Positions 1-64,000 of a DNA stretch of 64,000 bases are shown one piece after another. Numbering within the stretch: the stretch's first letter is position 1; the number at the start of each line of letters is the position of its first letter. The translations under genes and the position numbers were made by a program. The stretch is taken from contig OX597826.1 of the NCBI GenBank assembly GCA_951406725.2, forward strand, positions 4,030,001-4,094,000, written 5' to 3'. The stretch comes from Octopus vulgaris (lineage: Eukaryota). Below the pieces are notes generated by a model. It made no database searches and had not been told where the DNA came from. It worked only from the letters and a program-made list of their open reading frames with translations.

Positions 1-974
1 TGTTTGACATTTATTCATTTCTCAGAGGCATTAACCGTATTAATGAAGTGAATTATTTTCAGCTAAGAATTGAAACCGAATTTAAATATTTTTCATACCA
101 TATATATAATTATTTGTTTTAGTTTTCATAATCAGTTTCAATTCGATAAAAACAGAGCTTTTTTTTTATAAATTTAAATTTTCCTAAGTATTATCAGATT
201 GACCATTGATTTTTTGTGCAGTTACATTTCTTGGATCTGCTCAAGCAACAGCATCCTTCATAAGTTGAATAGCTTTCACTTGAAATCCAATATTTCCAAC
301 GATGATTGCCAAATATTTAAGAACTACTATATCCGCCGAAATGTTGTATTAACAACAAACAAGATGAGGACAAATAACCATCAAATATAAATAAAGTAAA
401 TAATGCAATTTTCTGTTGCTTTGGAAACCACACACTCGGGTAATATCCCAATGCACACTTCAGCCTATATTGTCATGTCTTCGCTGGTACCCCTTTCGTA
501 CTAATATACTTCACTCACTCCAAAGATGATTGAAAGTTTCGTCTTCTTTCCTACAGATTCTGCGTTTGCTCTCTGACAGAGTTTTAGAAAACGCTGCTAA
601 AAATTCAACTGAAGGATACGCGTCATGATATCATGACTGATGTTGTTTACCATTGCTAACGCTAGAGGGAAATAGGTGAAATGACCGAAATTTATAGGAC
701 TGGCTTATTTTTATATGTGAGTTGAAAATATATGTTGTAGCTCCATTGATATATATGCAGAGTGAGTTCTCATATACAAATATAAAATTAGAGCCGGATC
801 TGGCGTTAAAATAAATGATGGCAACGCTTATTGTTTGCATTTGCGATAACTTCAGCGTAACACCATAAATTCAGGAACTGTCTTCAGTTTGAAGTAATCT
901 GACTCTTTCCCCCCCTAAAAAACATATATAGACATTCATGCTCTCTATTTACAGACGGACATACAAACAGACAA

Positions 975-1075
975 ACAAACAGATAAATAGATAGATAGAT
1001 AGAGAGAGAGAAATAGATAGACAGAGAGATACACAGATAGAAAGATAGATAGATACATACATAAATAGATAGATG

Positions 1076-1141
<66 letters not shown>

Positions 1142-1253
1142 CAGAGAGACAGACAGATAGATAGATAGACAGGGAGACAGACAGACAGACAGGGATAGAT
1201 AGATAGATAAAAAAGACAGACAGACAGACAGACAGATAGATAGATAGATAGAT

Positions 1254-1325
<72 letters not shown>

Positions 1326-1330
1326 GGATG
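975..1330. repeat. (AGAT)n/(AGAC)n microsatellite
   Basis: Direct tetranucleotide repeats; source of the SIYL ORFs. Confidence 0.95.
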
Positions 1331-1788
1331 GAGGGAAGGACAGAGAAACGGATGGAAAGAAAGAGGAATAGACACAGAAAGATGAAAGAGAAAGAAGGAA
1401 AGGAAGTAAGGAAATGAAAAGGAAAGAGTAAAAGAGTGATAGAGATTGATTGCAGCGCCGAGTTCATTAACGGAGTGCTGAGCTATGATCACAAATGAAT
1501 CGTTGGCTCTCCTCTGGCAGGGAGGTCGTCATTGAAAAATATGTCGATATATTGAGCACTCGAATATCAAAATAACCATGACACGAATTCTGTAATTAAT
1601 ATCAAAAATAGATTCTTTTCCCACGCAAAATGTACAAATTCACACACACACACACACACGTGCATGTGTATATGTATATATATACATACACATATATATA
1701 TATATATCTATATACATACACATATATATTTATCGATATACATATAGATATACTTATAATTACATATATATACACACAGTTAAATATA

Positions 1789-1822
<34 letters not shown>

Positions 1823-1876
1823 CACATATTTATTATTTGTATATATATATACATGTATACGTAAGGGCATACATAT

Positions 1877-1926
<50 letters not shown>

Positions 1927-2307
1927 TTTACGGAACCTGATCGACTTTCGATTGCCGATGGTAGCTATTTTAGTTGTCTGTTCGCCTATCAGTTGCTCCG
2001 AAATATATGCTAATAATACGACTCACATTTTCCTTTCTGATGAATTCAGTTGACCTGATATCCCTTCGATGGATGCCATTGATTAAGTAAGATGAAGCTT
2101 CTAGCTTTACATACTTAAATTCGTGATACACGTAATACGATCATTCGGAAAACCGTACGCACACAGGTGTATGAGGTGGGTTATCAAGAGAAAGATAGGT
2201 AGCTAGCTAGCCAGATAGATATATAGATAGGTAGGTAGATAGATAGATAGATAGATAGATAGATACATACATACATACATACATACATACATACATACAT
2301 ACATACA

Positions 2308-2339
<32 letters not shown>

Positions 2340-2739
2340 CTAGTATATGATCATTTACGTGGCGCTCTTAACATTACAGTTGCAGTCGTACAATAATTTG
2401 TACACACAATTTTTTTGTATATATGTGTGTATGTGTATATCTGCACACCTGTGTGTGTATCTGTATGTGTATGTATGTATATGTGTGTGTCTTTGTGTTT
2501 GTTCTTGACCACCGCTTAACCCCCGGTGCTTGTTTCTTTATGCATCCGTAACTTAAGGGTCTGGCACGACACACCGGTAGAATAATTACCAGAATGTGGA
2601 GTTCCTTCCTTGAAGTAAAAACATTCATTGCGGTGCACCAGCTTGGTCGTAATCCACTGACTGAAAGAAATGAAAGATAAAGAAATAAAAGACTTATATT
2701 ATCATATATGCATTTGTGTAGGTGTGCGTGCGTGTATGC

Positions 2740-2771
<32 letters not shown>

Positions 2772-2945
2772 GTAGGTCCCGGGTTGAGTCGGGGTTAACC
2801 ACAGTAAATAAGGTACTCAATAGCAGAGTAAATTCCAGATGATTTCTTTTGAATGAAACAGTTCTAGTCCTGTAGAAGCTCCTTCTATAAAATAAATATA
2901 TATATATATATTCTAAGTAATTGGAGATAAGGCAGAAATGGAATG

Positions 2946-2984
<39 letters not shown>

Positions 2985-2986
<2 letters not shown>

Positions 2987-3130
2987 TATAAAAGGGTTAG
3001 TAAAATAAATTATGGCATACTGAACTCATTAGAAATAGCAGCTAAAAAACTTTTTAAAAACTTTTTAGCTGCTATTTCTAATGAGTTCAGTATGGCAAAG
3101 TATTTATTTTACTAAGCCCTTTTATATATT
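2985..3130. repeat. ~145-bp fold-back palindrome flanked by (TA)n
   Basis: aaagggttagtaaaataaat...catactgaactcattagaaatagcagctaaaaa is mirrored by tttttagctgctatttctaatgagttcagtatg...atttattttactaagcccttt. Confidence 0.85.
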
Positions 3131-3222
3131 GTAATAATTTGAATTGCCTTAAATGGTCCCTTTGCATACTGAACACTTGGTGAAATTAATTAATAATTAA
3201 TTAATTTTACCCTCAATTGTTG

Positions 3223-3282
<60 letters not shown>

Positions 3283-3286
<4 letters not shown>

Positions 3287-4050
3287 TCATCCCATAAGTA
3301 ATGTCCGGATTTTAGATATTGAAAACAAGTGATCAAATCTTACATTTAAATGAAACTTAATCAGCAATATTACTTCTATGATTATTTATGACATCTTTCC
3401 ATCTACTCGAAAGTTTTTCAATCCCATTAGTTAAAAACTCTTTTGGTTTTAACGAGAAGAACTCTGGAAGGTCAGTTTCGACTTCCCCAGGTGTTTTGAG
3501 AGTTAATCCATCCAAATAATTCTGTAAGCTACGGAACAAATGGTAATCTGAAGGAGCAAGTTCTGAGGAATAAGGCAGGTGAGTAATTTTCTTTCAGCCA
3601 AGTTCCTCGATCTTCGGTGGCTTGATCATTGCAATCTGGGGTCTCGCATTCTCCTGTTGAAACACCACTCCCTTTCGATTCACTAAAGCAGGCCTTTTTT
3701 TCTTCTTCACAGCTGTGCTCAAACACTCTAATTGCTGAGAGTAGATGTCAGCATTGATTGTTGCATTAGTTGGTAGCAACTCAAAATGGGTGACTCCTTT
3801 GCAATCCTAGCAAAGAGGGAAAAGAAACTTTTTTGTATGGAGTTCCATTTTCGATTGTCACTGGGCCTGTTCCTCTTCCTCAAGCCAATGTCTGCGATAT
3901 TTAACGGTTTGATAAAAGATTCATTTTTCATCACCAGTCACCAGTTTGTCCAAAAAGGGCAAGATGAGTTCACGAGAATGAACAGAGGAATAGATATCCA
4001 CTCAGGATTTGTGGCTAGCTTCAGACAAATTATGAAGAGATACAACTAGG
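3283..4050 (-). mobile_element. Degenerate mariner (DD34D) transposon; frameshifted transposase C-terminal half
   Basis: Fragments TINADIYSQQL, KGVVFQQENARP, LAPSDYHLFRSLQNYLDG...FLTNGIEKLSSRWKDVI; one terminus begins right after a (TA)n tract; other end uncertain. Confidence 0.85.
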
Positions 4051-4198
4051 CCCTATTATACAGGTAAACCCTTAGTTAATTTAAATTTAAATCCTGTATA
4101 TATATATATCCATCTATGTTTTAACGAAACATGTGTAGTGGTCATTAAAATGCTGCCGAATTGTATCTCATCTTACTTTTGTCTATTTATTCTTTCAG

Positions 4199-4246
<48 letters not shown>

Positions 4247-4325
4247 TTAAAAGTTATAGAAAAACAATGACGAAGACAGGTGTAGGAACAACAAGCAAGT
4301 GTATTACTTGACGCCTAGGAAATAT

Positions 4326-4361
4326 CTTTCACGTTTCGAATCTACGCTCTACGACAGAAAG
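4326..4361 (-). ncRNA. Degenerate minimal hammerhead-like motif in a Penelope-type repeat fragment
   Basis: Minus strand CTTT-CTGTCGT-A-GAGCGTAGATTC-GAA-ACGT-G-AAAG; stem I CTTT/AAAG and palindromic ACGT stem III present, core mutated. Confidence 0.4.
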
Positions 4362-4442
4362 GAATAAGAGGAAATAAACAGAGAGATTATGAAAAAAAAC
4401 GTGTTGAGCTCAGTGGTCCAACAAGACGAATATCTCCCCCCC

Positions 4443-4473
<31 letters not shown>

Positions 4474-4488
4474 ATTCCATATGGATAA

Positions 4489-4528
<40 letters not shown>

Positions 4529-5791
4529 ATGTGTGTGTGTATATGTATGTATATACACACACGTATATATAGATACACATGCATATGTATTTATGTACAT
4601 ATTTGTGTGAATGTATATACATATGCATGTATATATGTATCTAAGCACATATTTAGTACATATATAACTGACAAAACGAGAAAGAAATCTCGCTTGTTCT
4701 TATGCGTAGGGGCAGACGCTAAAGTAATTGTAAAACATGAAATTCAAAACGTTCGGCTTTATACTACAACATGAAGGAACTAAATAGAATCGCATTTGCA
4801 TCAACAAACAAACGCATATTAATACAAACATGTCTTCATATTACAAGACAAACGTAAATATGGCGGATTCCAAAGCAAATATTTTTTCAATCGAAATGGC
4901 AGGATCGTAATTGTGGAATATAAATAAGAGAAACATAGAATATTTAAGAACAAAAGCCGTTATGGAGTAAACAATATTTAGTTAGTAAACAGTATTTATA
5001 AATGAGAGAAGCGATGGCTGGTACAATCAGGAGGTCGACACACGGAATAACTTGTTGAATCGCCGTATGGCTAGGAATTACAATTAGCAACCACAGAGTG
5101 CAGGTTTCGATCTCATTGTGGTGGACCTTTGGCAAGTAGCTTTTGATCTACGTCTCGAGAACGAAATCGGGTAGAGAAAAAATTGCGAGAAAGTCATTCA
5201 AACGATAATTACCACTCACCCCTCACTGCTGTTTAGGCCCCTATATTAACCTTCATCGAGCTAAACCATAATCAAAGGCTTTCCAACCGTGACTATCCCA
5301 TCTTATTTTTTTTTATAAGAGCATATTATAACAACACCACATTGTCGAGTGTGTACTTATTTGGGGCATGTGTCGTGAAGTTGATTTGGTAGCAATTTGT
5401 TACAGGTGGACCAACGACTGTCATAGAGTCACCCTTTTTTGTAATTCGCTGAATCCTCCGGTGTGATTTGCAGAGCAGAGTCCAGTTATGGTCCTGTGTA
5501 TTGTAAGGATGTATTCGTTGAAAGTCTCGTTCAAGAAGAAACGACGAATGCTGTCTCTTTCATTTCCTCCCGTTAGGGACAGATGTATTGCTAAAGTTCA
5601 TAAGCAAAGCTATAAGATGTTAAACCACTTTACGCTTTGGTACCTAATCCTGATGATGTCAATTTTTCAGTTAGGAAAAAGATAGAAGGGTAAATGTTAC
5701 ACAACGACCAAGAATATATGGGCTATGTATACATACGAACATGTATATGTATGTGTGTATGTGTGTGTGCAAGAGTTTGTATATATGTATA

Positions 5792-6081
5792 TAATTAAAG
5801 AGAGACACGGAAAATGGAGGATATGAGAATCTGTATTGATCAATGCAATCGTTTCGCCCCATCTAGCATCGATCTTTCGCAGATGGGATACTGCAGAACT
5901 GGTCTAGGCGTATTCGTCAGTGTAGATGTGTCACCTGAGGAGGCACATCTACTCCGAGGGCTATACCTAAACCATTTCTACAGTATCCCACCCTCGATGG
6001 TTCTATGCTAGATGGGTCGAAATGATCGTAGTGAAAATGAAGATCCTCGTATCTTTCATCTCCCCTCTCTCTTATCAATTA
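5792..6081. repeat. ~290-bp imperfect rod-like palindrome
   Basis: Four nested paired segments, e.g. gggatactgcagaactggtctaggcgta / tatacctaaaccatttctacagtatccc and gtagatgtg / cacatctac. Confidence 0.85.
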
Positions 6082-6258
6082 CCCAACAAACACTAAGCCA
6101 GTGAACATCCTTAACCAGCAAACTACCAGGTGTATACCATACGATTTGTGAACTACTATGTATGTTTATGTGTACTTATATGTATATGTATATGTATGTG
6201 TATATATATATTTATGAATACAATAGACACACACATATATATAAATATTATATATGTT

Positions 6259-6290
<32 letters not shown>

Positions 6291-6956
6291 TACGTGTGTG
6301 TATGTGTGTATGTGTGTGTGTGACTTTGGTGTCTTACAAAATCTAACTAGGAGCAACGTTACGTTGACCGTCATTCGAGAGTCAGGTATTAATAAATTAA
6401 ACTCCGTTGATGAACTGGAAATTGGTTAATCGACTAGAACTGTTGTCTGCTAGTGATATGGCCTCGTGCTAATGAGAGAAAAATCAGCTTTCACTGTGAA
6501 AATGGATTCGTTCTAAACGGGAACTACAAGGGGTTCTTTGAATATCTCAGAATATTTTGCATTGTTCTTCTTTGTTATGGATTCTGATTTGAAATCCTGG
6601 TATAAAAATATAAAATATAAAACAAAAAAATCGAAAGTTAAAGAATTCGATTTCAAAAACATTCCAATTTGAAAATCCAAACTTTCATTAGTCTGTGATC
6701 GATGAAGTAAGTATCAAGCATGACCTGGCATCAATTCAATCAAATCCAATCAGATGAAATCGAATATTATCCTCTCTTCCAAAATTTTCAATTTCTCATA
6801 TGAAAACGGAGTGGAAAAATCAATATTTACAATTAAGTTGACGAGCGCCAAAGAGCAAGTTGTAATTTCTCGAGAAATCGAGATCGTAAAAATGGATCAA
6901 TCAACATTTGATGGTAATTCATTCGACTTACGCTGCTAATCACTGGTGGGAAAAAT

Positions 6957-7222
6957 AGTATTAACGTCAAAGGATCTAATTTCTAGCTCTTAAGGCACAA
7001 GTCTTGAAGGGATCCGGTGTTTGGATCAAACTGTCAGAAAGAGCAGCAAAATTTCCTTCAAATCTCACACTTCTAAGAAAAAAAAAAATAAATAATTTGT
7101 ATGAGGTGTAGTATTAACGTCAAAGCATCTAATTACTGTGCCTTAAAGAACAGGTCTTTAAGGGCTCCAGTGTTTCAAGCAAACTGCCAGAAACAACAGC
7201 AACATTTCCTTCAAAACCACAC
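6957..7222. repeat. Old tandem duplication, ~153-bp period
   Basis: tagtattaacgtcaaag...atttccttcaaa..cacac occurs at 6957 and 7110. Confidence 0.75.
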
Positions 7223-8182
7223 TCTGGCACTAATAAAAGGAGAGAAAAATAAGCAATTTGTTTGAGGCATTATGGGGTTACGATATTCGTTGAAGTAAGA
7301 CTGGACGCTAACGGCTTTAAAATCAAATACTGCTCAAGCAGAAGATCTGAAAATTAAACAATCACAATATGATGCCTTGTACTTCGATAAATAGGAGCGG
7401 TTGGTTTGCTAATTTTGATTGAAAATACAAACCAACATGGCAGCCTTTATATGCTTACTGAATCTCCAAGAACATATAACGAATTCTTCATCAAATAATA
7501 CTACCCAGTTTTAAAAACGGGAATAGCTGCAATATTAGATACTAAAGTCTTTGATAGCCTGAAAAGGAGAGGGCGTTCTAGGCCGGAATGCATTTGATTA
7601 ATGCTGGATCGAGGTTGATTTGGAGCGAGCTAATTAGCAAAAACAGAATAATAAATGAATAAAAAAGAAACGAAAACAAACAAATAAGAGAGCTATGAAT
7701 ATATAGAATGGATGAAAAAGATTCGGCGTCAGGTATCCCTTGTTAATGACATTAATGAGAAGCAAAGTGACTAATTTACCGTTTCATTACAGCTTCGTCA
7801 GGAAAGTCAAAGCAGCGACAATGACACCTTTTATTAGTGTCACTCAGATCGATAGCAGTAAGGGAGATCGTTATTCTGAAGCTGGGTAACCTGGCCGGAA
7901 TGCCTGCAACAGAATGAGCTCTGCTATAAAAACCCAAGCGTATCCTGGTGCTGGAGTTAAACCGCCTCAAGGATTATATCTAAGACCCAAGAACATAAAA
8001 TGCAAACAAGCTGATACACTTTACTGTCCGATGTGGTAACTTTTCCACCATCCCATCATTAATTTTATTGACACTCAAAGTATGATGAGCCAATTTCATC
8101 TCAGTGAGATTAGAACTCTGAGTGCAGTGAGCCAAAACTAAAGTGCAGAGCATTTTGTAACGCAAATGACTTTGTCGGGTAT

Positions 8183-8572
8183 TCTCTTTTACTCTTTTAC
8201 ATGTTTCAGTCATTTGACTGCGGTCATGCTGGAGCAGCGCCTTTAGTCAAGCAAATCGACCCCGGGACTTATTCTTTGTAAGCCCAGTACTTATTCTATC
8301 GGTCTCTTTTGCTGAACCGCTAAGTGACGGGGACGTAAACACACCAGCATCGGTTGTCAAGCAATGCTAGGGGGACAAACACAGACACACAAACATACAC
8401 ATATATAATATACATATATACGACAGGATTCTTTCAGTTTCCGTCTCCCAAATCCACTTACAAGGCATTGGTCGGCCCGGGGCTATAGCAGAAGACACTT
8501 GCCCAAGATGCCACGCAGTGGGACTGAACCCGGAACCATGTGGTTGGTTAGCAAGCTACTTACCACACAGCC
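8183..8572 (-). mobile_element. tRNA-derived SINE, family A (octopus OR-like)
   Basis: Head ggctgtgtggtaagtagcttgc..gggttcagtccc, internal CA/TA tract, (agtaaaag)n tail; at least six near-full copies in window. Confidence 0.9.
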
Positions 8573-8674
8573 TATATATCTCTATGATGTATTTGATATT
8601 TTTTTAACCGAGCAAATTATGTGATTGAAACCATGCATTTCTCTCATCACGTACTACAGTGAACAACTGTAAAT

Positions 8675-8880
8675 ATACATTATTTACATTATTTGCATTA
8701 TTTACATTTGACGGATATTTGTTCTCATCTTGTTTGTTGCTTACACAACGTTTCGGCTGATATACCCTCCAGCCTTCATCAGGTGTCTTGGGTAAATTTC
8801 GAGCCTGGGCTCTCATTTCTAAGGCATTTTTATCGATATTATTATTATTACTATTATTATTATTATTACTATTATTATTA

Positions 8881-8950
<70 letters not shown>

Positions 8951-9080
8951 TATTAATATCATTATCATTATTATTATTATTATCATTATTATTATTATTA
9001 TTATGCAGGTTACTGCCTGGAATCGAACTCGGAATCTTGGGGTTACTAGCCTGCGCTCTTAACCACTACACCATATGCTC
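8675..9080 (-). mobile_element. tRNA-headed element: Pol III head + (TAA)n + hammerhead-containing tail
   Basis: Minus strand: A box TGGTGTAGTGG and B box GAGTTCGATTCC (9005-9080), (TAA)n 8840-9003, tail with hammerhead at 8743-8786. Confidence 0.8.
8743..8786 (-). ncRNA. Minimal type I hammerhead ribozyme motif
   Basis: ACAC-CTGATGA-A-GGCTG(gagggtatat)CAGCC-GAA-ACGT-T-GTGT: intact core, stem I ACAC/GTGT, 5-bp stem II, palindromic loopless stem III, GUU cleavage triplet. Confidence 0.8.
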
Positions 9081-9083
9081 ATG

Positions 9084-9353
9084 GACAGTGACATGAATAA
9101 TATAAATAATAATAACAACAACAACAACAATAATAATAATAATAATAACAACAATAATAATAATAATAATAACAACAACAACATCGAAAATACCTTAGAA
9201 ATGAGAACCGAGGTTCGAAATTATCCCAGGACACCTGATGAAGACTGGAGGGTATATCAACCGAAACGTTGTGTTAACAGCAAACATGATGATGACAAAT
9301 ATCCTTCAAATGTAAATATTGTACATAATTCCTCCTCTCTTAAATATAGAACT
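9084..9353 (+). mobile_element. Inverted second copy of the hammerhead-tailed element (head truncated)
   Basis: cagtgacatgaataa + (AAT/AAC)n + tail; hammerhead ACAC-CTGATGA...GAAACGTTGTGT at 9231-9274 with two stem II mismatches. Confidence 0.8.
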
Positions 9354-9384
9354 TAACTATAAATATATTGTACAATATTGGTAC

Positions 9385-9555
9385 AAATTTGGAACAAGGC
9401 GAGCAAGTTCAAGAAGTAGATAAGTCGATTACATCGATCCAAGTACTCAGCTGGTTCTTATTTCATCGACCCCGAAAGTTGACTTCAACGCAATTTGAAC
9501 TGAGAACGTAAAGACAAACGAAACGCTGCTAAGCTTTTTGCTCGGCATGCTAACA
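9385..9555 (-). mobile_element. Degenerate SINE family B copy
   Basis: agtcgattacatcgatcc...gaccccgaaa...tttgaactgagaacgtaaagac matches the arrays at 11.1, 19.3 and 61.4 kb. Confidence 0.7.
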
Positions 9556-9963
9556 TATAATGTACAATATTTGTACTTTAAAAAAAGAGGGTTTCTAACA
9601 TACCAGCAACTCATAAATTTGTGTTCAAAGTTGCACTGATTAAAAATCAATACCAGCAAGTTGCTAAAATTATGTTATGGTCGCAAAAATAATTAAAGTT
9701 AAGTCAACTGCGATAGTATTTGAACTGAGAACATGAACAGACATAGCAAATAGCGTCAAATATATGTAATCTATTCTTTCTTAGTCACAGTGCTTCAAAG
9801 GGATTTAACAAAATTCAATTAACTTTAACGAAGAAAGAATTTATAAAGTATTCAGGGATTAGACAGTGTTACGTAAAAATTAGGGAAATGGTGAGGATGT
9901 TATACGATATACAGGTTAAACATTTATTAAACCATGAATGATATGATATTATATAGAGCCCAC

Positions 9964-10381
9964 GGATCTTTTCGGTTTGAACGGCAGTTTTTAACATAAT
10001 TTCTAGGTAACTAAAAAATTTTAAACTTCATATACTGGTAGAATGTGTTTATAAAACATATTTTTCTCTTGGCTTTATTGAGAAAATTCTATAGTTTGTA
10101 AGATATTTGTTGCGTTTTTTTCTTTAATTTCTGCAATTTCAACCAATCCATTGAGGTAAAAAACATTCTGTGCCGTATGAATATGTCCCTCGTTTAAGAA
10201 ACAGATTGGGTTTATTTACATTTGTGAAGAAACAAAGATATATCCCCCCCCCCTAACCCTAACCCTAACCCTAACCCTAAAACAGATTGAAATGCAACAG
10301 ATCGATACTAGGGTCATAATTATGGGTTACAATTTCATATGACACCGCTAGAAAAAACTGCCATTCAAACCGAAAAGATCC
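9964..10381. mobile_element. Merlin-type MITE with 8-bp TSD and internal (CCCTAA)5
   Basis: TIRs GGATCTTTTCGGTTTGAACGGCAGTTTTT / AAAAACTGCCATTCAAACCGAAAAGATCC; TSD GAGCCCAC at 9956-9963 and 10382-10389; GG termini with 8-bp TSD fit Merlin. Confidence 0.85.
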
Positions 10382-11085
10382 GAGCCCACTATCATGGAAG
10401 CAAAATCTAGTTTAAATTTCCAACACCTAAAAATCATTTAGAATTATCCGCTGACACAAATGGGTAATCTCTGACGAGATTGTGCGGGGCACATCTCAAC
10501 TCTATCATTCGCGATTCCTCGTACTAATTTCTGATGCACCGTTTAGCATTTTTAAAATAGTAAAATATCATACTAGCCAACATCATATCTCTTTTCCTTA
10601 TAAATTTCTCAGAAAACTCCCGTGAGAAATTTATGAATATTCTGTTCTTCCGCATGTTAATATTTCTTTTCTTCCGAAAATGCTTCGCCTATGAAAATTT
10701 AGGATGCTTTGCCATACATGTCTACTGTGGCCTCACTTTTATAAATCCCATAATGTTTTCCTGGAGAGGTGAGTTTCCTAACATTTGTTTTCTCTCTTAA
10801 ATTAGATTTCTCTCAATTAACCACTTGAATTTTCAGCAACGGCTATTTATTGTAGACCTCAAGCATGTCTCTTACGCTTTACAAGACGACGGGAGAAATT
10901 CCTACGGGCAAAGCGAGGGTGAATGGAACCTTGATACCAAGATCGGGTATGTCGTGAGTTCCTTCTCTATTTTTTTAATATCTATGATTTATGTCGTTCT
11001 TGAAAGTAGCTTTTGTTCCTCATGATGTAACCTACACTTTCAAAACCCTTACAGTTTTGCAGGTTTTCTGAAAACATAGATAGTC

Positions 11086-11438
11086 TTTTCTACTCTAGGC
11101 AAAAGGCCTGAAATTTGTGGGGAGGAGATCAGTCGATTAGATCGATCCCAGTACGCAACGACCCCGAAACGATGAAAAGCAAAGTTGACCTCGGCGGAAT
11201 TTAAACGTAAAGACAGACGAAATACCTATTTCTTTTCTACCCACAAGTGGCTAAACACAGAGAGGACAAACAAGGACAGACAAACGGATTAAGTCGATAA
11301 TATCGACCCCAGTGCATAACTGGTACTTATTTAATCGATCCCGAAAGGATGAAAGGCAAAGTCGACCTCGGTGGAATTTGAACTCAGAACGTAGCGGCAG
11401 ACGAAATACCGCTAATGATTCTGCAAGCTCACCGCCTT
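11086..11438 (-). mobile_element. SINE family B dimer
   Basis: Head ggcggtgagcttgcagaatc..., body gagttcaaattcc..gaggtcgactttgcctttcatcctttcggg, repeated twice. Confidence 0.85.
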
Positions 11439-12398
11439 GTGAAAATAGATATTAGTCAAGCTACGGGTAGCGATTAGAGTACTGGCCAAAGGTACCACGC
11501 GTTGTGATACATCCCAGAGTTGCGAAAGGAACTTCACTAAACCGATATTTCTGCCAATGTTTTCTCTATAAAAAGTTCGCTGGCATTACACCTAGTTTAG
11601 CCACATAGGAGAATATATCTTGATCTGTGAGAATTGAAGGTTTCATATAGATGAAATTTTTGGAAACTCCGACTTCGCCATATTTCAGAGAATACCAAAA
11701 TCATAATACTGTGAGTCATGCATATTCTTACAGACCGAAATTTCAAGAAATCGAGTAATTGATTGGATCATATACCAATAACAGAAATATCTTTTAATAG
11801 ATGACTCACTTCCAAAATGAAGATAAACAAACTTATTCAAATATAGAAAGCCGGGCAGTAAGAATAACCAAACCCTAGCTATATAAATACAAAAGGAGGA
11901 GACCCCACATAATAATAGGTACATTTTGAATGTTTAAAAACCAGATGTAGAAAGTGATGTTAGAAAAACATAGAGACTTGCAAATGGATAGAATATAGGG
12001 AAAATAACGCTGATATGCACTTTCGCATATTTTAAAGAGAACGCTGAACCTAAAATAGGAAAAACACAGAAGCAAAACAAAACAGTGCAACTTCTCAAAC
12101 CACAAACAACTATAATAATGTGACAGCTAAAATAATAATCTATTATCTTTTACCGTTTATTCTTTTCACTCATTGGAATGCACATTTACAAGAGCACTCC
12201 TTTGAAGGGATCTGAAGGGGTTTGAAGGGGTTTTATCGACTAAATCGACCCCGGTACTTATTTTTAAATCTCCTTCTTACTCTTAAGCACAATTTTACCA
12301 AATGTGTCAGTTATGATGAAATAGAAGAAAAGATCTAATACCGGTTGCCAAGGGGGGTAAACACAAATACATGCACAAATACTCTAACATATATATAT

Positions 12399-12468
<70 letters not shown>

Positions 12469-12475
12469 GTACATT

Positions 12476-12902
12476 CTTTTATTGCTTTATTATTTTACTT
12501 ATTTCAGTCATTTGACTTCGGCCATGCTGGAGCACCGCCTTTAGTCGAAAAAATCGACCCCCAGGAATTATACTTTGTAAGCCTAGTATTTATTCTAACG
12601 GTCTCTTAGACCGAACCACTAAGTTACGAGGAGGTATACACACCACCATCGGTTGCCAAGCGATGGTGGGGGAACAAACACAGACACAAACACGTACATA
12701 TACACACATATATACATATTTACATATATATATATATATATACAACGAGTTTCTTTCAGTTTCCGTCTACCAAATCCACTCACAAAGCTTTGGTTGACCC
12801 GACGCTAAAGTAGACGACATTTGCTCAAGGTGCCACGCAGTGGGACTGAACCTGGAACCATGTGGTTGGCAAGCAGGGTACTTACCACACAGCCATTCCT
12901 AT
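12476..12902 (-). mobile_element. SINE family A
   Basis: Collinear with 8183-8572. Confidence 0.9.
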
Positions 12903-12971
12903 ATAAAAAGACAAAGAGAGAGAAATAAATTTAGACAGAGAGACTGAAAATTAGTTAGCAAGCTAGTTAGG

Positions 12972-13107
<136 letters not shown>

Positions 13108-14431
13108 CGACGAGCTTTCACACGGTTTCCTGAAATTACTTGGTAGCAAAGCGAGCTTGTTAATTACAAAAGCCATGATTGCGTCTTTACAAAGTAATAA
13201 AAAAACAAAACAGGTAGGATATTAATCTTCTGTCAATTCGTTTATATGTGTTCGTGTTGCTAGGTGAGGTACCCACGATCAGAATCATTCTAGACATGAC
13301 TATCACGTTTTTGAAATATGGTTTACGTCAGACTTCGTCATCCTATATCTTAGTCCTGTGTGATTTGAGATACATGTGTCTACAGATTGTAGGAGAGTCT
13401 GCTACCATTTTTCTGGATACCACACAGTGTTGTGCACAATGAATAACTAAACATCTCTCTGCAAGACGTTATATTAGTACATGTTTGTAATAAGATATTC
13501 GCTTAATTACCTATGTAAACACACATTAGTTCTCATATTAATGAAGTCAGATACGACTTTCGATTTGTGAAATAGGGTAATACATAACTAAAACGGTAAA
13601 CGAACAATTTCTTCAAGCTCTTCGTAGAGCTAAAACCACCATGTTTCCAGATTCCAGGATGAATTCCAAAACTAAGCTCTTTACTATTCCCTAGGTAAGA
13701 AACCACATCTAGAAGTTCTTTCATTCTTAGATTTATCTCAATGAGTATTCTGACAATGCGTTGGTGCTACATGTGGATATATCCCCGGCCACTAGATGTG
13801 CTCAGAAGTTGCTGAATTTGTTCAGGACATTCTTATAATACTGACTGGGAGAATCTCGCATTCTTTACCGGATTTTAGGTCGACAAGACAAAATTATATA
13901 AAACTTTTTATTACAATCTAGTTATATCATTATTCTCTGCGGCTCGTTGCACGTGACTTCCTACAAATCTGGGCAACTGCGGACCCAACTAATTACCCGA
14001 AACGAACCTGCTAAACTGTTGGTAAACCTACCACCCCGGGAAGCAGATACCAGTGAGTACAAGAATGGCTAGGAAGAACGTGAAGTGCAGGACTACAGCG
14101 ATGATGGGTCGGGAATCATTTAACTGTTGATATGTTTTCACTGTGGGAGACGACACTGTTGAGTGGTTTTCTATTCATGGTAAAGAAATCTTGTGCAAGG
14201 ACCAGGGTTGGTGGGCGAAAACAGATTCAAAAGAATTGTGACATGTTTGATAGGAAATAGGCAGTCAGAATTGAGAGAATTTTAACAATTTTAGGGAGAT
14301 AATAACCCGGAGATGGTGGGGAGAGAGATATGATAAGGTTAGACAGATAAAGATTGAAAGTCAACTGGGTGCGATTCAAGAAAGTTGCTTCAGTTTGAGG
14401 TTGTCAAAATCATTTCCGCATACAACGTATT

Positions 14432-18820
<4,389 letters not shown>

Positions 18821-19249
18821 TGCTTCTGATATATATTGGAATTTGTGAATGTGTCTATTTGATCAATCGCTTTATTCGTCAAGGCAAGATTGATCGTGGT
18901 GATAATTATCACCATTAACCTTATTCTGTTTTCATCAGCATCATTATCACATCCTCCGCCTCATCCACATCATCATCATCATCATAATTATCCTCATCAT
19001 CATCACTCTATATTAGCAACATCAATTCTACGGTGACAATGATGATGATGATAATGAAGTGGATGATGATGATGACGAAGAAGAGGAGGTGGGGGAGGAG
19101 GTGTAGAAGAAAGAATAGGATTACCGTCCACCCCGTCCTCATTGTTGCCCTCGTCTCTTCCATCATCACCATTTTCCTCGACGTGAAGGTCACTACAAGG
19201 TTAAAATTATCATCACAATCATCATCATCGTCGTCATAGTTATCATAAT

Positions 19250-20270
19250 ACTTTCTACTAAAGGCACAAGGCCTGAAACTTTTGGGTGTGAGATAATCGA
19301 TTACATCCACCCCAGTGTTTCACTGGTACTCAATTTATTGACTCCGAAAGGGTGAAAGGCAAAGCCGAACTCAGCGAAATTTGAAACTCAGAACGTAACG
19401 ACAGACGGCAAGCTAACATTCTTATTTCTTTATTGCCCACAAGGGGCTAAACATAAAGGGAACAAACAAAGATAGACGGACGGATTAAATCGATTATATC
19501 GTCCCCACTGCGTAACTGGAACATATTTAATCGAACCCGAAATGATGAAAGGCAAAGTCGACCTCGGCAGAAGTTGAACTCAGAACGTAGCCTCAGAAGA
19601 AATACCTATTTCTTTAATACCCACAAGGGGCTAAACACAGAGGGGACAAACAAAGACAGACAAAGGGATTCAGTCGATTACATCGACCCCAGTGCAAAAC
19701 AGGTAATTAATTTATCGACCCCGAAACGATGAAAGCAAAGTCGACTCGGGGGAATTTGAACTGAAAACGTAGCGGCAGACGAAATACCTATTTCTTTATT
19801 ACCCACAAGGGGCTAAACATAGAGGGGTCAAACAAGGACAGACATAGGTATGAAGTCGATTACATCCACCCCAGTGCGTAACTGGTACTTAATTTATGGA
19901 CCCCGAAAGGATGGAAGGCAAAGTCGACCTTGGCGGAATTTGAACTCACAACGTAACGACAGACGAAATACGGCTACGCATTTCGCCCGGCGTGTTAACG
20001 TTTCTGCCGGCTCGCCGCCTTCGGCAGACGAAGTACCTGTTTCTTTATTACCCACAAGGGGCTAAACATAGAGAGGACAAACAAAGACAGACAAACAGAT
20101 TAAGTCGATTACATCGATCCCAGTGAGTATCTGGTACTTAATTTATCGACCCCGAAAGGATGAAAGGCAAAGTCGACCCGCGCGGAATTTGAACTCAGAA
20201 CGTAACGACAGACGAAATACTGCTAAGCATTTCGCCCGGCGTGCTAACGATTCTGCCAGGTCCTCGCTTT
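19250..20270 (-). mobile_element. SINE family B tandem array, five units of ~180-230 bp
   Basis: Unit starts near 19250, 19423, 19607, 19789, 20038; full heads end near 20020 and 20269. Confidence 0.9.
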
Positions 20271-20832
20271 GTCATCGTAACCATCATAGTAATATTCATT
20301 GCTAGTCGATGTCGTTGTCGCCGTCGTCTTTTATAAAAACAGCAACATCGTCACTATAAGTACCGCCACCGCCAACGCCGATATTTTTGCCTTCGTCAGC
20401 ATCATCATTTCCATCATCATCATCATCCCGATACCAAACATTAGAATGACGATCTCGGTCAATACCACTACATAGTTATCGATGATTTGGGTGACATGCT
20501 TTTCCGAAATTCCAGTGTGATGTGGTTCCCGGTAGAAGTTTATTATCAAAACAACAAACGAAATAATGAAGCTAGAATAAACACGCTGTTAATCCTCCGA
20601 GATATATCAGATCTACTTTTGAATCTGGTGCCTCTTCTGATTATCTTTCATTGTTTCTTGACCAGCGTCCATCGCCATCGAGCTCAGCACTTTTGAAAAT
20701 CCAAAAGAAATCGTGTATGAGAGAATAGTGCCAACCCCTGAGCTATATTTTTAATCCAACTCTTTTCTAGTAACATTTGAAACTTTATCTATAGTCTCGT
20801 TAAATCAACTAAACTTGAAACCACAGATGATA

Positions 20833-21023
20833 CAGTTCTATATTTAAGAGATGTGGAATTATGTTCAAACTTTACATTATTTACATTTGTCGGATATTTG
20901 TCCTCAGCTTGTTTGTTGTTAAAACAACGTTTCGGCTGATATACCCCACCAGCCTTCATCAGGTGTCTTGGGGAAATTTCGAAGCTGTGTTCTCATTCCA
21001 ATGGCATTTTCGATGTTAGTATT

Positions 21024-21080
<57 letters not shown>
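20833..21080 (-). mobile_element. Hammerhead-tailed element, tail plus (TAA)n, head missing
   Basis: Matches 9100-9353 in reverse; CTGATGA-A-GGCTG...CAGCC-GAAACGTT at 20922-20966. Confidence 0.8.
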
Positions 21081-21082
<2 letters not shown>

Positions 21083-21084
21083 TA

Positions 21085-21150
21085 GTGTGTCAAAAGCCAG
21101 CTGGAGGATATGTCTTCCTGGGGCTACAAGCTAAAGTAGCATCAACCCTT
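21085..21150 (+). mobile_element. Fragment of the conserved domain of the 350/360-bp retrozyme-like families
   Basis: agccagctggaggatatgtcttcctggggctacaagctaaagtagca resembles agccaactggaaacggcgtttcctggggctaaatagcagtagca (53.8 kb, minus). Confidence 0.55.
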
Positions 21151-21295
21151 AAGGGTTAGCCACATTTAGGTGGCAAATATACTTCACAATGTCGTGCTGC
21201 TTCTGTTTATATCTTGCTCAGAGATTTATTATTGCCCCTTAATAGTTTATTCTACATTTATATTTCCAAGTTGCTAGTATTATTTCATTGTGAGA

Positions 21296-21455
21296 GAAGG
21301 TGGCAAGACAACAGAATCGTTACTGAGACAGAAAAAATGCCTAGCGGCGTTTCTTACGTACTTACGTTCTGAGTCCTTCGGGATCGACTTTGCCTTTCAT
21401 CCATTTCAAGGTCAAAAAAAATTAGTACCAGTTGTGTACTGGTTTGATGTAATCA
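21296..21455 (+). mobile_element. Degenerate SINE family B copy
   Basis: ttacgttctgagt...gatcgactttgcctttcatcc...attagtaccagtt. Confidence 0.7.
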
Positions 21456-21840
21456 ATTAACTTGGTTGGAGACTACCGCCAGGTGTTCTACATTATTTGA
21501 TGATACCATAGAATGGTTAATATCTTATCAGGCACTATTGAAGAACATTCATTCTTTTGCTTCCGAAGAGCTAACATATAAATCTCTTCACAGACCTTTC
21601 ACTGTCTGCTTTGAGCAAAGCCGATTTCTTTGCAGTAGATTTATTATTTTTTGAAGTACTTAAAACAATGCTCATCTGTATACACAATACATAATATATT
21701 CTCCACTGTGTCATTTTTAGCTCTATACATTTCTATTTATGTGCACTTGAATTGTGTATACTTATGTCTGTATCTACAGTTCGTTGGGACTTGGTTTGAC
21801 GACTTTTTATGCTTCCTTTCTTCAGGAACATCGTGATCAA

Positions 21841-22251
21841 TTACTCTTTTTTTTTTACTTGTTTCATTCATTTAACTGTGGCCATGCTGGAGCATCGCCT
21901 TTAGTCGAGCAAATCGACCCCAGGACTTATTCGTTGTAAGCCTAGTACTTATTCTATCGGTCTCTTTTGCCGAGCCGCTAAGTTACGGGTACGTAAACAC
22001 ACCAGCATCGGTTGTCAAGCGATGTTGGGGGGACATCACAGACACACAAACATACACACACACACACACACACACGCATATATATATACGAGGGGCGTCT
22101 TTCGGTTTCCGTCTACCAAATCCACTCACAAGGCTTTGGTCGGACCGAGGCTATAGTAGATGACACTTGCTCAAGGTGCAACGCAGTGGGACTGAACCCG
22201 AAACCATGTGGTTGGTAAGCAAGCTACTTACCACACAGCGCTCCTACGCCT
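21841..22251 (-). mobile_element. SINE family A
   Basis: Collinear with other copies; full head aggcgtaggag. Confidence 0.9.
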
Positions 22252-22262
22252 TAAAACTTGAA

Positions 22263-22344
22263 CGCTGCGGGCAAGATTCGAACCTTCGCGGGTATAACCC
22301 ATTGGATTGCAAGTCCAACGCCTTAACTACTCGGCCATCACAGC
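22263..22344 (-). tRNA. tRNA-Ser-type gene or pseudogene with anticodon TGC (Ala)
   Basis: GCTGTGATGGCCGAGTAGTTAAGGCGTTGGACTTGCAATCCAATGGGTTATACCCGCGAAGGTTCGAATCTTGCCCGCAGCG; 82 nt, long variable arm GGG/CCC, G73, downstream TTTT; one mismatch each in acceptor and T stems and D-loop GG changed to AG. Confidence 0.8.
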
Positions 22345-22389
22345 CGCAATTGTAGAACATAAATATTGAAATTGTAGCTGAGATAAATT

Positions 22390-23005
22390 TAGTTGAAATG
22401 GAGGACTAAAAACCATTTAAATATTGTAAAAGAACTAATTGTGTCATGATTTGCGCTGGATATCAAAATGGAGACATAATCACCGCTGTTCAATGATCTG
22501 CGAATGTGTAAATGTAGTAAGGCGTGATTTAGCTACAGTGGAAACTCACAAAGCCTTGGTCGTCAGGAGGAGGCACAGCTTGCGTTGTGACTGCTCCGCA
22601 AGCCTGGATTCATCCAACAAGTAATGAACATGAACTTAGGCTCAATTCTGACGGCTGTGTGAAAGTGTTGAAGACTGTTACTAAATCCTGATGACAGCAG
22701 GTTGCTGCTGGAAGCCCACAAGTATTGAAGCAATATTCCGCACATCAGCATAACCCTGGAAAGTGTCAGAAGAGGTTGATCGTGGACTTTTACGTCTGCC
22801 GCGTCACCCTCAATTTCAAGCCTCCTAATTACCCCTGATTCTAGTAATCCCGCTTTAGCTTGCAACAAGACTGAGCTGGTGGCCAAGATCAAAGAGGTGT
22901 TCGTTCGAAGATCTCAGGGATACAGTTAGGGGAACATGCACTAGTTCCAGAGAATTGTTGACGCCATGACGGAAGCTGAGGGCTGTCACTTTGAGTACAT
23001 TGTTA
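22390..23005 (+). mobile_element. Tc1/mariner (DD37D/maT-like) transposase remnant
   Basis: Translated pieces EHELRLNSDGCVKVLKTV, AAGSPQVLKQYSAHQH (resembles QQDSAPAH), NKTELVAKIKEVF, FQRIVDAMTEAEGCHFE. Confidence 0.6.
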
Positions 23006-23206
23006 TCTCCAGGTCATAATATATTTAATATGTGCAGTAATATATTTTTTACATTTGGAGGGCACATTGCGTTTTACATAGATACATGTAAATATATGAA
23101 TGTATACATATGTAAATATATGTGTATAAATGTATATATACATGTATATACGTATATCTGTGTGTGAGTGCGTGTGTATACACTTATATATACAACATGC
23201 ATATGC

Positions 23207-23238
<32 letters not shown>

Positions 23239-23313
23239 TTTACATATATATATATATACGTATACATATATATAAATATATATATATATTATATATATAT
23301 ATGTATATCTATG

Positions 23314-23433
23314 TGATCACGTGATCACGTGACCGACAAGACCATCAGATGTTGCTACACATCGCTGGTCACAATGCATTCGCATTGTTTTAGCCTTCGA
23401 ATGACGCCACCCCGCTGGCTAAGCGAGCAGGCC
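23314..23433 (-). mobile_element. SINE family C 3' fragment
   Basis: gatcacgtgatcacgtgaccga...ctggctaagcgagcaggcca matches 29241-29360. Confidence 0.85.
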
Positions 23434-23451
23434 AGTATATCTATGTATTAT

Positions 23452-23522
<71 letters not shown>

Positions 23523-23580
23523 TACATATAAATATATATGCATATATATATATATAGTATAATATATACATACACAGTAT

Positions 23581-23650
<70 letters not shown>

Positions 23651-24165
23651 TGCTTTAGGGTGCCTGCCGGCAAGGGCAATAAGAATATTAATATATTTGA
23701 TGTTGGCAATTACATCTAATTGGTTTTAGTAATAAAAATTAAATATTATCCATTAGCGCATTATTATTATTGTTGTTGTTGTTGTTATTTTAATATCTGT
23801 CTTATTGATCTGTGACCATACTGTGTCTACACTTTCAAAGTTTTCTCTTGAATATATTATCCCTGCTGAATATCTGACAGATATCTTATCGCTTTTGGAA
23901 TGAAGCAAAGCGAAGTCGATCTGTGTTTGAACTCAAAATATAAATTTCCCTCATTGAATACCACGAAATGCCGACAGTCTATCGATTACATTACCGACAT
24001 TTCAACATACATTTGTATACACCCGACGGAATTTTCTGTTGTTCATATTTATCAGGTTTCATTGGGGAGGCTTTGGTCGACTGAGTATGCGATTGAACCA
24101 TGAGATTGCAAAATGAACTGTTTAAACATATGGGCATACCGACAGGTCCACGACTACACAGATAC

Positions 24166-24227
<62 letters not shown>

Positions 24228-24232
<5 letters not shown>

Positions 24233-24333
24233 TAGATAGATGGATAGATAGATGGATAGATAGATAGATGATAGATAGATAGATAGATGGATGGATAGAT
24301 AGATAGATGGATGGATGGATAGATAGATAGATG

Positions 24334-24384
<51 letters not shown>

Positions 24385-24409
24385 GGATGGATAGATAGAT
24401 GGATAGATG

Positions 24410-24472
<63 letters not shown>

Positions 24473-24526
24473 GGATGGATAGATAGATGGATAGATGGAT
24501 AGATATATAGATAGATAGATAGATAC

Positions 24527-24580
<54 letters not shown>

Positions 24581-24606
24581 GGATGGATAGATAGATGGAT
24601 AGATAC

Positions 24607-24660
<54 letters not shown>

Positions 24661-24740
24661 GGATGGATAGATAGATGGATAGATGGATAGATAGATAGAT
24701 AGATAGATATATATAGATATATAGATATAGATATAGATAT
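24228..24740. repeat. (AGAT/GGAT)n microsatellite
   Basis: Direct repeats; source of 300-aa SIYL/SIHL ORFs. Confidence 0.95.
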
Positions 24741-25157
24741 ATATGTGTGTGTGGGGGGTGTGACTGTGTGTGTGTGTATGTGTGTCTGTGTATGTGTATG
24801 AATTTTGTGTGCATGAACATATATATATATATATTTATACACATATGTGTGTGTGTTTTGTGTGTGTATGCATATGAGCCAGCGCGTGTGTTTATGTGCG
24901 TGCATATATGAGTGTTTAAGATTTTGCTTTGAAGAATTGGTCTACACTTGGATGATGAATGATCTTGGACTTGAGGGAATAACTTTACCAAAACGCTTTC
25001 AGACACCTCCCAATATGTTTCTCCGGAAATCCTTGCGATTGAGATTTCAAAACTGTTAGAAGCCTTATATGTATTCCTCATGAGAATACCACAGAACCAG
25101 TGTAGTTCGTATTGGATAATCTGGGCCTACCTTATACACAAACAGTGCTATATATAA

Positions 25158-25545
25158 TACATACATACATACATACATACATACACCCATTCATGCATGC
25201 ATGCACACTTATGTACGCACATATTTCTGATAGATAGAGAGAGAGGGATAGAGAGAGATAGAGAGATAGATAGATAAATAGATATATACATACATACATA
25301 CATACATACATACATACATACATGCATGCATACATATATACATACATACATACATAATACATACACACACATACATACATACATACATACATACATACAT
25401 ACATGCATACATACATACATACATACATACATACATACATACACACACATACATACATACATACATACATACATACATACATACATACATACATACATAC
25501 ATACATACATACATACATACATACATACATGCATACATACATACA
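25158..25545. repeat. (ATAC)n microsatellite
   Basis: Direct repeats. Confidence 0.95.
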
Positions 25546-25964
25546 TATATATGCACATATGTATGTGTGCTTGTTTTCAAATAGGGAACAGCATTTTGTT
25601 ACGACTATTTTACTTTTAAAGATACGGAATACACGACTGCGTCTCAATTAAACTTTTTAATTAAGAAGCTTGCATATTTCCTTACTAATCTTTTTATTTT
25701 AGTAGCCTTTCAATACTTTCTCGGTCTCATTATCAGAATGAAGGAATGGTAAGAACATGTTCGCTCACTTTGCTCTATGTCGTAAAGGACTCCAAGAACA
25801 ACGTAATTGATATACTTATTAATTATGTAACATAATTTTTGTCTTTCGGAAAAAAATGTTATTTCCTATTTGTTTAGGTTTTGAAAGTATAAATAATGGT
25901 TATTATTTACGTCAAATGTTGTTTTTGTGGCCGGGATAAAGATATTTCTCAAGTTTAACTAATA

Positions 25965-27838
25965 CCATTGGGAAAACAGGCAAACGTGATCATTCCCATT
26001 CATTCAAAGTAGGATCAAAACAATATGTAATTCAAAAGTGGCATTTATTTATTCTAGAATTGCAGAAAAGATACCACAAAATATTTAGAAGCGAGAAGTT
26101 TTTCGCGATTTAGTAAAGTACTTTCACGAATAGTCTCCTTTCGTGTTTTCATTATACGATCCTTGGTAAAGGCGTTCAAAATCAAGTATATATTGGTGGA
26201 ATCACGCGCCTTGCTCCTCCGAGTACGCTCCAATGTTCTCCTTAAATTTATCAAGATGAGCGTCAGGGATATGGACCTTGAGGAACATCCTGCTGCCACG
26301 TTTTGCCGTAGTTCTTTCACCAGTGACTCATAGTGTACGGCTTTGTGAGGTCCTAGAAACCCTCGAACCACTGCAACAAAGCTGTTCCACGCTGGTTCCT
26401 CCGTCTCAATGAGCTTCTTGGGGAATCCCTTGCACTCTAAGATCTGCTTTGTTTGTGGTCCGACGAAGACACTGGCTTTCACCTTTGCCTCAGACAGCTT
26501 AGTGGAAAAGTCTTTAAGATATCTGGAGGCTGCACACTACTGATCTAGAGCCGAAACAAACTGTTTCATAAGACCCATTTTTACGTATTGTGGAAGAAAC
26601 AATATTTTCCGGGGTTCCAACAGTGGGCTCCCATTTGATGTTTTTCTTTCCCCAACTGAACTCGGTCCGCTGTGGCCAGTACCGCCTCTGGTAGTGTTCT
26701 GCATTTACCCTGCTGCTCTAAAGGAAAATATAACATGGGAACTTGGTAAGGCTGCCCTGGAGATCCATCAGAAAGGTCACGTTTTTATAATCTTCTATAA
26801 CATCCCAACCCTACTCTTTACGTTACAGAGTACCTTTTTGCTCTTCTCTCGATAAATTCACCACAGATATAACAAAATCCATCTGCCGGATGCTGACTAC
26901 CTATTGATGCCATTTGTGACGATTGCAGCTATCAATAACGTTGTGTGTCCACTTTTCCAGCTACAAGTAGACAAAACTAAAGAGGCTGTGTTTTCTGAAT
27001 CCTTTTATTGAGAGTGCATTCAGTGTTGCCAGAATGTTCTAGAAATAAATATAGAGATATGTGTTCATGCTGCTTTGTTGTCCAAACGCGGTTCAGCTCC
27101 CTGTGTTAGGGCAGCGGACTCGCGGTTGTACGTTCGCGGTTTCGATTTCCAGGCCGGGTATTGTGAGTGTTTATTGAGCGAAAACACCTAAAGCTCCACA
27201 AGGCTCCGGCAGGGGCTGGTGGTAAAGCCTGCTGTACTATTTCACCACTTTCTCCTATTTTCTCTTTCTTCTTGTTTCTGTTGTACCTGTATTTCAAAGG
27301 GCCAGCCTTGTCACTCTCTGTGTCACACTGCATATCCCCGAGAACTACGTTAAGGGTATACGTGTCTGTGGAGTGCTCAGCCATTTGCACGTTAATAAAT
27401 AAGCCGCGACGTCACTGGTGCCAAGCTGTATCGGCGTTTGCCTTTCCCTTGGATAACATAGGTAGCGTGGCGAGGGGAGGCTTGTATTCATGGTTGACAG
27501 CTGGTCTTCCATAAACAACCATGCCCAGACATGTGTCTCGGCGGGTAACATTCTAGGTACAATCGCATGGTCATTCATGACCAAACGGGGATGCAACAAT
27601 ATATTAAATAGTATAATTACTTTAAAATTATACATTAAATAGTATAATTACTTTAAAATTATTTATTCACATTACAACTTCATATATAAATACTATTTTT
27701 AAAACATCAGTGTTGTGGCCACAAAACCAAAGTTTGAAGGGACTAATAATAATATTCTTTGTTTTCTAGAACAAAGCAATTAGGATATAACACTGAATGA
27801 CTAAAGACAAACTAAAGTCTAAAATTTGCTATATAATG
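25965..27838 (-). mobile_element. Chapaev3-like (CMC) DNA transposon remnant, interrupted by a SINE
   Basis: Transposase pieces LPQYVKMGLMKQFVSAL and VFVGPQTKQIL...EEPAWNSFVAVVRGFLG.HKA.HYESLV match Chapaev3-type motifs (26050-26800); outer boundaries tentative. Confidence 0.65.
27105..27590 (+). mobile_element. Chimeric tRNA-SINE: family C head joined to family D tail
   Basis: 27105-27270 matches head of 29241-29548; 27408-27590 matches tail of 52563-52735. Confidence 0.7.
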
Positions 27839-28458
27839 TAATCAATATGGTATTTGTGAGTTCATTTTTGCATTCTATGTTGATCTTCAAAAAAACCTAT
27901 CCTAATTACTGAAATGATTTTTAATAGAATTCAGTTTAATATAATTTTCTATCTCAGTTTATTTAAGTTCTTTATAATAATAATGTTCTATTTTATTTCA
28001 TTCTTGTTAATCCACGGTTGACCGAAGACAATTTATAACAGATTAAGTCAAGTCTACGTTGAAATATATATTATATCATTGGCCGGCCAAACTACATTTT
28101 CTGGTTTTCGGTTCTAGGAAAAGTCTTAACATATTAGTGTGTGTGTTTCTTAGTACAACCTAAATATATGCGTGCAGTTTGGTTTCCACGTGTTCTGCAT
28201 TATGATTCTTGTCCAAGACGTATTCACCAATTCTGGAAGTAAAGTGCATTTTATTTCGCCGTACATTATATACTTGCTTTCTGAATTCTTAAAGTCTGGA
28301 AAGGTTAAAGGACAAATAGATTAAACATAGTATATTTCCTACCTCATCCATAGATGGATAATACGGGAATATGAATAATTTTAGCAAAGAATATTAAAAC
28401 TGAAAAAAAAGTTGTAACATTAGTGTAACACGTTAAAAGCAAAATATATTGCGTATAA

Positions 28459-28814
28459 CTCTTTTATCTTTTACTTGTTTCAGTCATTTGCTAGCCTTTA
28501 GTCGAGCAAATCGACCCCAGGACTTATTCTTTGTAAGTCTAGTACTTATTCTATCGGTATCTTTTGCCGAACCGCTAAGTTACGCGGACGTAAACACACC
28601 AGCATCGGTTGTCAAGCGATGTTGGGGGTACAAACAGACACACAAACGTATACACACATACATAGTGTATGTTTCCATCTACCAAATCCACTCACAAAGC
28701 TTTGGTCTGCCCAGGCTAAAGTACAAGACACTTGCCCAAGGTGCCACGTAGTGAGACTGAACCCGGGACCATGTGGTTGTTAAGCAAGCTACGTACCACA
28801 CAGCCACTCCTACG
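28459..28814 (-). mobile_element. SINE family A (internal deletions)
   Basis: Collinear with other copies. Confidence 0.85.
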
Positions 28815-29137
28815 ACTAAATGAATAAATAAATACGTACATACATACATAAATACATACATACATACATACATACATACATACATACATACATACATACA
28901 TACATACATACATACATACATGCGTGCATACATACTTACGAAATGATCGAAATACGAGACTAGAAAAACAGCCAACAACTGATGAAGAGTCGTTCTTTAT
29001 GTTGTTTTTTTTGTTTTCCAATTGTGTCTTTCGTTGTTCGAAAGAATATTTCATGTTCCATGTACTCGTCCTTCGAACTTTTTTGTTGTACACGTTTCAT
29101 GACCCTCTGTGCCCACACATGCATATATAAACATATA

Positions 29138-29197
<60 letters not shown>

Positions 29198-29240
29198 GTA
29201 TAGATATAAGCATGTAGATATACGTATGTATATATGCATA

Positions 29241-29548
29241 TCACGTGATCACGTGACCGACCAGACCATCGGATGCTGTTACACATCGCTGGTCACAATG
29301 CGTTCGCATTGTTTTTTAGCCTACGAATGACGCCACCCCGCTGGCTAAGCGAGCAGGCCAACAGAAGAAAGAGTGAGAGAAAGTGTGGTGAAAAAGTACA
29401 ACAGGGATCATCACCCCCTGCCGGAGGCTCATGGAGCTCTTTAGGTGTTTTCGCTCAATAAACACTCACAACGCCCGGTCTAGGAATCGAAACCGCGATC
29501 CTACGACCGCGAGTCCGCTGCCCTAACTACTGGGCCATTGCGCCTCCA
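29241..29548 (-). mobile_element. SINE family C, full length
   Basis: Head ggaggcgcaatggcccagtagttagggcagcgg...ggtttcgattcc; tail (cacgtgat)n. Confidence 0.9.
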
Positions 29549-29555
29549 CATATAT

Positions 29556-29627
<72 letters not shown>

Positions 29628-29728
29628 TTTAAAATAAGGGTGAGAATTGGATACAAATTTGATATCAATTTAAAACAACTGGTCTAGCATATTAAAATCT
29701 GAAGATTCAGAAAAATTATATTACATAC

Positions 29729-29890
29729 ATATAAGATGGATGACCACTACGTGGACATCCATTATGCAAGGAGTAGATCTGCTATGGTCTTATCACTAAG
29801 AAAGGAATGTTCTCAAGAAAATTTAGCAAACGCTAGATCTACTTCTAGCATAATGAATGTCCACATAGTGGTTATCAACTTTCTTATATG
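29729..29890. repeat. Inverted repeat, ~52-bp arms
   Basis: ataagatggatgaccactacgtggacatccattatgcaaggagtagatct / agatctacttctagcataatgaatgtccacatagtggttatcaactttcttat. Confidence 0.8.
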
Positions 29891-30745
29891 TATATACATA
29901 TATTATATTATTAAATCCATACATACATCGGTGTGCATTCGTATATGTGTGTGATTGGGACGTGGTATGTATGCATACCTGAGCGTCACCTGCCGTTAAG
30001 AGCTTATCAGAAAGTATATACATGTGTGTGGTGTGTATTTATATAACTGAAAATTTTGAATAGCACGCATCCTCACATCAGGTTAAATAGAAACGTACGT
30101 AACCATATTGTTAGTATAATAGAAATATAGGGAAGTAATATGAGATATATATTCAGATAGACCTGTCAACAGATTTTTTTCTTTCAGTAGAGAAGATGTA
30201 TGCGCTTGTGTAAAGGACAAAGTATGTGACGTTCCATGAAAAGACTCTCTTTCTAATACGTCAATAGTATAAGAGAACTGTTTACGTTGCTCTTTCTATA
30301 TTTTTTCTTTTTTCTTTGTTTATTAGCATATATTGTTTCTGTAGTGCTGGGCGTCAAGAGGACAAATACGCAAATTAATCTATCCATTACGGACAGAACA
30401 CAATTTACGACTAATCCAGGAGCCGCTTATGTGTACGATTGTTCGCGAAAGAAGGTCGTTTACGAAGCAGACGAGTGGGCAAACTAAAAATTCATCACTG
30501 GACGCTTTCCTTTTCTCAGAACGCTAACGGCACAGAAAGAATGTGCTTACAAGCATTTAAACAGAATACAGCCTCTCATATACAAACATACATATATACA
30601 TACATAAATACACACACACATATCTATATATACATACATGCATATATGTATATATGTGTGTGTGTATTAATATATATTTTCATATATAAATGTATCTATA
30701 TACATTGATATACATACAAATATATACGTGCATACACACACACAT

Positions 30746-30792
<47 letters not shown>

Positions 30793-30798
30793 AATATA

Positions 30799-30840
<42 letters not shown>

Positions 30841-30846
30841 AATATA

Positions 30847-30910
<64 letters not shown>

Positions 30911-31550
30911 TAAATATACACACATATACATACTGATACCCATATACATACTTATACGTTTCCTCCTTTCTTTAAACACATTTGCTAAAAGTGCGTGACT
31001 AAATACGATCATGTATTTTTTACGTGTGTAAGTGAATATCTCTGTAAATGAGCGGATCTCTATATCTGTACGTGTGTGTTTCTCTGTCTGTGTGTGTGTG
31101 TCAGAAGCTGTGTGTGTGTAAGGATTCGTATTTGTAAGTGTCATGCTAGAGTATTCTGATCATTTTTCATTACACTACTCATATAGCATGGGATTGAGGA
31201 GGTATATATATCTTACGTAGTGGCGTCTGGGAAAATATTTTTTCAAGACAAATGTACAACACGTAGACACTAAGATACCCATAGACATAAAATTACACAC
31301 TTTCATACACACACACACACACACACACACACTTCCACACCCGAACACACACTTCCACACCCGAACACACACACGCGCACAAACACACACAGATTATGAC
31401 GCACATATTACTCGTATACGTTCGCTTATAACGTTAATGTTATAGACACGCTGAATTACCAAGTATTAATTCATATATATATATATACACGCATATATAT
31501 ATATATATAGGCTATATGTAGATATGTATCTATATACATGTATTATGTGC

Positions 31551-31609
<59 letters not shown>

Positions 31610-31613
<4 letters not shown>

Positions 31614-31724
31614 TTTATAGCTGCACACATACATGCATATATGAATGCATATATATATATATATGTATATATATATATGATACATGCATTCATATATGCA
31701 TGTATGTGTGCAGCTATAAATGAA
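31610..31724. repeat. Perfect ~41-bp inverted repeat around (TA)n
   Basis: ttcatttatagctgcacacatacatgcatatatgaatgcat / atgcattcatatatgcatgtatgtgtgcagctataaatgaa. Confidence 0.9.
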
Positions 31725-32895
31725 AATCGCTCTCAATATTTATGTGTGTCTTTCTTTTTATGAGTATATGTATGCATGTATTAATTTATTCATAGTGAAC
31801 TACATACCAGCTTTTATTTATTATTTTTCTTTTTCTTTTTTTTTTTGGTAATTGGAAATATAAGGAATAGCTTCTTTTTTTTTACATTCGAGAAACACGA
31901 TTTGAGTCTACTGTAAAAGTAAAGAAAATAATTACGCTAGCGGATTTCTCTCACCGAAGGCATAAAAATAATATGTTTGTGACGAGTTTTTAGCATACTT
32001 ACGCCTCCTCAGTAAAGCCTTGCCCATGTTTTGTTTAGGGAGTGATAAGCAACGGTTTACAGTGGTGTAAGTAATGTATTTGCTTTGTAAAGGTATCTAA
32101 TGTTGTGTATAATCTTAATGTGTCTTATGTTCATAGATTATCCAAAAGCCTTATGTCACTCATTTATATACATATGATGAATTCTCTTGTCGTAAAAAAC
32201 AAAAGAGGGCTCAGTATATACAACTCAATTTCAATGGCTATGAATTTGAAATGGGTCGAATGTTGGCCGACACGAAATATTCATTGACCATGGTTCAGAC
32301 ATATGGACAAGCTGAAGAGTAATCTCTCAACAGTAAATTTATCTCACAAAAATTTTGTGCAAACAGCCTTGGAGCGAACAAGATGGAGATCGTCGTATCA
32401 TAATGGTACAATGGACGTTGTCTCAACTAGCATTAGCAGAATAAGGAGCGAAAGAAAAGGAAGAAGAGTGGCAGCAAATATCCAATGAACCGTAACCCTC
32501 ATTCTTGCGACATCTGCGAGCTTCTTTGGAAATCATTGTCGGGATTTAAGCGTCACATTCGGCATAAGCATTATGACTGACAAATAGACCCTCATACAAT
32601 ATATATATATATATATATATATTTCTTTATTAGCCAAACAGGGCTGAACACAGAGGGGACAAATTACAAAGTAGAGCTTATCTTTTTGGGGAGAAAAAAA
32701 GGGGGATAATGCCATGATGTAAAGTGTAGAGGGGGAAACAGATAAGGTTTATCCGTGGAAAGAAAAGCCGATGGAAAAGACCACGGTAACCTCGATATAT
32801 ATATTCTTTGCTCATTCATATTTTTCGAAAAGCATAAGCTCGAGAACGTCCAAGACATTTCCATTTTTCCAACAGATTTTGTTGTTCCCGGATAT

Positions 32896-32956
<61 letters not shown>

Positions 32957-33229
32957 ATCACACACATAAACACACACACACACATGCACACAGAAACATA
33001 ACCGCACGTGATTGGCGATTTCCTTTTGTCCTCCTTCGTCTTGGACTTTCCTAATTTTTCGAGTTTTCCAAGAAGAGCTATGCTTGAAACATAAAAGTCC
33101 TACTTTTTTCATATATGTATATATATATGTAAGTATGTATATATGTATGTATGTTTATATGTATGTATGTATATATATATTATATATATATATATATAAT
33201 AGATAGATATATTTATACGTAACCAAGCG

Positions 33230-33303
<74 letters not shown>

Positions 33304-33871
33304 TGTGGTTTAGCATTCTGGTGGACGGGAAAACAAATGATTATATGAGAGTGGTAACGTATTTGTCCATTCTAGAGGCAGCCAACGGCATACTTTAACC
33401 TAAGCTATTTTGCAGCGGTTCTTGCCGTGTCTATTTAATGGCAAATTATTATGCTGCAGTGGGAAATTAATTTGAATTAAAACGGAGTGTGACGAGCAGT
33501 GAAATGTATACATTTACGATAAATTAACTATTATATAAAGACTTCCATTGCAACACATCCCAATCGCCGTCGACGACGTTTTCGTCATCATCATCATCAT
33601 CATCATCTTCATCGACGCCGTCGTTGTCATGTGTAGCAGCATTATATTACATATTGTAATCTTATCCTTTAGTCGCTGGACTCGAACTCAGCATGCATCG
33701 ATATTAATGTAAACAATTTCCCCATGCTGCGACACAGTCGACGCTGTTGGAATTTGGACGCGTTGCGTCGCGGAGGGAAAGAAAATACTCTAAAATATTT
33801 GGGTGCGGCACCTCAATAATTTAGCCTTGAACCTTGTAATAAAGATGCACATGAAAATAAATAAATACATA

Positions 33872-33909
<38 letters not shown>

Positions 33910-34199
33910 GTTGAATAAATAAATAAATAAAACGTCTCACTATCAAAATTTATCTGAGTAATATTTTCTATTAAATATTTAAGTTATTTCATTACTATAA
34001 GTATGTTTAGAAAGACGAGGGAAATTTAGAAGCCATACAACTCTTGGAGAAAAAAGTCATTTCTTTGCAACGTTTCGTATTTCTATTATACATAATCAAA
34101 TGTATGTAGACATGGTTTTATCATTGATGAAGTTGCTTCGATTCGATTCCGCTCCGACATTCTCTTCGTCTTTTATTTGTTTCAGCTCAAAGGGTGAGT

Positions 34200-34620
34200 T
34201 ACCCCTTGTATTGTCGTATTTTCAATGGCAGTTCTATTGTGATTGGCTGTTGGTGAAAGAGGGAGTTCGATATCACTGGCGTCGTTTGAATCTTTTGGTT
34301 TCTGGCCGAGATGCATGCTCTGTGTCAGACCTTCGAAAGGAGAGGTCAAGTCTTTTTTTTTCTCTTTCTTAGAAACATCTACCCCTACTCTATCTAGAAC
34401 TCTCAGATGGTTTGGTAACATATCAAATAGGCGTGGGACCTTTGAATCCCAAGTTATTACAGTGTATTGGCCTCACCCTAGGACGGGGAAGGTGATACAT
34501 TTGTAACAGTACAGTGACGTCCACTTCGGGGTCTTGTATAGCGTTCGATGTCAAATTTTGGTGCCAACCCTTCCAGGATCTGTCATATGTATACCACTGC
34601 ATAGTTCTACCATCTTCGCC
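34200..34620 (-). mobile_element. CR1-like LINE 3' remnant
   Basis: Across a frameshift: HCNNLGFKGP / RLFDMLPNHLRVL...DVSKKE...LDL, resembling the CR1 ORF2 C-terminus. Confidence 0.6.
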
Positions 34621-34721
34621 CCTTGGATTAGAGTCGAGACTCAAGTCTCTCTCAGTAGCATATCTATTCTTGAATGCAATCTTCCAGAGCAGAAGACCTG
34701 ACAGCTATTATTATTATTATT

Positions 34722-34858
34722 ATTATTCAGTAGTTTTATTTTTATTTTTATAGCGTGCTTTCACTTCACTACCGAGCACAGCTCTGTGTGCCTTGGGTAT
34801 GTGCTGTGATTTGTTGTGATGCTCTGATGGTTATTGTATGGAAAGTGTTCTGCGTAGG

Positions 34859-34860
<2 letters not shown>
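34722..34860 (-). mobile_element. R4/Dong-like LINE extreme 3' end in a (TAA)n tract
   Basis: ORF end ILRRTLSIQ-stop, short 3' UTR, (TAA)n on both sides. Confidence 0.6.
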
Positions 34861-34915
<55 letters not shown>

Positions 34916-34934
34916 ATTATTATTATTATTGTTA

Positions 34935-35013
<79 letters not shown>

Positions 35014-35025
35014 TATTATTATTAT

Positions 35026-35094
<69 letters not shown>

Positions 35095-35203
35095 CATCAT
35101 TATTATTAATATTATTATTATCATTATTATTAATATTATTATTATTATTATCATTATCATTATTATTATTATTATCATTATTATTATTATTATTATTATT
35201 ATT
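34858..35203. repeat. (ATT/ATC)n microsatellite
   Basis: Direct trinucleotide repeats. Confidence 0.95.
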
Positions 35204-35565
35204 GAGTGAGAGAGCAGTGCATTCCATCAAAGTGAAACTGGGGTAAAATATACGAAGCTCAGTATACCCATTATGACTACCCGTCCGATAAGGGTACACT
35301 AGGCACATGCATCAAAACCATAGGTGCGCGACATGGTGATCTCATATCAAGATAAACAGCACATGTCCTTGCAGGTGGGGCCCAGTTAGAATTTTCTTAT
35401 AACCAGTTTTGGACATGCTCAACTGGTTAAGGTAAAAAAACTGACAAGCAAATCTGTGGTATTGAGCAGAATATTTGCTGTAGCCCATGTTTTATACCAA
35501 GACAAAACAATGTACATGATAATACTTCCAATCAGTTAAGACCAGAAGCTATGAAAGCCACTGTC
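35204..35565 (-). mobile_element. Probable LINE 3' UTR or non-autonomous element ending in (TAA)n
   Basis: GC-richer block abutting the TAA tract; family not identified. Confidence 0.35.
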
Positions 35566-35627
35566 TTAACTTGTCTGTACGGTTTGTACTCACGAACACT
35601 ATCAATGGTATTTTAATACTACTATCG

Positions 35628-35677
<50 letters not shown>

Positions 35678-35679
35678 TG

Positions 35680-35738
<59 letters not shown>

Positions 35739-35980
35739 TGAGCTTAAATGAATAAGAAAAGCAGGCGGTTATCGTTGAATGTGTGGAACTGCGCAAACTG
35801 TTTGTAGCAGAAACACTTGTAGGTCTATTTATCCAACAAGTTTTGTTATATAATAAGCAGTAAAATTAATAGTGAAATTTGAAGATGCACCAGTCTCCGT
35901 ATTCTTTACAATTATTTGACACACTCACGCACACACATAAATACATATATTCATATATTCATACACACATACATACATAA

Positions 35981-36099
<119 letters not shown>

Positions 36100-36746
36100 A
36101 ATATACAGACACGCTCAATCATAAGCAAACAGTCATACAAGCCATGTTCTGATCTTGAAGAAAAGACATAAGCATAGAGATTCCATCGAAGATTACAATC
36201 ATCATTATATTCTCTATCGTGTGCTTCATGGTTTAATGCAAATTAGCAAATACAAACTTCTCTAAAATTTCCGACAATATCACGTTTATATGTTTGTTTG
36301 TTTCTTTTCTGTGTCTATTTACTTGCACTTTTGTATACCGTTGACATTAAAAACATTAAAGAATTAGAAAATAAGATTGGATGCCAGGAGATGTAATGCA
36401 GGGAAATGGAAGCAAAGTTAGAGTGTCAGAGAGTATCAAAGAGCAAATAGTAACGGGTAATGTCTTCAAAATCGATTACTAATTAAGAAATAAACATAGA
36501 GATTCAAAGGAATTAAGTATATTTTGTCACCAAGCACTACTTAATGATATCGATAGATTTTAATTTTCCATTAAGCTTTCCTATATCTTTTAAATTTTCT
36601 ATCTTTTCCCTACGTCAGAGTAATATGATGAAATATTTTCCTAGTTTAACGGTGATACACTTCGAATTTGCACATTTACAACATTCATTTTCTAAGTTTA
36701 AATTTTGAAGAAAATAACTATTTTATAAAACTTCCTGTATTTGAAA

Positions 36747-36780
36747 AGCCGAGCAACATGCAGTTCGTCGGTTTGCTAGT
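36747..36780 (+). mobile_element. Possible Helitron 3' terminus
   Basis: gccga...tcggt hairpin followed by CTAG|T. Confidence 0.35.
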
Positions 36781-36984
36781 ATTTACCCAAGATTAGCATT
36801 TAATTACAGATATAATATACTACATATTACATTTACAGATAAATGCCTCTATTTACATAATATTGAGGACTCTTTCATTCTTTTGTTTTTCTTACCATTT
36901 CTATCTATTTATTTAATTTATATTAAAATTTATGTATTGATTAAGTCTTTCCTTGTTTGGTTTTAAAATAGTGGTTTTGTCTCG

Positions 36985-37037
<53 letters not shown>

Positions 37038-37083
37038 TATATACATATATATCTATATATCTATATATACATGTATGTATGTA

Positions 37084-37200
37084 TGGCCTGCTCGCTTAGC
37101 CAGCGGGGTGGCGTCATTCGAAGGCTAAAACAATGCGAACGCATTGTGACCAGCGATGTGCAACAACATCTGATGGTCTGGTCGGTCACGTGATCAGGTG
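37084..37200 (+). mobile_element. SINE family C 3' fragment
   Basis: tggcctgctcgcttagccagcgggg...gtcggtcacgtgatca. Confidence 0.85.
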
Positions 37201-37284
37201 ATATATGTATATATATTTCAATATATATATATATATATATACACATATATATGTACATATATATCTATATATATATATATATAA

Positions 37285-37351
<67 letters not shown>

Positions 37352-37794
37352 TGTATATGTATATATATGTCTACATACACATATATATGTATGTATGTAT
37401 GTATGTATAATTACTGCCTGCCGGGATGGCTTGAAGAATTTATGTTTCAATAGATTGTGATCTCAAAGATTACTGTGAGCGCCATGTACAGGAATAAATG
37501 TTGGACTAGAGTTTGCTTGATATTTTCATATTCTTTTTTCTTAGTGAATCAGAATAGTCATTTGCAGTTCCAGTGACGAATGAGTAAAAGAAAGGATATT
37601 GCATAGTTAGAAGGAAATTCTAGATATTAGAAGTACTAACTAAGGGCATTTGGTCTCGAGTTTGTGTTTGACAAGGCCAAACAAAATATATATAATGACT
37701 GATGACTGATATAATTTAAAAAAGAAAAAAAAAAACCCAAAAAATTGAAACCGCAGGATCCTGTTATCGTTCATGATGTTGATGGTGAACAACA

Positions 37795-37918
37795 ACGATG
37801 ATGATGATGATGATGACGACGACGACGACGATGAAGATGACGAAGACGATGACGATAATGATGATGATGATGATGATGATGACGATGATGATGATGACAA
37901 CGACGACGATGACGACGA
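37795..37918. repeat. (GAT/GAC)n microsatellite
   Basis: Direct repeats. Confidence 0.9.
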
Positions 37919-38446
37919 AGTGGAGTTGCAACGTGCGGATGGGATGATGAGAATTAATGATGGTAATTAGGAAGTTTGTATAATGATGATAAATATGGCA
38001 TACATACAAACGCATACACAAACACACACACACACGCACATGCACATATATACATACACATATGTATATGATTTGGAGTATGCATGTATATAATTAAGTA
38101 TACATCATTCAGCATGTATTCATACGCGCAAGTGTGTATATATATGAGTGTGTATGAGTGCTTGTGCATATGCGTGTGACACCGACCTCTTTATCTTCAC
38201 CCATACGTAGAGGAGAGAGAGAAAATTATGGCTGCTTTTACGTCCAACATCTGTCTCTAATTCAAGTCAGGTTTTTGGAATATCGTGTGACTTTTAAATA
38301 AATGAATTTAAACATATATGCGCCGTGTGTGCGTATGTGCGTGCAGATATAGGTATGTATCTGCCTGTCAGTCTGTCAGCATATATATATATCCATATCT
38401 ATAGCTATATATATATATATATATATATATACATACACACACAAAC

Positions 38447-38537
<91 letters not shown>

Positions 38538-38589
38538 CGTATGTGTGTTTGTGTGTCTGTGTCTGTGTTTGTGTGTGTAGGACATCCTT

Positions 38590-38654
<65 letters not shown>

Positions 38655-38951
38655 CGTATGTGTGTTTGTGTGTCTGTGTCTGTGTTTGTGTGTGTAGGAC
38701 ATCCTTAGTCGGTCCCAGGTTTACATCTAGAAGACAGTATCAATTACTAGTGGCAATACTGATTATGTTGATATTCATCTGTGATTATTTTGACTTACGA
38801 CAGATTCCGTTACCGAAATACAGAGGAAAGACGCGTCAACTGACACAACTCTTAACTCCACGTGTCACACAGGCACATATCTTTGGTTTATATGATATTT
38901 GAAAAAAAAGCATATGCCTATGTATTAACATATATACTAGTACCTATATAC

Positions 38952-39026
<75 letters not shown>

Positions 39027-39089
39027 GAGAGAGAGATGGAAACGTAGATATAGTCGTATACATACATATATATATACACATATATATGC

Positions 39090-39120
<31 letters not shown>

Positions 39121-39481
39121 TGTGTATATACCTATATATATATATATTTATGATTATACACATATATATATATATATTCATATATACACACATATAAGAA
39201 TAAGTGTAGAAGGTTGTGTGTGTATGTGTGCGTGCATGTGCCTGTGGGTGCGTGCGTGTGTGCGTATGTATATGTGTGTGGGGTGTAAAAAGTATGCACT
39301 ATGTAAAGATAGATATAGGTGTAGATTAGATATAAATACCATATGGATATAATTATAAGAGCCATCTCTGTGCGTATACCGACATATATTTCACTACAGA
39401 TGTAGGTATATTGATAAATTGTATATAAAGATAGACAAATATTTGTGTGTAGATATATAAATGTATGTTTCCATGTATGTA

Positions 39482-39604
<123 letters not shown>

Positions 39605-39701
39605 ATAATCATAATTATATATACATAACGACATTATGTATATATACATTAATATATATATATATATACACACATATGCATATATGTATACCTATAAATA
39701 A

Positions 39702-39742
<41 letters not shown>

Positions 39743-39841
39743 TACATATATACATATAAATATAAATATATATATATATACATATATACATCTAAATATA
39801 TATATGCGTATATACAAGCTCATATATATATATACAGATAT

Positions 39842-39882
<41 letters not shown>

Positions 39883-39918
39883 TATATATTAATATACAGA
39901 CACGTGTGTTGGGCTCTG

Positions 39919-39951
<33 letters not shown>

Positions 39952-41060
39952 CTCTTTCTCTCTCCCTCTCTCTTTGTTTATTTGTATGTGTGCGTAGAGA
40001 GAGAAAGAGAAAACAAGAGAGATAGAGAAACAGCCGGAAAACATGATGGAAAGATTATAAAGTACAAATTATATTATCTTCAAATAAAACTATCGGATTC
40101 ATAATATTAGGTTGTCATCAACTTCATTTGGAATATTCTTCCTATTTGTCTGCACACCACTCTGTGATTTATTAGAATATTGGATTTATGTGCATGTACC
40201 TAAGTAAATATACATACATCTGCCCATGTATTTATATATTTATATATAATCATCTTTTACGAAAGTCTGATATTGTACACGTACTACGTATGTGAGCATG
40301 CGTGTGTGTTAATATAATGTGTACGTCTAGGTGTGTTTTCTGTGAGCATTTCTGTAGTGTTGTGGAAGTGTATCTCTTACATTTGAGTTATAAGTAACTC
40401 TTGGATTATTCCATGCTCTCACATCTGCAAATGTTTAAAGAAGTGTGGATGCATATACTTATATAAGTAGAAATCCTCATGTGTTGTGTTTCCCTTTTAG
40501 TTTTTCCTTTCAAAACACGATTCCTATACAGAAACATGTGTTAGAATCTGTCTATCATTCTCTCTCTCTATCTCTCTCTCTCTCTCTACCGCTCTCCCCT
40601 GTCAAACCCTTTTTCTCTGTCTCTCCCCTTCCTCCTTCTCCCCCTCGCTCTTTTCCTTTTTCTCTCTTTGTCTCTACCTCGCTTCGTGTATATGTATCTG
40701 TCTGCGCGTGGGTATTCGTATGTATGCATTCAGAGACATCCCTTGTGTCAATGCTATCGTGTGTGCGCGTGTGCGTGCAAATATTTATATCTATACACAC
40801 ACACACACAGATATATACATATATGTATACACACACATGTATAAATTAATGCAGACACACACACATACACACACATATATGCATATGCATGTGTGTATCT
40901 AGTGTTTGTGTGTGTGTGTGTAATTAGATATATAAATATTGAAGCACATTTAAATTTGCAAAGACGTACCTGTGCACTGATATATAAAACCTACAAACTT
41001 ATACGCATGTGTGTGTGAGTATGTGCGTGTGTGTGTTTGTGAGTGTGGGGGTGGATGCAT

Positions 41061-41467
41061 ACTCTTTACTCTTTTACTTGTTTCAGTCATTTGACTGCGG
41101 CCATGCTGGAGCAGCGCCTTTAGTCGAGCAAATCGACCCCGGGACTTATTCTTTGTAAGCCCAGTACTTATTCTATCGGTCTCTTTTGCCGAACCGCTAA
41201 GTGATGGGGACGTAAACACACCAGCATCGGTTGTCAAGCAATGCTAGGGGGACAAGCACAGACACACAAACATATACACACATACTTATATATATATACA
41301 TATATACGACAGGCTTCTTTCAATTTCCGTCTACCAAATCCACTCACAAGGCATTGGTCAGCCCGGGGCTATAGCAGAAGACACTTGCCCATGATGCCAC
41401 GCAGTGGGACCGAACCCGGAACCATGTGGTTGGTTAGCAAGCTACTTACCACACAGACAATCCTGCG
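41061..41467 (-). mobile_element. SINE family A
   Basis: Collinear with other copies. Confidence 0.9.
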
Positions 41468-41666
41468 GTGTGCTGTACTTTTGGTAACAATCAGCGTCGA
41501 ATAGTGTTATGCATAATTCTAATAAACGACAACATGCTTATACGTTTATCTATCAATCATCCATCATCGATATATGTATTCATCTATCTATCTGTATATC
41601 TGTCTGTCGGTCTATCTATTTAGCTATATAACTACCTATCCAAATATCTATCTATCTGTCTATCTA

Positions 41667-42530
41667 CAGGGATTGGACAAAATATTGGAAACACCTAGCT
41701 CCATAGAATCATAATTTTGATTCTATAATATCTATAAAACCGTCAGAAGCTTGTTTATTTCTGTGTTTTTGATTTATGATTTGTATGTATTGCATAATAT
41801 CTTTTGCAAAAATTTCTGTTTCTTTTCAGAAATCATCAGGAAATGGTAATTAAAATTCATTGAAATGACAGATCTATCGGACTTTCAAAGAAGTCAAATT
41901 ATTGGTGCTTTCAAAGAGGTCATCTTTTACCTTATTTCCGACCACCAGCCTAGTATACGTGTGGAGACAGACAAAAGATGCATTTGGCGCAGACTGCTTT
42001 CTTCCAACTGGTAAACATAGAGGAGAATCTGTGATGATCTGATGGAGCTATACCTTGGAAATCCGGCGGTCCAATGGTTCCCCTTCATGGCAGAATTAGT
42101 AGTCAAGACTAAGTATTTTATCTGATCAAATTCATCCTATGTCTGCGGAACTGCTTCCGGATGGAAATGCAATGTTTCAGGATGATAATGCACCAATTCA
42201 CACAGCTAAAACTGTTAGTGAATGGCACGAGGAACATTCTAGTGAACTTGAACACCACAGTTCCCAGATCTCAATATTATTGAGAACATTTATGGTGCAT
42301 TTTAGAAAATAATGTAAGGAGTCGATAGCCTCCATCATCATAACAAGAAGAACAGGAAACTGTTTTAGTTGAAGAATGGGCAAAAATTCCCTTGGAAACA
42401 ATTCAAACTTTGTACGAGTCCATACATCGTAGAATTCAAGCTGTAATTATTGCTAAAGGCGGTCCTACTCCATATTAAAATGAATTTGTTTCAAATTTTA
42501 CGATGCTTCCATTATTTGGTCCAAACCCGG
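41667..42530 (+). mobile_element. Internally deleted Tc1 element with TIRs and TA target duplication
   Basis: TA|cagggattggacaaaatattggaaacacc ... gatgcttccattatttggtccaaacccgg|TA; transposase pieces MTDLSDFQRSQIIGA, FQDDNAPIHTAKTVSEW, PDLNIIE, RRIQAVIIAKGGPTPY-stop. Confidence 0.9.
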
Positions 42531-42595
42531 TATCCATCCATTCATCATCTATCTATGCATTCATCTATCTAACTATCTTTCCACCTGCCTAACTG

Positions 42596-42696
<101 letters not shown>

Positions 42697-42709
42697 ATAT
42701 ATCTATCTA

Positions 42710-42747
<38 letters not shown>

Positions 42748-43482
42748 TGTCTGTCTGTCTCTCCCTGTATATAAATACATAGAGAGAGACAGAGAGAGTA
42801 AGAGAGCTACACAGACGGAGAGATAGACAGACAGGTGGGCAGACAGATATATAGATATATGTAGACGTATATACGTTAAGAGTGAAATATCGGACATTGA
42901 GAGTGAATGCTAAACAGCGCATTGGTGGATAAATGTCCTATATTTATGGTTTAGTAAGGTCATAAATGGTTTCGGTGAAAGATCTTCACAGTTGTTTAAG
43001 AATACTACGTGGAAATATTGGTATTCTTCTCAAGATCTGTGTAGATCTCCTCATGAAACCATTGGTAGCCTTGTTAATCCACAAAGAAACATTATTTTGT
43101 ATATATATGTATATGTATATATGTAAAAAATATATATATGTTTGCACATGTATAACTACTTATATATATATACACACATATACGTACACACATACGTGTG
43201 TGTAAAATCAAAATCAACAAAGTCTTTATGCAGCTGAAGATTGCTCTACATTTTAAATTGATATAGTGAAATGATTGCATTGTTCAATTAAATGGAGTCG
43301 TATGAAACGATCGTACTGCATTACTTCTGGATATCCTTGTTGCTAATTTTGATTATAATGACATTAATTTGAAATTGTATGTATAATACCATGCTACATT
43401 CTGGTGCCTCAACTTAAGTACCATATTCATCTAAATCTATATATTTGTGTGTGTTTGTATGTATATGTATATATACATATAC

Positions 43483-43525
<43 letters not shown>

Positions 43526-44007
43526 CATTTATGTATATATATAAATATATATAGACATGTATATGTATGACTAAATATATATAGACACGCATAAATTCAA
43601 CTAAACAGACTTATAATCTAATGCAGTTAACTAAATTATATATCACATAAATAAACTTCAAGCGTCTTAATGGCATCTACCTTGATAAACATATTTGTTA
43701 AGGTTACGTGTATTTTTGCACTATAACTGGGTATAGTGTAATATTTCAGATCTGGAATAGTAGAAAAAAAAAAGCCTTGTGGCGGATTCACTTTCGCCTA
43801 AACTGGAAGGTGAAAATAGTAGTTTTCCCATAGGAGGCCTTGCAGTGCTGAGGTATAATCATTACTCATCCATGCAATTAGAATGGGTTTTCTGTGCGTC
43901 TGTTAGTCGAATTATGTGATAGAATATACGAGTACGCATACAAACACAGGCACGCTCACACGTACGTACATACATACATACACGCCTTCACACACACACA
44001 CACACAT

Positions 44008-44077
<70 letters not shown>

Positions 44078-44102
44078 ATAGAAATATATATGAAATATAT
44101 AG

Positions 44103-44134
<32 letters not shown>

Positions 44135-44195
44135 ATATATTATATATATATTATACAACACCACAATATATATTTAATATCAACACACACACACA

Positions 44196-44232
<37 letters not shown>

Positions 44233-44271
44233 AATATAATATGACAACACACACACATATATGTTATATAT

Positions 44272-44422
<151 letters not shown>

Positions 44423-44717
44423 TGTGTATTTGCGTGTGTGTGTGTATTCATGAAGGTGCGTGTGAGTATAAGTATTAAACACAGCATGCTTCCATTCATA
44501 TGACAGTGCGTATGTATATAGGATACTGCCTTTTTATTCGAATATACAATCACAGACACACACTCAAGCATATCCTTAAATATGCTTTTATAAATTTCCA
44601 AGCACACACACATATACATACATACATACACACATACGCACATACATGCATGCATTCATACATAAATATATGGATATACAAGCATACATTTCTATATATT
44701 ATATATTGTATATTATT

Positions 44718-45128
44718 GGCTGTGTGGTAAGTAGCTTGTTTACCAGCCACATGGTTCCGGGTTCAGTTCCACTGCGGAGCAACTTGGGCAAGTGTCTTCT
44801 ACTATAGCCAAGGGTCGACTAAAGCCTGTTGAGTGGATTTGGTAGACGGAAACTGAAAGAAGGCCGTCGTATATATGTATAAATATATACGTGTGAGTGT
44901 GTGCGTGTGCTTGTGTGTCTATGTTTGTCTCCCCAACATTGCTTGACAACCGATGCTGGTGTGTTTACATCACCGTAACATTAGCGGTTCGGCAAAAGAG
45001 ACCGATAGAATAAGTACTAGGCTTACAAAGAATAAGTCCTGGAGTCGATTTGCTCGACTAAAGGCGGTACTCCAGCATGGCCGCAGTCAAATGACTGAAA
45101 TAAGTAAGAGAGTAAAAGAGTAAAAGAA
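44718..45128 (+). mobile_element. SINE family A
   Basis: Head ggctgtgtggtaagtagcttg to tail agtaaaagagtaaaag. Confidence 0.9.
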
Positions 45129-45152
45129 TACATGTATTTAAGCATGTATGTG

Positions 45153-45205
<53 letters not shown>

Positions 45206-45400
45206 GTATATATGTATACACACACCCATGTGTTTGTGTCTGTGTGTAGGTGTACTCGCACGCACAAGGAAACACACATAATTAACAGGTCATAGGAATG
45301 GTCTTATTCTGACAAAGTATTTATCATATTCAAAATTCACGACACACAATCCCACACATTCACCCACATATAAATACATATGTGTGTGTGCGTGTGTGCG

Positions 45401-45460
<60 letters not shown>

Positions 45461-45874
45461 ATGTGCAGGTATACACACATACATAAACGTGCGTGCTTAC
45501 ACACACACACATACGTTAGTGTAGGTGTGTTCCTACTGAGTGCCGATGATGAAATTTGATTTTCACGCAATCCTTGCACGGAATATGACGTCTTGTTAAT
45601 TATTAATCATAGACAATATCTTGTTCTGAATTTTAAGTCTGCTTCACATTTAGTTATTTCAGAGATAGTCTGGATATGTATATATATATATATATCGGGG
45701 TTAATGTATCATGACGTTACTTACATACATTTGCAACTACAGATATACATCTCTCTCTCTCACTCTCTTTCTTTATCTCTCCCGCTTTCTCTCTCTCTCT
45801 CTGTTTCTGTCTCTCTCCCACTCTCTCACTGTAGATACATATGTGTGCGTGTGTGTGTGTATTATATATATGTA

Positions 45875-45930
<56 letters not shown>

Positions 45931-46057
45931 ATAAATGTGTGTGTTTATTATATAGATATATATGAACATATATATATATATATATTCTATATATATTATA
46001 TATTCTATCTATATATTATATATTATATATAGACAGATACATTGATATATAGATAGG

Positions 46058-46121
<64 letters not shown>

Positions 46122-46489
46122 GTTATACGTAGATATCCATAGCTTTATAAACGTGTGTATATACATTATCGGTCATAATATAAGTTAGTAAGAACAGGTG
46201 TATTGAAATAGTTATTATAGAAGGTTAACACGTTGAGACTAGGTATTTTAGTCATAATCAGATTTATCTAATATCTATCTTTCGTGAAAATTCCAAGTGA
46301 ATAGAATAAATATTTCGTAAGTTATAAGGAAATAAACAAACACTCTTCCGGATTACTGTGACCAAAAGTTAATGGTTACTGAGATAAGATGAACTGGTAA
46401 CCGAGGTATTTGTTGTTTAGAAGATTGCTAATTGGCTAACAGTGACTTCTTATAATCTTACATTGTTGGAACTGTCAGGCTGCTCGTGA

Positions 46490-47041
46490 GTGACGACCGG
46501 TGTCCTGTGATGAAAAGCAAAGGATTGCGTACCTTCACTAAGAGGGCAAGTCTAATTCTGTGATAGCATCTACTGTAGGAAGGTCTAGAAATGTTATGCA
46601 ACGAATTGTAACTCGTTTCAAGTCATCAGGATCGATAGATGAAAAAGCCAAAACCGGTAGACTTCGCACATCTTCACGAAGACAGCATCGTATTATGGTT
46701 TGAAGGATAGGTTTAGGAGTACTGTTGAGATATTCCGCCAGTTTAACTCCACTTCCGATGTCAACGTATCGCGCAAAACAGGTGAGGAGTTTCTGGGTTG
46801 CTTTCCCGGGCACCGGCAAAGAAATCTCTGATCTCCCGGAGGAATCGGGGACCCCGTCTTCGTTTCACTCCGAACATGTCGTTTGGACAGAAGAACAGTG
46901 GTCACAAGTTCATTTTATCGATGAATCGAAGTTTAATGTGATTGGTTCCGATGGCGGGATGTACGTCCGACAAGGGAATGGCGAAGAAGACAGTGAATTA
47001 TGGAGGAGGCAGTGTAATGGTATGGGGAGGATCTTTTCTGC
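46490..47041 (+). mobile_element. Tc1 transposase 5' remnant
   Basis: HTH region ...SGSIDEKAKTGR..., WTEEQWSQVHFIDESKFN, YGGGSVMVWG; truncated by the next element. Confidence 0.85.
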
Positions 47042-47809
47042 TGGGTAGAAGGAGGAAGTAGTAAAAAAATAGGTAGGGGACAATAGGTATGCTGTACGTA
47101 TGGGGATGTGCAGGTGTGTGCTTGTGTTAATGAGTGCAAGTGTTTATGTGTGTGTATGAATGTGTGTATATAACTGCATTTGTGTCTGTGTGTGTGTGTG
47201 TGTGATTGTGTGTGTGAGATAGACAAACGTCAAAAGGGCAGTAAATTTTGTAACATTTGTAATTCTGAACTCTCCTATATTCTTTTCGACAAGGTTCCCC
47301 TAGTAAACACACTCATAGAAAGATCGTACAAATGTAAACATTAGCAGAAACACACTTTCCACTCATATAAATGATAAAGATAACCACTGTAGTTTTAACA
47401 ATTAGCTTCATATCCACACCACTGCCATAGACAAATTCTTTCCTGTTCTTTTCTATGCCTTAGAACATTCCTTCAATCAACGTTTACTTCCCCCTCCATA
47501 CCTATTGCTCCGTTATATGTTCCAGTGCTACTAAATATCTTTGACGTATGTTTCTCTCGCTCTCTCTCTATCACACACACAATCAAACACATAGACACAA
47601 ATATTTCACCTTACTACTACGTATATTTGATGTTTGTCTATCTGACACACACAATCACACACAGAGACACAAATGCAGTTATATACGCACATTCATACAC
47701 ACACATAAACACTTGCACTCATTAACACAAGCACACACCTGCACATCCCCATACGTACAGCATACCCATTGTCCCCTATCTATTTTTTTACTACTTCCTC
47801 CTTCTACCC
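47042..47809. mobile_element. Non-autonomous element with ~190-bp TIRs
   Basis: 47042-47234 is the reverse complement of ~47627-47809 (tgggtagaaggaggaagtag... / ...ctacttcctccttctaccca); no clear TSD. Confidence 0.8.
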
Positions 47810-48207
47810 AATTTTGACGTGAATGCTTATAACGGATTTTTTTACAAAATCACTCATTATCACTGTGGTTACCATGTAGGCAATCATCAAAATTTTTTGT
47901 TGGTCTTGTGGCTGAGAGAGGCTTCTTATCTTTCCTGATGAGAAGATTGCATAATGCACCCTTTATTCCTTCAGAATAAAAGTATGCCGTCTTCGAAACA
48001 TGTGTCGAGAGTAAAGGAATTTTGTTAACATCTTCGTTCGACTCCATTCTTTCATTTATTCATATATAAAAAACACACAAATTTTCACACAAGAACCCGG
48101 AGTTTCTACCCTTGACAGGTCGCTTCAACCGTGTTTTCTGATATGAATTTGCTACCCAGGTATCGGTTAAACGAATTTTCCATGCAAGGATAATTCATTC
48201 ACCTACT

Positions 48208-48278
<71 letters not shown>

Positions 48279-48859
48279 GTATATATATGTTTAGGCGGAC
48301 ACTTGCAGTTTTAGCCCAAGGTGGTTTTTGCAGGCCACATGGTTGAATAAGCCGTCAGGCGAAGCAAAGTTGGCAGTCAAAATTGATTTCATGACAAATT
48401 TAATTCCACTTCCAGTTTATATCCCCAGCCTCCTTATCACTAATTGTTTTGTTGGTATACTTAAAAGGCTTTAAAAATAATAAGCTCCAATTAACTTTTC
48501 AATATACAAATACACACGTCCACCCATTTGTCATCTAAATACGAAACAGTCATATATGTGTATGAGTTCATGTGTTCGTTTATTTGTATATATATATACA
48601 TATGTATGTCTGCATGTACAGTACGAGTCCGTGTGCGTATTTGCGTGTAGATGTCTGTGTAGTTTGTTTTTAATTATAAAGTTTATTAAAATGGGAGTGC
48701 CGCGTGAGGATTGCACGAGTGAGAAATTCTTTCAATGATCCTAAGATTCCATAGGGATTTTCCTAATTTGATATTGTTATTAAGCCAATTAGAGAATATT
48801 CTCCCAGCAGTGAAATACTTATATATATCTGTATGTTTGTGTGTGTGTGTGTGTGAGTT

Positions 48860-48944
<85 letters not shown>

Positions 48945-49689
48945 ATTTATACATATATGTATGTATGTATATGTAGAGTGGGAAATATGATTCTCCTGAA
49001 AGGTCAAGTTGCCAGCTTCGGGATTGAAAGCTATATCATCTCCAAAATTAGATGTCAGAAATTGATCTACATTCTTCATCTAAATGAGGGACCCAATATT
49101 ATAATAGCGTATGATTAAAACTGCATAGCTATTCAAAACTTTGCCCCCAAAACCCAGATAACTACGAAGCGTATTTGTTCAAAATCCTCTAAGTAAACTT
49201 TTAACTAAGATGCAAAAAAAAAAATTCTTTTACGGAGTGGCAAATATGAGTGGCGTTATCCGTCTCTCTGATTCATCAGAACTATCTACGAAGAGAAGTT
49301 TCGTAATTGTGAAACAAAATAAACTAGCAATCACAACAATGGGTATGCTCCAGCACAGGTACAAAATATAGCTGAAATAAAAAAAAAAAGGCGTAAAAAT
49401 AAATTAAATGTGGAAAAGAGAAGCGTGTAACGAACATATATTTTCGTGTGAGAATCTAAATACATCTGCTTCCTGATAAAAAAAAATACATATCGCTTCA
49501 AGAGTGTTGTAATATCAAAGAAGAACCATATTGAGGAAAGTTAAAATATCGTATGATCAGCTCATATCGTAGGTGTAGGGTAACATTACTATATAACACC
49601 TTAACTTAATTTAATTCAGTACACATTTATAAAATCATTGCAGATATTTCGAGAATTCCTCACCATATATATATATTTATATATATAAT

Positions 49690-49730
<41 letters not shown>

Positions 49731-49734
49731 CTAT

Positions 49735-50015
<281 letters not shown>

Positions 50016-50047
50016 TATATACAGATATATATATTTATATTTATACA

Positions 50048-52400
50048 TATATATTTGCTTTCGATGCGAAATTTGTTTTTATACTGTGTAGTTTTCATAA
50101 GCCTGTAACTAATAATAATGGTATTTTTATATAAGTTTAAAGCGATCACCCTGCAATGACTAAGAAAAATAGCCTAATAAAGGGGCATATAAGCCCCTCG
50201 ACCAAAGAAAAGGCTTTCCTATCCGCGTGGGATTCGAACACGCGTCCATTTGTTAACGCGACTAAGTATGTTACCTTTACACAAGCTAATCAAATTCTAC
50301 TGTCCTGACAAACTTAAGAACTATAATAGTTTGTAATTGTTTTTTTTTAATGTATGTTTTTTTTTTCTGTATGCTTTCGGTGCGAATGCTTTTTTTAGAT
50401 GGCGCTGTTTCTACATTCCTTGGTAACGCACTTAGTCACGTTAACAAAGGGATGTGGTTTCGACTCCCACACAGATATGAAAGCCTTCTTCTTTTCTGCC
50501 GAGGGCTTATATGCCCTTTTATTAGACTATTTTTCTTAGTCATTGCACGGTGATCGACATAAGCCTTAAGCTTATATAAAAAATACTATTATTATTATGT
50601 ATAGTAATGTAGAAACGGTGCTGTATAAAAAACAATTCACACCGAAAGCATATAGAAAGTTTGTTTACGTATAAAAAAAAAAAACACGAACTATTATAGT
50701 TCTTAAATTTGACCGAAAAGGAGGCTGATTCGCTGGTGTAAAGGTACCACACATAGTCGCGTTAAAGAGATGTAGGTTCGACTCCCACGCGCATAGGAAA
50801 GCCTTCTCTTTTTATGTTGAAGGCTTATACGAGGGGCGTTCAATAAGTAATGCCCCTGACCCACATCCCATAGCAGTAGAGCAACGACACTTGGCACAGT
50901 TATTAGTCTTTTCCTACATAGGAACTACCCAGAGTTATGCATTTCTCCCATCGTTTGATACAGCTCTGGAGACCGTTTTTGTAGAAGACCCCAGCTTGGT
51001 CCTCCAACCACGACGTGACTTCAGAAATCAAGGCTGCATCATCTGGGAAACGCTTTCCTTTCAAAATCAACTTCATGGCTGGGAAGAGGTCAAAATCAGT
51101 GGGTGCAAGGGGAGGAGTTCATAGTTGCACGCCTGTGCTTCTGATCTGGCGACACGCGAGTTGTGGACCGGAGCGTTGTCCTGCAGGAGGAGGATGCTTT
51201 TGCTGATCTTGCCCCGCCTCTTGATTTTGATAGCTTCTCTTAATTTCCTCAAAAGTGAAGCATGATAGGCTCCTGTAATTGTGGTACCCTTTGCCAGGAA
51301 ATCTGTCATCACTACTCCGTTCTGGTCCCAGAAGACTGTGAGCATAACCTTGTCAGCGGAGGGCTGCACCCTTGCCTTCTTTGGAGGAGGTGAGTCACGG
51401 TGCTTTCACTGCATTGACTGGGCTTTGGTCTATGGATCATAGTGATGGACCCAGGTTTTATCCTGTGTGATCAGTCTTTTGAAAAATTTTGACTCATCTT
51501 CTTGGCACATCTCCAAATTCATCCTCGAGCACTCAACGCGTTCTTGCTTCTGGAAAGGTGTGAGCAATCTGGAAATCCATCTGGCAGACACCTTTTGCAT
51601 ATGCAAATGGTCATGAATGATAGTTTCCACAGACCCGGTACTAATCTTGACCTCATGGGCTATTTGGCGAGTAGTTATGCGTTGACCTTCCAAAATGGCA
51701 GCCTCAACTTGACGGACAGACGTCTCATCAACGGCAGAAGGGGGCGACCAGATCTGGAAGCTGTTTCCACAGAGTTCCGACTATGTTTTAATTCACAATG
51801 CCAGCGTTTTACAAGGTCATATGATGGGGCATCATCACCATAAGTTACTTTCATTTCATCAAAAGTCTCCCGTGGTGTGCGTCCTTTCAAATACAAAAAC
51901 CAGATCACTGCTCGACATTCAACAGGCTCCATTTCACACTTGACTCAGTTTAAACAACTGTAAATCAGAAACCACAATTAGTTCAGACTATTTTCCTTAG
52001 TCATTGCATGGTGATCGCTTTAAGCTTGTATAAAAATACCATTAAGGATACACCTTCATAATATCCCAGAAACACCTGTAAGTCTATTTCATTATAAATG
52101 TCCTGAAAACTCCTCTCAGCCTTTGCTTTGTTATCCCAATATATCTCATACGTACATACAAATATATATATATTTGTAATTGTTCATTTTGAATTAATAA
52201 ATGGTGGGGGTTTTTTTTCTAATTTAATATATGTAAACGATCTTTCTGTATACGAATGTTATTTTTATACGGCGCTGTTTCCACATTCCTAGGTAACACA
52301 ATTAGTCGCCTTAACAAAGAGATGTGGCTTCGACTCCCACACGGATACGAAAGCCTTTTTCTTTTCTGCCGAGGGCTTATATGCCCTTTTGTAATTGTAA
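50048..52400. mobile_element. Cluster of a tRNA-like repeat (family E): one inverted and three tandem partial units, split by a mariner
   Basis: ggttcgactcccac...gaaagcctt...gagggcttatatgccc at ~50455, ~50775, ~52325 and inverted at ~50180-50240; sequence resumes at ~51985 after the mariner. Confidence 0.7.
50830..51985 (-). mobile_element. Mariner (irritans/Himar1-like) with near-complete, disrupted transposase at ~50890-51932
   Basis: TA|cgaggggcgttcaataagtaatg terminus; CRAVIWFLYLKG, RSGRP, KVSARWISRLLT, LITQDKTWVHHYDP, KVMLTVFWD, LLLQDNAPVH; frameshifts and stops; 5' TIR missing. Confidence 0.93.
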
Positions 52401-52562
52401 TTGTTCATTTTGAATTGATAAAAGGAGGTGTTTTTTCTAATTTTTATATATATATACATTATATTGTATGAAATTTGATTTAGTATTTCTAAATTGAATT
52501 TTTTCCCTGTAAGTTTGGATTTATATTTCCTCAAATAATTAAACTATACATAAGAGGCAGAG

Positions 52563-52872
52563 ATCCCCTTCGCTCAGGATTGAACCTAGAAAGTTCCCCT
52601 CCGAGGCACAAATCCGAGCAAGGTTGTTTGTGGAAGACGAGCTGTCGATAAAGCATACCAGTCTCACCTCTCCACGCCATCGGTGTTATCCAAGGGACAC
52701 GCAATGTCTAATACAGCTTCATATCAGTGACGTCACAATTCATTTCTACAGTTGGGTGAAATGGGATAACATGAATTAAAGTATCGTGCACAATAATGCA
52801 ACACAGAGCTGGATCCAGGAATCGAACTCATTACCTCATGAATATGAGCCCGACACTCTAACCAGAGCCATG
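52563..52872 (-). mobile_element. tRNA-SINE family D with CORE-like middle
   Basis: Head catggctctggttagagtgtcgggctca...gagttcgattcc; cccatttcacccaactgtagaaatga is CORE-like. Confidence 0.7.
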
Positions 52873-53210
52873 ATATATATGTATGTGTCTGTGTTTGCAT
52901 ATACGTATGCATATATATATAAGCATGTATGTTTGACAATTTCAATATTGTGTATTCAACTGCGGGGGCGCACCAGGACACCAATAAGAAAGTCAGCAGG
53001 CACGTCGTACCATGGAGTGTAATCACATCAGCATGGCTTCAAATCCCGTTAAACCTCCCACTATACATTCAAACATAACATAACCCACGCGTGTGCACAC
53101 ACACACACTCAAACATACTTATAAATAGATATGTCAAAACATGTACTCAAACGTTTCTATATTTCTGTACACACAGTCACACAGAAGACGTTTCTACACA
53201 CATATAGATG

Positions 53211-53277
<67 letters not shown>

Positions 53278-53743
53278 AGAGATAGAGATAGAGGGAGAGA
53301 GAGAAATAGATAGATAGATATTCATATGTATACAAACATATGTATATTTTATGTACGTACCTATGTAAATGTATATATATATATATACATACATACACAC
53401 ACAAACACACACTCACACGCATATGGTGGCTTAGGAAACAGAGACTTCGCAGTCACTCTCTCGCCCTTCATGTAAAAGTGAAATTAAATATACATTCGGC
53501 CAAAATATGTTGAATAATCTTTCAGTTGAAATTAAATTTTATAAATAACATCTTGTATATTTGTTAATGGGCGGGGGCTACAATTTAAAGTTTTGTTTAT
53601 CGTGACTTAATCAAACAGTCTGTTACAAGATGGATCCTGATGCGAAAATCGAAGTCCCAGTCAACACCTACAGAAAAGCTGGTATAAATGTAAATATAAA
53701 CTAGATAATTATTTCTTTATATTACATTTAATAGCATAAGTAT

Positions 53744-54371
53744 TGTGATGGTTTGTTGGCAACTTAATGTGCCTGTCCCAGGAAAAGGAAGAATGCTACT
53801 GCTATTTAGCCCCAGGAAACGCCGTTTCCAGTTGGCTACGTGACAGAAGCTTTCTGCGTTCTTAAGTTTTCAAACAGGGGAGATAAGCACCTCCACCCAG
53901 CAAAACCAGCAAGCAGAGACCAGTTTCAGAGTTATTGATCTTCATCAGTCTGGAGTAGTTTGTTAGCTGTCGATAATTATTCGCCTTTGAAAACTTACAG
54001 AATTTCAAGTGAAATAAATTCACTGATCTACAAGATTAGAATTATTGCTTTTCTAAATCTCCCAGAGAGACTTATGCAGTAGTAGCACGAAAAATGTGAT
54101 GGTCTGTTGCCAATTTAATGGGGTAGTCCCAGGAAAGGGAAGAATGCCACAGCTATTTAGTCCCAGGAAGCATCGTTTCCAGTTGGCTACGTAACAGAAG
54201 CGATCTATGTCCTTAAGTTTTCAAACACGGGAGATAAGCACCTCCACCCACCAAAGCCAGCACCCAGAGACTAGTTTCAGAGTTATTGCTTTGCTGGGTG
54301 AAGGTACTTATCTCCCCTGATTGAAAACTTAAGAACACAGAAAGCTTCTGTCACGTGGCCAACTGGAAACG
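53744..54371 (-). mobile_element. Retrozyme/Penelope pLTR-like repeat: ~350-bp tandem plus inverted terminal segment
   Basis: 53744-53937 repeats at 54095-54288; ~54290-54371 is the reverse complement of ~53823-53903; hammerhead at 53914-53953. Confidence 0.8.
53914..53953 (-). ncRNA. Type I hammerhead ribozyme motif
   Basis: CCAGA-CTGATGA-AGAtcaataacTCT-GAA-ACTGGT-C-TCTG; second partial copy (54264-54289) reads gcaataactct-GAA-ACTAGT-C-TCTGG with palindromic stem III. Confidence 0.8.
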
Positions 54372-54469
<98 letters not shown>

Positions 54470-54522
54470 TGTCACTTCCTGGAATCGAACTCGGAATCTT
54501 GTTGGTGTTAGTAGCCCGCGCA
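54372..54522 (-). mobile_element. tRNA-like head plus (TAA)n of the hammerhead-tailed element
   Basis: gcgcgggctactaac..aagattccgagttcgattccaggaagtgacatgaataat matches 9005-9058. Confidence 0.75.
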
Positions 54523-54649
54523 AACCCATGTCTCCTTTACAGATAGTTTTCTAACATACGAACTGAAATGGCACGTTCTATCTCTCTCGCTTTCTCTGTC
54601 TCTATGTTGTGCGGAAGTAGAACAGTCATATTTGGTTGGCTACTAATAG

Positions 54650-56250
54650 ACATGCGCAGAGAGTGTGGGGAGAGAATCGGTGAGCTTTGAAAGAACCGTG
54701 TCGTTTTATATTAAATCACTTGGGATTCCCGAGCAGATAAGTTACCTTTAGTTGAGGTATCTCTTTAACGAGTTTACACATTGTTGAAACTGTTGAACTA
54801 TTGTTAACTAATTGTTGTACTGTTTGACTTGATTTTGTTATATCTCCCCATTCGGGGGAGAAAATTGTATTTAGCTGTGGATGTAGTTCAGGCGACCGAA
54901 CAAATACGAGCCGGGAGCCACGCGTCTGTAGCAAGCCGCGAAAACGTTACAGCCACCGTTAACCTGCTGGAAGTGGATTTGGAAATTTTGAAGAGGAATG
55001 AGTATTTAATTCAGAGAGATAGGTCAAGGCTAAAGCTGGCTCACCCTGAACATGAAAAATAAGAAAATCGTGGTTTGCAGATCATTGTCAGTCAAGAGCA
55101 AGAAAGTAGAGATGGCAGGCGAAGAAGCCATTGTTGAGTGCCTCAAAATAATCAGGAATGATTTCCAATTTTTTTCTAGAGGAAGATTTGGTACAGTGGA
55201 AGTACGTTTCGCTAGCGTAGAGGAGCAATAAAGTACTCAACCGCGCATTTGAGAACGGGGAAATGGGTACTCCTGCTAACCTGTTTCGGTAAACGTGTGG
55301 TGAGAGTAAGGATTGGCAGGATGCCCCCAGAGATCGCCTTGATATCGCTGTTTGCAGCAATTTTGACGGGGACAAAAGAGGACCCAAATATAATACAAGT
55401 GGCTCGGACGAAGCAATTAAACTAATGGGTATACGGCCTGGAAGTCATAATCCAGGCCACCTCACAGGACTTGGAAGGTATAGTGGAGGAAATTGAGCTG
55501 AAAGAAGAATTGAAGCTGCGAGTGGTGTTGGAGGGGCGACCTTTCGCCTGCTACCACTGCAGAAAGAGGGGGCACATAAAGGTGAGCTGCTCATTTTTAT
55601 ACAACGAGACCAGTTAAGGAGAAGCAGGAAAAGAACAGCAAGACCACAGAAGAAACAAATGTGGTAAGTATATAGAAGAGTTCTAGGAGGTACAATGCAG
55701 AAAGAGAAAGGAAATAAAAATCCACCCCTCTAAAAGAACCTGAACAAAAAGAAATAGACAGAAACAAGTAACACGTGAGCATCCACAAAATATAGAAAAC
55801 ACTCACACAGTCTATCACACCGCCGCAAACATGCCCCCCCCCACACACACACACAAATAATCCAAACTACCCAGAGTCTCCAGATAAATATAGACTAACA
55901 GAAACAGAAACACAAACCTCACAGGCCAGTCAGAAAAATGAGTCATTTTGTGATTACCTATGTGACGAGCACGGCCACCGAGAAAACAATTTCAAAAATG
56001 AAATCAAGAGTATGAGTTAAAATGCCTGAAGGATCCTACCCAACAAACATTAAGTTTATATTAATAGATATGGACAGGTACAAAAAACGAAAAGAAAATT
56101 TCGGTAATGACATAGACCCATTGGGACCGGAGGTGAAATGCAACTCTCTACCCCACGTGATAGTATATGAGACCTTGAAATCATACATGATCCGATAATG
56201 TAAGTTTAAATTTGATTTAAAACTGATAAACATTGAAGAAAGATATAGTT
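54650..56250 (+). mobile_element. L1/Tx1-like LINE 5' remnant (ORF1 with CCHC knuckle)
   Basis: LRVVLEGRPFACYHCRKRGHIKVSC (CX2CX4HX4C) at ~55516-55590; flanks purine-rich and stop-ridden; boundaries approximate. Confidence 0.65.
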
Positions 56251-56488
56251 AAATGCTACTTCTCGAGAAGGGGGTTCCAATCGCATTAAGTCGATAATTC
56301 ATTTCATTCATTCGTTTAAGTTTTATGACCCCACTTTGTATAATCTGTCCTTGTGCTGTCTCCTCTGTGTTGGGCCCACAGTGGCCAATGAAGAAATTGA
56401 CAGTGGGTGAGTTGTGTAAAGCCGGGAGTTACAGTATATCGCACGTCGAACGTGCGATATAGCACTCTCACTTTCTCGCTCTTCTCTT

Positions 56489-56546
<58 letters not shown>

Positions 56547-56570
56547 TGCATGCATATATATGTACGTATG

Positions 56571-56633
<63 letters not shown>

Positions 56634-57186
56634 GTGTGTGTATATACGTCTATGTATGTGTGTGTGTCTATGTGTACTAGCGCATATACGCATCAATGTC
56701 TAAGTAAAAATAGAGATAAATATCTTGATGGATCGAAGGAGAGATAAAGGAAATATATACATACATACTAACACACACACATATGTATATATATATACAC
56801 GCTCCTATACCGTTATGTATATATACAGGCAAATAAATGCATACATACATATATGCATACCACGCAAGCAATAATAATGTAGAAGGTATAGTTACGTACG
56901 GTCTAGTTGTTTAGAATAACTTTGAAATCCTTCTGTATTTAATGTCAGTTTTGACACCCACTGTTGGAACTCGACACAGGTTCGTATAACTTTCTTTATT
57001 ACTGAAGTAAGCAAGATACCAATGTGAAACCATAGATTTAGTCATTAGTTCCTATTTTATTTCACCATCAAGGAAATTTCAGTTATTTTCAAACACACCC
57101 ATATACAGTCACACACATATATTTAATATACATATGGATATATATATGTGTAAACGTATATGTGTAAATATATATGTACATAAATG

Positions 57187-57219
<33 letters not shown>

Positions 57220-57281
57220 GTATGTATGTGTGTGTGAGTGTATATCAGTATATATATATATATGTCTGTGTGCGTGTGTAT

Positions 57282-57333
<52 letters not shown>

Positions 57334-57392
57334 TCAAATGTGGGTGGCATTTGTACATTTTTTACGGGATTACTCTTTCTATTTACCACGTC

Positions 57393-57424
<32 letters not shown>

Positions 57425-58036
57425 TTGTGTGTGTGCTTGTATGTGTGTGTTTTATGCAGGCATGTTTGTCTGTGTGTGTATACATCTGTGCGTTCACATG
57501 TACATATATGTGTCTGTGTGTACACTGTATGCAGAAAGCAATTTTATGGGAAGGGAGCAGGAGTACTACATCGACGCAAATCAATGTATGATAATTTATT
57601 CTATTAACTTCGATCTGATGAAAATCAAAGTTGACCTCGGTGAGTTTTGAGATAAGAACGAAAAACTTCCGCGAACCATTTTGCTCCAGGTGACAAAAAT
57701 TCTAGTAGCTTGCCCCTACTGTATATTCACACAGATATAGACAAATAAGTGACCTTACTTCCAGTTATTACGTTTTGAGTTCAAATCCTACAGACTTGAA
57801 TATTTCCCCTACAATTTCCTTAAAACAAAGAAGCCGTTACGTTCCTCGGGGGATGTAAATGAGTTGCACCTAGACTCAAACGTTTTGGGATTTAACCCTG
57901 CAATGGACCGGCCTCCATTTCAGATTGGATGTTGTGCTATCGGTCATTTATAGGCCACCCGGAACCCAGCTAAACGTCCTAATGTGTTCTAGGGCTCAAG
58001 AAAAATTATAAAGAGATATGCATATATACATATCTA

Positions 58037-58072
<36 letters not shown>

Positions 58073-60037
58073 TACACATAAATTTATAAGTACACACATA
58101 TACATATGAATAGATGTGGTGTGTGTGTGTATGCGTGTGTGTGTGTGAAGCAGTGACCCGGCCCTTCATATCCTACACCCGTCAAAGTGAAGTAAACGAG
58201 TGCAAGAAGATTAGCACAGTTGCTGCGTTTGTGTTTTCGCTGAATGAAATCCTCTGGAGATTTGCCGTCGGTGAAGACCCCTCTCCTCACCACGAACGAC
58301 ATGTACACGCTTTCCACCCCGATGGTCCCTATCGACTTAGTTTACGAATGATGGCGTTGTGACCCTGCAAGACGAAACAGTGATACCGTATGACCTATGA
58401 AAATGTGCCGATTGGCCGAGACTGACGCTTCCGTGACTGAGTCTCCTAATTATTTTAAGACATTGAACAAGAAAGACAACTCTGCATTGAAGGAGCTCCA
58501 ATCCTGTGCAGCAGCGTGCGTAGTATGTTGAGCAACAAGCAAGGCGTTCTTTTACATTTCCCGCGTAAGATTTGATACAGACGTGTAAATACCCTCCACG
58601 CATCTCAAGTAAGCAACGGAAAAATAAGAAACTAATAATTTACTGCAAGTTGCGTAGAATTACGTTTGAGCGTCTTCCATTTATGGCCAGCTAAATTTGT
58701 TTACACAAAGGCCTTTTATGAGCACTCTGTGTGTGTGTGTGAGAGAGAGAGAGAGAGTGTGTGTGTGTATGTGAGTGTGTACGTGAATGTGTGTGTGTGA
58801 GAAAGTGTGCGTGTACGCGCATATGAATTTCTTAAGAGATTGCCGAATATATGGGAGGTATACTTATATATATAATTAAACTTTATATATATATATACAT
58901 ATATATATATACATATATATATTTATATTTATTTATTTATTTATATAATATATTTGTATATTCACGGGTCTGTGTGTCTGTGTGTGCATGTATGAGTGTA
59001 TGTTATATACATATTCATGTACATACATCCTCGTAAACACTTTAATAATATCTACATGCTTATATTGGGATTTCATGTTGTTTCTTTGATATTAATAATT
59101 TATTTTTCAGCTATGCCTTTTCAAGCTTACAAATATTGATTTCCCCCTAATTACTCGCATACACACACATACACCATATATGCAAATGCATTCGTAATAT
59201 AAAACATACATGCATTGATATACATAAGCTCACACAGACATGCGTACACAAATATATGCATGCATTAAATATGTATACGTGCATGTATATATACACATTT
59301 TTAAACACAGTCACACATACATAAATATGCATGTATTATTTACGTAAGATTACATGTATGTAAATATACGTGTATATCTGGAAATATGCATGTATGTATA
59401 TGTGTGTGTGTGTGTGTGTGTGTACGTGTGTGCGTGTATGTATATGTGTACTGACGTCATGATAAGAATATTTTATGTTGAAGTATATTAACAGTTTCAT
59501 TACGATGCACATCAGAAATTTTAAAGAAATATCACGTGACGCATACCAATATCTACAAACAAACATCGGCGTATCTTATTTCTCATCCTATCGCAGCGTC
59601 AGTTCATGTAAACCGTGCTATCCGGTGTATTCATATCAGAAAATGAAATAGTTTCTGTTTTTTTTTTTTGTTTTGCTTTTTTTAAAATTTCTTATCAAGA
59701 TGAAATATTAATTTTTGTTGACAGGAACGGCATTAAGGAAATGAATATGTTCACAAACAACCAAAAACATGACGGAAAATATGCTTGAAATTTAAAAGAA
59801 ATTTTAACAAACAAAACATTTAATGATACGCGGTGGATTCTTCTGTCATTTTTGAAAAGTTCTTGAAACTGCTTTGATCATTGTAGGAAGGTATACAATT
59901 TCATGCTCCATTTAAAAGAAAAACATATATTGCTTGATGCTATTGATGTTGATGTAACAATCAATTGAACGAAAATAATTCTTCGCACCCAATACCCTAT
60001 TTCCACTAATAATAATACGATTGATGATGATGATGGA

Positions 60038-60260
<223 letters not shown>

Positions 60261-60619
60261 AGGGGAGGACTGATAATAATAGTGTTTTTCTTATTATCCA
60301 TCAGTCTTTATGTATATAATACAAAACACATTACGTAGAATAGTTACAAAATAAGTGGAAATTTACATTTAAATTATTCAAACGCAATGGAACCAAATGT
60401 TGTTCTTCCACTCTTCAACGAAGAATCAGACCCTCTTTCTCTCCCATCCAATGATGTCCTTCTTTCAACTGCAAACCGGATCTTAGAAATTAATATGTTC
60501 TACTCAAATATCTCTTAAAGAAACATGCTGTTTGTTCACTTCTAAAGCATAGATGATCTATAGTAGGGCTGGCCATTAACTAAATGGATTTCCTTTATGA
60601 CCGTTCATCTCTCTTTTCC

Positions 60620-62370
60620 TCGACGGTTTTTTCCAATCTTCTCTCGGACGCATATCCTCATCGCTATAAAACACTGGGAGAGCCTTCGTCCTTGAACTGT
60701 CAGTCTGGTAAAAAAATGTTTCCTTTCTAGATGGAGCATTCTTTCCAGTTGGCTTTGTAGTAAACGGGGCTTATAAGGAAATGGAGCCTGATGAATACCA
60801 CCCTCTAAGAACATACGTTTGTAGATCATACCTGAACGCAATCCCTACACGAAGTCCGTTTAAAAGTTATAATGAGCCCATCATCCACAACGACACCAAT
60901 ATCACCAGTCATAACACACGCACTTCCCTTGCCAGCATATTGAATTATTACCCGATTGGAAGGTGTCTACCTTCTCCGCTCATTCCAAGCCAGTGTCGTA
61001 TATTATGGACCCGAATCACCAAGTATACTAACCAGACTAAAAGAGCGTTCATCCAGCAACACATTGACAAAGACCACTGTAACTCATAGTTCGAAGACTT
61101 ATGTCAGATCACTGCTATTAAAGCAGACAAAAGTTAATGTCATTCTTCCTCTTTCGTTAAATCTTTGAACAGGAAGTCATAGTCTAGCGTGGCAAATGGT
61201 CTTTTCCTTGGATAAAACTGATCGACAGAATATACCTATGACTCTTAAAGTTAGCAATACATATGTTTCTCTTTTGGAACTGTCGTTGGTACTTATGGCA
61301 CTTATTCGGCGGACATTATTAAGTCACGCATATATCAGGGGAATACGTCCCTTTCTGAGAGACTTCCCACAGCTTATTGGCATTTAGATTAGAATCGTTC
61401 GTATTCTTTTCAACTCTTGGCACAAGGCCCAACATTTTGGGGGAGGGGCCAGTCGATTAGATCGAAGCTCAGTACGCAACTGGTACTTAATTTATCGACC
61501 CCGAAGGGCTGAAAGGTAAAGTCGACCTCGGCAGAATTTGAACTCAGAACGTAAAGACAGACGAAATACCGCTAAGCATTTCGCCCGGCCTCAAACCTTT
61601 CATATTTCTTTATTGCCCACAATGAGCTAAACATAGAGAGGACAAACAAGGCCAGACAAAAGTATTAAGTCGACTACATCGAGCCCAGTGCGTAAGTGGT
61701 ACTTAATTTATCGACCCCGAAAGTATAAAAGGCAAAGTCGACCTCGGCAGAATTTGAACTCAGAACGTAAAGACAGAAGAAATACCTATTTCTTTTCTAC
61801 CCACAAAGGGGCTAAACACACAGAGGACAAACAAGGACAGAAAAACGTATTAAGTCGATTATATCGACCCCAGTGCGTAACTGGTACTTATTTAATCGAC
61901 CCCGAAAGGATGAAAGGCAAAGTCGACCTCGGCGGAATTTGAACTCAGAACGTAACGGCAGACGAAATACTGCTAAGCAATTCGCCCGGTATGCTAACAT
62001 TTCTGCCAGCTCACCGCTCTAAAAATCCTTTGTATTAAATAATCAATGCTGGTTTTCAAATGTTCTTCAGTGACCATTTCTTGCCCAGTTTTACAAAATA
62101 ATTGTGGTGGGAAACACAGTAGATCGTAACTGACAAGTTTTGCGTTGGTCGCGAATAAGAGCACTCAACAATCCATGCTATTGGCGATTCTGCGGATGAG
62201 AGGGTTCCCTTCTTATTCACTTTAGAAGACTCCACATTTGTCATTACAATTGATGAGGATATCTTGGGAAGCAGGTGCCATAGTCTTCAGCTTCGGTGCT
62301 TGCCTATGCTGTTGCATGCTCTTATAGATTGTATCGACCTTCACTTTTATATTGTTTCATCTGGGAGATT
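60620..62370 (-). mobile_element. Probable highly degraded L1/Tx1-like ORF2 remnant, interrupted by a SINE array
   Basis: GC-richer block; weak motifs only (LG..GP, RLTVQGR). Confidence 0.35.
61405..62020 (-). mobile_element. SINE family B trimer
   Basis: Three units near 61405, 61603, 61787. Confidence 0.9.
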
Positions 62371-62509
62371 AGGAAGAGAGAAAGAGAATGAGAGACAGAA
62401 ATTATTGAGAAATGGTGAAAAAACAAGTGAAAGAGAACAGGCATGAAAAATTAATAGAGAATACTTAATGATTTGTTATAGGCGCAGGAGTGGTTGTGTG
62501 GTAAGTAGG

Positions 62510-62808
62510 TGGCATACTTCAGTATAGAGAGGGCGGGTTTATTTTTTTCGCGGTGGAAGTCACGTCGGTGTGTGTCAGCGTCGTGAAATAGTGAAGCACG
62601 ACTACTACGTAAGACATCTTTTGGGGGGGGGGGACCTAGTAGCTTAGAATAGGCTCGAATTAGAGATTATTCTTTGTGGCTAATGGCGTGAGTCCTGATT
62701 GGAAGAAGAAGAAGAAGAAGAAGAAGAAGAAGAAGAAGAAGAAGAAGAAGAAGAAGAAGAAGAAGAAGAAGAAGAAGAAGAAGAAGAAGAAGAAGAAGAA
62801 GAAGAAGA
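62510..62808 (+). mobile_element. RTE-like LINE 3' end with (GAA)n tail, following a SINE-A head fragment (62478-62510)
   Basis: gctcgaattagagattat region resembles the RTE A.DR..W end; perfect (GAA)n at 62702-62807. Confidence 0.4.
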
Positions 62809-63243
62809 GTGCAGCATTTTTCCTGATATGAAAGTTTTAGATTAAAAAGAACAAATTTTAAATGAAATATCTTTTTTTATTTGTTGTTCAGCTCCAGGAT
62901 ACCGCTTATCGAGCAGACGTATCATCCGAATCGTTTAACCGTTTGTTCAATGCATCTTTCTCTTTTCTCCTAATTTGATATGAAAAAAAAAAAAAGGACA
63001 GAGGCAAAGGTTAGGAAGTACTCGGTTCGTTTCAAATTTGGTCAAAACTCTCAGACAACTTGAGTGATTGTCTTTACTGTAGCTTCAGATTGACCAATAT
63101 CTTCAATAGAATTTCAAGCTGTGTGTATATATACAGATATATATATATGTGTGTGTGTGTGTGTGTTTGTATGTTTACATATTATATATGTTATGTGTAT
63201 ATATATACATATAAATATTATATATTAAATATATGCACATATA

Positions 63244-63295
<52 letters not shown>

Positions 63296-63571
63296 ATATG
63301 TATATATATATAACATAAGGGACTAAAGCCATCTGAATATGGCTAGGGACAGGGCAGGGTGGTGGGGGTGTTACTGTTGCATTTAGCCCCAGGCGAACAT
63401 CGACGTCACCAGAAAGGCTCGACACCGTCACGGTGCCCTTAACCTGCAAAGGGAGGTAATTATATCCCTTTAGAGAATTATTATTGCTTTCGAACAGATT
63501 TTCGAAATCAGCAAATGTATTTTGCTTGAAAATCTATATAAGAAAATCCTGCAGAGTGAGAATTCGTCGAG

Positions 63572-63645
63572 GAAGCGGAGGCCTACCACACGCCGATGAT
63601 AGGCAATACACCTTGAAACCATGGTCCGTGTGTGGTTTCCGCTTC
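63572..63645 (+). ncRNA. Type I hammerhead ribozyme with variant core CCGAUGA
   Basis: CACACG-CCGATGA-t-AGGcaatacaCCT-t-GAA-ACCATGGT-C-CGTGTG; stem I extends via gaagcggaggcc / ggtttccgcttc; predicted cut after C63626. Confidence 0.8.
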
Positions 63646-63931
63646 ATCGGGGAATTACCTCCCTTTGCAGGTTAAGGGCACCGTGACGGTGTCGAGCCTT
63701 TCTGGTGACGTCGATGTTCGCCTGGGGCTAAATGCAACAGTAACACCCCCACCACCCTGCCCTGTCCCTAGCCATATTCAGATGGCTTTAGTCCCTTATG
63801 TTATCGAGCAGTTACTGTCTATATCCCTTTTAGAGAATTATTATTGTTTTCGAACAGATTTTCGAAATCAGCAAATGTATTTTGCTTGAAAATCTATATA
63901 AGAAAATCCTGCAGAGTGAGAATTCGTCGAG

Positions 63932-64000
63932 GAAGCGGAGGCCTACCACACGCCGATGATAGGCAATACACCTTGAAACCATGGTCCGTGTGTGGTTTCC
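63932..64000 (+). ncRNA. Second identical hammerhead copy
   Basis: Same sequence 360 nt downstream; predicted cut after C63986. Confidence 0.8.

What the first reader, a model, noticed from the sequence alone, without database searches (positions are those of the whole stretch)
63310..64000. Very young 360-nt hammerhead retrozyme-like tandem with a non-canonical CCGAUGA core
Seen: two hammerhead-shaped motifs exactly 360 nt apart, each with a 6-bp stem I plus a long distal extension, stem II AGG/CCT, palindromic stem III ACCATGGT and a GUC site. The tandem copies differ by about two positions, and a ~152-bp segment is perfectly inverted at the 5' end next to (TA)n. Established: tandem 170-400 nt repeats bounded by type I hammerheads (non-LTR retrozymes) yield circular RNAs in other animals; inverted 5' segments are typical of Penelope-like element (PLE) insertion; palindromic stem III permits dimeric cleavage. 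Inference: a recently active cephalopod family producing a 360-nt (63627-63986) RNA, possibly circular. Both copies have C at core position U4, so this is either a functional variant core or a mutation fixed just before insertion.
Basis: partly seen in the sequence, partly recalled or inferred. Interest (0 to 1): 0.82.

Follow-up and report, generated by a model that had tools for sequence, protein, structure and literature searches.

The report
Young jumping repeat with weakened ribozyme
This is one copy of a recently spreading 360-base repeat carrying a hammerhead-shaped RNA motif with an unusual but family-wide C at a normally conserved position; it likely cuts itself slowly and is likely inserted by a Penelope-type retrotransposon, so it is a new variant of a known kind of element.

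Summary

The C at core position 4 is not a private mutation. There are 817 exact copies genome-wide and none with another base in that context. C4 recurs in related ~350-nt families (at least 4-5 changes on a tree) and in 32 of 32 ribozymes of a very young autonomous Neptune-type Penelope element. Stems and the palindromic loop covary across families.

Of 58 loci, 44 are head-to-head two-armed insertions; 37 of these end at unit position ~178 on one side and ~222 on the other. This is the Penelope two-site 'tail' signature.

Verdict: a young non-LTR retrozyme / non-autonomous Penelope-like element. U4C and the U·U pair at the base of stem II are known, activity-lowering variants. Cleavage, a circular RNA and the mobilising partner are not shown.

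The parts
63179..63309 (.). (TA)n microsatellite, left target flank
   Evidence: array 63179-63312; the same target flanks most of 58 loci
63310..63461 (-). Inverted arm: unit positions 27-178, its 3' end (site A, position 178) pointing left into (TA)n
63462..63626 (+). 5'-truncated first unit of the forward arm (starts at about unit position 194-203), ending at the first GUC
63568..63648 (+). Hammerhead domain 1 with distal stem I extension: stem I 63587-63592/63627-63632, core CCGAUGA 63593-63599 (C4 = 63594), U·U 63600/63614, stem II 63601-63603/63611-63613, GAAA 63615-63618, palindrome 63618-63625, predicted cut after 63626
63627..63986 (+). First whole 360-nt unit (predicted cut to predicted cut); non-coding, 47% GC, predicted highly self-paired
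63805..63848 (+). 'Tail' segment (unit ~179-222) between the two fixed 3' end sites of the family
   Evidence: tail concept from PMC11167929 and PMC8557442
63928..64000 (+). Hammerhead domain 2 (C4 = 63954, predicted cut after 63986), cut off by the window end; four more cores follow and the element ends at G000:C13:4095648 (L031:3149, unit position 222) in (TA)n

Best explanation
This is a 2.3-kb insertion of a very young, non-coding 360-nt tandem repeat whose every unit carries a type I hammerhead motif with C at position 4; it is likely a non-LTR retrozyme copied into (TA)n by the reverse transcriptase and endonuclease of a Neptune-type Penelope-like element, and its ribozyme likely cleaves slowly as a dimer. 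Steps: (1) inferred: arrays are transcribed as multimers. (2) inferred: neighbouring hammerheads pair through the ACCAUGGU palindrome and cut after GUC at a low rate (U4C plus U·U), leaving a mix of multimers, monomers and ligated circles. (3) footprint shown, enzyme inferred: both strands of a (TA)n target are nicked and two cDNAs are primed on the RNA at two fixed internal sites, ~178 and ~222 nt after GUC, one site per strand. (4) shown: each arm runs through GUC sites for a variable number of units (up to about 15), stops at a scattered position, and the two 5' ends are joined head to head, mostly with 0-8 nt of overlap. Separate odds: mobilised by Penelope-type machinery about 0.9; ribozyme still cleaves at some rate about 0.6; circles serve as a template about 0.5.
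For: Young dispersed family: 234 matches from 40 of 834 candidates, whole units 98-100% identical; 817 + 416 cores. Ends: 44 of 58 loci two-armed, 37 of 44 with one A and one B end, only 2 with like ends; matches the two RT start sites, the 30-40 bp tail and both-strand extension in PMC11167929 and the inverted copy, tail and microsatellite bias in PMC8557442. Hammerhead shape kept across families 47-62% identical: 93.2% of cells paired, 12 of 14 pairs with two-sided changes, 0 of 500 shuffles reach the covariation score, slid controls 17-41% paired; loop III palindromic in 23 of 23. A canonical-core homologue hits Rfam Hammerhead_1 at 32.2 bits (gathering 34), E 1.2e-4. Position 4 is C or U, never a purine, in the first 100 of 1,136 older-family cores (47 CCGA, 50 CUGA, 3 CCAA, my count); position 7 varies freely. 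Close relatives show U3·G8 and the known U3-A8 pair. A 775-aa RT + GIY-YIG element, 99.8% identical among 12 of 28 copies, has CCGAAGA plus U·U in 32 of 32 ribozymes, two ends and (TA)n targets. Single-unit bottleneck: 0.55 substitutions between units within a locus against 4.2 between loci (187 units), with haplotypes shared by both arms, e.g. 23 of 23 in L084. Circular monomer fold z = -4.9, 0 of 60 shuffles.
Against: No cleavage or RNA data. The hammerhead fold of the single domain is 7.4 kcal/mol worse than the predicted best fold (-30.0 against -37.4). Mutants of the CUGA turn other than the C3/G8 swap had low activity in PMC9901934; U4C lowers activity considerably in vitro (PMC3088659); 8 of 9 Xenopus retrozymes did not cleave (10.64898/2026.07.22.740005); in the anole element dead ribozyme mutants inserted normally (PMC11167929). 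5' ends are not clearly tied to the cut site (106 arms, uniformity p = 0.08; 5 truncations at position 2 among 15 hits). Some insertions had mixed templates: G4T only in the two terminal units of L048, T91C in 5 of 6 segments of L045, which a single monomer circle cannot give. No DNA homology between the unit and the two intact Penelope families examined. Core invariance in alignment A1 is partly built in, because most rows were found by core patterns and shown only if stem I had at least 4 pairs.
Confidence: 0.68

Rival explanations
1. It is a non-autonomous Penelope-like element whose hammerhead is catalytically dead or nearly so. Uncut read-through multimers are the only template, and the motif persists as a folding or protein-binding element, or by recent descent.
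For: Two activity-lowering features at once (U4C, U·U); the sister family swaps to another weak core, U3·G8. Arms read through GUC and 5' ends are scattered. Mixed templates in L048 and L045. Ribozyme cleavage was dispensable in vitro in PMC11167929.
Against: G5, A6, G8, A9, GAAA and GUC persist across families about half identical while position 7 drifts and 3/8 covary as in active ribozymes. Loop III stays palindromic through six different sequences. A U4C viroid stays infectious (PMC3088659). Linear copying alone shortens arrays and does not readily give 15-unit homogeneous arms of new haplotypes (inference).
Confidence: 0.22
2. Short one- or two-unit insertions were made by Penelope machinery, and the long homogeneous arrays grew afterwards at the DNA level (slippage or unequal crossing-over), as proposed in 10.64898/2026.07.22.740005.
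For: Some private variants sit in adjacent or alternating units of one arm (G314C in 3 of 7 segments of L033, C129A in 2 of 8 of L036, G245A in 2 of 5 of L074).
Against: Both arms are often long in the same very young locus (L032 about 8+8 units, L084 about 15+8, L089 about 10+7) and share minority variants across arms (L032, L045, L048). Arm lengths and 5' ends look like variable cDNA truncation.
Confidence: 0.08
3. The tandem or the inversion is an assembly artefact.
For: Some loci show many single-base deletions typical of read error (L037, L087).
Against: Dozens of loci with different flanks, junctions and haplotypes share the same two biological ends. Independent runs hold 390-nt (360 + 30) contigs or joints going back 360.
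Confidence: 0.02

Closest known systems
Metazoan non-LTR retrozymes (Cervera and de la Pena 2020, PMC7229834), e.g. mussel 350-390 bp repeats and axolotl Rtz_353 with HHR_Amex2
   Same: Tandem 360-nt non-coding units, one type I hammerhead each, GC under 50%, predicted self-paired; 2-bp helix III with a tetraloop and U·U at the base of helix II as in HHR_Amex2, which cleaves weakly as a monomer and better as a dimer.
   Different: C at core position 4. Head-to-head arms with two fixed ends ('inverted', 'octopus' and 'cephalopod' occur 0 times in that paper's main text). RNA and circles not shown here.
Penelope-like elements and their pLTR/tail structure (Frangieh 2024, PMC11167929; Craig 2021, PMC8557442), Neptune type
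   Same: Two fixed 3' ends about 44 nt apart downstream of the hammerhead, inverted 5'-truncated arm, AT-rich microsatellite target.
   Different: No RT/GIY-YIG ORF. No sequence match to the pLTRs of the two intact families examined (775 aa and 781 aa).
Vertebrate retrozymes as non-autonomous Penelope derivatives (Li 2026, 10.64898/2026.07.22.740005)
   Same: Co-occurs with active Penelope-like elements; several families; monomers to multimers.
   Different: That work rests on co-distribution and pLTR similarity and leaves the mechanism open; here the insertion footprint itself points to Penelope-type priming, but pLTR similarity was not found.
U4C hammerhead variant of a viroid (cited in Perreault 2011, PMC3088659) and CYGANGA-descriptor hammerheads (PMC13481778)
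   Same: Same core change; lowered but not abolished function reported.
   Different: Here it is fixed in over a thousand genomic copies of a mobile animal repeat, recurs across lineages and is paired with U10.1·U11.1.

Membership tests
Type I hammerhead ribozyme | Three-helix junction with open helix I, supported by covariation | tested here: met
   rows were picked by core pattern and a stem I filter, so support is partly built in
Type I hammerhead ribozyme | C3, G5, A6, G8, A9, G12, A13, A14, A15.1-U16.1 and an NUH cut site | tested here: met
   sequence, (GUC)
Type I hammerhead ribozyme | U at position 4 (CUGA turn) | tested here: not met
   C4 in 280 of 280 segments; known natural variant
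Type I hammerhead ribozyme | G10.1-C11.1 pair | tested here: not met
   U·U; paired in only 5 of 23 relatives; U·U is described as the best-tolerated mismatch
Type I hammerhead ribozyme | Match to Rfam hammerhead models | tested here: not met
   no hit at E<=1; homologue L149 hits RF00163 just under the gathering score
Type I hammerhead ribozyme | Self-cleavage | not testable with these tools
   needs in vitro transcription
Type I hammerhead ribozyme | Loop 1 / loop 2 tertiary contact | not tested
   a bulged distal stem I is predicted but contacts were not analysed
Non-LTR retrozyme | Tandem 150-450 bp units, each with a type I hammerhead motif | tested here: met
   six cores at 360-nt spacing
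Non-LTR retrozyme | Non-coding, GC under 50%, highly self-paired | tested here: met
   longest ATG ORF within the unit 50 aa, antisense; GC 46.9%; z = -4.8 linear, -4.9 circular
Non-LTR retrozyme | Dispersed, recently mobile copies | tested here: met
Non-LTR retrozyme | Expressed as unit-length linear and circular RNA | not testable with these tools
   only assembled contigs of runs guessed to be RNA were available; genomic tandems give the same 360-nt cycle
Non-LTR retrozyme | Target-site duplication | tested here: inconclusive
   both flanks are (TA)n, so a duplication cannot be read
Non-autonomous Penelope-like element | Two fixed 3' ends bounding a 30-45 nt tail | tested here: met
   178 (42 arms) and 222 (39 arms) of 106
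Non-autonomous Penelope-like element | Inverted 5'-truncated arm and microsatellite target | tested here: met
   44 of 58 loci two-armed
Non-autonomous Penelope-like element | Sequence similarity to the pLTR of an autonomous partner | tested here: inconclusive
   none against 30 GIY-YIG loci, 20 wider loci and 30 loci of the 775-aa family; only 150 of 6,136 GIY-YIG candidates were scored
Autonomous Penelope-like element | RT + GIY-YIG ORF | tested here: not met

The most novel reading that the evidence does not exclude
In this animal lineage Penelope-type hammerheads, in retrozymes and in an active autonomous element alike, have repeatedly settled on attenuated cores (C4, or U3·G8, with a stem II mismatch) that tune the ratio of cut monomer to multimer; one Neptune protein dimer then primes both target strands on one circular RNA at two fixed sites, one per strand, and rolls round it to write the two head-to-head arms. 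The genome would hold hundreds of readable records of a retrozyme's insertion mechanism.
Probability: 0.3. Interest if true: 0.72.

Novelty: new variant of a known kind. Interest (0 to 1): 0.5.

Why it matters
How animal retrozymes are inserted, and whether the circle is the template, is stated as open in 10.64898/2026.07.22.740005. Here a family about 99% identical, with linked haplotypes, two fixed ends and co-active intact Penelope proteins, makes that directly testable. It also shows a blind spot: CUGANGA descriptors and Rfam miss these motifs, yet C4-type patterns give 2,433 hits (control 334) against 3,761 (control 193) for U4-type in this genome. For ribozyme chemistry it offers natural C4, U3·G8, U3-A8 and canonical versions of one scaffold. 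It is not a new class: the element type, U4C and U·U each have precedent.

Tried and rejected
Rfam on window 60000-64000: only microRNA-like hits on simple repeats, no hammerhead.

'Private mutation at this locus': rejected.

'U4 copies of older families are only CpG decay of C4': rejected, 3 CCAA against 50 CUGA in the first 100 of 1,136 rows, whereas decay should give both about equally.

5' ends at the cut site as a trace of cleavage in vivo: 3 of 106 arms start at unit position 2. Genome-wide, 5 of 15 hits are true truncations, 7 carry C1T (2 of these truncated a little further upstream), 2 are GT slippage and 1 is a double change. My rough expectation is about 1, but three of the five suggested the test, and none of the 106 arms starts at position 1. 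Inconclusive.

Fold-back origin of the inverted arm: junction positions of the two arms lie within 16 nt in 6 of 44 loci, about 4 expected (my count). Not supported.

The shared G51T/52del/C56G variant in L032 lies in a hairpin and may be read error; given little weight.

Partner search: no homology to the 781-aa family (core UUGAUAA) or the 775-aa family. The 78% tail hit in L210 is a separate relative fragment in the flank.

Expression: no RNA holder listed on record. Contigs of runs guessed to be RNA hold the unit but cannot show ends, strand or circles.

Metagenome scan for the core: 0. Earlier findings of this scan: none in three look-ups.

Tree: 26 rows, positions 3-4 masked; L151, L052, L069 and L157 left out as non-homologous downstream. 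Some single-copy states in old loci may be post-insertion decay, and the C4 label is no more clustered than shuffles (187 of 500).

Lünse 2017 on dimer-cleaving Penelope hammerhead variants was not held and may already list C4 variants. Supplements of the papers were not read.

Full report
Observation. The hammerhead also has a U·U mismatch at the base of stem II. Rfam does not recognise it. The window lies at G000:C13:4030001-4094000. The neighbouring stretch L031 shows the whole insertion: (TA)n, an inverted arm covering unit positions 178 to 27, a forward arm from position ~200 through five whole units to position 222, then (TA)n; 2,339 bp with six cores, the units differing by 0-3 bases. 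The longest ATG-started frame within the unit is 50 codons, on the antisense strand.

Family and age. A search with one unit scored 40 of 834 candidate regions and returned 234 matches on many contigs, whole units at 98-100%. The exact 34-nt core occurs 817 times (control 0); with A, G or U at position 4 and U7 it occurs 0 times. A further 416 cores have another base at position 7; of the first 100 listed, 99 have C4 and 1 has U4. In 61 fetched loci, 280 of 280 segments covering the core keep C4. Contigs from runs coded as organisms B, C, D and E that cover the core list no change at position 4. C4 is therefore a family trait.

Relatives. The genome holds many related ~350-nt families, alignable over the ribozyme, body and tail at 47-62% identity. 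Loose patterns give 2,433 CCGANGA-type hits (control 334) and 3,761 CUGANGA-type hits (control 193). In the first 100 of 1,136 older-family cores I count 47 CCGA, 50 CUGA, 3 CCAA and no purine at position 4, so both states are real lineages rather than CpG decay. One C4 family has a nine-core array of period 352. The closest sister (about 93% identical, 55 of 55 cores) has U3U4 with G8 and a CUAG loop, and the same ends. U3-A8 versions appear in L120 and L181 and in runs X19 and X20. On a tree of 26 rows with positions 3-4 masked, C4 needs 8 changes, at least 5 forced by well-supported branches (U4: 7 and 4); some of these may be decay in old single copies. On 23 aligned ribozymes all 6 stem I pairs, all 3 stem II pairs and both palindrome positions show two-sided changes, far above shuffled and slid controls, while the 10.1-11.1 position pairs in only 5 of 23. 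Caveat: most rows were found through core patterns and a stem I filter. A handful of bystander copies found by a profile of the body alone (L228, L203, L148, L181, window 53.9 kb) also carry recognisable cores. The homologue L149, with U4 and G-C, hits Rfam Hammerhead_1.

Insertion footprint. I examined 58 loci: 38 chosen from the best hits and 20 from the top's list, which together include all 18 clusters listed on contig C1. Of 106 arms, 42 end at position 178 and 39 at 222. Forty-four loci have two arms joined head to head; 37 have one end of each kind, 5 have one recognisable end, and 2 have like ends. Of 14 one-armed loci, 10 end near 178 and 3 near 222. The 5' ends are scattered (p = 0.08 against uniform) and most junctions overlap by 0-8 nt; a few carry inserted letters. 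Frangieh 2024 (PMC11167929, parts 1-2 of 4 read) showed that a Penelope protein nicks and extends both strands of AT-rich DNA and starts at two internal RNA sites that bound the tail. Craig 2021 (PMC8557442, passages) describes the inverted copy, the 30-40 bp tail and the microsatellite bias. The footprint here fits twin priming, one site per strand. The enzyme is inferred.

Candidate partner. A GIY-YIG search scored 150 of 6,136 candidates and led to two intact RT + GIY-YIG families with the CX4CxxC linker that Craig 2021 gives for Neptune and Nematis. The 781-aa family (copies about 96% identical) has a UUGAUAA core. The 775-aa family is very young: 76 of 76 scored matches at 100% protein identity, DNA median 99.8% among 12 of 28 copies. 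All 32 of its ribozymes found in 30 loci (one locus gave none) read CCGAAGA with U·U closing stem II and a palindromic helix III; 13 run into (TA)n at 134-142 nt and 17 at 169-171 nt after the cut site, 2 lying at a locus edge. It shares age, target, two ends and core variant with the retrozyme, but no alignable DNA. It is a candidate only.

Template. Units within a locus differ by 0.55 substitutions, between loci by 4.2 (187 units). Five-site haplotypes are fixed through both arms of arrays of over 20 units, and rare variants are fixed in all units of L078 (8 of 8) and L080 (4 of 4). This points to a one-unit bottleneck, as a circle would give; Cervera and de la Pena 2014 (PMC4209133, parts 1-2 of 4 read) proposed such circles for Penelope tandems. 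Against a pure monomer circle, L048 has G4T only in the terminal unit of both arms and L045 is mixed, so multimeric templates are used at least sometimes. Slow, incomplete cleavage would produce both. The circular monomer is predicted to be strongly self-paired with the ribozyme unfolded (z = -4.9), the single hammerhead is 7.4 kcal/mol above the best fold, and the palindrome duplex is -11.2 kcal/mol, consistent with activity only in dimers.

Is it active? For: covariation, C/U-only position 4, 3-8 covariation, a U4C viroid that stays infectious and U·U as the best-tolerated mismatch (PMC3088659, passages and section 8), and axolotl HHR_Amex2 with U·U cleaving well as a dimer (PMC7229834, parts 2-3 of 6 and passages). 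Against: low activity of CUGA-turn mutants (PMC9901934, passages), 8 of 9 inactive Xenopus elements (10.64898/2026.07.22.740005, parts 1-3 of 5), cleavage dispensable in vitro, and only a weak, after-the-fact excess of 5' ends beside the cut site. I put residual cleavage at about 0.6.

Novelty. Non-LTR retrozymes, their link to Penelope-like elements, U4C (a CYGANGA descriptor is used in PMC13481778, passages) and U·U are all in print. Searches for hammerhead + octopus + Penelope, retrozyme + cephalopod, hammerhead ribozyme + U4C and the motif strings listed no description of this family, of C4-fixed animal retrozymes, or of A/B-ended two-armed retrozyme insertions; those hits were seen as listings unless named above. 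The library lacks most subscription papers, Lünse 2017 was not held, and supplements were not seen. Verdict: real, a new variant of a known kind, interest 0.5.

Noticed in passing
window 53748-54330, - strand: An older relative of the same superfamily: two tandem copies 352 nt apart with a canonical CUGAUGA core and a shorter helix III (GAAA-CUAG/CUGG-UC), plus a short inverted piece next to an (AAT)n run.
   Followed up: partly
window 21083-21182, + strand: A further fragment matching the body profile of the superfamily (E 3e-22).
   Followed up: no
window 61405-61970: Two to three tandem copies of a 185-bp repeat; from recall it resembles a common octopus SINE, not tested.
   Followed up: no
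L213-L242 (e.g. G000:C14:47995581-47997302): Very young Neptune-type Penelope element, 775-aa ORF, CCGAAGA ribozyme, tandem and head-to-head copies in (TA)n; probably active now.
   Followed up: partly
L193-L209 (e.g. L196:768-4471): A second Neptune-type family with a 781-aa RT/GIY-YIG ORF preceded by a separate 479-aa open frame with no Pfam match over cut-off; L232 also shows an upstream frame after the pLTR. The passages read on PMC8557442 describe a single ORF for canonical elements.
   Followed up: no
L087:2359-2621 and L100:2134-2287: Foreign inserts of 263 and 154 nt between the two arms, possibly captured RNA or template switches.
   Followed up: no
L052/L053 (G000:C2:145452242-145452718) and L151, L054: Other hammerhead families with longer stem II (434-nt spacing in L052; AGCU palindromic loop in L151 and L054), one L151 copy also with C4.
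   Followed up: no
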